Below are positions 1 through 64,000 of a DNA stretch of 64,000 nucleotides, in pieces (position 1 is the stretch's first letter; the number at the start of each line of letters is the position of its first letter). Source of the DNA: an uncultured Acidobacteriaceae bacterium. GTDB taxonomy: Bacteria; Acidobacteriota; Terriglobia; Terriglobales; Acidobacteriaceae. Location: positions 65,291-129,290 of the forward strand of contig CAWCAZ010000022.1 in assembly GCA_963793525.1 (NCBI GenBank). Reading direction: 5' to 3'. Under the pieces are notes generated by a model. The model had not been told where the DNA came from and searched no databases. It worked only from the letters and a program-made list of their open reading frames with translations. Position numbers and translations under genes: made by a program.

Positions 1-335
1 TTTTCCCCTCGATGCGACTTTAAGGCTTGCAGAAAAACTCCTTGCTTTGTGTCAGGGCACGACTTTACCGCTTGCGGAAAAACTCATTTTTTTGAAGTGT
101 ACGGCCTTCAGGCCGTACGTAAATGCTTTAAATGATTCCGGCTTCAGCCGCTGAGGGATGACTTCTTCGAGGTTCAACGACTTTTTCCGCAAGCTCTTTA
201 GTCTGGCGTTGAGGCGCGGCAATTGAGGGCTTTAGAGCCTGCGTGAGAACGAAAGACCCGGCAGATCCCTCTGGGCCTTGGCGATCGGAGGGATCTGCCG
301 TGTCTTCTGGTTCTCACGCAGGGGCTTGAGCCCCT
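1..335. repeat. Intergenic mosaic of short palindromic (REP-like) modules
   Basis: Hairpin GTACGGCC-TTCA-GGCCGTAC at 99-118. Module CTGCGTGAGAACGAAAGACCCGGCAGATCCCT at 238-270 faces an imperfect inverted copy at 289-323. Modules GGGCACGACTTTA.. and GGCTT(C/T)AGCC.. recur at 13.9, 36.2-36.6, 46.6-46.9, 50.0-50.2 and 63.7 kb. The ORF-track entry 198..497 (-) lies over these repeats and is not credible. Confidence 0.8.
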
Positions 336-413
336 GAAAGCGCTCTGCTTCGACTGAGCGTACCCGGATTTCCACCCACAAGACCCCACTCGCAAATAGT
401 CTAGAATCGCAAC

Positions 414-1706
414 ATGTCTGACCGTATGCGCCGTACGCTTGCCGAGGCCGATCCAGAGATCGCCGCGGCTGTCGATCACGAAATCCGCCGCCAGCACGAA
501 GGCCTGGAGATGATCGCCTCGGAGAATTTTGTAAGCGAGGCAGTACTGGAGGCCGTCGGGTCAGTCTTCACCAACAAATACGCCGAAGGCTATCCCGGCA
601 AGCGCTATTACGGTGGCTGCGAATACGCCGATGTCGTAGAAAACCTGGCCCGCGATCGCGCCAAGCAACTCTTTGGCGCCGAGCACGTCAACGTGCAGCC
701 CCATTCCGGTTCTCAGGCGAACGCCGCGGCCTACATGTCGGTCATCAACCCCGGCGACACTATCCTGGGACTCGACTTGGCCCACGGCGGCCACCTGACC
801 CACGGCCACAAGCTCAGCTTCTCCGGCAAGCTCTACCGCGTGGTCTTCTACGGCGTTGATAAAGAAACGGAGCGGATCGACTACGACCTCCTCGAAGCCA
901 CTGCTGAGCGTGAAAAGCCAAAGCTCATCATCGGAGGAGGCAGCGCTTATCCCCGCATCATCGACTTCGCCCGCATGCGCCAGATCGCCGATAAGGTCGG
1001 AGCCTTGCTGCTGATCGATATGGCCCACTTCGCCGGCCTGGTAGCTGGGGGCGCCCATCCTTCACCGGTACCCCACGCCCACCTGGTCACCACCACGACG
1101 CATAAGACCTTGCGTGGTCCTCGTGCCGGCATGATTCTCTGCCAGCAGCAATTCGCCACCGCCGTCGATAGAAGTGTTTTTCCTGGCCAGCAGGGTGGTC
1201 CCCTGGTGCACGTCCTTGCCGGCAAAGCCGTAGCTTTTCGCGAGGCGCTGGAACCAGGATTCAAGCAGTATGCGCAGCAAGTGGTCTTGAATGCGAAAGC
1301 GTTGGCCGAAACCCTGATGGCCGAAGGCTATCGCGTAATTTCCGGCGGAACCGATACTCACCTGATGCTGGTGGATGTTTTCTCCCGCGGCATTCTGGGC
1401 AGCGAAGCCGAAAACGCGCTGCACGAAGCGGGCATCACCGTGAACAAGAACGCCATCCCTTACGACGTCAATCCGCCGATGAAGCCCAGCGGCATCCGCA
1501 TCGGCAGTCCAGCCCTGACCACGCGCGGCATGGGCGAGCCGGAGATGCGGACCATCGCCAAGTGGATCACCGAAGCGTTGGACCAGCGCAATAACCCGCA
1601 GGCCCTGCGTCTCATACGAGGCCAGGTGTTGGAACTCGCCGAGAGCTTCCCGCTGTACGGCTGGTTACGTGTGCCCGAAACCGTGGCCGCCGACTACGGT
1701 CCCTAG
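414..1706 (+). CDS. glyA: Serine hydroxymethyltransferase
   Basis: Intact 430-aa ORF with typical SHMT sequence: [16 protein letters not shown], and the PLP-lysine region [13 protein letters not shown]. Confidence 0.97.
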
Positions 1707-1881
1707 GCCTTGGGAAATCATCCCTTTCAGCCCGCCTAGCTAATTCCAGATGGAAGCGCCACCCTACCCTTTGTGATTCCGAACCGAGGGACCTGCAGTT
1801 CTCTTCAATTCGAGCATCCAAGGCTGAAGTAAACGCGACCTCCACCCTCGACAGCCTGTCCAAACCACGAACGACGGGTGC

Positions 1882-1915
1882 CCCACATCTCGCTCGTTCT
1901 TACGCGAGATGTGGG
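1882..1915. repeat. Perfect 12-bp-stem hairpin (CCCACATCTCGC / GCGAGATGTGGG, 10-nt loop) of the GGGTGCCCCAC.. repeat family; possible bidirectional terminator
   Basis: Read directly from the sequence. It lies between the convergent glyA and araB genes. Related units are at 22684-22755, 24054-24135 and 40269-40442. Confidence 0.7.
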
Positions 1916-1952
1916 ATACCACTGCCCTAAACCAGCAACTCTCCGCTCCTAT

Positions 1953-3542
1953 TCAATTCCCAAGCACAGCAGACCGAATCTCAATCAACTTGGGCAGCAC
2001 ATCCCCCAACTCCACCGCCGGCGCGCCCCGCAACCCAAAGGCAAAATAAACCTTCCGGTAAAGCTGGTAGAGCTCCTCATACACGCGCACAGCCTTAGCC
2101 TCCGGCTGATACGTCTGGTACGGCAAACACATCTTCTCCTGCGCCTCTTCCACCGACTTGAAAGCCCCAGCCGCGAGCAGCGCGAAGATCCCGGAGCCAA
2201 GGCTGGTAGGAATCCCATCCGGAACCAACACCGGTTTGCCCAGGACGTTGGCATACACCTGGTTGAGCACAGGATTGTTTTGCGGCACGCCGCCCCCATT
2301 GATCACCCGATCCACCGGCACTCCATACTCCGCCAGGCGCTCGAGGATAATCCGCGTGTGAAACGCAGTCCCTTCGATCGCTGCGAACAATTCATCCTGG
2401 GCGGTGTTGACCAGGTTCCAGCCAAGGGTGATGCCGCCCAGTTCCGGGTTGACCAGGATCGTGCGGTCGCCATTGTCCCAGCTCAACCGCAGCAAGCCGG
2501 TTTGTCCTGGCCGGTAATTTTCCAGCCCCTGGCTTAGCTCCGCGACCTTGACATTCGCGCGGCGGGCAATGGCTTCGAAAATATCTCCAGTGGCCGACAG
2601 CCCGGCCTCGATGCCGGTGAAGCCGGGATCCACGCTACCGGGAACCACTCCGCAGACACCCGGAATCAGCGTGGTCTTCTGCTGCATGGCGATGATGCAA
2701 GTCGAGGTCCCGACCACGTTGACTACATCGCCCTCCCTGCACCCCGCGCCGATGGCATCCCAGTGGGCATCGAAAGCGCCCACAGGAATCGGAATACCCG
2801 CTCGCAAGCCCATCTTCTCCGCCCACGCCGGCGAAAGATGACCCGCTAGCGCATTCGAGGTGTGATATTCGCCACCAAGCTTGTTGCGAATGCCATCCAG
2901 CAGCGGATCTACCTTGGAAAGAAAAGCCTGCGACGGCAGCCCATCCCACTTGGGATTCCACATCCACTTGTGGCCCATGGCGCAGATGCTGCGCTTCACC
3001 AGCTTGGGGTCGGTAATGCCGCAGAGAGTCGCCGCCACCATGTCGCAGTGTTCAAAGGCGCTCGCCAGCTGACCGCGCTTCTCCGGATTGTGGCGCAGCC
3101 AGTGCAGCAGCTTGGCGAATCCCCACTCATGGGAATAAACCCCACCGCACCATTCGATCGCTTCCAGATGCTCAGCGTGGGCGAGTTGGGTAATCTGCTG
3201 CGCCTCACCCTTGGCGCGATGGTCGCACCACAGATAGTAGTCATCGAGCGGCTGCATGCCCGCGTCGACCGGGACCACGCTCGAGCCGGTGGTATCGAGC
3301 GCTATAGCCTCGACCTGCTCCCCCGGGATGCCGGCTTTGGCCAGCGCGGCCCGCATGGCGCTGACCAACCCCTCCATCTGATCATCGTGCGATTGAGTGG
3401 CGAAATCCGGGTCTTCCCGCTTGCGCTTCAGCGGATAGTTGGCCGACGCCGTCGCCAATCCGCCCTTCTCTGTCCGGGCGCTGTCAAACAGCGTGACCCG
3501 AACGCTCAGCGTGCCAAAATCAACTCCCGCAACAATCGCCAC
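1953..3542 (-). CDS. araB: Ribulokinase (FGGY carbohydrate kinase family)
   Basis: 529 aa with a GTG start. N-terminus MAIVAGVDFGT..SVR, plus GGVYSHEWGFAKLLH, GAFDAHWDAIGAG, VVGTSTC and PGFTGIEAGLSATGD, all closely parallel to E. coli AraB. It sits 2 nt downstream of the isomerase gene, in an operon with araD. Confidence 0.88.
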   Translation of the reverse strand: MAIVAGVDFGTLSVRVTLFDSARTEKGGLATASANYPLKRKREDPDFATQSHDDQMEGLVSAMRAALAKAGIPGEQVEAIALDTTGSSVVPVDAGMQPLDDYYLWCDHRAKGEAQQITQLAHAEHLEAIEWCGGVYSHEWGFAKLLHWLRHNPEKRGQLASAFEHCDMVAATLCGITDPKLVKRSICAMGHKWMWNPKWDGLPSQAFLSKVDPLLDGIRNKLGGEYHTSNALAGHLSPAWAEKMGLRAGIPIPVGAFDAHWDAIGAGCREGDVVNVVGTSTCIIAMQQKTTLIPGVCGVVPGSVDPGFTGIEAGLSATGDIFEAIARRANVKVAELSQGLENYRPGQTGLLRLSWDNGDRTILVNPELGGITLGWNLVNTAQDELFAAIEGTAFHTRIILERLAEYGVPVDRVINGGGVPQNNPVLNQVYANVLGKPVLVPDGIPTSLGSGIFALLAAGAFKSVEEAQEKMCLPYQTYQPEAKAVRVYEELYQLYRKVYFAFGLRGAPAVELGDVLPKLIEIRSAVLGN

Positions 3543-3544
3543 CG

Positions 3545-4967
3545 TTAAGCCTGCTCCGCGTCGTGGTTGTACATGCTCCAGCCCAGGTAGCGCGTGGCCG
3601 CTTCGTGCACCGCACTGCCCACCTGCGAGAAATTGGCCGCGACATGATGCTCGAAGCCCTGCTCACAGATGTAGCGCAGCAGCTTCTGCAATCGCGGAAT
3701 CTTGGCCACACCGGCGCCGCCAAAGGTCTCCAGCGGATCGTTGGTAAACTCCCCCTGCCCCACGTATCCCCGGATCTTGCCGTGGAAGTCATCGGTGGAG
3801 AAGCGCACATAGGTCATGGCCCCCGCCTTGACCCGGCCAACGCAGGTGCCAAAGGTATTCTCCTTGCCCACCGTGCCCGCGATGATCGCCTGAAAGTCCA
3901 TGACGACATCCTTGAAGAAGTGCTTGGGCAGGTTGGAGCAGTGGAAGCACACGCACTTATCCGGATCGGAACCGTAATTGTTATTCCAATCCAGCAGCGC
4001 GCTCGGGGTCTCCGAGGCCAGGGCCAGCGCATGCATGCTGATCGTCCCGCAAATGTCCACTTCGCAGGCGCTGGGAAAGAGGTTATCGCTCATCATGCTC
4101 ATCACCGTGCAGGGCACCACGCCGAAGTATTCTTCGAGCGATGTCCAGCACTGAATCGCGCTCACCGTGCAATACGTCTGCTGCATCCACTGCTCGATCA
4201 CCACGCCCAGCTTGCTCATCTTGATCAGCGCGGCGATCGGGATATTGTTCGTCGACACATACTTTTGAATCGCCGCCAGCTTGCTCTGCACCGCGTCGTC
4301 GTTGTCCTTCAGCCGCTCGATGCGGCCCAGAACCTCCGAAAGATCGAGCGTATCCACCGAGATGCCGCTCCGCTCCAGCAGCTTCTCGCTGTAGCGAACC
4401 GTGTTGAACGCCGCCGGGCGCGCGCCGATAGCGCCCACGCGCAGATTGGTAAAGCCCCGCACCACCCGGCAAACCGAGGAGAACCAGGCCAGGTCCTTGC
4501 GAAACTCATCGGAGTCGGGCTGCACCGTATGGTTCGCGGTCAGCGAGTACGGAATCCCGTACTGCATCATGTTGTTGCAGGCCGACATCTTGCCGCAGAA
4601 AGCTGTCACGGCGGTGGGAAATCTTCATATCCGCGGCCCGGTCCGGAGTCGCCTGCACCAGCACCGGAACCTTCAGCGTAGAGTGGCGCAAGGCATCGAC
4701 AATCCCGCGCTCTTCGCCAAAGTTGGGAAGTGTAACAATGACGCCATCAATCTCATCGCGATGCTTGCGGAAGAGATCGCCGCAAAGACGCGCTTCCGTC
4801 GGCGTTTCGACGGCGCCGAACTTCGACTCTTCCGGAGTCAACGCAATGGTGCGGATCCCATCCGCCGCCAGCACTCTCAGAATCTCTTCGCGGCCCGTCT
4901 TCGCCAGCTGATCGGGAAAAAAGCCGCGGTTGCCTACAATCACGCCGAACGTCATCTGTTTCGCCAT
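3545..4967 (-). CDS. L-fucose-isomerase-family sugar isomerase, predicted L-arabinose isomerase by context; one frameshift as given
   Basis: The N-terminal piece 4506..4967 (MAKQMTFGVIVGNRGFFPD..) and C-terminal piece 3545..4609 (..CGKMSACNNMMQYGIPY..) join across the conserved RRDSFCGKMS motif. This works if one base of the run at 4599-4601 (T-run on the coding strand) is removed. Confidence 0.8.
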
Positions 4968-4969
4968 TG

Positions 4970-5197
4970 TTATTTCCTTCGCTTGTTAACCGTGTGTTTG
5001 GGGCGAAAGCCGATGGTGTAACCCAGGCCCGCGATCGTGAGCAGCCCACCCCACCATATCGGTGCATGAAGATTGCTCAGCACCGGAGGATTGGGCAGCG
5101 GATGACTAAGTTCCCAGATACCGGTGCTCAAAATCACCACGCCATAGGCCAGCAGCAGTACACCCGCAAACCACCAGATAGAAAAGGACTCTCGCAT
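4970..5197 (-). CDS. Small two-TM membrane protein (75 aa), unknown function
   Basis: Two hydrophobic segments and a basic C-terminal tail. Tightly packed between the symporter (12-nt gap) and the isomerase (2-nt gap) on the same strand. Confidence 0.5.
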   Translation of the reverse strand: MRESFSIWWFAGVLLLAYGVVILSTGIWELSHPLPNPPVLSNLHAPIWWGGLLTIAGLGYTIGFRPKHTVNKRRK

Positions 5198-5209
5198 CGG
5201 CCCGGCTCC

Positions 5210-6916
5210 TTACCAGAAAATGATGTTGAGGAAGACGAAGACCACAGCCACCGCCCCCGCCCACACAATCGGACGCTGGTACCAGTGGTCGTCGTGTTCC
5301 TTGGGAAGTACGGAAGCACCGTAGACCAGCCCCTCCAGTTCCGCTACCGGCCGGGGTTTGGTCATGTAGCTGACCACCACCGTAACCAGCACGCAGACCA
5401 GCCACGCCCACAGGGCGCGATAGACATTCTCCGCCATATCTTTGGCGTCGGGGGAAAGGGCGACGTAGCGCAAGGCATGCGGATCGTGCTGCACCCACAG
5501 CCAAAGGCTGATGGACGTGACTGTACCGGCCAGCAAACCCCAAAACCCGGCCTCTTTGGTCGCGCGCTTCCACAGCATGCCCAGGATCACGGTTCCAAAG
5601 AGCGGCGCGATGAAGAAGCTGAACAGTTGCTGCACGTAATCCATGATGCTGGCCGCATGCTGCACCAGGTACGCCGTGCCCACCGAGACCAGCACGCCGA
5701 TCAGGGTGCTCCAGCGGCCCATGGCTACGTAGTGCCGGTCGGTAGCCTTCTTGTTCAGAAAGGCTCCATAGATGTCATAGGTCCAGACGGTCGAAAATGC
5801 GCTGACGTTGCCCGCCATTCCAGACATGAAGCCGGCGATCAGCGCCGTAACGCCCAGCCCCAGCAGGCCCGGCCCGCAGTAGCGCACCAGCATCAGGGGC
5901 AGAACTTCGTTGAAGCTGTGCTGGCCGGTCTTGACCGCTACGTCCTGCGCGACCAGGTGAAAGGGAAGTACGGAAAGGGCCAGCAGGCCGGGCAGGATCA
6001 CGATGAAAGGCACGGCCATCTTGAACGCCGCGCCGATCACCGGAGCCATCCTGGCGGACCGTATGCTATCGGCCGAGAGCACCCGCTGCACCACCAGAAA
6101 ATCCGTGGTCCAGTAGCCGAAACTGACCACGAAGCCCAACCCAAAGACGATCCCGAACCAGTTCACACCCATGGGATTGGTGTTGAAGTGGCCCAGCGTC
6201 GACCACAGGTGCACATAGTCGGAACGGCCCAGGTTGGTTGCGATCTGCTGCCGCAGGTTGCTCCAGCCACCCACCTCGATCAAGCCCAGAATCGGCACCA
6301 GCAGGGCGCCCGCCCAGATCAGCAGGAACTGGAGAATCTCGTTGTAGATCGCCGACTTCAGCCCGCCCAGCGCAACATACACCGCCACCGTGACCGAGGA
6401 AACCCAGATGCTGAAGTTCAGGTCCCAGCCCAGAACCACCTTCATCACAATGGCCATCGAGTACATATTGATGCCGCTCATGAGGATGGTCATGAATGCG
6501 AAGCTGACCGCGGAGAGGGCGCGTGCCCCGTCGCCGTAACGAAGCTTCAGATATCCCGGCACGGAGTGGGTCTTCGAGATGTAGTAGAACGGCATCATCA
6601 CGATGCCCAGAAAGAGCATCGCCGGAATAGCGCCGATCCAGTACCAGTGCATGGCCAGGATTCCATACTGGTAGGTGGATCCGGCCCAGCCCATCAACTC
6701 CAGCGATCCCAGGTTGGCGGAAACGAAGCTCAGCCCGGCGATCCAGGCCGTCATCTCGCGCCCGGCCATGAAGAATTCTTCGCTGGTGTTGGAGGAACCC
6801 CGCAGATAGAAGCCGATGAAGACCACGATCGCGAAGTAGATCGCGATCACCAGGACGTCGATCCAGTTCAGGCGCGCAAGCTGGGTAGAGACCGCCAGCG
6901 CCAGAGTTGTCACCAT
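5210..6916 (-). CDS. Sodium:solute symporter family (SSS/SGLT-like) transporter, probable pentose uptake
   Basis: 568 aa and polytopic. N-terminal pattern ..IAIYFAIVVFIGFYLRGSSNTSEEFFMAGREMTAW.. is typical of SSS transporters. Embedded in the ara operon. Confidence 0.88.
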   Translation of the reverse strand: MVTTLALAVSTQLARLNWIDVLVIAIYFAIVVFIGFYLRGSSNTSEEFFMAGREMTAWIAGLSFVSANLGSLELMGWAGSTYQYGILAMHWYWIGAIPAMLFLGIVMMPFYYISKTHSVPGYLKLRYGDGARALSAVSFAFMTILMSGINMYSMAIVMKVVLGWDLNFSIWVSSVTVAVYVALGGLKSAIYNEILQFLLIWAGALLVPILGLIEVGGWSNLRQQIATNLGRSDYVHLWSTLGHFNTNPMGVNWFGIVFGLGFVVSFGYWTTDFLVVQRVLSADSIRSARMAPVIGAAFKMAVPFIVILPGLLALSVLPFHLVAQDVAVKTGQHSFNEVLPLMLVRYCGPGLLGLGVTALIAGFMSGMAGNVSAFSTVWTYDIYGAFLNKKATDRHYVAMGRWSTLIGVLVSVGTAYLVQHAASIMDYVQQLFSFFIAPLFGTVILGMLWKRATKEAGFWGLLAGTVTSISLWLWVQHDPHALRYVALSPDAKDMAENVYRALWAWLVCVLVTVVVSYMTKPRPVAELEGLVYGASVLPKEHDDHWYQRPIVWAGAVAVVFVFLNIIFW

Positions 6917-6941
6917 AGGTTAGCCTGTCCTAGTCGTCGCA

Positions 6942-7667
6942 TCATTTCTCCTGTCCATAGGTCGCGTTGGCGCCGTGCTTGCGAAAATAATGCCGATCCA
7001 GCAGCGCCTGGGAGACCCCCCCACAGCTCTGCCGCAGGGTAGCTGTAAAGTACGCCATGCGGGCGACCGTTTCCAGAACGGCCGCGTGGTGGGCCGCATC
7101 GTGCGGCGTTTTACCCCAGCAGAAAGGCGCGTGGCCGGCCACCAGCACGGCCGGAATGGCATGCGGATCGAGACCCTGAAAGCGGCGGGTAATCGCGATG
7201 CCGGTATTGTGCACGTAATCTCCGCCAATCTCCTCTGCCGTTAACTCCGCGGTGACCGGAACCGGGCCGTAAAAATAATCCGCGTGGGTGGTGCCGTAGG
7301 CTGGAATCTCGAGCCCTGCCTGGGCCCACGCCGTGGCATATTCGGAGTGCGTATGGACCACCCCGCCAATGTCAGGAAACTCTTTGTAAAGTAGAAGATG
7401 CGTCGCCAGGTCGGAAGAAGGGCGAAGCTTGCCGTCGACCACTCGCCCGTCCATATCGGTGACCACCATGTCGGTCGCAGCCAGCGCCGTATAGTCAACC
7501 CCGCTGGGCTTGATGACCACCAGCCCGCGCTGGCGGTCGATGCCGCTGGCGTTCCCGAAGGTGAAGAGAACCAGCCCGCGGCGAACCAGTTCCAGGTTGG
7601 CCTCGAGCACCTGCTCCTTCAGGGTGTCCAGGGCACTTATGTCGGTGGCTTTCGGCATAGGGAACAA
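6942..7667 (-). CDS. araD: L-ribulose-5-phosphate 4-epimerase (class II aldolase/adducin fold)
   Basis: LKEQVLEANLELVRRGLV.FTFGNASGIDR..GLVVIKPSGVDY and GGVVHTHSEYATAWAQ resemble E. coli AraD. The ORF-track start at 7667 is a TTG. The ATG at 7658 is the more likely start. Confidence 0.9.
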   Translation of the reverse strand: MFPMPKATDISALDTLKEQVLEANLELVRRGLVLFTFGNASGIDRQRGLVVIKPSGVDYTALAATDMVVTDMDGRVVDGKLRPSSDLATHLLLYKEFPDIGGVVHTHSEYATAWAQAGLEIPAYGTTHADYFYGPVPVTAELTAEEIGGDYVHNTGIAITRRFQGLDPHAIPAVLVAGHAPFCWGKTPHDAAHHAAVLETVARMAYFTATLRQSCGGVSQALLDRHYFRKHGANATYGQEK

Positions 7668-7680
7668 AATAACAGACGAT

Positions 7681-7692
7681 GCAAACGTTTAC
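7681..7692. promoter_or_regulatory. Candidate LacI/PurR-type operator half-palindrome GCAAACGTTTAC upstream of araD
   Basis: 5 of 6 symmetric pairs around a central CG. It lies 23-34 nt upstream of the ATG at 7658. No LacI-family regulator gene is visible in the window. Confidence 0.25.
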
Positions 7693-7757
7693 TCGCGCTC
7701 TGACCTTAGGAGAATCAGGCACACCCCGTCAAGCGCAAGCTCTGTGGTCAACGCGAT

Positions 7758-7880
7758 CAGTCCCGTAGGGACGGCTGAGAGTGCTGAGAGTAGCCCAGGA
7801 CGCCAGTCCTGGGTAATGCATCTCCACCGAGACTAGTCCCGCAGGGACGGCTGAGAATGCCAGGACGTTAGTCCTGGGTA
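7758..7880. repeat. Two tandem copies of a double-hairpin unit (AGTCCCG.AGGGACGGCTGAGA ... CCAGGACG..AGTCCTGGGTAA)
   Basis: Unit 1 is 7758-7815 and unit 2 is 7834-7880. Each has stems GTCCC/GGGAC and CCAGGAC/GTCCTGG. The ORF-track entries over it (7510..7836 +, 7729..8013 -) are not credible. Confidence 0.8.
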
Positions 7881-8029
7881 AACTGGTCCGAGTCGCGAAT
7901 GCTGATTGGCAATCACCCATTCTATTTCGACAATTCGGACCTGGTCTTGTCCAGCGCCGCATACAGGAATTTTGAGACGTGGAATACCACAGCTCCACCC
8001 GTGCGACCTTCAATCGGTGAACTATACGG

Positions 8030-8437
8030 TTAAGAAGTAGGAGTGTGTACGGTGGCGTTTGCCCATATCGCCCGGACGGCCTTGCCGAAGGCGCTGTATT
8101 CCTTGATTCCGTTGGAGCAGAGCTCGATCACCACCCAGCGATCGTCCAGGATCTTGGTCTTGGAGCAGTAAGCGATCCGCCAGCGTTCGAACTCCGGCCC
8201 AGCGTTCTGCCGCAGATATCGCCACATCTCTCCGTCGGCCTTACCGCCGGAAGCGCTGGCCACCAGCACCGGCTCGTGATCAGGCATTCCGTGCTGCACT
8301 GCGTGTGCCGCCATGGCTCCTCCACGAATCATGCGGGTGATTTCAAGCTCGGCTTCCAGCAGCGTACGGGCGATCACATTCGCCTGAACGTCTTGCCCGA
8401 CGTATGCCCGGCAGAAGTAGCCGAAGTGCTGTTCCAT
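8030..8437 (-). CDS. Hypothetical protein (135 aa), last gene of the transglutaminase/ATP-grasp operon
   Basis: Good Shine-Dalgarno sequence (GAGGTGAT) 3 nt before the ATG. Same strand as the transglutaminase gene and 105 nt downstream of it. I recognise no family. Confidence 0.6.
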   Translation of the reverse strand: MEQHFGYFCRAYVGQDVQANVIARTLLEAELEITRMIRGGAMAAHAVQHGMPDHEPVLVASASGGKADGEMWRYLRQNAGPEFERWRIAYCSKTKILDDRWVVIELCSNGIKEYSAFGKAVRAIWANATVHTPTS

Positions 8438-8541
8438 GAATCACCTCTGATAAGCTACGCGATCTAGTCTTCTTAGGAGAAGAAGGAAAGAAACGCAGAG
8501 GTTACGTTTGGTCATTGCCCCTCGTGCTGTTTAGCTGAACT

Positions 8542-9528
8542 CTATTGCTGTTGCTGTTGCATTTGCTGCAGATGCAGCAACTGCGCGGGGGGCGCTGGAG
8601 GCTCCTGGGCTCGCTCCACCAGGATGGACCAGTCTTCCGGGACCGGCATGTCGCGGTCAAGGGGCGGCAAATCAACATATTTCGACACTTTGACTGCCAC
8701 GTAAAGCTCGCTCTCCTTGCTGCCGCGATAAATGCCACGGGTCGGCGGCACATCCGCGTAATCCCTTCCCAGCGCGGTGCGTATATACCGGTTTTGCGCC
8801 AGCAAATTATTCGTTGGATCAAAGCCTACCCAGCCCACCTGGGGCAAAAAGGCCTCTACCCAGGCGTGCGTAGCGCCCGCCGTGGAGCGATCGGTATTCT
8901 CCTCGCCATGATAGAGATAGCCGCTCACGTAGCGGCAGGGAATGCCCACGTGCCGCACCAGGGCAATCATGGTGTGAGCAAAGTCCTGACATACACCCTT
9001 TCTGGATGCGAGCGCCTCGTCGATGGGTGAGTTGACGTGCGTGCTCCGCGGATCATAGTCGAACCAGTGATAAAGCGAGGCATTTAACTGGCGCAATAGC
9101 ACCAAAGGATCGTCGCGGCGGCGCACATCCAATAGCTTCGCCAGATCGAGCAGGGCGGGCGAGGGCTTCGCGAATTCACTCGGCAGCAGCATCTCCGAGA
9201 AGTCCCCCAGCGCGACCAGCGAATCCAGTTCGTCCCAGGCGCCGGGGCGGAGCAAGTGCGGAATCTCCGGCAGCGGCTGCTGTTCCACCAGGGCCTCGGC
9301 CACCATCACCAATTGCGAGTGTTCTCCAGGGATATCGAAGTGATGGACGTTGTTGCCCAGGTGATCGCGATAGGAGAAAACCCGGCAGCGGGGGCTTACC
9401 GACAAGGAGAACGAGAGGCAGCGTTGATTGTTATCGCTGCGCGGGTGCATGCGCGCCTCCATGAGGCTTTCACTCACTTGGTCCGCGTAAAGAAACTTGG
9501 TCAGGTGCCGTATCAGATAAAAATCCAT
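8542..9528 (-). CDS. Transglutaminase-like protein with bacterial transglutaminase N-terminal domain
   Basis: N-terminus MDFYLIRHLTKFLYADQVSESLMEARMHPR.. matches the Bact_transglu_N pattern. The catalytic-Cys motif KGVCQDFAH.. is followed by YVSGYLY. AAGGAG Shine-Dalgarno sequence upstream. Confidence 0.9.
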   Translation of the reverse strand: MDFYLIRHLTKFLYADQVSESLMEARMHPRSDNNQRCLSFSLSVSPRCRVFSYRDHLGNNVHHFDIPGEHSQLVMVAEALVEQQPLPEIPHLLRPGAWDELDSLVALGDFSEMLLPSEFAKPSPALLDLAKLLDVRRRDDPLVLLRQLNASLYHWFDYDPRSTHVNSPIDEALASRKGVCQDFAHTMIALVRHVGIPCRYVSGYLYHGEENTDRSTAGATHAWVEAFLPQVGWVGFDPTNNLLAQNRYIRTALGRDYADVPPTRGIYRGSKESELYVAVKVSKYVDLPPLDRDMPVPEDWSILVERAQEPPAPPAQLLHLQQMQQQQQ

Positions 9529-9558
9529 GGCCTGTCAAACTCCTTGTCCTGCAATTCA

Positions 9559-10521
9559 TTACATCGCGAGAGCAGCTTGCACCGAATATTGAATGTAGAA
9601 ACGGTAAATCAGGTCGTGCGTCTGCCGGCACTGTTGCAGGATGTTATGCAGGTACGCCCCCGCGTCCTGGGCGAGAATGTCATCCACTTCGACAAAGCTG
9701 AGCGACGCCTGCAGCTTACCGGAAACCCTGGACAAATCATCCACCGGCATCCTTCCGCTCGACGCGCGTACAGCGACCAGCGCCTGGCGCAGGCAATCGA
9801 CGGAATATCGCAGGGAGTGGGGGAATTGCGGGTTCAGCAATAGAAATTCCAGGATCCACTCCGCGGAAAGGTCCGCCGTGTACACCTTGCAGTAGGCTTC
9901 GAACGCCGTGCAACAACGCAGCAACCCAACCCATTCCTGGTACTGACTTCCTTCTGCCGCCGCTTCCGGAGTACTGAGAAGTTCCGGTTGATACAGAGCG
10001 AGCAGATTCGCGATGGACGATGCCCGCTCCAGGTAGCGGCCCAATTGAATAAACTGCCACTCCTCGCCATGGCTCATGGTGGTATCGCTGACGCCCTGGA
10101 ACAGGTGGACTCCGTCGATCACCGCGGGAAGGAAGTCGGCCAGCCGGGTATTCAGTCCATACTCTGATTGTGGCTGGATCACCCAGTGATACATGCGGTT
10201 CAATTGTTGCCACTGCTCGGAGCTGATCTCGTCGCGCACCTGGCGCGCATTCTCTCGCGCTTCGATCAGGCAGGAAGTCACCGATGCAGGAATGTCTGCG
10301 TCGAAGGTCAGCGAGTGGACAAGTTGGTAATAGTCATTGTTCCAGGTAACGCCCTGCGGATTTCCCAGGGCGGCCAGGACTCGCTTCCATCGTCCCTCCG
10401 CGCTGGTGCTGGACTTGTCCAGCATGAGACCCATGTTCACGTCGAGCATGCGCACCGTATGCTCAGCGCGCTCAAGATAGCGGCTCATCCAGTAAAGACT
10501 GTCGGCTACGCGAGAAAGCAT
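9559..10521 (-). CDS. Alpha-E domain protein (DUF403 family)
   Basis: MLSRVADSLYWMSRYLERAEHTVRMLDV.. is the signature alpha-E N-terminus. I prefer the start at 10521 to the ORF-track start at 10617. Confidence 0.9.
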   Translation of the reverse strand: MLSRVADSLYWMSRYLERAEHTVRMLDVNMGLMLDKSSTSAEGRWKRVLAALGNPQGVTWNNDYYQLVHSLTFDADIPASVTSCLIEARENARQVRDEISSEQWQQLNRMYHWVIQPQSEYGLNTRLADFLPAVIDGVHLFQGVSDTTMSHGEEWQFIQLGRYLERASSIANLLALYQPELLSTPEAAAEGSQYQEWVGLLRCCTAFEAYCKVYTADLSAEWILEFLLLNPQFPHSLRYSVDCLRQALVAVRASSGRMPVDDLSRVSGKLQASLSFVEVDDILAQDAGAYLHNILQQCRQTHDLIYRFYIQYSVQAALAM

Positions 10522-10534
10522 TATGTCCCCTAGT

Positions 10535-10642
10535 GCATTTTTGCTAATCGTGTAGACCAGGAAACTGAATCCGACGCGGCCATTTCGCAAAAGAATGGCC
10601 GCACTTAATTGATCCACCGGACAACCGTATTAGCAAAAATGC
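10535..10642 (-). other. Structured intercistronic element: perfect 14-bp inverted repeat enclosing a 9-bp-stem hairpin
   Basis: GCATTTTTGCTAAT (10535-10548) pairs with ATTAGCAAAAATGC (10629-10642). Inside them, GCGGCCATT (10576-10584) pairs with AATGGCCGC (10594-10602). The element fills the 122-nt gap between the ATP-grasp stop and the alpha-E start. Confidence 0.6.
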
Positions 10643-10643
10643 G

Positions 10644-12128
10644 TTAGTCGGTTAAAACCCAGGTATCTTTACTGCCCCCGCCCTGCGAGGAGTTCACCAC
10701 CAGCGAGCCCCTGCGCAGCGCCACGCGCGTGAGTCCTCCCGGAACAATGCGCACCTTGTCGCCATACAAGATATAGGGCCGCAAGTCCACATGCCGGGGT
10801 TCGATGCCGTTCTCCGTCAAACAGCCGGCACGGGAGAAGTCGAGCGTAGGCTGGGCGATGTAATTGCGCGGGTTGGCTTCGATCATGCGCTTGAACTCTT
10901 CCCGTTGTTCGGCCGTGCTGTGGGGTCCGATCAGCATTCCATATCCACCCGACTCCCCCACCGCCTTGACCACCAGCTTGTCGAGGTTCTCGCAACAGTA
11001 CTTGCGCTGTTTGGGATCGGTCATGAGATACGTCTCAACGTTGTTCAGGATCGGTTCTTCGCCCAGGTAGTAGCGGATGATCGCCGGCACGTAAGCATAG
11101 ACCGCCTTATCGTCGGCGATACCGGTGCCGAAGGCATTGGCCAGGGTTACATTGCCGGCGCGGTAGGCATTGAACAGGCCGGCGACGCCCAGGATGGAGT
11201 CGGAGCGAAACGCCAGCGGATCGATGAAGTCATCGTCCACCCTGCGGTAGATCACATCCACGCGCTTCAGGCCGGCGGTGGTGCGCATGTACACCACGTT
11301 GTCGTGGATGACCAGGTCGCGCCCTTCGACCAACTCGATGCCCATCTGCCGGGCCAGGTAGGTGTGCTCGAAATAAGCGGAGTTGTAGACGCCTGGTGTC
11401 AGCAGCACAATCGAGGGATCGTGACGCCCCTCAGGCGCCAGCGATCGCAGCGTGCTCAGCAGCAACTGGGTATAGTGTTCGATGGGCTGCACGCCGTAGT
11501 CGCGAAACAGCTGCGGAAACGTCCGCTTCATGACCCTGCGGCTGGTCAGCATGTAGGAGACGCCGCTGGGCACCCGGAGGTTGTCTTCCAGCACCACAAA
11601 TTCGCCGTTGCTCAGGCGAAGAAGATCTGTACCCGTCACGGTGATATAAACATTCCGCGGAACCTGCAGGCCGCGCATTTCTCGGCGAAACTGGCGGCAG
11701 CTATAGACGATCTCACGCGGCACATGGCCGTCGTTGAGAATCTTGCCTTCGTTATAAACGTCATGCAGAAACAGGTTCAGGGCCGTGATGCGCTGGGTAA
11801 GGCCTTTTTCGATGTGTTGCCATTCCGCGCCGGTAATGATGCGCGGCAGCAAGTCATAAGGGAAAATTCTTTCCGTTCCTTCTCCGTGCCCATACACGTT
11901 GAAGGTGATTCCCTGGGTCAGGAAAGACAGGTCCACCGAGCGCTTGCGGCGCGCAATCTCCTCCGGCGGAAGGTTAAGAAATGTCTCCAGCGCCGCTGCA
12001 TAATGCGGTCTTACCAGACCGTTCTCGGAAAACATCTCGTCGTACGTGTTGTCGAGGACATAGTCCTTCAGCAGCGGATTGGCAAACGTGCTGGGGCGGG
12101 CTAGTTCCATCTGGCCATCCTGGCTCAC
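10644..12128 (-). CDS. Circularly permuted type-2 ATP-grasp amidoligase (DUF404/DUF407 family)
   Basis: 494 aa and intact. Sequence type ..[15 protein letters not shown].., ..[10 protein letters not shown].., ..[17 protein letters not shown].. and the operon context match this family. Its GTG start overlaps the upstream transglutaminase stop (GTGA at 12125-12128). Confidence 0.9.
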
Positions 12129-12958
12129 TGCTTGAATCCTGACGTGGCTTCGGTCGAGATCTCGTCGCTGATTACATTGAATTGGGTAAGGTTTGCGATC
12201 CCGAACGACGTAGTGATCGCCACATCGGAGGCATCCCGTCCCACGGCCATCAACACCCGGCCAATGCGCGGGTGATTATGCCGCGCATCCACCGTCCACC
12301 AGCGGTTGTCCAGGTACACCTCGAACCAGGCGCTGAAATCCATGGGCGTAAAGGTAGGCGGTATACCAATATCCCCCAGGTATCCGGTGACATAGCGCGC
12401 CGGTATATTCAGGGCGCGGCAGAAGGTCACCGCCAGGTGCTGAAAGTCGCGGCACACTCCGACCCGCTCGGTAAACACATCCAACGCAGTTTTCGTGGAC
12501 CGGGCATGCTGATAGCCAAATGCAACCTTGGAATATACCCAACTGCAGATGGCGCGGACCCGGTTCCACCCGGGAGCCGCGTCGCCAAACAACTCCACCG
12601 CGATGTTAGAGAGGCGATCGACCTCGCAGTAACGGCTGTTAAGCAGGTAAATCAGGGTTTCGTTGGGAAGGTCCGACACCGGATGCTCGGTTGCATCAAT
12701 CGGGGAAGGGTCTTCCAAGCCGGAGTCTTCAATCAGGGTAGAACCGGTCAGTTGAATATGCCCGGCGGGGGCCACAAACCTCGAGCATCGATTGCCAAAG
12801 GTATCGATATAGCTGGTGATGGGAACCGCAGGTTCCAGCTTCAGCTCGTCGGGTTCGAGCAGGTCGGCCTGCCGCGAAGGATGCACATGGAGCATCGCGA
12901 CGATGGTAACGGGAGCGGGGATGTTGAAACCGATGTCATAACCTAAGCGAATAAGCAT
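12125..12958 (-). CDS. Transglutaminase-family protein (cysteine-protease-like core)
   Basis: 277 aa. The [27 protein letters not shown] motif holds the catalytic Cys. First gene of the operon. Confidence 0.88.
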
Positions 12959-13026
12959 TGCACTCCCTCGATCGAGCCCTGAAGAGCGAATCGCCCAGGG
13001 TCAACCCCGGGCAAGTTCGACAGGAA

Positions 13027-13043
13027 CGACAAGGTCCTTGTCG
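13027..13043. promoter_or_regulatory. 17-nt palindrome CGACAAGG-T-CCTTGTCG in the divergent control region between the transglutaminase operon and Anbu
   Basis: Perfect 8-bp arms read directly from the sequence. It lies in the 197-nt divergent intergenic region. A regulatory role is inference only. Confidence 0.3.
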
Positions 13044-13155
13044 CAAAAATTATGATGCTGAAAAACTATCAGACAATCAGGATCGGTTCTTACCTGTTTC
13101 TATGGTTATACCGCGTTCCCGGAAAATGCTCTAGCATTCAGGCTGGAGAGCAAGA

Positions 13156-13905
13156 ATGACCTATTGTTTGGGCATCATGACCCGCGAAGGTCTGGTGATG
13201 GCGTCCGATTCCCGGGCCAACGCCGGTTTCGACCAGGTGAACGTCTGCCAAAAGATGCATACGTTTCTCCAACCGGGAGAACGCGCTTTCGTCATCCTGA
13301 CCAGCGGAAACCTGTCCCTGACCCAGTCGGTGATCACCCTTTTGCGCAACGATTTCGAGTCTGGAGAGGGCTTGGGGAAGGCCGAATCCATGTATGCGGC
13401 GGCCCGTATCGTAGGGGATTGCGTTCGCCGGGTCTCGGATATGGATCGCGCCGCGCTGGAGAAGGATGACTTCAAGTTCAACATCCATCTCCTGTTAGGC
13501 GGCCAGGTCAAAGGGGAGAAGCCGAATCTCTTCCTGATATACCCCCAGGGAAACCCCCTGAGCGCGACCGAGGATTCGCCCTATTTGCAGATTGGCGAGG
13601 TTAAATACGGACGGCCGATCCTGGATCGTGGCATCGAGTTCCGTTCCACCAGCCTCGAGGTCGCGGGGACATACGCGTTGTTGTCGCTGGACGCCGCGAT
13701 GCGTTCGAATGTGACCGTGGGGCCGCCTCTGGAAGTCCTGCTATACCAGAACGACAAGCTGGAGTTCGACCGCTACCGGCGCTTCATGGCCGATGACCCT
13801 GAATTGGACCTCATGCACGCCTGCTGGGAGCAAACCTTGCGTCGCGCCGTCGAGGAGCTACCCAGCCTTCATTTCGCCGCCCTGAAGTCCAACGCCTCGG
13901 TTTGA
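13156..13905 (+). CDS. Anbu (ancestral beta-subunit) proteasome-type Ntn peptidase
   Basis: 249 aa. It starts MTYCLGIMTREGLVMASDSRANAG.., placing Thr directly after the initiator Met as in Anbu proteins. Proteasome-beta-like pattern throughout, and the canonical genomic partners (ATP-grasp, alpha-E, transglutaminase) are adjacent. Confidence 0.85.
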   Translation: MTYCLGIMTREGLVMASDSRANAGFDQVNVCQKMHTFLQPGERAFVILTSGNLSLTQSVITLLRNDFESGEGLGKAESMYAAARIVGDCVRRVSDMDRAALEKDDFKFNIHLLLGGQVKGEKPNLFLIYPQGNPLSATEDSPYLQIGEVKYGRPILDRGIEFRSTSLEVAGTYALLSLDAAMRSNVTVGPPLEVLLYQNDKLEFDRYRRFMADDPELDLMHACWEQTLRRAVEELPSLHFAALKSNASV

Positions 13906-13914
13906 AGTAGAGGC

Positions 13915-14147
13915 CCCCGCACGAACCCACAGCGGAAACTCGCCGACGAGGGCACGCCTTCACAGGCTGCGGAAAACTCCGTCGACGAGGGGCACGGGTT
14001 TAGCCGTGCCGTACAAAGCCTCAGCCATGAGGGCTTTAAAGTCTGCGTGAGAGCTCGTATCAGGGCACGTCTTTTAGTCGGGCCGTAAAGGACCAAGAGA
14101 GAATCGGGCTAAAGTGTCTGCGTGAGAACGAAAGACCCGGCAGATCC
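13915..14147. repeat. REP-like module mosaic between convergent Anbu and hslU
   Basis: Contains GGCACGGGTTTAGCCGTGCC, GAGGGCTTTAAAGTCTGCGTGAGA, CAGGGCACGTCTTTTAGTCGGGCCG and CTGCGTGAGAACGAAAGACCCGGCAGATCCCT. All are shared with other intergenic loci in the window. Confidence 0.8.
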
Positions 14148-15695
14148 CTAGAGAATGTAGCGGGATAAATCCTGATCCTTGACGATCGAGGCCACCATGG
14201 CTCGCACGTACTCCGGATCAATCAGCACTACTCGCTCGTGTCCATCTGCCGTCTCCACGTCGCTTACCGGCAGGGGTACGGTGGCGCCGTTTTCCGCCGC
14301 CGAAGCTGCTATTTCGATCAGTGGCCCTTCGGCGGAATGGCCCTTCATGATGTCGGGCGCCATGAAGCTGATCTCATCCAACACTCGCTCCATGATGGTG
14401 TGCAGCCGTCGCGCGCCAATATTCTCCGTGGTCTCATTCACCCGGAAGGCGAACCGCGCCATCTCTTCCAGAGACTCCTTGGTAAACCTGAGCTTCAGGC
14501 CTTCGGTCTCCAGCAGCGCCGTGTACTGCTTGGTAAGCGATGACTTGGGTTCGGTAAGAATGCGGACGAAGTCTTCCACCGTCAGCGACTGCAACTCGAC
14601 GCGGATAGGAAACCGGCCTTGCAGCTCGGGAATCAGGTCGCTCGGCTTGGAAACGTGGAACGCACCCGCCGCGATAAAGAGAATGTGGTCGGTCCGCACC
14701 ATGCCGTACCTGGTATTAACGGTCGTCCCTTCGACGATGGGCAGAATGTCTCTTTGCACGCCCTCCCTCGAAACATCGGGACCGTGACCGCCTTCCCGGC
14801 CGGCGATCTTGTCAATCTCATCCAGGAAGATAATGCCGGAATTCTCCACCCGCTCGACGGCCAACCGCGTCACTTGGTCCATGTCGACCAGCCGCGTCTC
14901 TTCCTCCTGCACCAGGTATTCGAAAGCCTCGCCAACCTTCATCTTGCGCTTCTTGGTGCGCTGGCCGAAGAGGTTCGGCAGCACATCCTTGAGGTTGATA
15001 TCCATCTCCTCAACGCCTTGGTTGGAGATGATCTCAAACGACGGTGTACTGCGTTCGCGCACATCGATTTCTACCGTGCGATCATCCAGCTTGCTTTCGC
15101 GAAACTGTTGCCGTAGCTTCTCCCGCGTGCGGTTGTGGCTTTCCTGGCTTGCCGGGGGAAAGTTGGTGCCATCGATCACTACCGGACCTGGTGCGGAATG
15201 GGTACCACTGCCCGGCGAGCTGGCGGCGGCAGGCGAGGGGGGCAGAAGCAAATCGAGCAAGCGCTCTTCAGCGTTGAGTTCGGCCCGGTCTTCCACCTCT
15301 TCCAGCTTTTCCTCGCGCACCATGTCCACGGCGATCTCGACCAGGTCGCGGATCATCGATTCCACGTCCCGCCCGACATAACCGACCTCAGTGAATTTGG
15401 AGGCTTCTACCTTCATGAAGGGCGAATTGGTGAGCTTTGCCAAGCGTCGTGCAATCTCCGTCTTGCCCACGCCGGTGGGCCCGATCATGATGATGTTCTT
15501 GGGCATGATCTCTTCGGCGATATCGGGCGGCAGCTTCTGCCGGCGCATACGGTTTCTCAGCGCGATAGCTACGGCACGCTTGGCGGCACGTTGGCCCACG
15601 ACATGCTTGTCCAGCTCAGCTACGATCTCCCGCGGGGTGAGGTCTTCGAGCGAGAGTTCCAGCTCTTCTGCGGTTCCTGGTAAGAAAATAGCCAT
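14148..15695 (-). CDS. hslU: ATP-dependent protease HslVU, ATPase subunit
   Basis: 515 aa. [25 protein letters not shown], Walker [26 protein letters not shown] and C-terminal DLSRYIL. It is longer than E. coli HslU, with extra segments in the I-domain and near the C-terminus. Confidence 0.97.
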
Positions 15696-15775
15696 TTGCC
15701 TGCTCCTTCTAGTGAAGGGTACGAGCTACGACGTAGCCCGTACCCCTCCGCCAGCGAGTTTTCCTCGAAGCATCG

Positions 15776-16399
15776 CTAGCCGTGCAGTTCTTCAATCGTG
15801 ATTTGATCGTTGGTGTAGATGCAGATCTGGCCCGCGATACGTAAAGACTTCTCCGCGATGGCCCGCGCCGGCAAGTCGGAATTCTCGACCAGGGCCCGGG
15901 CTGCCGCCAGGGCGAAACTGCCCCCGCTGCCGATGGCTGCAATCCCCTCATCGGGCTCGATCACATCGCCCGAACCGCTGATCAGGAAGGTCTGCTTCAG
16001 GTCGGCAACGACCAGCAAGGCCTCCAGGTTACGCAGCATCTTGTCTGTACGCCAATCCTTGGCCAGCTCCACCGCCGACCGCCCCAGGTTGCCGGCATAC
16101 TGCTCCAGTTTGGCCTCGAAACGGCTAAAGAGCGAGAACGCGTCCGCCGTCGAGCCGGCAAACCCAGCCAGGATCTTGTCCTGATAGAGGCGCCGGATCT
16201 TACGCGCGCTATGTTTGATCACACTGTCGCCCAGGGTGACCTGGCCATCGGCCGCCATCACCACGCTCGAGTTTCGCCGGACACACAGAACGGTCGTGGA
16301 GCGAATGCGCCGGGCATCGGAGCGGGAATTTGCGGGAGAGGCGGCTCGCGAAACGGCGATCGCCGTCGAGCTTCGGACAGCAGACGAACGAATGGACAT
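15776..16399 (-). CDS. hslV: ATP-dependent protease HslVU, peptidase subunit, with an unusual N-terminal extension as annotated
   Basis: From [24 protein letters not shown].. to ..[14 protein letters not shown] it is colinear with E. coli HslV. The only in-frame start, at 16399, lies 34 codons upstream of the catalytic Thr. Confidence 0.92.
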
Positions 16400-16543
16400 C
16401 TCCTGCCAGTATAGCGCAGCCCTCCTTGCACAATTTGTGCCGGGGTAATGTTGCCGAATGGGGTCCGCCCCTCACCGCATCCCCCCGGAGGCGCTGGCCT
16501 GCGATATCCTGCATCGTGTACCCCTATTTGAGCTGGAGCTTTC

Positions 16544-17017
16544 ATGAATAGCTTCCCGTTGCGCGACTCCCAGCTCTTCGGCACCTTTGCCGCCGTTGGA
16601 GTCTGCTTAGGGGGCATGGCCGCGTACGCGCTTCTCCGCCGCCGCGTCAGCCCCGACGAGGAGGAGCGCAAGCGTAGAGATCTGCTGGTCCAGCAGGGGC
16701 GCATCATCGACGCCACCGTCATCGACATCTCCGACCTCACTGCCGAAGAGAGCGGACGGCCCAACGGGATGCAGCTGATTCTTTACAAATATGAGGCGGC
16801 CGGGGTGGTCTACGAGTGCTCCCAGGACGTCACCATGCTGCGGCACATTGTTAATATCTATGACTGCCGGCTGGGATTTCCCGCCTCCGTGCGCTACGAT
16901 CCGCACAACCCTGGCAACTCACTGATCGTGGCCGAAGGCTGGAGCGGATTGCGCGATACGGCCAATTCCGTGCCCCTTCACGGACGCACTAAGGACGCAG
17001 CTCACTCGTTAAGATAA
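16544..17017 (+). CDS. Membrane-anchored hypothetical protein (DUF3592-like)
   Basis: One N-terminal TM segment, then a beta-rich region (..GRIIDATVIDIS...ILYKYEAAGVVYECSQD...VRYDPHNPGNS) resembling DUF3592. Confidence 0.55.
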   Translation: MNSFPLRDSQLFGTFAAVGVCLGGMAAYALLRRRVSPDEEERKRRDLLVQQGRIIDATVIDISDLTAEESGRPNGMQLILYKYEAAGVVYECSQDVTMLRHIVNIYDCRLGFPASVRYDPHNPGNSLIVAEGWSGLRDTANSVPLHGRTKDAAHSLR

Positions 17018-17060
17018 CCGTTGCTTTCCCCTCTGCACCCGCTCCCGGTACACTAGAGGT

Positions 17061-18012
17061 ATGCACGTTCATGGCGGGGGGTCGGAGAAGACTCAGCGTA
17101 TTTTGCGCATCTCGCTACTGGCCACGCTGGGCTACGTAGCCCTTACCTTCGTGGCCGGAGTGCGTGCCCATTCGCTGGCCTTGATCTCCGAGGCCGGCCA
17201 TAACGTATCCGACTTTCTCGCCCTGTTGCTTTCCTTCGTCGCTGTCTATTTTCAGACTCGGCCGCCTACCGACCAAAAGACCTTCGGCTATCAGCGCGCG
17301 GGTGTCCTGGCAGCCTTTCTCAACGCGCTGACGCTGGTGTTGATCGCCATCTGGATCGCCATTGCGGCTATCCACCGGCTGAGTGAGCCGGTGCAGGTCC
17401 AACCCCGGCTGATGATGATCGTCGCCGCGGCCGGCGTCCTGATGAACGGCGTAATCGCCGCCCTGCTTTGGACCACCTCGCGCGACGTCAATATCCGCAG
17501 CACTTTCATTCACATGCTGGGCGACACGCTCTCGACCGCCGCGGTCATTGTCGGGGGCGCTGCCATCCTGTTCACTGGCCGCAACTGGATCGATCCGGTG
17601 CTCTCCATCCTGATTGCCGCCCTGATTTTGTGGAGTTCGCTCTCCATCGTGCGCGAGACCCTCAACATCCTTTTAGAGGGAACACCGCGCGGTTGCTCGC
17701 TAGCGGAGATTCGGGTTTCGCTTCAGGCCATCGAGGGGGTCGAAGATGTGCACGACCTGCACGTCTGGAGTCTGGGATCGCAGACCCACGCCTGTGCCAC
17801 CCACATCATCATCGCCGACATCCCGCCATCCGAGAGCGCCCACATACTGGAACAGGTGCAAGGGGTCCTGCGGCAAAAATTCCGTATCTACCATTCCACC
17901 GTTCAATTCGAATGTGTCGATTGCGAAGTCGCGCACGGTTGTTCTCCGCCGCCCGAAGTCGACGGTGCACGACCACTCCGGTCACGACCACTCCCACGCT
18001 CACTCCCACTAG
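17061..18012 (+). CDS. Cation diffusion facilitator (CzcD/ZitB-like) metal efflux protein; one frameshift near the 3' end
   Basis: ..SEAGHNVSDFLALLLS.., ..HMLGDTLSTAAVIV.. and the cytoplasmic domain ..VEDVHDLHVWSLGS.. The expected His-rich tail (HDHSGHDHSHAHSH, stop at 18010-18012) is in another frame from about 17945-17970. Confidence 0.88.
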
Positions 18013-18425
18013 AGTTCGGTCGCCCACTTCGCTGTTGCCGTCAAGCCAGATAAGTGGGAGAACGCTCGGTCGTTCGTGACAAGTATTGCCCGGACAGAAA
18101 TTGCGTGAGCGGCAATCAGCATATCGAGATTGCCAAGCGGCTTTCCCGCTTTCTCTTGCTTTGCCCGAAGACCGCCGTACGTCTGGGCCTCCTCTCTCCC
18201 CCAAGGAAGAATTTGGATTTTGGCAAAGAAACCTTCGAGGGCGGAGCGAAGAACCGTTGCACTCGGATTCTTGGCTAGCCCGTATTGAATTTCTGCCTCG
18301 GTAATGACCGAGATACACGCGACCTCTCCAGGCTGGAGATTGATCAGTCTTGCGCGAGAGGCCGGAGACCTGCCATTAATGATGTAGCTGACGGTATTGG
18401 TGTCGATCATGTAGAGCTGGCTCAC
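18009..18425 (-). CDS. vapC: PIN-domain toxin
   Basis: 138 aa. MIDTN...(PIN acidic residues)...LVTND. The GTG start overlaps the vapB stop (GTGA at 18422-18425). Confidence 0.9.
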   Translation of the reverse strand: MSQLYMIDTNTVSYIINGRSPASRARLINLQPGEVACISVITEAEIQYGLAKNPSATVLRSALEGFFAKIQILPWGREEAQTYGGLRAKQEKAGKPLGNLDMLIAAHAISVRAILVTNDRAFSHLSGLTATAKWATEL

Positions 18426-18670
18426 AGCTCGTCCCGCTCCTGCGGGGTGCCTTGACCGCGATCAGCCAGGAAATCATCGGGGAAACCGGCATTGTCGAGA
18501 GCGGCAAAAATCTCATCCCATCCGCCGGGAGCTTCGGAAAGAATGAGATCTCCACTTTGTGGGTCTCGACGGATGTAGACCTCGTCCGTAGCGAAGCGGT
18601 ACTCCGCCGGAATCCTAACGGCTTGACTCCTGCCGCTCATGAAGACCTTAGCCTTTGCGATCTGCGCCAT
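18422..18670 (-). CDS. vapB: AbrB/MazE/SpoVT-type antitoxin
   Basis: 82 aa. KVFMSGRSQAVRIPAEYRF is a swapped-hairpin antitoxin motif. Translationally coupled to vapC. Confidence 0.85.
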   Translation of the reverse strand: MAQIAKAKVFMSGRSQAVRIPAEYRFATDEVYIRRDPQSGDLILSEAPGGWDEIFAALDNAGFPDDFLADRGQGTPQERDEL

Positions 18671-18677
18671 CTTATAT

Positions 18678-18707
18678 CCCTGATATATATCATGCTATAT
18701 ATCAGGG
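18678..18707. promoter_or_regulatory. Candidate vapBC operator: perfect 12-bp inverted repeat CCCTGATATATA-N6-TATATATCAGGG
   Basis: Read directly from the sequence. It begins 8 nt upstream of the vapB ATG and overlaps TATA-like -10 candidates. TA antitoxins commonly autoregulate through such palindromes. Confidence 0.5.
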
Positions 18708-18751
18708 ATGGGTTCAAGAGAGGAGTCAAAGCTCGGCGAGATTCTGGGGCT

Positions 18752-20577
18752 TCAACCCGCAGAATCCCCTATATTCTGGATCGGTTTATCGGGCTGCGAC
18801 TGGTAGATCTCGGCCACTCGCTTCAGGGTGTCGATCTCGCTGACCGGTTTGTCATCGCGAATGCGCAGAATGCGTGGGAAGCGCAGGGCGAACCCGCTGT
18901 CATGTCGATCCGATCGCATTACGTTGTTAAACGCCACTTCCAGCACCACCAGCGGCTCCACGGCTCGCACGCTCCCGAAATCCTCCAGCGTGTGTTCCAG
19001 GAAGAACTGGGTTAGCCGGGCAATTTCGGCATCGGTCACCCCGGAGTAGGCCTTGCCGACATTGCGCAGCACCTCGCCATCGCGGACCGCGAAGGTATAG
19101 TCGCTCAGCCATCCGGCCCGCTTTCCGTGGCCATACTCTGCCGCTGTCACCACTACGTCCAGCGTGGCCAACTCGCGCTTCAGCTTGAGCCAGGCTAGAC
19201 CACGCCTACCGGGTTGGTAGGTGCTATGCCGGGCTTTCAGCATGACGCCTTCATTGCCCCGGGCCCGTGCGTCCACGTAGGCCTGCTCCAACTGCTCCAC
19301 GCTCTCCAGTTGGACGGCAGGGGCAAGCACCAGCCGGGCGAAGCTGTCCTCCGGTGCCGCCGGCTCAAAGAGCAACTCCGTCTGCTGCCCGCGACTGGCC
19401 AGGCGGCTGCTCACCAGGGTTCGGAGCTGCTCTCGCTCCACCAATTCTTCCAGTGCGCGCCGGCGTTCGTGCAAGGGCTTGTCCATCCAAGGTCCGCCGT
19501 GGGCGTAAAGCAGATCAAAAGCCATAAACACCACGGGAGTGGCCTCGCGCATTTCGGCTGTGACCCGCTTGCGTCCCAATCGTGCCTGCAGAGAAGAGAA
19601 TGGCAGCGCACGCTCCCGGCTCCAGGCGAGGATTTCGCCATCCAGCACCAACGGTTCTTCGAAGCCGGCAAAGGCCTCGACGATCTCAGGAAAACTGGCG
19701 GTCATATCCTCCCGTGAACGCGAGTAAAGAACCACCCGTCCGGGATGCTCAGGCGAGCCGCAGTGAACCTGCGCCCGGACGCCGTCATACTTATCTTCCA
19801 ACTGGGCCTCTTTGATGACCGGCGCGTCGGGGTGCACCTCGCTCGAGGCAGATTTAGCTTCTTCGGCCACCTCGGTGGTGAATCGCTGCAAGGCCTCCTC
19901 TACCGTCTCCACCGGGCTGGCCAGCATGAAGCCGAGAGGATGAAAGAGCTTCATCCGCGCCTCGGCTAGCCGGCCACTGGCCGCCAGCTCCAGCACCTCG
20001 GGAAGATTGCCATTGAGCATCCTGGCCCGTCGCACGTCGCCAATGGAGGCGCCGTAAGCAGCGGCGATCGCCTCCTCCACCAAGCTGACCTGGATCCCGG
20101 TGCGCATATCCCCCAGGATGATCTTGATCAGGTACTTGGCCTCGAGCGGCGTTGCCTTCTTGAGCAGCTCCAGAGTGAGTTGTTGTTTCCTGGCCGGCTT
20201 CGCGGCATCGGCGATGGCGGCAAAGGCCTCGGCCACTTCGGGCAGCGAAAGGGTCGACGCCGCGGCTGCTCGTCCTTGCAAAAGGTCCTGCGCCGCGCCG
20301 CCCAGGTCGCCATGCCGCAGGTAAGCCGCATGCATCGCGGCTTGGTTGGCCCCGGAGAGCTCGGCGAGGACGCGACTCAGCGCCGCCCCGCCCACCTTCA
20401 GTTCGCGGCCATCCGTCTCCGGGAAAGGCACTCCAGCCAGGTACAGCGCCGCCACCCGGCCTCCGGCACCGGAAGGGGGCGCAGATACTCCGCCATGAGC
20501 GCGCGCTTTTCCAGCTTGCTGCCGGTCTCGGCCAGGCGCTGGCACAGCTCTGCGAATTGGGTAAGTAAGGCATGCAT
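18752..20577 (-). CDS. ATP-dependent DNA ligase, three-domain (Lig1/archaeal-like); one frameshift near the 5' end
   Basis: Adenylation motif EDKYDGVRAQV, then ..EGVMLK.. and an OB-domain region. The true N-terminus (MHALLTQFAELCQRLAETGSKLEKRALMAEYL.., ATG at 20577) is out of frame with the main ORF. The shift lies within about 20451-20463. Confidence 0.88.
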
Positions 20578-20751
20578 GGTCAGGTTCCCATTGAGATGCG
20601 GGTGCCGCCGGACCTGTTAAAATAAGACAAATGGTTCATCGCGTCGCCAATACGGTTCCTGTCCGGCACGCTCTTTCCTAGCGGCTCCCGCCGCCGTATG
20701 TCTCTTTGTTTCGCCTCGAAACGCAAAAGTTGACCGGAAAGGAACCCTATC

Positions 20752-21829
20752 ATGTTGGATCGCCTGGAACAGATCGAAACCCGTTATGAAGATCTTGGGC
20801 GGCAGCTCGCCGACCCGCAGCTGGTGACCGACCAGCAAAAATATCACAAGACCGCCAAGGCCCATCGGGACCTCGAAGCGGTAGTGGGAAAGTATCGTGA
20901 GCTCAAGCAGGCGCAGCAGGGAATTGTCGATGCCAAAGGCATGCTGAACGAGAGACGATCCCGAGCTTGCGGCGATGGCGCAGGAGGAACTCACTCGCCT
21001 GGAGAGCACAGCCGCCGCACTGGAAGAAGAAATCAAGGTCATGCTGCTGCCCAAGGATCCCAATGACGAGAAGAACGTCATCCTCGAGATCCGCGCCGGC
21101 ACCGGTGGAGACGAAGCCTCGCTATTCGTTGCCGAGATCTTCCGCATGTACTCGCGTTTTGCTGAACAGCATCGCTGGAAAGTGGAGATTCTTTCCCAGT
21201 CGGAATCCGGGGTGGGCGGTCTCAAGGAAGTGATTGCCATCATTGAGGGCAAGCGCGTGTACTCGCAGATGAAGTACGAGAGCGGAGTGCATCGGGTGCA
21301 GCGCGTGCCCGCCACCGAGACCCAGGGCCGGGTCCACACTTCGGCCATTACCGTCGCGGTTTTGCCCGAAGCCGAAGAAGTCGACGTGAAGATCGAGGCG
21401 AAAGACATTCGCATCGACACTTTTTGCTCTTCCGGTCCCGGCGGCCAATCGGTGAACACCACGTATTCCGCGGTGCGCATCACCCATCTGCCCACCAATA
21501 CGGTGGTGAGCTGCCAGGACGAGAAATCGCAGATCAAGAACCGTGAGAAGGCCATGCGCGTTTTGCGGGCGCGGCTCTACGAAGTGGAAATGGATAGGCA
21601 GCAGGAAGCACTGGCCAAAGAGCGCAAGCAGCAGGTGGGCAGCGGCGATCGCAGCGAGAAGATCCGCACCTACAATTTCCCTCAAAACCGGCTCACCGAC
21701 CACCGTATCGGTCTGACCAACCACCAGCTCGCGGAAGTCATGGAAGGCAAACTCCAGCCGACCATCGACGCCCTCATCGCGCACTACCAGGCCGAGCGTC
21801 TCAAGGCTGAAACAGCCACTGTGGCATAA
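20752..21829 (+). CDS. prfA: Peptide chain release factor 1; one frameshift
   Basis: PAT tripeptide ([17 protein letters not shown]) and GGQ ([12 protein letters not shown]). The two pieces 20752..21066 and 20975..21829 join with a shift at about 20950-20956. Confidence 0.93.
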
Positions 21830-21830
21830 C

Positions 21831-22668
21831 ATGCCGGCCACCGCCGGCGAGGCATCTGCAAGCGGCTCGCGCTCGCCTGGCCGCTACCTCACGCAATCCC
21901 CGCCGCGATGCCGAAGTGCTGCTTGCTCACGTGCTGGGATGTGACCAGACCGCCCTGCTGACTCATCCCGAGCGTCTCCTCTCCCAGCTGAGTCGGATCA
22001 GTTCGAAAACTTCCTCAGCCGGCGCCTGGCCAGCGAGCCCATGCAGTACATCACCGGCTCGCAGGAGTTCTTTGGCTTGCTCTTCGAGGTGACCCCGGAC
22101 GTCCTGATCCCGCGCCCGGAAACCGAGCACCTCGTTGAGGCAGCCCTGGAGCACCTTGGCCCCGAAGCAAATGCGCGCATCGTGGACGTGGGCACCGGTT
22201 CGGGAGCCATCGCTGTAGCGCTGGCGCATGCCCGGCCGCGATCCCACGTAACGGCCGTGGATCTTTCTACTGCAGCGCTCGAAGTCGCGCGCCGCAATGC
22301 GCAGCGGCATGGGGTGCTCGAGCGGGTGACCTTCCTGCAATCCAATTTGCTGGCGGCCGTCGACAGTGCGGACTTTGACATCGTCGTGTCGAATCCTCCC
22401 TACATCGCGGAAGGAGGAGGTTCTGGAGCCCCAGGTGTCTAATTACGAGCCGCACTCCGCGCTCTACTCCGGGCCTACGGGTCTGGAAGTCTATGAGCGC
22501 CTGATCCCGCAGGCCCGTAAGGTGCTCAAGCCGGAGGGCTGGCTGTTGCTCGAGATCGGCTTCGGCCAGCAGCCGGCCGTCGAAGCACTGCTCCGCGGCT
22601 GGCGATCCGTCAGCTTGGTCCACGATCTACAGGGGATCCCTCGCGTGTTGCAAGCACAAGCTCCCTAG
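21831..22668 (+). CDS. prmC: Release-factor glutamine N5-methyltransferase; at least three frameshifts
   Basis: ..DAEVLLAHVLG.., ..QYITGSQEFFG.., VDVGTGSGAIAVALA and NPPY (VVSNPPYIA). Frame changes at about 21834-21849, 21980-21985 and 22409-22420. Confidence 0.85.
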
Positions 22669-22683
22669 CCGAAACGCCCCTGC

Positions 22684-22755
22684 CGGACGGGTGCCCCGCA
22701 TTCGCCATAGCGTATGTGGGCCAAAAAGACGGGCGAAGCCCACAATCGTTTGGTT
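22684..22755. repeat. Single unit of the GGACGGGTGCCCC...GTGGGCCAAAAA repeat family
   Basis: Matches the arms of the 40269-40442 element with substitutions. It accounts for the spurious N-terminal extension of ORF 22691..24040. Confidence 0.75.
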
Positions 22756-22780
22756 GATAATGGAAGATACGAGGGATTCA

Positions 22781-24040
22781 ATGGGCACTGTAACGGAACT
22801 TCCAAAAACATCTTTGACCTTTGAGCAGAAACTGGATCGCCTGGCCCAGGTTGCGATCAACGCAGGCCTGGGACTCGAGCGTGGCCAGGAACTGGTCATG
22901 ACGGCGTCACTCGATGCTTTGCCGCTGGCCCGCTTGATCACCGAGCAGGCCTACAAGGCCGGCGCCTCGCTCGTGACCACTCTGTTCACCGATGAGCAGT
23001 CGTCGCTGTTGCGTTATCGATACGCCGAGGATGCGGGCTTCGATACCGCCGCAGGATGGCTCTACGAGGGAATGGCGGCGGCATTTCGCAGCGGCGCTGC
23101 GCGGCTTGCCATTGCCGGCGGAAACCCATCCCTGCTGTCAAAGGAAGATCCGGAAAAAGTTGGCAGGGCAAACCGCGCCGTGTCTAAAGCCTATCGTCCG
23201 GCCATCGAGCTCATCACCCGCCATGACATCAATTGGACCATCGTTGCCAGCGCCACGCCGGCATGGGCGGCAGCGGTATTTCCCGATCTTCCCCCTGATC
23301 AGGCGATAGCCAAGCTGTGGGACGCGATCTTTGCCGCGTCACGGGTGGATGCAGACGATCCCATCGCACGATGGAAACAACACGACGCCGGGCTGCATCG
23401 GCGCGCGGATCTGCTCAACGAGAAGCGCTACGCTACGCTCCATTTCCGTGGCCCAGGAACCGATCTGCGCGTGGGACTGGCGGATGATCACCTGTGGATG
23501 GGCGGAGGCACGCAGGCCGGCACCGGCGCCTATTGCATCCCCAACATGCCGACGGAAGAGGTCTTCACCACTCCGCACAAAGACCGCGTAGAAGGCACGG
23601 TGACCAGCACCAAGCCGCTCTCCCACCAGGGCACGCTGATAGAGAAGATCGCAGTGCGCTTTGAAGGCGGCCGCGTGGTCGACGCCAAGGCCTCCGCGGG
23701 ACAGGAAGTGCTGCAGCGAATGATCGATACGGATGATGGAGCGCGGCGTCTGGGTGAGGTAGCGTTGGTGCCCCACTCCTCGCCGATTGCCAGCAGCGGG
23801 CTGCTCTTCCTGAACACGCTCTTCGATGAGAATGCGGCCAGCCACATCGCCCTGGGACAGGCCTACAGCACCTGCGTGAAGAATGGAGACCAGCTCAAGC
23901 CGGAAGAGCTCGCGGCTAGGGGTGCGAACGAAAGCCTGATCCACGTGGATTGGATGATCGGATCGAGCGAGATCGATCTGGACGGCATCACGGCCACCGG
24001 TACCGCGGAGCCGCTGATGCGCAAAGGCGAGTGGGTCTAA
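22781..24040 (+). CDS. M29-family aminopeptidase (AmpS/PepS/aminopeptidase T-like)
   Basis: ..FEQKLDRLAQVAINAGLGLERGQELVMTAS.., ..PNMPTEEVFTTP.., ..NAASHIALGQAY.., ..IHVDWMIGS.. Start chosen at the ATG preceded by GAGGG. An alternative ATG is at 22760. Confidence 0.85.
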   Translation: MGTVTELPKTSLTFEQKLDRLAQVAINAGLGLERGQELVMTASLDALPLARLITEQAYKAGASLVTTLFTDEQSSLLRYRYAEDAGFDTAAGWLYEGMAAAFRSGAARLAIAGGNPSLLSKEDPEKVGRANRAVSKAYRPAIELITRHDINWTIVASATPAWAAAVFPDLPPDQAIAKLWDAIFAASRVDADDPIARWKQHDAGLHRRADLLNEKRYATLHFRGPGTDLRVGLADDHLWMGGGTQAGTGAYCIPNMPTEEVFTTPHKDRVEGTVTSTKPLSHQGTLIEKIAVRFEGGRVVDAKASAGQEVLQRMIDTDDGARRLGEVALVPHSSPIASSGLLFLNTLFDENAASHIALGQAYSTCVKNGDQLKPEELAARGANESLIHVDWMIGSSEIDLDGITATGTAEPLMRKGEWV

Positions 24041-24053
24041 TTTACCAAGAGGC

Positions 24054-24135
24054 TGGACGGGTGCCCATGTTGCACCGGCGAAGCCGGGGCACTACATGGG
24101 TTGAACAAGACGGGCCGAAGGCCCACGATTTATTG
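24054..24135. repeat. Diverged unit of the GGACGGGTGCCC.. repeat family
   Basis: GGCTGGACGGGTGCCCATGT..ACATGGG..GACGGGCCGAAGGCCCAC contains internal hairpins. It lies between the convergent aminopeptidase and clpB genes. Confidence 0.7.
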
Positions 24136-24236
24136 CTTGTTGCCCCCAAGCGCATTGACGAATTTATCCGCGTCTGCAACCGGGCAATCCGTAGGGACGG
24201 CTTCAGTAATTCACTTAAGAGCGCACGTCGCCATAC

Positions 24237-24268
24237 AAAAAAAATCCCCCTCTCGTTTACAAGGGGGC
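24237..24268 (-). terminator. Rho-independent terminator of clpB
   Basis: On the minus strand: stem CCCCCT/AGGGGG (24246-24251 and 24262-24267) with a 10-nt loop, followed by a run of 8 T (plus-strand A-run 24237-24244). It lies 17 nt after the clpB stop. Confidence 0.75.
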
Positions 24269-24284
24269 TCGACTTACTTCGGGA

Positions 24285-26906
<2,622 letters not shown>

Positions 26907-27055
26907 ATTCCTGTTTTCCTGACTGACCAGACCATCCTGAACTCGCGCGTGATGCGAAAGCAAGGGCGGTCCTCGCCCTGGTGTGGATAAGCCTGGTCTT
27001 CAATTTTCTTTTGATCTTGGTAGTGTTAGCGAAGAGGTGGCGCGCAAGCTCAGCG

Positions 27056-27101
27056 CCAAAAATTTGTGAGTTCACCCCGGATAAATGGCCGGGGTGAACT
27101 C
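27056..27101 (-). terminator. Rho-independent terminator after hsp20
   Basis: Perfect 13-bp stem GAGTTCACCCCGG / CCGGGGTGAACTC (27068-27101) with an 8-nt loop. On the minus strand it is followed by ACAAATTTTT. Confidence 0.75.
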
Positions 27102-27117
27102 AGTCTCAGCGATTGAG

Positions 27118-27625
27118 TTACGCCGTCTTGGCAGTCTCGGGTGCTGCCTGTTGATTCTGGTTCAGCTGCTTGGCTGATCCGACGTTCACCTTGATTTGCT
27201 TGGGCTTGCTTTCCGGACGCTTCTGCAGTTCCAAACGCAGAACCCCAGCGTCGTATTCGGCCTTGATGCTTTCCGGGTCGATGGTGTTGGGGACCGTGAA
27301 GGCACGATAGAAGCTGCCGTAACGCCGCTCCACACGATGGAAGTTCTCTTCCTTGCCTTCCGTCTCGAAAGCTGCGCTCGCCCCTTACCGACAGGGTCGA
27401 GTTTTCCATCCGGACATCCAGATCCTCCTGGCGTATGCCGGGGATTTCGAGTTTGAGCACCAGTTTGTGCTCGTCCTCGTAGATGTCAACCGGGGGCACA
27501 AAGCCCGCAGCCGTTACCGGCTCGTTCTCTCCCGAGCCATTCCGGGAAAAGTCTTGAAAAAGGCTATTCATGCGATTCTGCAATGCCACCACATCGCGAT
27601 ACGCTTCCCAGCGAGTAATTGTCAT
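27118..27625 (-). CDS. Small heat-shock protein (Hsp20/alpha-crystallin family); one frameshift
   Basis: ..PPVDIYEDEHKLVLKLEIPGIRQEDLDVRMENSTLSVRGER.. continues in another frame as ..RRYGSFYRAFTVPNTIDPESIKAEYDAGVLRLELQK... Shift at about 27370-27385. GGAGG Shine-Dalgarno sequence upstream. Confidence 0.9.
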
Positions 27626-27678
27626 ACATGTCCTCCAAGTGTCGGCTGAATTGATCAGCCACAATCCTTTGATGAAGA

Positions 27679-28521
27679 TCATAGCATGAAGGAATCATAA
27701 AATATGAGTGTAATTGTATAAGATTTCTGATTAACCGGGAGCTCCGGCGTGGCTTCCAGAAGAGCCTTGGTATAAGCCTCCCCGGGGAAGTGGCAAATCT
27801 GGTCACAGGTTCCCGCCTCGACCACCTTGCCCGGCTCGCATCACGACGATATTGGTCGAGAGATAGCGCACCAGGGGCATGGAGTGGGAAATGAAGAGGT
27901 AAGTCAAATGGAATGTTTGCTGTAGATGCCGTAGCAGGTTCATGATCTGGGCCCCGACGCTCACATCCAACGCCGAGACCGGCTCATCGAGCAGGAGCAG
28001 TTCCGGCCGGAGCGCGAGCGCCCGGGCGATGTTGATCCTTTGCCGTTGGCCGCCAGAAAACTCATGGGGATAGCGGGGCAGGGCGGACTCATCCAGGCCA
28101 ACCTCGGCTAGCAGGGCCTTGGCATCTTCGGCCGGCCGGCCTGCGTCGTATCGTCGCGGTGGATGCGGAAGGGCTCGGCAATGATCTCGGCCACCGTCAT
28201 GCGTGGGTTGAGGGCCGCGAAGGGATCCTGGAAAACCGGCTGCATCCTGCGCCGCAACGTGCGCAGTTCGGTGCTCGACCCATCGCCGATCACCTCCTGC
28301 CCGTCGAAATAAACCGTTCCAGAAGAGGGGGGTACCAGGCCCAGGATCATCCGGGCGACGGTGCTCTTGCCGGAGCCCGATTCGCCTACCAGCCCCAGAG
28401 TCTCGCCCCGGGCGATGGAGAAGGAGACCCGGTCCACGACGCACTTTTGCTCCCGGGTACCGCGCCATCCCGAGCGCCTTGCATAATTTTTGGTGAGTTG
28501 CTGAACTTCGAGCAGGGCCAT
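27679..28521 (-). CDS. Orphan oligopeptide/dipeptide-type ABC transporter ATP-binding protein (OppF/DppF-like); two frameshifts
   Basis: [13 protein letters not shown].., Walker [10 protein letters not shown], signature FSGGQRQR and Walker B LLLLDEP. Frame changes at about 28135-28145 and about 27830. An alternative start is at 28560. No permease or binding-protein gene is nearby. Confidence 0.8.
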
Positions 28522-28577
28522 GCCCGGATAGTAGATCAATGGAGAGGGCGCCGCAGCCACTCTCCACTGATGGAACG

Positions 28578-31343
<2,766 letters not shown>

Positions 31344-31580
31344 TCATTCAATGAATCGCGGTACCTAAGTGATCACTTTACATCTTTAGACGGATGCTGA
31401 AGTAACCTATTTTTAAGTTACTCTAAGCGTGGAATTAATGGGTACTCTGGTAATGGAAAGAGTAGATACCCTCTAATATCACTGAAAACGCAGAGCTGGA
31501 GAGTTTCGGCGAACTATACTCTGACTATCGTCGATCTTCTACATTGAATAGGAACACCTACCCCCGGAGGTAACCAGTTT

Positions 31581-31805
31581 ATGAAACTCCTCGTACATGC
31601 ATCCATCTTCTCCGTCATATTCGCTGGCTTCGTTGCCAGTGCGGTAACTACCAAGCACACAGTTCTCGGTTCCTGCGAATCACAGCCTGGTCATTTCGCA
31701 CGCCATGCCGGTGCCCAGCTGCCCTCCCAGTACAGGTTGCGCACTTTAACCCAAATTCACAGTACTAATACGTATCCACGTCAGTACCCAAACACTCTCA
31801 AGTAG
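31581..31805 (+). CDS. Possible small secreted or membrane protein (74 aa)
   Basis: GGAGG lies 10 nt upstream of the ATG, and the N-terminus is hydrophobic and signal-like. It sits in an AT-rich region, is short, and has no recognisable family. Confidence 0.3.
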   Translation: MKLLVHASIFSVIFAGFVASAVTTKHTVLGSCESQPGHFARHAGAQLPSQYRLRTLTQIHSTNTYPRQYPNTLK

Positions 31806-31887
31806 CACAAAAGTGCTAGGTTATTGAGTTTTCTTGGGTTGAGCAGCATCCCTTTTCGAGCTATTCTCAAGACTCGGAAGGGGTGTT

Positions 31888-32778
31888 GTGATGACGAGCG
31901 TAGCCCTCACCATCTTGTACGCGGCAGAGCCTATCCTCTTGGCGGTAGCCTTGATAGCTCTGCTCAGGTCTCGGGAACAGAAGCGCTTTCCGGCGCTTTT
32001 TGGCTACGTTGCGCTTCGGCTCGGGTCCTCTGTAGTCCTCCACCTGTTACTGCAAATCCATCGCTTCGTCACGATTGACAACGCAACGGCTTACGCCTTG
32101 TACTTCTATACGTACTGGGTCAGTTACGTCGCGGGCGCCGTCGTGGTCTTCCTGGTTATCCAGGAGATGTTTCAGTTCGCCGTGGATCCCTTCCCGGGCC
32201 TGAAGTGGCTGGGTACCATATCCTTCCGCTGGGTTGCCTGCATCTCGTTTGTTGCCGCCATGGCGGCACTGCTTGTGCCCGGTGGCAAAGGGGACAGGTT
32301 TCTCCTGGCGATCGTCGCCCAGGCGATGCGTTGCGAAAGTATCTTCATCCTTAGTCTTCTGCTCTTCCTGATGATCGCGGCGGGAAAGCTTGGTCTTTCT
32401 TACCGCAGCCGGGTCTTCGGTATCAGCTTTGGATTCGGCATCATGGCGGCGAGTGACCTGATTCTCTCTGCAGCCTTTCTGCGCTTCGCACACAACATGA
32501 TGAGCTCGACCCTCAGCGTGGTGACCACCGGTACCAGCCTGTTGACGCTGGTTGTCTGGTCGGCCTACTTCCTGCAGCGGGAGCCGGCTCGCCAGGCTGC
32601 CGTCCTCGACCCCTCCTCGCCTCTGGGGCGTTGGAACGAAATCGCTACTACGCTCGGTCAGAGCGGAGGCCGGGTACCGGTCGCCGTTGCTGCTCCTGCA
32701 AACAGCTTCTTCCTGCAGGATGTTGAGAAGGTGGTCGACCGCATCCTGATCAAGAACTCGCTCCATGTAGCCAGCTAA
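31888..32778 (+). CDS. Polytopic (about 7 TM) membrane protein of unknown function
   Basis: 296 aa, with about seven hydrophobic segments and a roughly 70-aa soluble tail. The layout recalls stand-alone 7TM sensor modules, but no output domain is present. Confidence 0.65.
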   Translation: MMTSVALTILYAAEPILLAVALIALLRSREQKRFPALFGYVALRLGSSVVLHLLLQIHRFVTIDNATAYALYFYTYWVSYVAGAVVVFLVIQEMFQFAVDPFPGLKWLGTISFRWVACISFVAAMAALLVPGGKGDRFLLAIVAQAMRCESIFILSLLLFLMIAAGKLGLSYRSRVFGISFGFGIMAASDLILSAAFLRFAHNMMSSTLSVVTTGTSLLTLVVWSAYFLQREPARQAAVLDPSSPLGRWNEIATTLGQSGGRVPVAVAAPANSFFLQDVEKVVDRILIKNSLHVAS

Positions 32779-32794
32779 CTTCCAAGCCAAAGAC

Positions 32795-32830
32795 AAAAAA
32801 GCCATAACGGTTTCCCGTTATGGCTTTTTT
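32795..32830. terminator. Bidirectional rho-independent terminator
   Basis: AAAAAA-GCCATAACGG-TTTC-CCGTTATGGC-TTTTTT. Perfect 10-bp stem (32801-32810 and 32815-32824) flanked by an A-run and a T-run. It serves the convergent 7TM gene and rpmA. Confidence 0.85.
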
Positions 32831-33124
32831 ATTTGCGTTCGGTACTTCGCGTTACTTGGCGGCGGCGGCTCTCTACCGGTTCCACAGAGACAAAACGGCC
32901 CAATCTGCCGCGGTCTTTGAAGTTCACCTTGCCCGAAATCTCGGCATAGAGGGTGTCATCCTTGCCCCGGCCGACATTCAGTCCGGCTTTAACCGGGTGC
33001 CGCGCTGGCGCACGATAATGGAACCACCGGGGACCACCTGGCCGGCAAAGATCTTCACGCCCAGTCGCTGAGCGTTTGAGTCGCGACCGTTTTTAGAACT
33101 GCCTAAGCCTTTCTTATGTGCCAT
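32829..33124 (-). CDS. rpmA: 50S ribosomal protein L27; one frameshift
   Basis: [47 protein letters not shown] then stops. The expected continuation [22 protein letters not shown].. is one frame over. This is consistent with one G missing from the G-run (coding strand) at about 32982-32985. Span length is 3n-1. Confidence 0.93.
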
Positions 33125-33162
33125 TGCTTAATCCTCAATCAGAAAATTTGTCTCGCGGGCAG

Positions 33163-33506
33163 CTACTGCGCGGCCTTTGCTTCGGCCTTATCGTAGGTGA
33201 ATCCGTTGACCTCGATGCTGTTGATGCGAACCGAGGTGTAGGCCTGGCGATGCCCTTGCAGCTTCTTATATTGCTTCTTGCGCTTGAAATGGAAGACCAG
33301 GATCTTGTCCCCGCGTCCTTCGCTGACGACGGTGCCCAGCACCTTACCCTCTGGGGTTTGGCGATCGGCGACGATCCGTCGGAAAATGCCAGCACGTTCC
33401 TGAACTCAACTGCATTGCCGACTTCGGCCGCGACCTTTTCAATCCGGACCACGTCGCCGGGAGCGACGCGATACTGCTTACCACCTGTGCGGATCACCGC
33501 GTACAT
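33163..33506 (-). CDS. rplU: 50S ribosomal protein L21; one frameshift
   Basis: MYAVIRTGGKQYRVAPGDVVRIEK.. has its C-terminal part (..GKVLGTVVSEGRGDKILVFHFKRKKQYKKLQGHRQAYTSVRINSIEV..) in another frame. Shift at about 33345-33360. Span length is 3n-1. GGAGG Shine-Dalgarno sequence upstream. Confidence 0.93.
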
Positions 33507-33761
33507 AAAACCTCCAAGATCAGTTTCACAATTTCTTTGCCTCACAAAGATCGCGAGGTGTGGTTTTCTTTGGGAGAAAACCACCAAAACACTTGCTGCT
33601 TCGGTTCACATCGATTGTGAAACCGATTGACGCCGAGCCACACCGGCGTCGCTAAATTGCTGGGCAGAGTACTGGATAGCTGGATGTGCTCAAACCCTAC
33701 GGGAACGCGGGTGAGCAGATCGTCCCAAACCATCTAATCTTACGTTTTCCGTCGATTTTGG

Positions 33762-35012
33762 TCAATGTTGCGCGGATTGAAAAAGGTACACCCCGAGAAC
33801 CACCATCAACGGTTCCAGCGGGTGACGGAAGCGGGCATGGGCAGCCACTCCGTAGTAGACCAGAGGCAGCAGCAAGAAGGCCCACGCCAATAAACTGGCA
33901 GCGGGAGCCTTGCGTTGCAATGCCAAAGCGAGTCCAAGCAGCCCGCATACGCTGGCAAAAACAAAATTCAGGCTGCGCGCGTACTCCACCCAGGGTGTAG
34001 CGCTTGTCGGGTGAGGGACGCCTCCCCAAAAGAAAAACAGCCGCTTCAAAGTATTTTCAGCAAAGCGGACGGGATCGGCGCGCATCACAGCCCAAGCCTG
34101 TTCGCCGCGCATTCGAGAGTAGTTAATCTCGCCCATCGCTGTATATAAGCGCAGTTGGTCGGGCGCCTGGATCGGATGGTCATACTCCATCAGGAACCCG
34201 GTTGCCCCGGGTCCATTGCCCAGGTAGAGCTCGGCGCCAAAATTCCCTCGGGTGGGCACGAAGTGGTGGAAGACTTCCCAGTTCCTCCAAGTCCACGGCC
34301 CAAGGCAGGCGACAAACAGCACGGAGGCTAGCAGTACTCCGCCCACTTGGCGCTTCCAGTCCGGTGCTCCGGCCAATACCCAGAGCCCACAGGCGGGCAG
34401 GAAGATCAGCAGTGCAGGATTGCTCAGGCCGGTTAGACCCCAAAGTAGTCCCAACAACGCCCATCGGCCGGTGGTCATACCGGATGTATCCGGAGTACGC
34501 ATGCGCAGCGCCACCACCAGCACCCAGGAGAACAGGAACGTGGTGAGCGATGTGTCCCAAACCCAGCGGACGGCATACTGCATGGCGGCGGGATAAAGAG
34601 CCCAGATCCAGGCCGACCACAGGGCCACTTTCTGGTTGAAGCAGCGGGCCGCGATCTCCCAGGTGGTGCGCGCCGTCAGCGCGGAAAAGAGACTGTTGAT
34701 GGTGAGGATCACCCACGCCGACTGCGCGGTGAAGACGCCGAAGAGCTTGAACACCCCAGCCAAAATCAGGGGGAAGAGCGGTCCTACCCAGGCGGTTGGG
34801 CCGGTGTGCCCCCGAAAGGGATCGGCGAAGCCGAAGCCGGTGGCCAGCGCGCGTGCGATCCGCCCCATCTCTTCGCCGAAGAGCATGTGGTCGTCGTAAG
34901 GCCGGATGCGGTAGGTGTGCGCCAGCGTGAGGTAAAGCACGCGCACCGCAAAGGCCACCCAGAAGACTAACCACGGCGCACGGATATCCCTTTCCCGGGG
35001 TCGCTGGTACAT
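33762..35012 (-). CDS. Membrane glycosyltransferase, family 39 / ArnT-PMT-like
   Basis: 416 aa, polytopic, with sequence typical of lipid-linked-sugar-dependent glycosyltransferases (..YDDHMLFGEEMGRIARALATGFGF..). Confidence 0.7.
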   Translation of the reverse strand: MYQRPRERDIRAPWLVFWVAFAVRVLYLTLAHTYRIRPYDDHMLFGEEMGRIARALATGFGFADPFRGHTGPTAWVGPLFPLILAGVFKLFGVFTAQSAWVILTINSLFSALTARTTWEIAARCFNQKVALWSAWIWALYPAAMQYAVRWVWDTSLTTFLFSWVLVVALRMRTPDTSGMTTGRWALLGLLWGLTGLSNPALLIFLPACGLWVLAGAPDWKRQVGGVLLASVLFVACLGPWTWRNWEVFHHFVPTRGNFGAELYLGNGPGATGFLMEYDHPIQAPDQLRLYTAMGEINYSRMRGEQAWAVMRADPVRFAENTLKRLFFFWGGVPHPTSATPWVEYARSLNFVFASVCGLLGLALALQRKAPAASLLAWAFLLLPLVYYGVAAHARFRHPLEPLMVVLGVYLFQSAQH

Positions 35013-35050
35013 TGAATGGCATTCTATAGCGTCTGCGACTCGGCGGTGGG

Positions 35051-35079
35051 TTGTCGCCGCCCACTGATCCAGCTATACT
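35051..35079 (+). promoter_or_regulatory. Candidate sigma-70-type promoter of rpmB (TTGTCG-N17-TATACT)
   Basis: The -35 element is at 35051-35056 and the -10 element at 35074-35079, with an exact 17-nt spacer. It lies about 45 nt upstream of the rpmB ATG. Confidence 0.4.
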
Positions 35080-35123
35080 GGAGGTTCGCGTCTATGCGAA
35101 AAGTTTAGATATTGGAGTTAGTG

Positions 35124-35310
35124 ATGGCTCAGATTTGCAAAATCTGCGGCAAGGGTCCGCAGTTCGGTAACAAGATTTCGCATGCGCACAATGTGTCCAA
35201 GCGCCGCTGGAACGTCAATCTCCGCCCGGTCAAGGCTGAGGTGGGGCGGGCACAAGCGCATTCGCGTCTGCACCCGCTGTATCAAAGCAGGCAAGGTCGT
35301 AAAGGCCTAG
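35124..35310 (+). CDS. rpmB: 50S ribosomal protein L28; one frameshift
   Basis: [40 protein letters not shown].. then the expected ..[19 protein letters not shown] is one frame over. The shift is in the G-rich run GTGGGGCGGG at about 35245-35255. Span length is 3n+1. Confidence 0.92.
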
Positions 35311-35735
35311 TTACTCCTTTTCCCCGCATCTTTGGGTTCGAAACCAAGCGACAAGGAATTGATGCAGTAGCGCAGGCCGCCAGGCCCTGGACCATCCGGG
35401 AAGACGTGTCCCAGGTGGGCTCCGCAACGCGCACAGGTAACTTCCGTTCGCGTCATCCCGTAGCTCTTGTCTTCATGCAGATCGACCGCCTGCGGCGTTG
35501 GCCGGCAGCGAAAAGCTGGGCCATCCGTGCCGGATTCGAACTTGGTGTCGGAGCTGAACAGCTCCGCCCCGCAGGCTCCGCAACGATACGTGCCGTCCGC
35601 ATGGTTGCGGTAGAGCTTGCCGGAAAATGCCGGTTCCGTCCCTTTTTGCCGCATCACGTAATACTGTTCCGGGGTCAGCTCGGCACGCCACTCCGCGTCC
35701 GTCTTCTCAATCTTCTCGACTTGCTCTTTCTCCAT
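35307..35735 (-). CDS. msrB: Peptide-methionine (R)-S-oxide reductase; apparent compensating frameshift pair
   Basis: CxxC pairs (RCGACGAEL and [12 protein letters not shown]) and ..LRYCINS.. The conserved GTGWPSF motif reads GTDGPAF in frame, but [11 protein letters not shown] appears in the adjacent frame across about 35480-35530. Confidence 0.9.
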
Positions 35736-35764
35736 GTCTTGCTCCTTGCTTCGATGCGTTACGT

Positions 35765-36163
35765 CTATCGTTGCGCAATCACTTCAATCTCCACCAGGGC
35801 GTCTTTGGGCAGTCTTGCCACTTCGACGGTGGACCGTGCCGGCGCCACCACACCCACCGGCGCCAGGTAGCGGGCATAAATCTCGTTCATCGCCGCAAAA
35901 TCGCCCATGTTTTTGAGGAAGACGGTGGTCTTGATGACGTGACGCAGATCGCTGCCGGCCTCGGCCAGAACCGCCTTCAGGTTCTCCAGCACGCGAACGG
36001 TCTGCTCCTTGATTCCGCCTTCGACCATTTGCCCGGTTTTCGGATCGAGGGCCACCTGGCCGGAGGTGTAAACCAGATTCCCGACCAGCACGGCCTGGGA
36101 GTAAGGGCCGATGGCCGAAGGCGCGTCTTCTGAGGAAATCATTAATTTGTCGAGGATGCTCAT
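35765..36163 (-). CDS. ridA: RidA/YjgF-family reactive-intermediate deaminase
   Basis: ..[30 protein letters not shown]......[18 protein letters not shown]....V.KTTVFL.....F..MNEIY... is typical of the family. Start chosen at MSILDK. Confidence 0.88.
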
Positions 36164-36214
36164 GCCGTGATTCTCGCCTCCTTGGGTACGGGGACGCAAA
36201 TCTGCGCCATTGCG

Positions 36215-36656
36215 TGCGTTTACACGCTGGGGAAACTCATGTTTTGTGTCAAGGCACGACTAGTCGGTCCGTGAGCGGACGCCTGATGAAGGCATCAGAG
36301 TCTGCATGAGGGCTAGCCTCCCTAACGATCCTGCATGTGATCGCACGAGACGGGTGCCGCACCTACGGTGCTCGTCATCGCATGGTTGCCAGCTCAGCCC
36401 TTACGGGCTGGGCTGACGTTTGACGGTCGGTCCTCTGGGCCACAGCGATGGGAGGGATCTGCCGTGGCTTTCGTTCTCATGCAGACACTTTAGCCCATAA
36501 GCTCTTGCTTTTTCCGCCGGCTGTTTAGTCGGGCCGTAATCGCGTGTCTGATGACGGCTTTAGCCGCTGAGGTACGGCTTTTCAACGCAGCTCCTGTTAC
36601 AAAAACAGGGGATTTCGGTCCAGGGCGCGAGATTTCCGCAGCCTGCGATCGGGCCG
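36215..36656. repeat. Large REP-like module mosaic (about 440 bp)
   Basis: Contains TGTGTCAAGGCACGACTAGTCGGTCCG, GAGGGCTAGCCTC, GACGGGTGCCGCACCTACGG, hairpin CAGCCC-TTAC-GGGCTG, AGGGATCTGCCGTGGCTTTCGTTCTCATGCAG (inverted copy of the 238-270 module), TTTAGTCGGGCCG and GGCTTTAGCCGCTGAGG. The relA frameshift lets the upstream frame run through it. Confidence 0.8.
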
Positions 36657-38907
36657 TTATACCTTGTGCGCGCGTTGCACGTCGCGGACGCCCGGCAAGC
36701 GCCGCAGGCCACTCACGATGCGCGTCAGGTGCCGCATGTCTTCGGCTTCCAGAACAAATTCGACCACTGCTTCTGAGTCGCCGGTCGATTTGGTATCGAC
36801 CCCACGAATGTTGGTGCCGTCGTCGCTGATGACCGCGGTCATTTCCTTCAGCATGCCGGCGCGATCGTCGCAAAACACCGTCAACTTCACCGGGTAGGTC
36901 ATCTTGCGGCCGGCATTTTCCTCCGCCATCCGCGCCCACTCCACGGAGATGCGGCGGTCGCTCTCGTAGAGCAGATTCTGCACGTTGGGGCAGCTCCGCG
37001 CATGCACCGCCACGCCCTTGCCGCGGGTCACATAGCCTACAATCTCTTCGCCGCGAATGGGATTGCAACATCGCGCCCGGTAGACCAGCAGAGTCGTCCT
37101 GGCCTTCCACCTGCAGGGAGTCGGAGCCGTGCATGTGGACACGTCTTACCGCCTCCGACATGGCGCCGCTCGCGGCATCCTTGCCCGGCTCCACTTCGAG
37201 GCCGGTCTGCGAGGTCACCCCCGGAGAGAGCTTGTTCAGCACCTGGCGTGAGGAGTACTTGCCGAAGCCGATCGCCGCCATCAGGTCGCTGGCCGTCGCC
37301 AGGCCACATTCGCTGGCCGCACGGGCGTAGTCCGTGTCGGTGAGCTTGCTGAGGGACACCTTGTACTTGCGCGCCTCCCGGTCGAGCAGCTTCTTGCCGA
37401 TTTCTACCGCGCGCTCGCGCTGGTGCTCGTTGAGCCAATGCTTGATCTTGTTACGCGCCCGCGAGCTCTTGGCGAAGGTGAGCCAATCGCGGCTGGGGGT
37501 GTGGCCGTTCTGCGTAACCACTTCCACGATGTCGCCGTTGTGCAGCTTGGTGCGCAGCTGCGCCATCCTGCCGTTCACCTTCGCGCCCACGCAGGTATTG
37601 CCTACCTCGGTATGGATGGAATAGGCGAAGTCAATCGGCGTCGCATCCTTCGGCAGCACCACTACCTTGCCCTTGGGGGTAAAGGTGTAAACCTCTTCCG
37701 GGTAGAGATCGATCTTCAGCGTGGAAAGAAACTCGTTGGGATCGGTCATCTCCCGCTGCCACTCGACCAGCTGCCGAACCCAGGCCAGCCGTTGTTCATC
37801 GCGCGCGTTGGTGGCCGAGCCGGCCGCTTTATATTTCCAGTGCGCCGCGATCCCCTCTTCGGCGATGCGGTGCATTTCTTCGGTCCTGATCTGGACCTCG
37901 AACTGATGTCCGCCCTCGCCCATCACCGTGGTATGCAGTGATTGATACAGATTCGGCCGGGGCATGGCGATAAAGTCCTTGATGCGCCCAGGCACCGGGC
38001 GCCAGATGGAGTGGATCAGGCCAAAGGCCGCATAGCAATCCTGTACCGTGGCGGTGATCACGCGGACGGCCAGCAGGTCGTAGACCTGGTCGACGTTTAT
38101 CTTTTGCTTTTGTAGTTTTTGATAGATGCTGTATAGCCGCTTGATCCGCCATTCGACGCGCGCCTTGATGTTGTTTTCGCGCAGCCGCTCGTTGAGCAGG
38201 GATTCGACCGAGTTGAGAAACTGCTCATCTTCGTCGCGCGCCGCATCCACCGCGCTCTTCACCTGGTCATAGCCGAAGGGATCGACGTAGCGGAAAGCCA
38301 GATCTTCCAACTCTCCGCGCACTTTGCCCATGCCGAGGCGGTGGGCCAACGGAGCATAGATATCCAATGTTTCCCGGGCGATCGATTCCTGGCGTTCGGG
38401 CGGAAGGTGCTGCAACGTCCGCATGTTGTGCAGCCGGTCCGCCATCTTGATCAAAACGACGCGGACGTCGCTGACCATGGCCAGCAACATCTTGCGCACA
38501 TTCTCGGCCTGGCGGTCTTCGCGGTTAGCAAACTGGATCTTATCGATCTTGGTCACGCCCTCGACGATGTGCGCAACTTGCTCCCCGAATTGTTCAGTGA
38601 TGTCTTCGGTTGTGACGGGTGTGTCTTCGACGGCATCGTGCAGCAGCCCGGCCGCGATCGCGGTCGAGTCCAGCTTCATTTCCGCCAGAACCTGGGCTAC
38701 CTCCAAGGGATGCAACACATACGGCTCTCCGGAAGCCCGGAGCTGCCCGCTGTGGTGCTGCACACAGAACTCCCATGCTCTGCGAATGATGCCGATGTCG
38801 TCGCTCGGCCGATTCTTGCCGATGGTCGCGAGCAGCTCGGCAAACTTCGCCGTCAGGATGTCCGGATCCGCCGGAGGTTCAAGTGGCGTAGAGTGCACAG
38901 TCGCCAT
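36657..38907 (-). CDS. Bifunctional (p)ppGpp synthetase/hydrolase (RelA/SpoT homolog); one frameshift
   Basis: HD domain (HPLEVA...HDAVEDT), synthetase domain, TGS, and C-terminal CC/ACT region (..YRARCCNPIRGEEIVGYVTRGKGVAVH..). Shift at about 37090-37115. The true stop is at 36657-36659. Confidence 0.93.
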
Positions 38908-39022
38908 ACCTGATTATAGGCTGCTCGCTAAGCATTTTCACTTCCGGTGTACATAAGCAACCGCTTCTGACTCGCCTAACGGCCTGGTGGGTGGTCCAAC
39001 GAATCTCGTGCGAAGATGACTT

Positions 39023-40255
39023 GTGTCTCATGAGTCCATTTCTGCGCCTGCCGGCAAGGCGGCGGTCACCACCATCTCCCGCCGGGCAGCGGACCGCCTG
39101 CGTGCAGGGCATCTCTGGGTCTACCGTTCGGACATCGAGCACTTAGTGGAGACAGAAGCGGGTCTGATCCCGGTGGCGGACTATCGCGGTTTCCCCTTGG
39201 GCACCGCGCTGTGGAGTCCCAGCTCCCAGATCGCGCTGCGCATGATATCGTCCGACCCCCATCTGACGCATGAGGGCTGGTTGGCGCTCTTTGATCGGCG
39301 CCTACGCTCCGCCATTCAGCAACGCCAAGGGATGCTGGAAGAGGGCACCGACGCCTGCCGGCTGGTCTTCAGTGAAGCCGATCAACTCCCCGGTCTGATT
39401 GTTGATCGGTACGGGGATCTGATCCTGTTTGAGATCCTTGCCAAGGCACTTGATCGGGATGAGGTCCGCGCGGTCATCGTCGAGGTCCTCAAGTCCGAAC
39501 TTGAGCCGCTCACGATCGTGGAACGGTCCGATGCCCGCATCCGGGAGCTGGAGCAGCTCAGCCAGCCGTCCGAGGAGCCGCTCTATACCGCCGAGCCTGT
39601 TCGTCAGCTGACGACCATCTTTCACCTGAATGGGCTGGCCTTTCACTACGACGCCAACGCAGGGCAGAAGACCGGAGCCTTCCTCGATCAGCGTCTGAAC
39701 TATGCCGCCGCTTCGCGCTATGCCCATGGCGAGGCTCTCGATGTTTGCACCTACCAGGGCGGTTTTGCACTACATCTGGCCCGATCTTGTTCCCGCGTGA
39801 CCGGCGTTGACGCCTCCCGTGCCGCCCTTGAAGTGGCGGAGGAGAACCTGGAGGTCAACCTTCACCGCCTCCAGGCCCCGGTGGAGTGGATCGAAGCCAA
39901 CGCTTTCGATCTTCTGCGTGATTGGAGCACCGCCGGCAACACCTTCGACACGGTGGTGCTTGACCCGCCCGCCTTTGCCAAGTCAAAGCGGGCTGTTTCC
40001 GGCGCTCTTCGCGGATACAAAGAGCTCAATTTGCGGGCCCTGAAGATGCTGCGTCCGGGGGGAACGCTGGTGACCTGTTCCTGTTCCCACCACGTGTCCT
40101 GGGAGGAGTTTCACGGTGTCGTGGCGGCCGCCGCCGGCGATGCCCAACGCCGGGTTCGTCTTTTGGAACGCCGCGGTGCTGCTCCAGATCACCCCGTCGT
40201 CCTCAATATTCCCGAGACCGAGTATCTGAAGTGCCTAATCCTGCAGGTCGACTAG
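39023..40255 (+). CDS. Class I SAM-dependent rRNA (cytosine-C5) methyltransferase, RlmI/PUA-domain type
   Basis: 410 aa. ..RLRAGHLWVYRSDI.. (PUA-like N-terminus), ..QKTGAFLDQR.. and ..DTVVLDPPAFAKSK.. are typical of RlmI-like enzymes. Confidence 0.8.
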   Translation: MSHESISAPAGKAAVTTISRRAADRLRAGHLWVYRSDIEHLVETEAGLIPVADYRGFPLGTALWSPSSQIALRMISSDPHLTHEGWLALFDRRLRSAIQQRQGMLEEGTDACRLVFSEADQLPGLIVDRYGDLILFEILAKALDRDEVRAVIVEVLKSELEPLTIVERSDARIRELEQLSQPSEEPLYTAEPVRQLTTIFHLNGLAFHYDANAGQKTGAFLDQRLNYAAASRYAHGEALDVCTYQGGFALHLARSCSRVTGVDASRAALEVAEENLEVNLHRLQAPVEWIEANAFDLLRDWSTAGNTFDTVVLDPPAFAKSKRAVSGALRGYKELNLRALKMLRPGGTLVTCSCSHHVSWEEFHGVVAAAAGDAQRRVRLLERRGAAPDHPVVLNIPETEYLKCLILQVD

Positions 40256-40268
40256 CGACCCCCCCATT

Positions 40269-40442
40269 AAAACTGGACGGGTGCCCCACGTTCGCCCCAG
40301 CGTACGTGGGCCAAAAACGAGATGTTTCGAATGCTTTTACCAAACCTTACTCAGACCGTTGGCGGACAGAACTTTGATGGGCTTCGCCCGTCGTTTCGGG
40401 CCCACGTACGCTGGGGCGAACGTGGGGCACCCGTCCAGTTTT
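40269..40442. mobile_element. MITE-like element: perfect 44-bp terminal inverted repeats with an 86-bp core and no coding capacity
   Basis: AAAACTGGACGGGTGCCCCACGTTCGCCCCAGCGTACGTGGGCC (40269-40312) is the exact reverse complement of 40399-40442. Single arms of the same family occur at 22684-22755 and 24054-24135. A shorter hairpin-only member is at 1882-1915. Confidence 0.75.
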
Positions 40443-40515
40443 GATGGGGTCCTCAGGCAGAGACGCGCAACCAAATTACGGGAAAACCACGGGTAAGCCC
40501 TAGAATAAAAAACAC

Positions 40516-41296
40516 ATGCCATTTGGACCTCACTGGCAACACGCCTGGCTGGTCATCGCTTCGTTTCTCGCCGGCGCGCTGAATGCCATGGCGGGCGGCG
40601 GCTCGTTTTTGTCGTTTCCAGCGCTTCTTGGGGTGGGGGTTCCGCCCATCCAGGCAAACGCAACCAATACGGTTGCTCTCTGGCCCGGCCAGTTCACCTC
40701 GATCGCAGCGTATTGGCAGGACTTGAAGGCGAATCTGCGGCTGGTCGCTGCCCGTCTGTTCCGCCGCACTGCTAGGCGGCGTGGTGGGCGCCATCATCCT
40801 GCTCCGCACCGGCCAAGCCACTTTTATGGCGCTGGTGCCCTGGTTGCTGCTGCTCGCCTCCGGGCTCTTTGCCGCCAGCGGCCCAGTCTCCGGCTGGCTG
40901 CAACGGCGGCGTATGACCTTGACCGGCGTCAGCCCTAGCCTCGTCCCGCTATGGTTTGGCGTCGTGCTGGTGTCCTTTTACATCGGCTATTTCGGCGCCG
41001 GCGCGGGCTTTCTGCTGATGTCGGTGCTGGCCGTCTTTGGCATCCAGAACATCAACCAGGTCAATGCGTTGAAGGTAATCGCCACCACCACCGCAAACGG
41101 CATCGCGGTGGTCACCTTCATCGTGGGGAAGCAGATTCTCTGGAAGTATTGCTTGCTGATGATGATCGCCGCGGCGGTCGGCGGCTACCTGGGAGCCCGT
41201 TACGCGCGCCGGATGAATCCCCGGTTCATGCGCTTGCTGGTGGTGCTGATCGGGCTAGGAATGGCTGCGTACTTCTTTTGGAAGCAGTATTCTTGA
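40516..41296 (+). CDS. TauE/SafE-family (DUF81) anion exporter membrane protein; one frameshift
   Basis: ..FLAGALNAMAGGGSFLSFPALL..G.....ANATN.. and the C-terminal half ..GYFGAGAGFLLMSVL.. are in different frames. Shift at about 40744-40752. Confidence 0.82.
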
Positions 41297-41309
41297 AGAA
41301 GGGATAGCG

Positions 41310-41753
41310 ATGAGCCACGAAGGCATCCGATTTATCAGCGAGCAAGAGGCGCAGAGACTGGCGCAAGAGAACTCTCATCGCGATCTGCCCCACGAGGCCA
41401 TCGAACCGGCCCGTGTCCGGGTGCAAAAGACGACCGGGACGGGCATGGAAATCGATTGGAAGGACGGCCATCAAAGCAGCTGGAACTTCACCTGGCTGCG
41501 CGATGCCTGCCCTTGCGCCACCTGCCACGAAGAGCGCGGAGCAACCGGCCGTAGACCAGGGGAGCCCAAGCCGCAGCCGGCCACGCTGCTGCAGATGTAC
41601 AAGGCGCCGCCACGGCCGGAGTCGGTTTCCCCGGTCGGCCGTTACGCCATCAGCTTTCGCTGGAATGACGGCCACCAGAGCGGGATCTATTCCTGGGATT
41701 ACCTTCGTCGCAGTTGCCAGTGCGGCCCGTGCCAGGCGGCTGGGCTGCGCTGA
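41310..41753 (+). CDS. DUF971-family protein (gamma-butyrobetaine-hydroxylase-like N-terminal domain)
   Basis: ..MEIDWKDGHQSSWNFTWLRDACPCATC.. and ..YAISFRWNDGHQSGIYSWDYLRR.C.C. form a duplicated DGH motif, characteristic of DUF971. Confidence 0.7.
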   Translation: MSHEGIRFISEQEAQRLAQENSHRDLPHEAIEPARVRVQKTTGTGMEIDWKDGHQSSWNFTWLRDACPCATCHEERGATGRRPGEPKPQPATLLQMYKAPPRPESVSPVGRYAISFRWNDGHQSGIYSWDYLRRSCQCGPCQAAGLR

Positions 41754-41861
41754 AGGGCGCCATCGAAGGAGAAACCCACACAAGTCACCCCAAATTTCAC
41801 AGCCACCCTGGCCTGTAATCTGAGGGTGGATCAGAGTTACTGGAGCGATCCAAGAGAGTGA

Positions 41862-43103
41862 GTGAAATTGCCGAGCGACGTGGAAATTCCGAGTATGAAA
41901 GACTCCCCAATTGTCGATGATCCGGTCGCGCGGCCTAAAAGCGAGACCACTGGGATCTTGCCCTTCCAGGCAATCCAGGGATTAATCGACAGCGGAGCAA
42001 TTATCGCCCCCGATTTTGACGCCAACCAGATCCAGCCGGCGAGTATCGACCTGCGATTGGGGAAGAAAGCCTTCCAGATTGCCGCCAGCTTTTTGCCCGG
42101 CCACTCGCCCATCGAAGGCAAGATCAGGGACCTGCTCATCCGCGAGATCGATCTGGAAGACTCCGCAGTTTTGGAGCCACGCTCCGTCTTCCTCGTGCCT
42201 CTCATGGAAAGCCTGCGCTTGCCGGCAGATGTGTCAGGGATCGCGAACCCGAAGAGCACAACCGGGCGCCTGGACGTTTTCACCAGGCTGATTACGGAGC
42301 CAGGAATCGAATTCGAACGCGTCCCCAAAGGCTACGAGGGGAAACTCTATCTGGAAGTCGTCTCGCGCACGTTTCCCGTCCGGGTTAGAACCGGGATGAA
42401 GTTGAATCAGCTGCGGCTCATGCGGGGCAAGCCCCAGGCCACCGATGGCAAGTTGGTAAGGCTGGCGGAAAGAGAGCAGCTGACCTTCGACGCGGACAAT
42501 AGCCCCATCGACCCAAGAATCGACAGAGGGCTCAGTGTTTCGGTGGATCTGGTGGGGAATACCGGGTCCAACATCATCGCTTACCGGGCTAAGAAGACCA
42601 GGCATGCGATCGATCTAGGCAAGGTCAACGCTTACGACATCGGGGAATTCTGGGAAATCATCCCGCGTTCCAAGTCCAAAGACCTGACGCTGCAGGCCGG
42701 GGATTTCTACATCCTGGCATCCCATGAAAGAATCCGCGTCCCGCCGACTCATGCCGCGGAGATGGTTCCGTTCGACCCTTCCATAGGCGAGTTCCGTATC
42801 CACTACGCCGGATTCTTCGATCCTGGTTTTGGATACGGCGATCGAGGGGAAATTCCCGGCACCAAGGCGGTTCTCGAAGTTAGGGCGCATGAGGTCCCTA
42901 TCCTTCTCGAACATGGTCAACTGGTGGGAAAGCTGATCTATCACCAGATGGCACAACTGCCGGAAAGGGTCTACGGACGCTCGATCGGCTCCTCGTATCA
43001 GCAACAAGGTCTCGCGCTGAGCAAGCAATTCAAACCCCTGCAAGCCACCGAACAGGAGCCTGCTTCCGGCTACGCACCGGTCTTGTCTCCGCCAACGGCC
43101 TAG
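41862..43103 (+). CDS. 2'-deoxycytidine 5'-triphosphate deaminase, long (tandem dUTPase-fold) form
   Basis: ..QPASIDLRLG.., ..ANPKSTTGRLDVF.., second repeat ..FDPGFGYG....G...VLEVR... The start may be the ATG at 41895. Confidence 0.75.
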   Translation: MKLPSDVEIPSMKDSPIVDDPVARPKSETTGILPFQAIQGLIDSGAIIAPDFDANQIQPASIDLRLGKKAFQIAASFLPGHSPIEGKIRDLLIREIDLEDSAVLEPRSVFLVPLMESLRLPADVSGIANPKSTTGRLDVFTRLITEPGIEFERVPKGYEGKLYLEVVSRTFPVRVRTGMKLNQLRLMRGKPQATDGKLVRLAEREQLTFDADNSPIDPRIDRGLSVSVDLVGNTGSNIIAYRAKKTRHAIDLGKVNAYDIGEFWEIIPRSKSKDLTLQAGDFYILASHERIRVPPTHAAEMVPFDPSIGEFRIHYAGFFDPGFGYGDRGEIPGTKAVLEVRAHEVPILLEHGQLVGKLIYHQMAQLPERVYGRSIGSSYQQQGLALSKQFKPLQATEQEPASGYAPVLSPPTA

Positions 43104-43712
43104 GGAGCAGGCTTAGCTGGAGGCTTGTGGCTCACTGGCAGAGTCTTCCATAGGCTCTGCATACATTGCAGAGCCTCCGCGGCGTTATCGGCGACGTGAA
43201 TCAGGGCGCGGTTTTTCTCCTTCAGGAATCCCTGATCCGATCGCGATCCCGAGAAAGCTCAGCAGTTGGTCGTAATAGCCGGTGGTGTTCACCAGAAGGC
43301 ACGGTTTTGCATGGATCCCGAGCTGTGCCCAGGTGAGGATCTCGAAAAATTCGTCGAGGGTTCCAAAACCGCCAGGCAGGGCAACAAACGCATCCGCCTC
43401 CTGGGCCATAAGGGCTTTGCGTTCGTGCATGGTTTCCACCAACACCAGCCGGGTGAGATTTTGGTGCGCCACCTCCACTCCAGCCAGCGCGTGGGGAATG
43501 ACGCCGATGACTTCGCTTCCATGAGCCAGCGCGGCGTCTGCCAAGGCGCCCATCAGGCCCACCTGCGCGCCGCCATACACCAGGCCCAGGCCGGCCTCTC
43601 CCAGCAGGCGTCCCAAAGTTACCGCTTCGGCGCGGTACTCTGGCCGCGCCCCAGGACTCGATCCACAAAAGACGCAGACTCTGCGCCCGATTTCTTTCGC
43701 CTTACTCTGCAT
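43100..43712 (-). CDS. LOG-family (TIGR00730-type) nucleotide 5'-monophosphate nucleosidase; one frameshift near the 3' end
   Basis: VCVFCGSS.G....Y...A..LG..L......LVYGG...GLMG and [18 protein letters not shown]. The expected tail ..[21 protein letters not shown].. is in another frame from about 43235-43255. The corrected stop overlaps the dcd stop (CTAG at 43100-43103). Confidence 0.82.
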
Positions 43713-43832
43713 ACGAAGATTGCAACACATTTATGAACAGGCCGCGGACGATACACTGGTAAGAGAGAACCCATCCCGTAACCAGACCATCCGCCGAACC
43801 AAAGCACCAACGCACCCTTCAGAGACCAGCCA

Positions 43833-46440
43833 TTGCAACATCTGCTCGATAAATTAAACCCGCAGCAACGCGCCGCTGTCGAAGCCGTCGATGGTCCTTT
43901 GCTTATTCTTGCTGGGGCGGGATCCGGCAAGACAGGGGTGATCACTCACCGCATCGCGTATCTCATCCAGGTGAGGAATGTAGCGCCCGATGCCATCCTG
44001 GCGGTCACGTTTACCAACAAGGCCGCGGCCGAGATGGCGGAGCGGGTCGACAAACTGCTCGAACATCGCTCGCTGGCGAAACCTCTGCTGGCCACCTTCC
44101 ACTCCTTTTGCGTGCGCGTTTTACGCCGCGACATCGAAGCGCTGCGCATCGGCGATGAGGGGCTTACCCGCAACTTCGTGATCTACGACGAAGCCGACCA
44201 GCAGGCCATCGTCAAGCAGGCGATGCGGCGTATGGGGCTGGACACCAAGCAGTTGACGCCGCGTACGGTTCTCTCCCGTATCTCCTATGCGAAGAACCAT
44301 ATGCTCGACCCGCAGGAGATTTACTTGCAGTCCACCGATCCGGTGAGCGAACGGATCGCGCACATCTACGAGATTTACCGCAAGGAACTGCGCAAGGCGA
44401 ATGCGCTCGACTTCGACGACCTGCTGCTCGAGGCGGTGCGCCTGCTGCGCTCCTCCGCCGAAGTGCGGGAACGCTACAACCGGCGCTATCGCTACCTGTT
44501 GATCGACGAGTACCAGGACACCAACCGGCCGCAATACGAGCTGATGAAGCTGCTGGCCGGCCCCGAGCACAATGTTTGTGTCGTCGGTGATGAAGACCAG
44601 AGCATTTATTCGTGGCGCGGGGCGGATATCCGCAACATCCTGGATTTCGAGAAAGACTTCCCGGAAGCCAAGACCATTCGCTTGGAGCAGAATTATCGCT
44701 CCACGCAGGTGATTCTTGAGGGAGCCTCCGCAGTCGTGGCCCGCAACCTGCAGCGGAAAGGGAAGAATCTCTGGACCTCGCGTGAGGGCGGAGCAATGAT
44801 CGGCTATTACGAAGCGCCTGACGGGGAAAACGAAGCGCTCTTTATCGCCGATTACATCAAGAAGTACTTGCGTCGTCGCGGGCCAGGAGCAGGAGCGGCC
44901 CCGGGTCGCGGTCCTCTACCGCACTAACTCACAGTCCCGGCTGGTGGAAGAAGCGCTGCGCCGCTATGGAATCGCCTACACCATGGTGGGCGGCTTCTCT
45001 TTCTACGACCGTTCCGAGATCAAAGATCTGCTGAGCTATCTCAAGCTGGTGCAGAATCCGGATGATTCGATTGCCCTGGCGCGCATCATCAACACCCCGC
45101 CGCGCGGTATCGGCAAGACCACACTGGAAGTGCTGGAGCGGCTAAGCCTCGAGACCGGCATCAGCACCTGGGGAGCGATCCGGCGCGCACTGCAGGAGCA
45201 CCTCTTGCCGCAACGCGCGCTGATGGCGTTGGACACATTCCGCCGCTTGATACTAGATGCCCGCGCCCTGCTCGAGCCCGGCTTCGCCGAAAAACTGGCG
45301 CAAGACATTCTCCCTGTGCCGGAGTCGCAGGAGTCAGCTGTCCCCGATGTCGAGGGGGCAGATTCGGGAGACTGGGAAGACGTCCGCTTCGACTTCGGCG
45401 ATCTCGATCCCGAACCGGATCCGGAAGAACAGGCAGTGCCTCTGCAGGCGGATTTGCATCCCGTCCCCGCGGCGGATTCGCCTGCCTATGAGGGATTCCG
45501 CAAGCCCGGGGACGCGGCGACGCTTCCGGAATTGATTCGCTTTCTCATCGACCGCACGGGCTACATTCGCTCGCTCGAGGATGAAGGGACACCCGAAGCC
45601 ATCTCCCGCATTGAAAACTTGAAGGAACTCGCCAACGCGGCCCAGGATGCGCAGCAGCGCGGGGAGACGCTGTCCGAATTCCTCGACCACGCCGCTCTGG
45701 TCAGTGACACCGACCGTTACAATCCCGAAAGCCGCGTCACCCTGATGAGCCTGCATTCGGCCAAGGGCCTGGAGTTTCCGCTGGTGTTGCTGGCGGGAAT
45801 GGAAGAAGGCCTCTTTCCCCATTCGCGGACTCTCAATCAACCCAACGAACTCGAAGAGGAGCGGCGGCTCTGCTACGTGGGCATGACCCGGGCCATGGAT
45901 GCCCTGGTGATGACCCGTGCTCGCTATCGTCGCAGATACGGCAACGATATGCCGGAATCCAGCATTCCCTCGCGCTTTCTCGAAGAGATTCCGCCCCATC
46001 TGCTGGAAGACCTGACCCGCGGCCAGCGCGCCTCGATCGGCGGCGCTTACGGTTCACGATACGGTTCGAAGCGCGGTGGCGATGAGTGGGAGTCGTCCAG
46101 CGGCCACTACAGTTACGAAGACGAGGACCAGCGTCCGCGAACGGTTTCCCGAACTGCATCGCCCGCCAACCGGCCGCAAGCGGGGCCGGGTTCGTTGGAT
46201 AACATCGCCCAGTTCTTCTCTTCGCGCAAGGCGACTGGGAGCAGGCCGAAGCTGGAAATCCCCGTCTCTACTGGAGCGACTGGATTCCGCAGCGGCCAGC
46301 GCGTTCGTCATCCCAAATATGGAGAGGGCGTGGTCTTCCGCCGCGAGGGAGACGGTGACGATGCGAAGATTACGGTACAATTTGCAGAATTCGGCGTGAA
46401 GAAGCTAGTGGAAAAGTTTGCTCAGCTGGAAAAAGTGTAG
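43833..46440 (+). CDS. UvrD/PcrA-type superfamily-1 DNA helicase; one frameshift
   Basis: LNPQQRAAVE...GPLLILAGAGSGKTGVITHRIAYL, FTNKAAAEM, LIDEYQDTN, RLEQNYRST, ..VTLMSLHSAKGLEFP.V.L and CYVGMTRA. C-terminal region ..GQRVRHPKYGEGVV.. Pieces 43833..44927 and 44944..46440 join with a shift at about 44868-44884. Confidence 0.92.
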
Positions 46441-46452
46441 ACAAGGAAAATA

Positions 46453-46608
46453 ATGGCCAATACCAAAAAAGTAGAAGATAAGTTGGAACGCAAGAAGATC
46501 AAGCGCACTGCGCGCAAGAAAGCCGCACCCAAGGGCGCGCGCACTGTACCCCGAGGTTCCAACAAGAAGAAGACCAAGAAGCTCTCGAGAGGTCAAAGCA
46601 AGCGCTAG
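46453..46608 (+). CDS. Small, extremely basic protein (51 aa; MANTKKVEDKLERKKIKRTARKKAAPKGARTVPRGSNKKKTKKLSRGQSKR)
   Basis: Below the ORF-track length cutoff, so I translated it by hand. AAGGA lies upstream of the ATG at 46453 and the stop is TAG at 46606-46608. It lies 13 nt after the helicase stop. About 45% of residues are Lys or Arg. Confidence 0.5.
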   Translation: MANTKKVEDKLERKKIKRTARKKAAPKGARTVPRGSNKKKTKKLSRGQSKR

Positions 46609-46668
46609 GGTGATAGCTGAAGAGGCCCTAACCTGTACAGATTAGCGTCAGTAGTTAGGGCTTTCATA

Positions 46669-46873
46669 CTTTGTGTCAGGGCACGACTTTAGTCGGGCCG
46701 ATGAACTCCGCTAAATTTGGGCTTTAGCCCCTGGTTTTTTCTTACATCCTGGCGGCACGGCTGAGAAGTATCACGGATTAGGATTTGGTGCTGGATGCGC
46801 CGTTAGCAGGGGCTAAAGCCCAATTCTCTCTCAATCCGTTACCGCCCGACTAAAGTCGTGCCGTAACACAAAG
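46669..46873. mobile_element. Composite MITE-like palindromic element built from nested REP modules
   Basis: Outer arms CTTTGTGTCAGGGCACGACTTTAGTCGGGC (46669-46698) and 46844-46873 match in 28 of 30 positions as reverse complements. Inner arms GGGCTTTAGCCCCTG (46719-46733) and CAGGGGCTAAAGCCC (46807-46821) are a perfect match. A further GCCCTAAC/GTTAGGGC hairpin is at 46625-46662. Confidence 0.75.
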
Positions 46874-46977
46874 CATTAAGGCCCTGACGATCGAAACTGT
46901 TGAACGGGTCAATTGGGGCTACTTTCCCTGCGGGACTTTCTGCTGATGGCGATGAGGGTTGCGGTCGGGCTGGGTGT

Positions 46978-48549
46978 GTGGCAAAAGGAGCCGAGACGCT
47001 GCGAAAGCAACTGTTCGCAACCAAATCGATCGACAAGCTGATCAGCGACTCGGAACTTCCCGAGCACTGTCTGCAGAAAACGCTCGGCCCCTGGTCGCTT
47101 ACCGCACTCGGCATCGGCGCGGTGATCGGTTCGGGAATCTTCACCGTGGTCGGCACGGCCATCGCGGGCGAGAAGTTCGATACTTCCTCAATTCTGAACA
47201 CCCCGTTACTCGACTACCTGGTCAATCACCACGCCTTGTCCGGCCGCCCGGGAGCAGGACCGGCGCTGGCCTTTTCCATCGTGCTGGTGGCCATCGTCTG
47301 CGCTTTCACCGGGCTGTGCTATGCCGAACTGGCGTCGATGATTCCTATCGCCGGCAGCGCCTACACCTACACCTACGCGACCATGGGAGAACTGGTCGCC
47401 TGGATCATCGGTTGGGATCTCATTCTGGAATACGCCGTCAGCAACATGGCAGTGTGCGTAGGCTTCGCCGCCCACATCGTCGACTTCATGGATTGGTTCG
47501 GCCTGCACCCCACCGCGCGCTGGATCTCTCCCGCCTTCCTACCCTCGGGCCTCACCGACTTGCAGGGCAATACGATCTACCAACCCGGCTGGCATCTAGG
47601 TTTCAATATGCCGGCTTTTCTGATCGTGCTGATTCTGACCATCGTGCTGGTGCGCGGTATCCGGGAATCCGCAGGCACAAACAATGTCATGGTGCTGCTC
47701 AAGATCTCCGCCATCCTGGTCTTCATCATTGCCGGGTCGCGCTTCATCCATCCCGCCCACTGGCATCCGTTTTTTCCCAACGGCTGGTCTGGCGTCCTCA
47801 CCGGCGGCAGCATCATTTTCTTCACCTACATCGGCTTTGATTCAGTCTCGACTGCTGCGGAAGAGTGTCATCGGCCGCAGCGTGACGTCCCCATCGGCAT
47901 ACTGGCTACCCTGGTCGTCTGTACCGTGCTCTACATCAGCGTCGCAGTGGTGCTCACCGGCCTGGTTCCCTGGCAGACCCTGGTGGATGATGCTGCGCCG
48001 GTGGTCAACACCCTGAAGAAACTTAACCATGCGACGGGTTCGGAGACTCTCAACTGGGTCCGCCTGATCGTTCTTTGCGGTGCGATGATGGGCATGATCT
48101 CCTCCATCCTGGTCTTCCAACTCGGCCAGGCAAGAGTCTGGTTTGCTATGTCGCGCGACCGGCTGTTTCCGCGCTGGTTCGGCAAGGTGCATCCGCGGTA
48201 TCGCACTCCGGCCGTAGCCACCTGGGTCGCAGGTTTTCTGGTGGCCATTCCCAGTGGGCTGCTGGACATCGGTACCCTGGCTGACCTGTCGAATATCGGA
48301 ACCCTCTTCGCCTTTGTGCTGGTATCGATCGGGGTGCTGATCCTGCGCTATCGCGAACCCGAGAGGCGTCGTGGCTTCCGCGCTCCCGGCGGAATCTCCG
48401 TACCCATCCTGAGCATTTTCTTTTGCGTGCTGCTCATGTCCGGGCTGCCGGTCATCACCTGGCTGCGCTTTTTCGGCTGGCTGGCCATAGGCTTGGGCAT
48501 CTACTTTCTCTACAGCCGCAAGCACAGCGAATTCTCCTCTCTCTCATGA
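46978..48549 (+). CDS. APC-superfamily amino-acid permease (cationic amino-acid transporter-like)
   Basis: ..LGPWSLTALGIGAVIGSGIFTVVGTA.., ..GLCYAELASMIPIAGSAYTYTY.. and 12 or more TM segments. The start is uncertain. GTG at 46978 is my choice; the ORF-track ATG at 46900 lies in repeat-derived sequence. Confidence 0.85.
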   Translation: MAKGAETLRKQLFATKSIDKLISDSELPEHCLQKTLGPWSLTALGIGAVIGSGIFTVVGTAIAGEKFDTSSILNTPLLDYLVNHHALSGRPGAGPALAFSIVLVAIVCAFTGLCYAELASMIPIAGSAYTYTYATMGELVAWIIGWDLILEYAVSNMAVCVGFAAHIVDFMDWFGLHPTARWISPAFLPSGLTDLQGNTIYQPGWHLGFNMPAFLIVLILTIVLVRGIRESAGTNNVMVLLKISAILVFIIAGSRFIHPAHWHPFFPNGWSGVLTGGSIIFFTYIGFDSVSTAAEECHRPQRDVPIGILATLVVCTVLYISVAVVLTGLVPWQTLVDDAAPVVNTLKKLNHATGSETLNWVRLIVLCGAMMGMISSILVFQLGQARVWFAMSRDRLFPRWFGKVHPRYRTPAVATWVAGFLVAIPSGLLDIGTLADLSNIGTLFAFVLVSIGVLILRYREPERRRGFRAPGGISVPILSIFFCVLLMSGLPVITWLRFFGWLAIGLGIYFLYSRKHSEFSSLS

Positions 48550-49574
48550 GTCGCCCTGCCGCCCAACGCCGGATCGCGGCCGCCTGGTTGCGGTCGCTCC
48601 CCAAAACGGAACTCCATGTTCACCTTGAGGGCACGGTTACCCCGGAAACGCTGGTCGAACTGAGCCAGCGGCACGATGATCAGGGCATGACGCTGGAGGC
48701 AGCGAGGTCCCTTTACCACTACACCGACTTCACCGGCTTCCTATTGGCGTTCAAGGCGGTGAGTGAACGGCTGCGCAGTCCGGAAGATTACGAACTGATC
48801 ACCTATCGCATGCTGCAGCGTCTGGCGGGTCAGGGAGTGGTGCATGTCGAGGCCTACGTCTCCGTGGGCGTTGTGTACTACTGGAGGCGGATCGAGTTCG
48901 AACCTCTCTTTTATGGGATGGAAGCGGCGCGAGTGCGCGCCGAGCAGGAATTCGGGATCACGCTCTATTGGATCTTCGATGCCGTCCGCCACTTTGGCCC
49001 GGAGGAAGCGGCGCGGGTTTTTCGTAAGGCTGCGGAACTGCGACCGGAGTGGCCGAGCATCGTGGGTATTGGGATAGGAGGCGACGAACGCCGGACCGGG
49101 GCTGAGCCCTTCCGCGAGCTCTATCAGGAGGCGAAGGACGCCGGTCTTCGGTTGACCGCCCATGCCGGCGAAACCATGGGACCTGAGAGCATTTGGGCAG
49201 CGCTGAACATCGGCGCGGAGCGCATCGGCCATGCCCTGTCTGCCCAACTGGATCCGGATCTCATGGAGGTGCTTGCGGAACGCCAAGTCCCACTCGAAAT
49301 TTGCGTGACATCCAATTTGCGCACAGGCTGTTGCCCCAGCCTGGAGGAGCACCCGGTACGCCGTTATTTCGATGCCGGCCTCATGGTTACTCTCAATTCC
49401 GACGACCCGGCGATGTTCGAAAGCGATCTCCAGGGCGAATATCGCCTGGCCCATGACGCGTTTGGCTTTACCCCCGAGCACCTTCGTGAATTGGCGGCTA
49501 ATTCTGTGGAAGCCAGCTTCCTTCCGGCGCCACGAAAGGTCCAATTACTGCATCAAATTGAGCAGGTGAAATAG
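48546..49574 (+). CDS. add: Adenosine deaminase
   Basis: LPKTELHVHLEG, HAGE (LTAHAGET), ..ERIGHA.. and NSDDPAMF. The start overlaps the permease stop (ATGA at 48546-48549). Confidence 0.9.
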   Translation: MSRPAAQRRIAAAWLRSLPKTELHVHLEGTVTPETLVELSQRHDDQGMTLEAARSLYHYTDFTGFLLAFKAVSERLRSPEDYELITYRMLQRLAGQGVVHVEAYVSVGVVYYWRRIEFEPLFYGMEAARVRAEQEFGITLYWIFDAVRHFGPEEAARVFRKAAELRPEWPSIVGIGIGGDERRTGAEPFRELYQEAKDAGLRLTAHAGETMGPESIWAALNIGAERIGHALSAQLDPDLMEVLAERQVPLEICVTSNLRTGCCPSLEEHPVRRYFDAGLMVTLNSDDPAMFESDLQGEYRLAHDAFGFTPEHLRELAANSVEASFLPAPRKVQLLHQIEQVK

Positions 49575-49724
49575 CCCTTTGGTGTCCACCGCCGTAACTA
49601 CGTGATTGTCACCAAGCTGCGCTATCATTTTGGCATGATGTACATGGATAGTAACGATCTCAGGGCTCAGGGTTCCGGCGAAATAATGCCGGCAATCTCG
49701 CCTACCCAGGAAGAAGGGTCTGCT

Positions 49725-49892
49725 ATGGCGATTGTTGGCTGGACTTCCGTTGCTGTTGGTATTGCTGCTGTGGGTCTCTATGTTGGCCGCGAGTTGCGTG
49801 CGCGTTATAAATTCAATCACCGCACGCAGTACGATTTTTTCTCGCATGCCGGGGATAGTGTCTGCTCAGCCGATTACGGCACCGGCATTTAA
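49725..49892 (+). CDS. Possible small single-TM protein (55 aa)
   Basis: MAIVGWTSVAVGIAAVGLYVGRELRARY.. is preceded by GGAAGAAGGG. No family recognised. Confidence 0.3.
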   Translation: MAIVGWTSVAVGIAAVGLYVGRELRARYKFNHRTQYDFFSHAGDSVCSADYGTGI

Positions 49893-49986
49893 TACCTCAT
49901 CCCCCGACGAACTCCGATCGTCATCACGACGACCCCGCTCGGCTGCGCCACGGTGTAGGCGCGCGCCCGTGGAAAAACTGTCCCTA

Positions 49987-50215
49987 CGAAGGGCACGGGT
50001 TTAGCCGTGCCGAAAATGCCATATGCAGGATTCGGCTTTAGCCGCTGGGGTACGCCTTTCGAGGGCCCCCAAGATGAATTATCGGTATTGACGCCGAAAC
50101 ACCGACAATACGGCGGTCAGGATTCAACACTGAACCGATGAAAAAAACGTACCTCAGGAGCTAAAGTCCTCACCAGTCTTGGCCCGGTATGGCACGGCTA
50201 AACCCGTGCCCTTCG
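49987..50215. mobile_element. Composite MITE-like element with perfect 25-bp terminal inverted repeats
   Basis: CGAAGGGCACGGGTTTAGCCGTGCC (49987-50011) is the exact reverse complement of 50191-50215. The 179-bp core contains GGCTTTAGCCGCTGGGG and an imperfect inverted partner. Confidence 0.75.
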
Positions 50216-50525
50216 TTGAGCGTGTCTTCCGTAGCTTCTGAACCCGTTTCCTTCGTTGAGCGAGTTTTGCCGCAACCTAAGGCGACTCGTCCTTTGCATT
50301 GTTTGCAAAGGGTCGGGATAGGCAATCGTTGGTAAGGAATCCTCGGGTTTAAGAGTTACCCAGCGCTATATACTGCGACTATTCCCGCGATCGAGTCATT
50401 CTTCACGTCAGGAGTGGGTTCCTTGCGGAACTGGGGCTGCTGAGTCATGCGAGAACAAGGAGGAGATCCTCCCGGGCAAGATGCCTCAAAACCGGGCAAC
50501 GGGGGTGTGCGTGCCCCGGTGAAGG

Positions 50526-53500
50526 GTGAAAGCTCGTCCGCTAACGTTCGTCTTCCCAGCGATGCTGAGACTATCTTTGGCGCTCCCGCCCAATGTGGTG
50601 GTTCCCAGTGACAGCCCCACCGTAGTTGGCACCTCCTTTCCGCATACCATGGCAGGCGATTTCAGCGAAGCCGGACAACACGTCCTGGCCTCCGGCCACT
50701 TGCTGGCCCAACGCTACGAGATTTTGAGCCTGCTGGGCGAAGGCGGCATGGGCGCCGTTTACAAGGCGAAGGATGTTGAGCTCAGCCGTCTAGTCGCGCT
50801 TAAGGTGATACGTCCGGATCTGGCTCGCAACCGCGCCATTCTTGACCGATTCAAGCAGGAACTGATCCTCGCCACCCAGGTCACCGACCGCAACGTGGTC
50901 CGTATCTACGACCTGGGTGAAGCCGAGGGCATAAAGTTCATCACCATGGAGTATGTCGAAGGCGAGGATCTCGCCCACATCCTCCACCAACGGACCAAGC
51001 TCCCGCCTCATGAAGCAGTCATCGTTATTGAGCAGGTATGCCGGGCGCTAGCCGCCGCACACAACGTTGGCGTCATCCACCGCGACCTCAAGCCGCAGAA
51101 CATCATGTGGGAAAAGACCGGCCGCATCCTGGTTATGGATTTTGGCCTGGCCAAAACGCTGGAAGGCGACCGCATGACCCAGACCGGCGCCATGGTCGGC
51201 ACCATGGAATATATGTCGCCCGAGCAGGCGCTGGCGCAAAACCTGGATCAACGCTCCGATATCTTTTCTCTGGGCCTCATCTTTTACGAGTTGCTGACGG
51301 GGCAAACGCCCTTCCGTGCCGACAGCGCGCTCGCCAGCCTGATCAAACGTACCCAGGAGCGTGTCGTTCCCGTCTCGGAATTCGACAGCAGCGTCCCTCC
51401 TGAGCTGAGCCAGATCGTAAGCCGGTGCCTGGAGCGCGATGTCACACTGAGATACCAGTCCGCGGCGGAGCTGCTGGCAGACCTTGAGCTCTGGCAGGGC
51501 ACCGGTAAATCCGGCATTATCGCCGCCCGCCTTAAGCCCGGTCCCGGCAGATGGGCGGCAGAGAACCAACGGTTGCTTGCCGGCGCAGCTGTCCTGCTGG
51601 TGCTTCTCGTCGCAGTGATCGGGTACTTCCTTACCCGGCCCAAGACCGCGGCCCTTCCTGAAGCCAAGCAGGAGGCGCCGGCTGTCCGCCCGAGATCGCT
51701 GGCGATCTTGCCCTTCCGCAACTCCTCCGGCGATGCCAAGGACGATTGGATCGGCTCCAGCGTAGCCGATATGCTCAGCACCGACATCGGTCAGTCAGCC
51801 CACCTGCACCCCGTCTCTACGGATCGGCTCCATCAGGTGCTTTCCGATCTTCATGTCGGCCCGGAAACCGCGGTGGATCCGGATATGCTGCGCCGCGTGG
51901 CCCAATTCAGCAATGCCGACGTTCTGGTTTCAGGCCAATATGCACGCTTCGGCGATCAGATCGTCATGGATGCGACCATACGCGACCTGGTGCATGACCA
52001 GACCATCCCCGTCAAAGCGCAAGCGCTGGTAAAAGATTTGCCTGCGGCCATCGACAGCCTGGCCGACTCCGTGCGCAAGAACCTTTCTCTCTCCGCCAGT
52101 GTGGTCGAGGAATTGAAGGCCCAGTCGTTCAAGCCCAATTCGAAATCCGTCGATGCACTGCGCGAATTCAATGAAGGATCCGTGCTGATGCGCGCGGGCA
52201 AAAACCTGGATGCTTTAAAACACCTGCAGCAGGCGACGAATGAGGATCCCGATTTTGCGCTGGCATTCTCCATGCTTGCCGATGCCCAGGCCGCACTTGG
52301 ATTTCAAAATGACGCCGAGCAATCGTCCATCCGCGCCCTCAATCTCGCGCAGAATCAAAACCTGCCGCTGCCGGAGAAATACCTGATTAGCGCCAGCAAT
52401 GCGCGCGTCATGAAAGACAACAAGAAGGCGATCGAGGCTTACGAGAATCTCTCCAAAAGCTTACCCGGCGATGTCGATGTTCAGTACGAGCTAGGCGTCC
52501 TCTACCTGCAAAGCGGGGAGTACGAAAAGGCGCGCGCTACTTTTGCCAAAGTCCTGCAGTCCGATCCCAAAAACATCAGGGCGCTGTGGCAGACGGGGGT
52601 CGTTGATAACCTCACCGGCAATCCTCAGGCGGCACTGGACGCACTGACCCAGGGCCTCACGCTTACGATTCAGTTCGACAACCCGGAGCAGAGGGCCCTG
52701 ATTCTGCTTTCCATGGGGAATTCGTACCGCCGGCTTAACAAGCCGGACGAAGCGCTGCACAACTATGAGGAATCCATTGCGATCAACCAGAAGATCGGTC
52801 AAAAGTGGGGCATCTCCGCTGCCCTGAATGAGATGGCTGATGTGCAGGCGACGAGAGGCAAACCGGAGGCTGCGCTGGCCAGTTATAACAAGTCGCTGGT
52901 GCTGTTGCGCGAAATCGGCATGAAGGGTGGTGTCGCCGACACCCTCACCGATATGGGCACGATCTACCACGACCTGGGCAAATTCGATCAGGCGCTCGAT
53001 GTCTACAAGCAAGCCTTACAGATCCAGCGAGAGACCGGCGACCAGGGTTACGAGGCGCAATGCCTCAACAATATCGCCAACGTGTATTTGACCATCGGGG
53101 ACAACGACAACGCCTTTACCTATTACCAGCAGTCTTTGCAGTTGCGAGAAAAGCTGGGTGTGCCGGGCGATCTTGCACGATACGCTTGAGGGCCTGAGCG
53201 AAGCCTATACGGTGACGGGACAGTACGAGCAGGCAATGACAGGGTTGATGCGGGCGCTGGAACTCGGGCGCAAAGCCGGGGATGCGCACATTGTTGCCTG
53301 GTCTCTCGCCAGATCGGCCTGGTCTTTGAATACCAGGGCAGGTTTGGCGCAGCGGTGAAGTCGATGCAGGATGCAGTGAAGAGTTTTCGCCAGCAAGGGG
53401 AGAACGGGCTTGATATGGCGGAATTTCTGAACGACCTCTCCGGGGCTCTGGCTCGCGCAGGAAGGAGCGATGAGGCTGCGGCACCGCTCGAGGAAGCGCA

Positions 53501-54082
53501 AAAAATTCAGCAGGCTCTGAAAAACGATGCTTTACAAGCGGAAATTTTGAATCACGCGAGGCGACCTGGCTTTTTACCGCGGCGACGTCAAAAGCGCCGC
53601 CCCATTTTATGAATCAGCGTCTCCGGCTCGCATCCCGGACCAAATACAACGAAGTGCTGCTGCAATCGAAGGTGAACGTGGCCAGGGTCGCGGTTTCTCA
53701 GGGCCGTTTCCAGGAAGCGTCACGCGCGTTGCAAGCCCTTCTTAATGCCAAAGGCTCGGTCGCCGCACACCTGTCGTTGGAGATGAATCTAGAGCTGGCG
53801 AGGCAGAGATAGGCCTCAAGGATTACACCCGCGCCAATCACGATCTGCAGCAGGAGCTACCCGGCGCGCAGCGTGCAGGAGTGCGTTTCGGCTTGGCCAG
53901 AATCTACTACTTGCTGGGAACGTCAGCACGACTGAGCGGGAGTGCCGGGATCGCGGCTGACTATTACCGTGAGGCAGCCCGGCTGCTGGACGTGAATTCG
54001 TTCCGATGCGGGCGCGGAAAACATCATGCGCCGCACCGATTTCAAGACCATGTATGACGAATCCAACCGCTGGAAAAAATAA
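50526..54082 (+). CDS. Ser/Thr protein kinase with one TM segment and a long TPR-repeat C-terminal region; at least five to six frameshifts in the last 900 nt
   Basis: Kinase motifs GEGGMGAVYKA, HRDLKPQNIM, DFGLAK and MSPEQ. A TM segment lies around LLAGAAVLLVLLVAVIGYFL, followed by many TPR-like repeats. The reading frame must be changed at about 53175, 53320, 53560, 53620, 53810 and 53990 to reach the stop at 54080-54082. The start is uncertain: 50526 GTG, 50649 ATG, or 50447 ATG with another shift. Confidence 0.85.
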
Positions 54083-54086
54083 CTGA

Positions 54087-54127
54087 GGGTTCTCATCATT
54101 CGCGGTTTCTGCGAAGGATGAGAACCC
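54087..54127. terminator. Bidirectional terminator hairpin between the kinase and the secreted-protein gene
   Basis: 11-bp stem GGGTTCTCATC / GATGAGAACCC, extended by TTCGC/GCGAA around a 7-nt loop. A-rich on the 5' side and T-rich on the 3' side. Confidence 0.65.
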
Positions 54128-54143
54128 TGTTTGTGCTCATTCT

Positions 54144-56127
54144 TTAAAGTGCGAGATTTTCCCACCTGTACAGCCGGTTCAGCAATGCGGCTTCCGGAAA
54201 ACGCATTGGAAGCGGTGAATCTCTGTGGCACTTGTACCAGGTAGCTGACGGGGGCGGAAGTTATGGTATTGCCTGCAGCGTCCACGGCGGTTACCGTGAA
54301 GGTTTGCTGGCCTGTTTGTAACGTATTGACAGGACTGTGATCGTGCCGGTGTTCAGCCTGCCCACCAAGTAAAGTGCGGCGCCGCACTCACGATGCCGGA
54401 GCGGTCGTCAGTGCAGCTGTAAGTCGCGGTGACCTTCTGACCAACCTTATAGCCAGTGCTCGTGGGCGCCGGAGACAACGTGGGTCCCGTCTGAACTACG
54501 GGGTTGACCGTGTCCACATTGATGGGGAAAGTGTAGAACGAGGTGGACCAGCTCCCTCCACTCTTGGTGAACTGCAGTTCTTCGGTGCCGGCGCAGTCCT
54601 GGGCAAAGTAGTGCAAAAGGTATTGGCCATCCGCCGGGACGCTGATACCCTCCCCCTGGGCTGTGAAGGAGGTAGCTTTCGGTGGGTTGGATCCACCGGG
54701 CGCAGGGCAGGGGCTATTGGGTACGGTCACATCGCCTGGAACAGGCGCACCGGGTTGAGGCACGCTCGAAGCCAGGGAAATACCGTAGGTGATGCTCTGA
54801 ATCGGCGCCGCTACGAAGTTGTTTCTTGAAGCCAGGGCAGGCGGCACGCTTAGGAAATTTACTTTTGAGCTCTGGCTGTTGATCCAAGAGCCGAGTCGCT
54901 GCCCGGGCACAGTGACGATGGTCAGATCCTCGGGCACCGGGGCCACGGTAATAAACGTGGAGTTGGAACTCTCGCCGCGGCCGCCGCTCTTGTAGGCGCC
55001 TGGACCGGAAAAGCTGGTCAACAGGTTTTGCGGGCAAAGCAGATTGGCGATGTTGGACGACGAATCGAACACGCAAGGCCCTCCGCTCCAGCCGTCTTTG
55101 GCCTCCAGGAAGCCTACTCCCTGGTGGTAGATCAAGAGATTTGTGCCCAGAACATCGGGAAGGGTAAAGCTGGGACCGTCGAAAACATCCTCAAAAATCT
55201 CGTTGCGCTGCTGCGATGTCGGACACAAAGCTCCCTTCTGGGTGGGATCGGTTCCGACCTGGCAGGTGAGCGTGTAGAGTTTGCAGGCTGGCGCCCCGTT
55301 GTACAGTTCACCGCTATGGATCAGGCAACTCCCGGTCGCAAACGAGGTGCCGTTCAGGTAGGTGGATTGGAAAGTTGCCGCATTGAGTGGGGTGTCCGAG
55401 CCTGTAGGCGACGTCCCGTCGGTGATGGAAAGGCTGCCGGCGTTCTGCGCCTCGGAGAGGTCGTAGGTGAACTGTACCTGCTGGTTATTCGTTGAGTTAA
55501 ACGAAAAATTCTGGGTCAGCTGCTGGTCGGTCGGGTTGCTTTGGGAGATTGGGTTGCCGGTCACCTTGCCCGGCCCTGCGACCCCGTTAAAGGCGCAGTT
55601 GGTCACCAGGTAGAGAGTGGAACTGGTGAGATAGCTGCCAGTATCCACGAGCCCGATCTGGGCTTGCACCGCACCGGCGGTGAGATAGCTGCTGACGTCG
55701 ATGGGCGGCACTCCTCCAGCGGCCAGATAGTTATCCGGATCCTTACCGTTCAGTTCGCCGGCGCTGGCCTGGGATGCATAATTGCTGGTGAAGCAGTTCT
55801 GTTGGTTGCCGTTTTCCATCGTGCCGTTCTTGCAGATGTCGGCAGGGCGTCCCTCCTACCTCATTGAAGGTAATGAAGTTGTCCACCAACACGTTTCCGC
55901 TGCCGTCCGCCGTGGATGAAATCTTGGCCTGAATCGGCAGATGTGCATGTCAGGTTCAAAATGGTGGTGTTGAAGACGTTTTCGCTGGCTCCGTACCCCG
56001 TCCCCTGGGTCGATACCCGCACGTTAGCGGGGCTGAAAAGCTGGACGGCGGTCTGGCCTGAAACGGTGGAAGCAGCGGCGGCGATGCACACCGTCGCAAG
56101 GCCCTGCAGGAAGACTGAACTTCTCAT
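54144..56127 (-). CDS. Secreted Cys-containing beta-rich protein with a C-terminal Ig-like/HYR-like region; at least three to four frameshifts; function unknown
   Basis: Signal peptide MRSSVFLQGLATVCIAAAASTVSGQ. The body is 54353..55819. The tail ..YSCTDDRSGIVS...FTVTAVDAAGNTITS.. is in other frames. Frame changes at about 55900-55930, 55820-55860, 54380 and probably about 54230. The 3' end is uncertain. Confidence 0.65.
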
Positions 56128-56381
56128 TTTTCGCAAACTCCTACCCATGATTCCGCTGTTAGATCAGCCCGCGCAGCGGCAGACATGGCCCACCGGCTCA
56201 CACGGGTCGATTGAAGAGCAATGATTCGGACCGCCGGGGGGAATTTGTGGGGTCGGCAGAAAGTACGACAAAAGCCTTACGAATTGTGCAATCAGGGGGC
56301 ATCCTGTCAACTGAAAGTTTGCCTCCCGGAGCCTCAGACAGGGGTGTGACAGGGCACGATTGGCAGGGGAGCATACTTTTC

Positions 56382-57665
56382 TCAGTCGCCCCGTAAGGTT
56401 TGTTCTTCCTCTTGCAGGAGCGATTCTGCGGTCAACTGCTCGATTCCCCGTAGGGCGGGAAACAGCACGCTCCAAATGCCGGTAACGGCCAGCGCTCCGA
56501 GACCTCCAGCCACCACGGCGCGCACCGCTCCCCACCACTGGGCGGTCACGCCGCTTTCAAATTCACCCAGCTCATTCGAGGCTCCAACAAAGAGCGAATT
56601 GACTGCGCTGACTCTGCCCCGCATCGAGGCTGGCGTAGCCAGCTGCAGCATCGAGGATCGGATCACGACGCTGACCATGTCCGATGCTCCCACCACCATC
56701 AGCGCGGCCAGCGAAAGCGGCAGGCTTCTGGAAAGGCCGAAGACGATCGTTGCGCCCCATAAACAGCGACCCCGGCGAACATAAGAATGCCCGGACGTCG
56801 CAAAACCGGCCGGAAGGTCAACCAGATGGAAACCGCCAGGGCGCCCAGCGCTGGAGCGGAGCGAAGGGCTCCCAGACCCTGCGGGCCGGTGTGCAGCAGA
56901 TCATGAGCAAAGATCGGCAGCAGCGCAGTCGCGCCGCCTAAGAGCACCACGAAAAGATCCAGCGAAATCGATCCCAGCAATAGCTTGGATTTCCAGACAT
57001 AGCGAAAGCCTGCCAGGATCACATCGGTCGAAATCGCCCGATGCTCCATTCGCCCGGGGCGTACATGCAGGGACCCGATCAACAGCACAAAGCCGATTCC
57101 GGTCGCCAGGGTAAATAGAAACACAATGGGAGCGCCGTACAGCCTCCCTTTCAGCGGCAGGGTGTAAAGCAGACCTCCGACGGCTGGTCCGGCGATGTTG
57201 GCGATTTGGAAGACTGTCGCTCCCCATGTAATGGCGTTCACGAAATGTTCCGTAGGAACCAGGTGGGGCAGCAGGGCCGAACTGGCCGGGCCGCTGAAGG
57301 CGCGTCCCGACCCGATCAGGAAGAGCACCGCGAAGATCGGCTCCACGCGATGCAACCCCCGCAGAGCGAAAACCAGGAGCGTGACGGTGCACAGGATCTG
57401 CAGTGACATAGCAGACCAGGATCACCATGCGCCGGTCGTAGCGGTCGGCGACATGGCCGGCTGGCAGCAGGAATAAGAGGCCGGGCAAAAACAGCACCAG
57501 GCCGGTGTAGCCCAAATCGATCGCCCGATGGGTGATCTCGTACACCTGCCAGGCCACAGCCACTGCCTGCGCTTCCGCGCCCATGATGACCATTACCCGC
57601 GCCAACTGATAGCGGCGAAAATCTCTAAAGGCAAATGCTGCTGTCCCTGTTCTTGGTGGGGCCAT
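56382..57665 (-). CDS. MFS transporter (EntS/MFS_3-like); two frameshifts
   Basis: ..FRRYQLARVMVIMGAEAQAVAVAWQVY.., ..AGHVADRYDRR.. and 12-TM-type organisation, split over three frames. Shifts at about 57410 and about 56760. Confidence 0.8.
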
Positions 57666-57827
57666 ATGCCTGCTTTTTAAAATTGTAACAAAATACAAAG
57701 AGGCAGCTTCTCTGTCAAGAAAAACTGCACGGACCGTCCCCGGAAAGGATATCGCAAGCGGGAAATACGATAGGATGCAGGCACGTCGTCACGATTTTGG
57801 GAGCGACCGAAGGTGAGAGGGGTGCCC

Positions 57828-58455
57828 ATGGCCGCAGACGTCACGGAGAACGAAACCGATAAAAGAGTGAGCCCGCGGCCGCGCTGGATGAGTTGCTGGC
57901 GGGGAACCGCCGATTCATCAGCGGGCGCACGTCCGCCCACCGCCGTGACCTCGCCATGCTGCAACAGACCCTGGAGAAGCAGGAGCCTTTTGCCGCGGTG
58001 CTCTCCTGCTCCGATTCGCGCGTGCCCGTGGAAGTGGTTTTCGATCAGACGATTGGACAGCTCTTTGTTACGCGCGTGGCGGGCAACATGGTCACCCCGG
58101 AGATTGTGGCCAGTCTCGAGTATGCTGCCGCTGTGCTCGGCACCAACACCATCCTGGTCATGGGCCATAGCAGGTGCGGAGCGGTCACAGCCGCCATCCA
58201 AAGACAAGCGACAGCGGGACTCTCGTTCCCCGGACAGATCAGCGCTCTTTTCCCGCACATTGAGGCAGCCGTGGAGCAAGCCGGCCCGATGTTGAGGCCA
58301 CGATTCGAGCCAATGCCTTGATTCAGTCTTCGCGGTTGCGGGAATTGTCCCCGCTGCTGGCGGGGATGATCGAAGCCGGCAACGTGAAGGTGGCTACCGG
58401 CTATTTCGATATTCGCAGTGGAGCGGTGACGCTGACGTCGACGAAGCCTGATTAG
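57828..58455 (+). CDS. Beta-class carbonic anhydrase; two frameshifts
   Basis: CSDSRVP, ..FVTRVAGN.. and GHSRCGAV (the HxxC zinc ligands). Frame changes at about 57880-57895 and about 58290-58320. The corrected stop is at 58453-58455. Confidence 0.82.
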
Positions 58456-59884
58456 TTGCCGTGCACATAGGTTGCGTATTGGGTATCGACGATGCCCAGG
58501 TTGCGCGCCAGCCCCAGTTTGGCCTGGTTATGTTGGCTGGTCGTGTTCACCAGGGTGGTCTCGGCGTCGGCCAGGGTAGCCTGTGCCTGCACCACCGGCA
58601 GGTTATCGTCCACGCCCGCCTGAAAACGATCCGTGGTCTGTTCCAATTCTTTGCGCGCCAGCTCTACGTTGCTTTGCGCCACCCGCACCAGTTCGGTGGC
58701 CGACTGCACATCCAGGATGCTATCCCTCAACTGCTGGTTGATCTGCTCTTTCAAGGCGGCCAATTGCTCGGTCAGGTTGGTGAGGTTGGCGGCTGCGACC
58801 CCGCTGTCCCCGCGGAACTTGGCTTCTTCGAAAAGGGGCAGGTTCAGCGTCCCTCCGCCACAAACGTTCCGTGGTAAAGGCCGCCGGTTACCCCGGTGAC
58901 ACCATAATTGCCTTGAAAATCGAGGGTTGGCAGCCGCTCCCATTTGGCCGCTCTCCGTTGCAATTGCGCCGCCCGGATTTGGGCCTGCAGACCCTGGTAG
59001 TCCTGGCGGCTCTGGTAGGCGATTCGCTTGGCTTCATCGATATTCATGGTCGCCAGGTCGGCATAGGGCGCGTTATCCGTAAGCTGGATCTCCTGTTCTG
59101 CCGGTAGGCCAATTTCCCGGTTGAGCGCGATCTTGGCCTTCTTGAAGTTGACTTCAGCCGAAATCACAGCTTGCTGCTGGGTTTGGAACTGCACCCGGGC
59201 CCGCAGTTCATCCAGGTTCGCCGCTGTGCCCGCCTGATGCTCGGCGACGGCTTGGTCGAGCAGCACCTGGTCGGCCTGCAGCAGCGCCTTCGCATTGTCC
59301 ACCTGGGCGCCCAGAGCCAGCGTCTGCAGGTAGGCGTTGCCCACGGTGAGCACGACCAGCCCGCGCGAGGACTGCTTGCTGAAATAAGCGGCCTGCTCGT
59401 TCGCCTTTGCCGCCCGGTAGAGGTCGATATTCTGCAGGCTGAAGAGCGTCTGCGAATAATTCACCATGGCGTCGGTGGAGTTCACTTTCACGACCGTGGG
59501 AACCGACGCCAGGTCCAGCCAGGAAAAAGGGGAGCGGATTGGGCCAAAAGGCAGGAGGAAAATCCGAAGGCGGCCAGGTTGATCTGGTGTGCGCCCGAAT
59601 CGGCTTGAGCAGTGACGGTAGGGAGGAGGACTGCAGGCTTTCCTGGTTTGCGCCTTTGCGCTCAGTTCCTGTTGCCGCGCCTCGACCAGCGCCAGGTTGT
59701 GCTCGATGCCCATCCCGATGGCCTCGTCGATGGTCAGGGGCTTGACCCCGTCGGTCGGTTTTACGATGGTCACGCTGCCGTAATAGGGGCTCTGCGCGGA
59801 ACTCTGATTGGCCGTTTGCGCCGAGAGCGTTCCGGCGGCCAACAAAGCCGCCGTAGCAATCAACTGCCGCGCTGGGATCGTCAT
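58452..59884 (-). CDS. TolC-family outer-membrane efflux protein; about three frameshifts
   Basis: Signal peptide ..AALLAAGTLSAQ. Two TolC-type repeats (..LTIDEAIGMGIEHNLAL.., ..IDEAKRIAYQSRQDYQ.., ..LDVQSATELVRVAQ..). Frame changes at about 59540-59640 (two) and about 58860-58940. No MFP or RND/ABC partner is adjacent. Confidence 0.8.
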
Positions 59885-60107
59885 TAGGGGTCGTCTCTTC
59901 CTTTCCGTCCAATCCTTTAGATCGATTCGGGGCCTCCAGGTTGCCTAAATCGTGGCCGCTTCGGGGCGCAGTTCTCCCGCCTCTTCCATCGTACTAGGCG
60001 TGTGGATGCGGTCAGTTCTGCGAAGGGAAACCCGGGGCTGTCCTGGGCTACTCACTGTCTCTAGCACTGCTCTCCACGGAGCACGACAGTCGCAGGCAGT
60101 CCCATCC

Positions 60108-62257
60108 CTATGCTTCGTCGTCGGCGTGAACGTGTTTGTGGGCGGAGGCGATTACCTTATCGGCCGACGCTGGGGGAACCACATCGTAGCGGGCCATTTC
60201 CATATGAAAACTGCCCATCCCCTGGGTGAGGGAGGTGAGCGTGGCGCCGTAAGTGAGCATTTCAGCCATAGGGACTTCGGCCCGGATGATCGTGGTGCCG
60301 CGGCCGGCGCCCATCCCTTGAACGCGACCACGCCGTCCGGTCAGATCCCCCATCAAAACGCCGGTAAAACTTTCCGGCGCCTCAATCTCCACCCGCATCA
60401 GGGGCTCCAGCAGTACCGGCCTGGACTGCTCCATGCAGTTGCGGAAGGCAAGGCGCCCGGCCAGCCGGAAGGAGAGCTCATTGGAGTCCACGTCGTGGTA
60501 GCTTCCGTCAAAAAGCACAGCGCGGAAGTCGACCATGGGAAAGCCGGCCAGCCAGCCGCGCGCCGCCGCTTCCTGGATGCCTTTCTCGACCGCCGGAATA
60601 AAGGTGCGCGGAATCGCCCCGCCGAAAATCTCGTTGACGAACTCAAAACCTCCGCCCAGGGGGAGAGGCTCCAGGCGCACCCAGCAGTCGCCGAACTGCC
60701 CGTGGCCTCCGCTCTGCTTCTTATGCCTGACCCTGGGCGCTGGCGCCGGCGCGGATCGTCTCCCGGTAAGGTACCTTGGGCGCCTTGAGCGTCACTTCGG
60801 TGTGGTACCGGCGGCGCAGCCGTTGCACGATGGACTCGATATGGGGCTGGCCCGAGCCGGCCAACAGGAATTCATGGGTCGCGGCATCGCGATAAAAGCG
60901 GACCATCAGGTCCTCCTCCATCAACTTGTGAACCGCCGGCGCTAGTTTATCTTCATCGGCCCGCGTTTTGGGCTCAATGGCATAGGTAACGGCGGGCTCC
61001 GGCATGGTCACCGGATCAAAGTAAATCTCGTGGCCCGCATCCCCCAGCGTGTCGCCGGTAAACGTCTCGCGCAGCTTGGCCACGGCGCCCACATCGCCTG
61101 CGTGCAACTCCCCGATCGGGACTTGCCGTGCGTCCCTGCATGACCGTCAGGTGGGCCAGGCGCTCTGCGCTGTGGTGGGTGTAATTCGTAACCGTAGCGT
61201 CGCTTTTCGCGACACCGGAAAAGACCTTGAAGAAGGAGATCCTTCCTGCGAAAGGATCAGACATGGTCTTGAAGACATATAACGACAGCGGCTCACGATC
61301 ATCCACCTTGCGCAACACCATCTCGGCTTCGGAATCCGGGCGAACGCCAACAGATTCCACGGCCCCGCGCGCAGCCACCGGGACCCGCTCCACCGGCGAT
61401 GGCGCATACACCTGAAGAAAATCGAGCAGATGGTCGCTGCCCACGTTCCGCAGGCCGCTCGAAAAGAGCACGGGAAAGATCCGGTCCTCGCGGATGGCCT
61501 CGTGCAGGGCAACGATCAAGTGCTCTTCCGGGATGGTTCCTTCGCGGAAGTACTCCTCCATCAACTCATCCTTGCCCTCGGCCACCAGCTCTACCAGGGC
61601 TTGGTGGGCCTCCGTAGCCTCTTCGCGCAGGCGTACCGGAATTTCAGAAAGGCGGCCGCAACCGCTGCCGTCCGGTTCGTACACGAAGGCCTGCATGGTT
61701 ACCAGGTCCACGACGCCGCGAAAGATGGGATTCTGTCCGTTGCCCTCAAGAATGGGCAGTTGCACCGGAACCACCTGGCGGCCAAAACCTTCGCGCAACG
61801 CGTTGAGGGTGCGTTGGTGGTCTGCGCGGGGGTGATCCATCTGGTTGACCACGATCACCCGGGGCAGGTTGAATTCTTCGCCGAACCTCCACACCCGCCG
61901 GGTCATGGCTTCCACGCCGCATGCTGCGTTCACGATCAGCAACGCCGCTTCTACCGGCAGCAGCGCCGCGCGCGCCTCGTGCACGAACATGGGAAAGCCA
62001 GGGGTATCTACGAAATTGATCTTTACGTTGTGCCACTCGGCAAATGCCAGCGCATTCTGCATGGTGGTCCGGCGCGCTACATCCTCTTCGTCATAAGCGG
62101 TTACCGCGCTGCCGTCATCCACTCGGCCCAGCCTTTCGGTCATCTTGGCTGCTTGAAGAAGCGCAGAGATCAGGGTGGTCTTGCCGCAGTGCGCATGACC
62201 CACGAACGCGACATTACGAATGTCCTGTCCCTGATAAGTCTTTAATGAACGGTTCAT
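60108..62257 (-). CDS. Elongation factor G paralog (EF-G-like translational GTPase); two frameshifts
   Basis: G1 motif is GHAHCGKTT (canonical EF-G has AHVDAGKTT). Also DTPGF and NQMD, with domains II-V present (..HKKQSGGHGQFG.. at the junction). Pieces are 61016..62257, 60721..61107 and 60108..60680. Confidence 0.85.
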
Positions 62258-62420
62258 CCCAGGTATCTCCAGTTCTCAAGATTCGGAGTCTTGGAGCGGT
62301 CCGTGCGCGCTGGGGAGCGCGTTACCATGCACGCTGGCGGCCTGCTTCGTTTGCGGGAACCGAGTGTAGCACAGAGTCCCCGCCACGTTTTTTCCTGGCC
62401 GGGGAGGCAGGAGGATGGAT

Positions 62421-62619
62421 CTACTTCCGCTCCAGCTCGGCACGTTGCCGGCGCAGATTCCAGGCAAAGATTCCGATCCGCAACAGCAGGATGAACAGCA
62501 GGGCTATTGCCAGGGCCGCTGACTGGCCGTGTACTCCGCGGCGCAACAGGAAACCTAATGCTCGCCAGGACGGCGATCACGAATACGCCGAACGTTAGCC
62601 ACTCCGCGCGATTTTTCAT
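62421..62619 (-). CDS. Small two-TM membrane protein (about 66 aa after correcting one frameshift)
   Basis: MKNRAEWLTFGVFVIAVLA.. continues in another frame as ..LGFLLRRGVHGQSAALAIALLFILLLRIGIFAWNLRRQRAELERK (stop at 62421-62423). Shift at about 62560. The as-given 121-aa ORF overlapping the EF-G start is an artefact of the shift. Confidence 0.45.
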
Positions 62620-62620
62620 A

Positions 62621-62881
62621 TCACTTCCTTAGCCTCTGCCGGTTCCGCGACAGCCGGACGAAAATCACGATAGCAAACCCGGCAAAGACCCCCATCGCCA
62701 CCATCGAGCTCAACTGAAAATGAAACAGCACGACGCCGGCGTTGGCTGCATGGGTGCGTGACAGCAGGGCTTCCAGCAAGACAAAGACGCAAAAACTGAC
62801 CGCACCCGCTCCGGCCAGGCTGAGTACGATCTTCAACGTAGCGCTTCCCATCCCCCACCGGAAGCCTGCATCATATCGCAT
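62621..62881 (-). CDS. Small membrane protein (86 aa), unknown function
   Basis: Three hydrophobic segments and a basic C-terminus. It ends 2 nt before the next small membrane gene on the same strand. Confidence 0.45.
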   Translation of the reverse strand: MRYDAGFRWGMGSATLKIVLSLAGAGAVSFCVFVLLEALLSRTHAANAGVVLFHFQLSSMVAMGVFAGFAIVIFVRLSRNRQRLRK

Positions 62882-62947
62882 CGGGCGGCCGCCTACCCAT
62901 TACAATAGAGAGGATTGAAGGTCTGAAGAGTGAAGGGCAAAGGAACC

Positions 62948-63703
62948 ATGCGCGCTATTCCATCAACGCCTCCGGCGATTATCCCAAACACTCCTCCGCA
63001 GAGGTTCCGGCTCCTGATGGCGGCATTTGTCGTATTCGGCGCCGCCGGATTTGCGGCTCATTTTGCCGCCGCGCAGTCCACCGCCGTGCATGATCCTGCG
63101 GCCCTCAAACCCCCGCCAGGCGCCCGCGTGGCGATCGTTGAGTTTGAGGATATGGAATGTCCCGATTGTGCCCGCGCCAATCCTCTCTTACACGACGCCG
63201 CGAACCAATACCATATTCCCTGGGTGCGTCACGATTTTCCCTTGCCCTTCCACGCCTGGAGCTTTGACGCGGCGGTATACGCCCGTTGGTTCGACACCAA
63301 GTCGAAGAAACTTGGCGATGATTTTCGCGATGCGGTCTTTGCCAACCAGCAGCTGATTGATGCGGCGGGAGAGACTTCTCCTGAAACTCCAGCAGGTCCA
63401 ACGACGGCTGCCTCGGCAGCGATTCGCAATTTCGCGGAGAAGTTCGCGCAGGAGCATGGCGTCGCGCTTCCTTTTGTGATCGATCCGCAGAAGAAGCTGG
63501 CCGCTCAAGTCCAAGCGGACATCGATCTCGGCAAGCGCATTGGCATCGAGCACACGCCGACCATTTGGGTGGTCACCAACAAGACGAATGGCGTGCCTTT
63601 TGTAGAGGTAGTCGATCGCCAACGCCTCTATCAGATCATCGACCAGGCGCTGGCCGATACCAAAGGGCAAGCCGTGGCTGTGCATCACGGCACCGGCCAA
63701 TAG
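62948..63703 (+). CDS. DsbA-family thiol:disulfide oxidoreductase (thioredoxin fold, CPDC active site)
   Basis: N-terminal signal/anchor. ..VAIVEFEDMECPDCAR.. is a CxxC motif in the DsbA-like context, followed by ..TPTIWVV.. (cis-Pro loop region). Confidence 0.8.
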   Translation: MRAIPSTPPAIIPNTPPQRFRLLMAAFVVFGAAGFAAHFAAAQSTAVHDPAALKPPPGARVAIVEFEDMECPDCARANPLLHDAANQYHIPWVRHDFPLPFHAWSFDAAVYARWFDTKSKKLGDDFRDAVFANQQLIDAAGETSPETPAGPTTAASAAIRNFAEKFAQEHGVALPFVIDPQKKLAAQVQADIDLGKRIGIEHTPTIWVVTNKTNGVPFVEVVDRQRLYQIIDQALADTKGQAVAVHHGTGQ

Positions 63704-63714
63704 ATAGACGGGCC

Positions 63715-63790
63715 ATGCTTTGTGTCAGGGCAGGACTTTAGTCGGGCCGTACACAAGCCCCTAATGAGGGCTTTAGCCCCTGAGGTTTTG
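63715..63790. repeat. REP-like modules (CTTTGTGTCAGGGCAGGACTTTAGTCGGGCCG and GAGGGCTTTAGCCCCTGAGG)
   Basis: Same modules as at 46669-46733. Confidence 0.8.
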
Positions 63791-63823
63791 CTTTCTTGCC
63801 CGCAGACTCAACCAAGGCGGTGT

Positions 63824-64000
63824 CTAGGTCTGGATGTTGACCAGCTCGCCAGGCGTGGTTTGCCGCGTCTGGGGCGAACGCCAGTGGTCGATGTAAGAAA
63901 TCTGGTGCACGCAGGAGACAGTGCAGTGCGGAGCGCAGCTCTTTTCCGTCACGTACTCCCGCTTGAGGTCGGCTTTGGTGTATTGCGCCAGCGGAACTCC
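63824..64000 (-). CDS. 3' end of a gene running off the window (58 codons plus stop: ..YTKADLKREYVTEKSCAPHCTVSCVHQISYIDHWRSPQ..)
   Basis: Open frame from the window edge to TAG at 63824-63826. The Cys-rich tail is reminiscent of radical-SAM/SPASM-type proteins, but that assignment is a guess. Confidence 0.5.
   Translation of the reverse strand, partial: GVPLAQYTKADLKREYVTEKSCAPHCTVSCVHQISYIDHWRSPQTRQTTPGELVNIQT

Follow-up and report, generated by a model that had tools for sequence, protein, structure and literature searches.

Identity and integrity of the locus

What the Anbu-associated ligase/transglutaminase-like (TGL) module accomplishes is the question raised by the locus studied here. 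The module is a known and widely annotated system for which, as the preliminary description of this DNA stated and the literature agrees, no substrate or product has been established (PMC6376114, PMC5666114, PMC3235984), and our literature search found no functional papers on it after 2018. In the window, a stretch of 64,000 nucleotides from an uncultured Acidobacteriaceae bacterium, all six ORFs claimed for the locus were recovered with their positions and lengths (Table 1), as were the 197-nt divergent spacer and the MTYCLG start of Anbu. The locus holds a genuine, intact Acidobacteriaceae copy of the module already described and represents a further instance of it. The claim that frameshifts affect most of the remaining window fared less well in a spot check of other long ORFs: an MFS_3 transporter is clearly frameshifted and split near 57400, while most other long ORFs look intact.

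Table 1. Features of the Anbu-associated locus, with positions in the window
Feature	Positions	Strand	Description
ORF135	8030..8437	-	135 aa
TGB	8542..9528	-	328 aa
TGB C-terminal extension	8545..8682	-	ends ...PEDWSILVERAQEPPAPPAQLLHLQQMQQQQQ-COOH, poly-Gln terminus
Alpha-E	9559..10521	-	320 aa; mechanical ORF extends to GTG at 10617
108-bp insertion	10535..10642		ligase/Alpha-E spacer; 14-bp perfect terminal inverted repeats
cpATP-grasp	10644..12128	-	494 aa counted from GTG
TGA	12125..12958	-	277 aa
Divergent spacer TGA/Anbu	12959..13155		197 nt
Anbu	13156..13905	+	249 aa; N-terminus MTYCLG

Profile and structure-sequence searches bore out the family labels given to five of the ORFs (cpATP-grasp, Alpha-E, two TGL proteins and Anbu) with strong matches. 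The ligase ORF matched Pfam CP_ATPgrasp_2 (2.2e-170) and, as its closest solved structure, PDB 3N6X (9.5e-182), which was deposited as a 'putative glutathionylspermidine synthase'; its product is predicted to be a circularly permuted ATP-grasp amidoligase. The GTGA overlap described between TGA and the ligase is present in the sequence and the coupling is tight, but the overlap itself is uncertain because distant orthologues start aligning at an in-frame ATG at 12110, which lies 18 nt downstream of the GTG with AGGA ahead of it and appears the more likely start. Alpha-E, the presumed partner of the ligase, matched Pfam Alpha-E over profile positions 1-293 of 294 (8.7e-85) and contains two YLERA motifs and a conserved N-terminus, ATGCTTTCTCGC; no solved-structure homologue was found for it. 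Its start is the ATG at 10521; the upstream GTG sits in a 108-bp insertion missing from close relatives. The terminal inverted repeat GCATTTTTGCTAAT is confined to the two ends of this insertion, which the window shares with loci L001 and L006; since it is missing from L002, L003 and L012, it was rejected as a module component and regarded as a passenger.

Of the two TGL proteins, TGB combines Bact_transglu_N (3.6e-22) with Transglut_core (2.2e-23) and aligns over residues 5-285, at ~30% identity, with the TGL preceding Anbu in proteobacterial operons. Its GVCQDF, THAWVE and FDPT segments fall on the columns of the invariant Cys, His and Asp, and we assign it as the canonical TGL of the triad (ligase, Alpha-E and TGB), with a predicted Cys-His-Asp site. 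TGA is the extra gene that the preliminary description took it to be, because the canonical TGL corresponds to TGB; with the TGL of proteobacterial operons, TGA shares a match limited to the core. It matched Transglut_core (2.6e-22) and, over its full length, PDB 3ISR (4.3e-40), and it retains Cys (GVCRDF) and Asp (VDAR), while the column of the catalytic His is occupied by Ser (DFSAWFE) in 72/76 sequences scanned, i.e. 75 Acidobacteriaceae TGAs including that of the window plus Kozakia. By these features, TGA classifies as a separate, highly conserved TGL family with a catalytic His-to-Ser replacement.

The Anbu ORF matched Pfam Proteasome (2.2e-05) and solved Anbu structures (1e-69 to 2e-51; PDB 5loy, 1e-69, and also 5nyj, 5nyf, 5nyw and 5lox), with the Anbu-1 consensus design as closest solved match. 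Residues T2, D18 and K33 correspond to Thr1, Asp17 and Lys32, the complete constellation looked for in the 249-aa protein, which has no propeptide because Thr directly follows Met; it is a predicted proteasome-beta-like Thr1 N-terminal-nucleophile hydrolase.

The ORF described as trailing the operon is real but not a member of the module. ORF135 lies 104 nt past TGB behind its own ribosome-binding site (GAGGTGA), has no Pfam match, and retrieved 182 homologues, all hypothetical and all from Acidobacteriaceae-type sources, with just 23 matches among 1.84 billion representative proteins; its AF2 model (pLDDT 84) gave no PDB fold neighbour. Judged from sequence, it is a clade-restricted gene, present in 39/64 loci with TGB and enough flank and absent from L043, where both flanks are found, and it was rejected as a module component as a clade-restricted neighbour.

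Gene order and the divergent control region

Canonical Anbu operons place Anbu last, as recorded in the literature (PMC6376114, PMC5666114, PMC3235984) and seen directly in eleven proteobacterial loci in the order ATP-grasp>Alpha-E>TGL>Anbu. The divergent Anbu of the window, previously noted as unusual, does differ from this order, but a neighbourhood survey revealed it to be the norm throughout Acidobacteriaceae. The order TGB<Alpha-E<ATP-grasp<TGA, facing away from >Anbu, is family-wide: TGA is divergent from Anbu in 77/79 loci, the gene set is complete in 67/74, and the five-gene linkage holds down to 68% Anbu identity. Four of the families are also linked, in different order, in Alpha-, Beta- and Gammaproteobacteria. 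A TGA/Anbu pair lacks the adjacent triad in six loci, including those of Silvibacterium bohemicum S15 and Acidipila rosea DSM 103428; TGA accompanies the triad without Anbu in Kozakia and Deinococcus; and the triad has no adjacent Anbu in these two as well as in Hymenobacter and S. meliloti.

Spacers between TGA and Anbu measure 65-345 nt across loci. That of the window contains a minus-strand sigma70-like site, TTGTCT-16-CATAAT (13076..13049), and a perfect 8-1-8 palindrome, CGACAAGG-T-CCTTGTCG (13027..13043), both lying in a block conserved among members of the close clade, ACAGGAACGACAAGGTCCTTGTCGCAAAAATTATGATGCTGAAAAACTATCAGACAAT; we infer a regulatory role for these elements. Neither a sigma54 -24/-12 site nor a known nitrogen-regulator site was found in the 197-nt region, and nitrogen control at this locus is therefore an extrapolation from Proteobacteria.

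A conserved glutamine terminus on TGB

The lead found here, which suggests a testable mechanism for the system, is the conserved C-terminal Gln tail of TGB. Among Acidobacteriaceae orthologues, 57/68 end in Q and 65/68 keep a QQQ run; among proteobacterial ones, the terminal Q is found in 110/116, with an entropy of 0.36 bit at this position versus 2.3-2.6 bits at positions -2 to -5. It recurs in TGB of Aeromonas, Paracoccus, Limimaricola and Hymenobacter (LLLQHQEQQQQ). As a control, the C-termini of TGA and Anbu are variable in the same loci. In a model of the Klebsiella orthologue (pLDDT 90.6) the tail is of low confidence, and the Gln/poly-Gln tail is apparently flexible. Two points count against the function proposed below: the Gln terminus is not universal, since Ralstonia, Acinetobacter, M. 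bullatum, S. meliloti (…QAQN) and Deinococcus lack it and extra residues follow it in about 8 Acidobacteriaceae TGB loci, and Q-rich tails can originate by repeat slippage.

Proposed function and alternative explanations

Our best explanation, to which we give roughly even chances, is that the module runs a protein- or peptide-directed cycle of ligation and hydrolysis that serves protein turnover, probably when a nutrient (nitrogen) is limiting. It is supported by the family identities and intact active sites, by the linkage of the genes in Acidobacteriaceae and, reordered, in Proteobacteria, by the conservation of the terminal Gln of TGB next to variable TGA and Anbu C-termini, and by the survival of the TGA/Anbu pair without the triad. 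The cpATP-grasp protein with Alpha-E would use ATP to activate a carboxylate as acyl-phosphate and then join it to an amine; phosphate release from ATP was shown for the Y. bercovieri enzyme (PMC6376114). TGB, with its intact Cys-His-Asp, may deamidate, trim or transfer at Gln- or Glu-type amide linkages, and TGL proteins of such operons were predicted to reverse ligase-made peptide tags (PMC3495828). Its exposed Gln/poly-Gln tail would be the best candidate handle, to judge from conservation, either providing a carboxylate for the ligase after Gln-to-Glu conversion or acting as a docking element. TGA, which keeps its Cys and lacks the catalytic His, may work as an adaptor, as a partner that binds peptides or as a catalyst of an atypical kind, and appears genetically tied to Anbu in Acidobacteriaceae. 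Anbu, a putative Thr1 hydrolase whose active site is complete, would degrade the marked proteins or peptides, and operon and Anbu would be divergently transcribed from one region with a shared palindromic operator. In nitrogen-limited P. putida, the operon was the most strongly induced gene set (PMC3235984, note added in proof); published support also comes from the NtrC/sigma54 dependence of a related cluster in B. cenocepacia (PMC5491218) and from the binding of MG132 and epoxomicin by Pa-Anbu (PMC5666114).

Several observations count against this explanation: recombinant Anbu was inactive as a peptidase, and a test for complexes with its operon partners detected none (PMC6376114); moreover, Anbu occurs alone in some genomes, e.g. 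Azospirillum brasilense. The transglutaminase in that interaction test bore a C-terminal FLAG tag (PMC6376114), which would have masked its Gln terminus. Fuchs et al. considered a role in peptide synthesis less likely than plain degradation (PMC5666114).

An unlikely alternative is that no protein is tagged and the module serves small-molecule or storage-peptide metabolism, comparable to glutathionylspermidine or cyanophycin synthesis: ligase and Alpha-E would make a free amide of the gamma-glutamyl type, or else a short non-ribosomal peptide or polymer, which the TGL proteins and Anbu, as amidohydrolases, would mobilise when nitrogen is scarce, releasing ammonia or amino acids. The name under which 3N6X was deposited fits this, as do the position of the A. 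caldus genes next to glnA-ntrBC and of related clusters among nitrogen-scavenging genes, NtrC/sigma54-dependent in B. cenocepacia (PMC5491218); moreover, standard peptide substrates stay uncut by recombinant Anbu, and the substrates of some Ntn hydrolases are non-peptide amides (a point raised in PMC6376114). However, Anbu assembles as a large complex of 12-14 subunits and Pa-Anbu binds MG132 and epoxomicin, which are peptide-based inhibitors of the proteasome (PMC5666114), the ligase showed no stimulation by free glutamate or glutamine (PMC6376114), and a purely small-molecule pathway leaves the position-specific conservation of the TGB terminal Gln unexplained.

We rate it as rather less probable that the tail is a docking or activation motif that makes TGB, together with TGA in Acidobacteriaceae, the missing cofactor of Anbu, with the ligase acting separately and upstream. 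A TGL gene adjoins Anbu in every arrangement seen (canonical TGB>Anbu; TGA divergent from Anbu in Acidobacteriaceae), conservation is limited to the extreme residue of a predicted flexible tail, and the inter-subunit grooves of Anbu, for which no activator is known, could take an HslU-like tail; the sole interaction test used the FLAG-tagged TGL (PMC6376114). Against docking, the 12-kb locus fetched for Hymenobacter, with its poly-Q TGB, lacks Anbu, the Anbu neighbour in Acidobacteriaceae is TGA with its variable C-terminus, and the penultimate position is variable here, yet conserved in known docking motifs. That operon and Anbu are functionally independent in this genome, their adjacency being a remnant of an ancestral operon after inversion, is improbable: Anbu does have the opposite orientation and a start region of its own and is found alone in Azospirillum, as the triad is elsewhere, but the pair stays divergent at 77/79 loci down to 68% Anbu identity, survives where the triad is not adjacent, and is separated by a short spacer with a promoter/palindrome block conserved in the close clade.

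Comparison with known systems

In Proteobacteria and cyanobacteria, the canonical Anbu operon (e.g. that of Y. bercovieri or of P. aeruginosa, whose Anbu is PA1733) has four protein families in common with the locus in the window, at identities of 50-59% for the ligase, 39-46% for Anbu, about 30% for TGB and 28-33% for Alpha-E. The active-site residues of Anbu are identical, and the canonical TGL shares the Bact_transglu_N and core domains and the Gln terminus of TGB. In contrast, Anbu is divergent in the window instead of closing a co-directional series, a second TGL of another family (TGA, His to Ser) leads the operon and adjoins Anbu, and TGB carries a C-terminal extension of roughly 45 residues ending in poly-Gln. 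In Kozakia baliensis (pKB14400_3) and Deinococcus taeanensis (p_TS293_5), a TGA-family protein (57% and 43% identity, respectively) adjoins Alpha-E and cpATP-grasp, and a TGB-like protein accompanies them; in D. taeanensis TGA is likewise divergent from the triad. Unlike that of the window, these modules have no Anbu gene in the neighbourhood, another gene order, and TGB-like proteins whose C-terminus is not Gln.

The Pup-proteasome system of Actinobacteria comprises Pup, Dop, PafA, Mpa and the 20S proteasome; the C-terminal Gln of Pup is ligated once deamidation has turned it into Glu, and PafA and Dop have glutamine-synthetase-like folds, not those of ATP-grasp or TGL proteins. Its logic of ATP-dependent amidoligase, amidase/deamidase and proteasome-family protease may be analogous to that of the module, and both Pup and TGB have a flexible C-terminus ending in Gln, which is a resemblance only. 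The enzyme folds are unrelated, and the module, unlike the Pup system, has neither a small Pup-like tag gene nor an AAA+ unfoldase and bears its Gln terminus on a 27-36 kDa enzyme. RimK with ribosomal protein S6, LysX with LysW, and the tubulin ligases TTL/TTLL are ATP-grasp ligases that act on protein C-terminal Glu. The module may parallel these systems in pairing an ATP-grasp ligase with a protein that is ligated at its acidic or amide C-terminal tail, although cpATP-grasp, unlike RimK, LysX and TTL, is circularly permuted and needs Alpha-E, and its ligation onto TGB is only putative. For such C-terminal tags, TGL peptidases have been proposed as the reversing enzymes (PMC3495828).

Locus composition and gene calls

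The locus comprises a minus-strand operon led by a short transglutaminase-like (TGL) protein (TGA) and continuing with a triad of cpATP-grasp ligase, Alpha-E protein and a TGL protein with Bact_transglu_N and core domains (TGB), beyond which lies a 135-aa ORF (ORF135), while the proteasome-beta-like gene Anbu diverges from TGA across a spacer of 197 nt. All six ORFs of the module claimed in the preliminary description were found in place, and the profile-HMM check proposed there, run with Pfam, returned the named families Transglut_core, CP_ATPgrasp, Alpha-E, Bact_transglu_N and Proteasome; these matches are far beyond chance, and the observation was confirmed. The ligase showed a full-length family match (PF14403 profile positions 1-374 of 374) and aligned over residues 27-494 with the solved structure 3N6X (9.5e-182). 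Alpha-E covered positions 1-293 of 294 of PF04168 and contained the conserved ER motif as RYLERAEH and RYLERASS; among relatives in the 80 closest loci, its gene adjoins the ligase at every locus carrying it. The system is already known, its genes being widely annotated as 'proteasome-type protease', 'circularly permuted type 2 ATP-grasp protein', 'alpha-E domain-containing protein' and 'transglutaminase family protein'; the window locus represents it in a variant, conserved architecture.

Features of the Anbu locus, its surroundings and related protein families (L, related loci compared; P, TGB-type proteins)
Feature	Position in the window	Strand	Description
ORF135	8030..8437	-	135 aa; zero Pfam matches
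TGB	8542..9528	-	328 aa; Pfam Bact_transglu_N + Transglut_core
Alpha-E	9559..10521	-	320 aa; PF04168 8.7e-85
cpATP-grasp	10644..12128	-	494 aa; CP_ATPgrasp_2 (PF14403) 2.2e-170, CP_ATPgrasp_1 (PF04174) 3e-151
TGA	12125..12958	-	277 aa; Pfam Transglut_core 2.6e-22
Anbu	13156..13905	+	249 aa, N-terminus MTYCLG; weak Pfam Proteasome match 2.2e-05
HslU	14148-15695	-	
HslV	15776..16399	-	
Gln-terminal TGB-type proteins	8545-8682		also L001-L079, P0263-P0382, L095, L097, L098, L103
His-less TGA family	12125-12958		also L082, L083, L088-L092, L102
Sigma70-like site	13076..13049	-	TTGTCT-16-CATAAT
Palindrome	13027..13043		perfect, 8-1-8
108-bp element	10535-10642		between ligase stop and Alpha-E start
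Tandem hairpin repeats	7759-7813; 7835-7878	-	downstream of ORF135
nadA riboswitch match (rejected)	12831..12931	-	below threshold
MFS_3 transporter	56699-57698	-	two overlapping ORFs

The GTGA stop/start overlap described for TGA and the ligase exists, but an in-frame ATG 18 nt downstream, preceded by AGGA, coincides with the point at which the more distant orthologues start aligning. Alpha-E starts at the ATG at 10521; an upstream in-frame GTG falls in a 108-bp insertion missing from close relatives. This element, which contains an inner hairpin and has terminal inverted repeats of 14 bp that match perfectly (GCATTTTTGCTAAT), occurs as a single copy in the window; it is found in the related loci L001 and L006 and is missing from L002, L003 and L012. 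A defence-island reading was rejected because PADLOC models gave zero matches for all six proteins, and PHROG models gave none for ORF135 and TGA. The assertion that frameshifts affect most of the rest of the window was only spot-checked and yielded one clear case, an MFS_3 transporter split near 57400, in which ORFs in different frames cover profile positions 4-82 and 83-293, indicating a frameshift or an assembly error.

Gene order in Acidobacteriaceae and beyond

Scanning with the Anbu protein, at one genome per species, gave the 80 closest loci, all from Acidobacteriaceae MAGs or isolates at 98% to 68% identity, and the window proteins were placed on these by tblastn. TGA was divergent from Anbu at a distance of <500 nt in 77 of the 79 loci having upstream flank, the other two being partial, frameshifted matches, and the complete set (TGB, Alpha-E, ligase and TGA on one strand, Anbu on the other) was retained in 67 of the 74 whose flank reaches 4.8 kb or more. 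Hence, the claimed gene association is conserved in related genomes, and the layout, which had been regarded as unusual, does differ from the canonical one but is standard for the entire family and not peculiar to the window, with the TGA-Anbu pair as its tightest unit. Six loci, including the isolates Silvibacterium bohemicum S15 and Acidipila rosea DSM 103428, carry this pair without an adjoining triad; beyond it lie unrelated genes for a GFO/IDH/MocA oxidoreductase, an acyltransferase, a VWA protein and an M28 peptidase.

For the canonical order, we used annotated plasmid/chromid records and contigs encoding orthologues. Co-directional ligase, Alpha-E, TGL and Anbu genes were found, in this order, in eleven proteobacterial taxa (Klebsiella, Ralstonia, Caballeronia, Paraburkholderia, Pectobacterium, a Janthinobacterium MAG, Aeromonas, Paracoccus, Limimaricola, Methylobacterium bullatum and Acinetobacter), in agreement with the literature (PMC6376114, PMC3235984). 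The window departs from this four-gene operon in two respects: Anbu is encoded on the other strand, and TGA is interposed as a fifth gene. The canonical-operon TGL aligned with residues 5-285 of TGB, Bact_transglu_N included (~114 bits), but only with a ~100-residue core of TGA (53-65 bits), which upholds the earlier notion of an extra leading transglutaminase and identifies TGB as the canonical partner. The immediate neighbour of Anbu was a TGL gene in every arrangement seen, and this, together with the survival of the Acidobacteriaceae TGA-Anbu pair without an adjacent ligase, points to a putative TGL-Anbu partnership. An Acidithiobacillus caldus megaplasmid (L085) links the module directly, at the genomic level, to nitrogen regulation genes: next to glnA, ntrC and glnL it encodes the ligase, Alpha-E, a TGB-like protein, Anbu in two copies and a transglutaminase family protein of 842 aa.

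Anbu and the neighbouring HslVU

Comparison of the Anbu protein with solved structures returned Anbu entries only (5loy, 1e-69; 5nyj, 3.8e-59; 5nyf, 5nyw and 5lox), the alignment extending through residue 237-244 of 249 and thus including the C-terminal region, while the NCBIfam HslV and archaeal-beta models scored far under their cut-offs. By sequence, the protein belongs to the Anbu cluster and not to HslV or 20S beta. The anticipated Thr1/Asp/Lys constellation is present, with Thr1, Asp17 and Lys32 (MTYCLGIMTREGLVMASDSRANAGFDQVNVCQKM) aligned with the solved Anbu chains, and Thr1 directly follows the initiator Met, with no propeptide. In alignments A3 and A5, TGB residues C180, H221 and D237 stand in columns where Cys, His and Asp are invariant. 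Both Anbu and TGB have intact active sites, as does, by homology, the ligase.

True HslV is encoded by a separate gene next to HslU, and HslVU is convergent to Anbu in the closest clade only. We considered this adjacency as a hint of an Anbu unfoldase and rejected it, as synteny of such restricted range is most likely coincidental. The HslV ORF has ~33 residues ahead of the catalytic Thr-Thr (…RIRS/TTVLCVRR) and no start codon next to Thr, suggesting a possible propeptide-like extension that would need processing.

Divergent spacer

The spacer contains a single sigma70-like site for the minus-strand operon and a palindrome at the expected transcription start, both inside the sole spacer block conserved across the close clade. 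Within the 197 nt, the search for a sigma54/NtrC promoter gave no GG-N10-GC site above 5/11 consensus matches; as a sigma54-type promoter is absent, nitrogen control of this locus would be an extrapolation from P. putida (PMC3235984) and B. cenocepacia (PMC5491218). Spacer length ranges from 65 to 345 nt in relatives, partly through small inverted-repeat insertions. An insertion of ~114 nt, distinct from the 108-bp element and with inverted ends CAAAGGCAGGGT…ACCCTGCCTTTG, is present in L001, L003, L006, L010-L012 and L014 and not in the window; in these loci, several of them near-identical to the window, the spacer thereby grows from 197 nt to about 311 nt. A nadA riboswitch match was dismissed as chance, since its score is sub-threshold and it is located within the gene for TGA.

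ORF135 as a lineage-specific neighbour

ORF135 is a genuine gene with a conserved MEQ start and a ~125-residue core in which 48 positions are invariant across 27 homologues. Its family is limited to close relatives within Acidobacteriaceae and is small (23 matches, mostly fragments, among 1.84 billion representative proteins); the single distant hit, to a eukaryote-like, repetitive protein of 3836 aa, was discarded as a repeat artefact, and searches of Pfam, NCBIfam, PADLOC, PHROG and PDB sequences gave no match. AlphaFold returned a confident alpha/beta fold (pLDDT 84, pTM 0.78), for which a Foldseek search of the PDB gave no structural neighbour, the best E being 0.56. Of the 80 closest loci, 64 have TGB and sufficient flank, and 39 of these carry the gene; all 39 belong to the closest clade, whose members have the SSS-transporter, AraD and HslVU synteny in common as well. 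L043 has no copy despite conserved flanks on both sides, the gene is displaced by ~1 kb in L030, and in other clades its position is taken by unrelated genes, e.g. for a secreted 130-aa protein or holB. The additional ORF reported to trail the operon is thus real, but we rejected it as a component of the module and conclude from its distribution that it is a lineage-specific neighbour. No intrinsic terminator was detected outside coding sequence between TGB and ORF135 or at the operon end. Downstream of ORF135, two tandem hairpins match the Acido-Lenti-1 RNA motif with 32.6 and 27.8 bits, under the Rfam gathering score of 37.

A TGA family without the catalytic histidine

TGA matched the structural-genomics protein 3ISR over its full length (4.3e-40), placing it in the TGL fold family. 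Homologues with 52-60% identity occur in many Alphaproteobacteria, with 156 plasmid records versus 28 for Anbu, where they usually adjoin a TGB-like protein (Kozakia, Methylocapsa, Sphingomonas, Rhizobium and Bradyrhizobium). The order in Kozakia is TGB-like, TGA, ligase, Alpha-E, and in Deinococcus taeanensis a TGA of 43% identity is divergent from ligase, Alpha-E and TGB; no Anbu was found nearby at any of these alphaproteobacterial or Deinococcus loci.

In alignment A3, Cys and Asp are invariant across all TGLs and the catalytic His (…THAWVE…) is present in every TGB-type sequence, while the corresponding TGA column holds Ser (…DFSAWFE…). This Ser was observed in 72 of 76 sequences scanned (Acidobacteriaceae, including the window, and Kozakia) and also in Sphingomonas, Rhizobium and Bradyrhizobium, and these Ser-type proteins carry a His two residues after Asp (DARHN). 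In a second subgroup (Methylocapsa, Azospirillum ramasamyi and Methylobacterium currus), Ala occupies the His column and the motif reads DPRNN. Such covariation suggests that the His may have been relocated or catalysis lost. With Cys and Asp present and Ser in place of His, the sequences do not support a canonical catalytic mechanism for TGA, and the protein is likely to be a binding/adaptor protein or an atypical catalyst; inactive TGL domains have been proposed to act as binding/adaptor proteins (PMC3495828).

The C-terminal glutamine of TGB

The window TGB carries a 46-residue C-terminal extension ending in …DMPVPEDWSILVERAQEPPAPPAQLLHLQQMQQQQQ-stop. Both this extension and the Gln run at its end are conserved among Acidobacteriaceae TGBs, which are only 63-99% identical overall: 57 of 68 end in Q and 65 of 68 retain a QQQ run, the exceptions being either assemblies with a frameshift or clades in which a short read-through occurs. 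Proteobacterial TGBs are without the long extension, yet nearly all are Gln-terminal: the last residue was Q in 110 of 116 full-length sequences, and the entropy of this position was 0.36 bit versus 2.3-2.6 bits at positions -2 to -5, which is the signature of selection acting on the terminal residue itself. The sequences leading up to it vary, with …SQQAQQQ or …QQQQVQQQQ in Enterobacterales, …ADQ in Caballeronia, …MSQ, …MPQ or …TAQ in Paraburkholderia, …VTQ in Oxalobacteraceae-like sequences, …GQQQ in Aeromonas, …MEQ in Paracoccus and …RQQQ in Limimaricola, and Hymenobacter (Bacteroidota) has a long tail ending in …LLLQHQEQQQQ. TGBs of Ralstonia, Acinetobacter, M. bullatum (…QV), S. meliloti (…QAQN) and Deinococcus are without a Gln terminus, as are the TGB-like partners of TGA in Alphaproteobacteria. 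As a control, the C-termini of TGA and Anbu were found to be variable across the same 80 closest loci.

In the AF2 model of the Klebsiella orthologue (pLDDT 90.6), the last 8-10 residues are of low confidence, which fits a tail that would be exposed and flexible and not packed into the fold. No mention of the C-terminal Gln was found in the papers examined, and in the sole published interaction test the transglutaminase carried a C-terminal FLAG tag (PMC6376114), which would have masked this terminus.

Functional models

The combination of a proteasome relative, a ligase and TGL proteins in the Anbu operon, which is widespread and, in Pseudomonas, responds to nitrogen limitation with strong induction, has been an open puzzle since 2008-2009. 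Published work has demonstrated phosphate release from ATP, the sole ligase activity on record and only for the Y. bercovieri orthologue (PMC6376114), binding of inhibitors to Pa-Anbu (PMC5666114) and induction on nitrogen limitation (PMC3235984), and we found no mechanistic literature on the function of the module after 2018. The window locus leaves the Anbu problem unsolved, and its relatives yield three leads that make it more directly testable, namely the pairing of TGA with Anbu, a TGA family devoid of the catalytic His, and conservation of Gln at the TGB C-terminus.

We give an even chance to a general ligate-and-hydrolyse model of protein turnover, in which the ligase and Alpha-E would form amide bonds on proteins or peptides, TGB would deamidate or trim the resulting linkages, TGA would serve as an adaptor tied to Anbu, and Anbu would degrade the products. 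As the site of action, whether for ligation as a handle or for docking, the TGB Gln tail is the strongest candidate.

Among the alternatives, the genes may belong to a small-molecule or storage-peptide pathway, which we regard as unlikely. That the TGB tail is an Anbu docking motif appears rather improbable. Functional uncoupling of Anbu and the operon in this genome is very doubtful.

A more specific version of the ligate-and-hydrolyse model, which we hold to be unlikely as well, would make TGB the substrate or carrier of the Anbu-associated ligase. Here, the tail Gln would be deamidated to Glu by the TGL domain of TGB itself or by TGA, and cpATP-grasp/Alpha-E would activate this Glu and join it to an amine of a target protein or extend the tail. 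If true, this would explain the null outcome of experiments with a C-terminally tagged transglutaminase. The resulting C-terminal handle, similar to Pup or LysW, would feed Anbu, and the module would then be the third bacterial 'C-terminal Gln/Glu' conjugation system tied to a proteasome homologue to have evolved independently.
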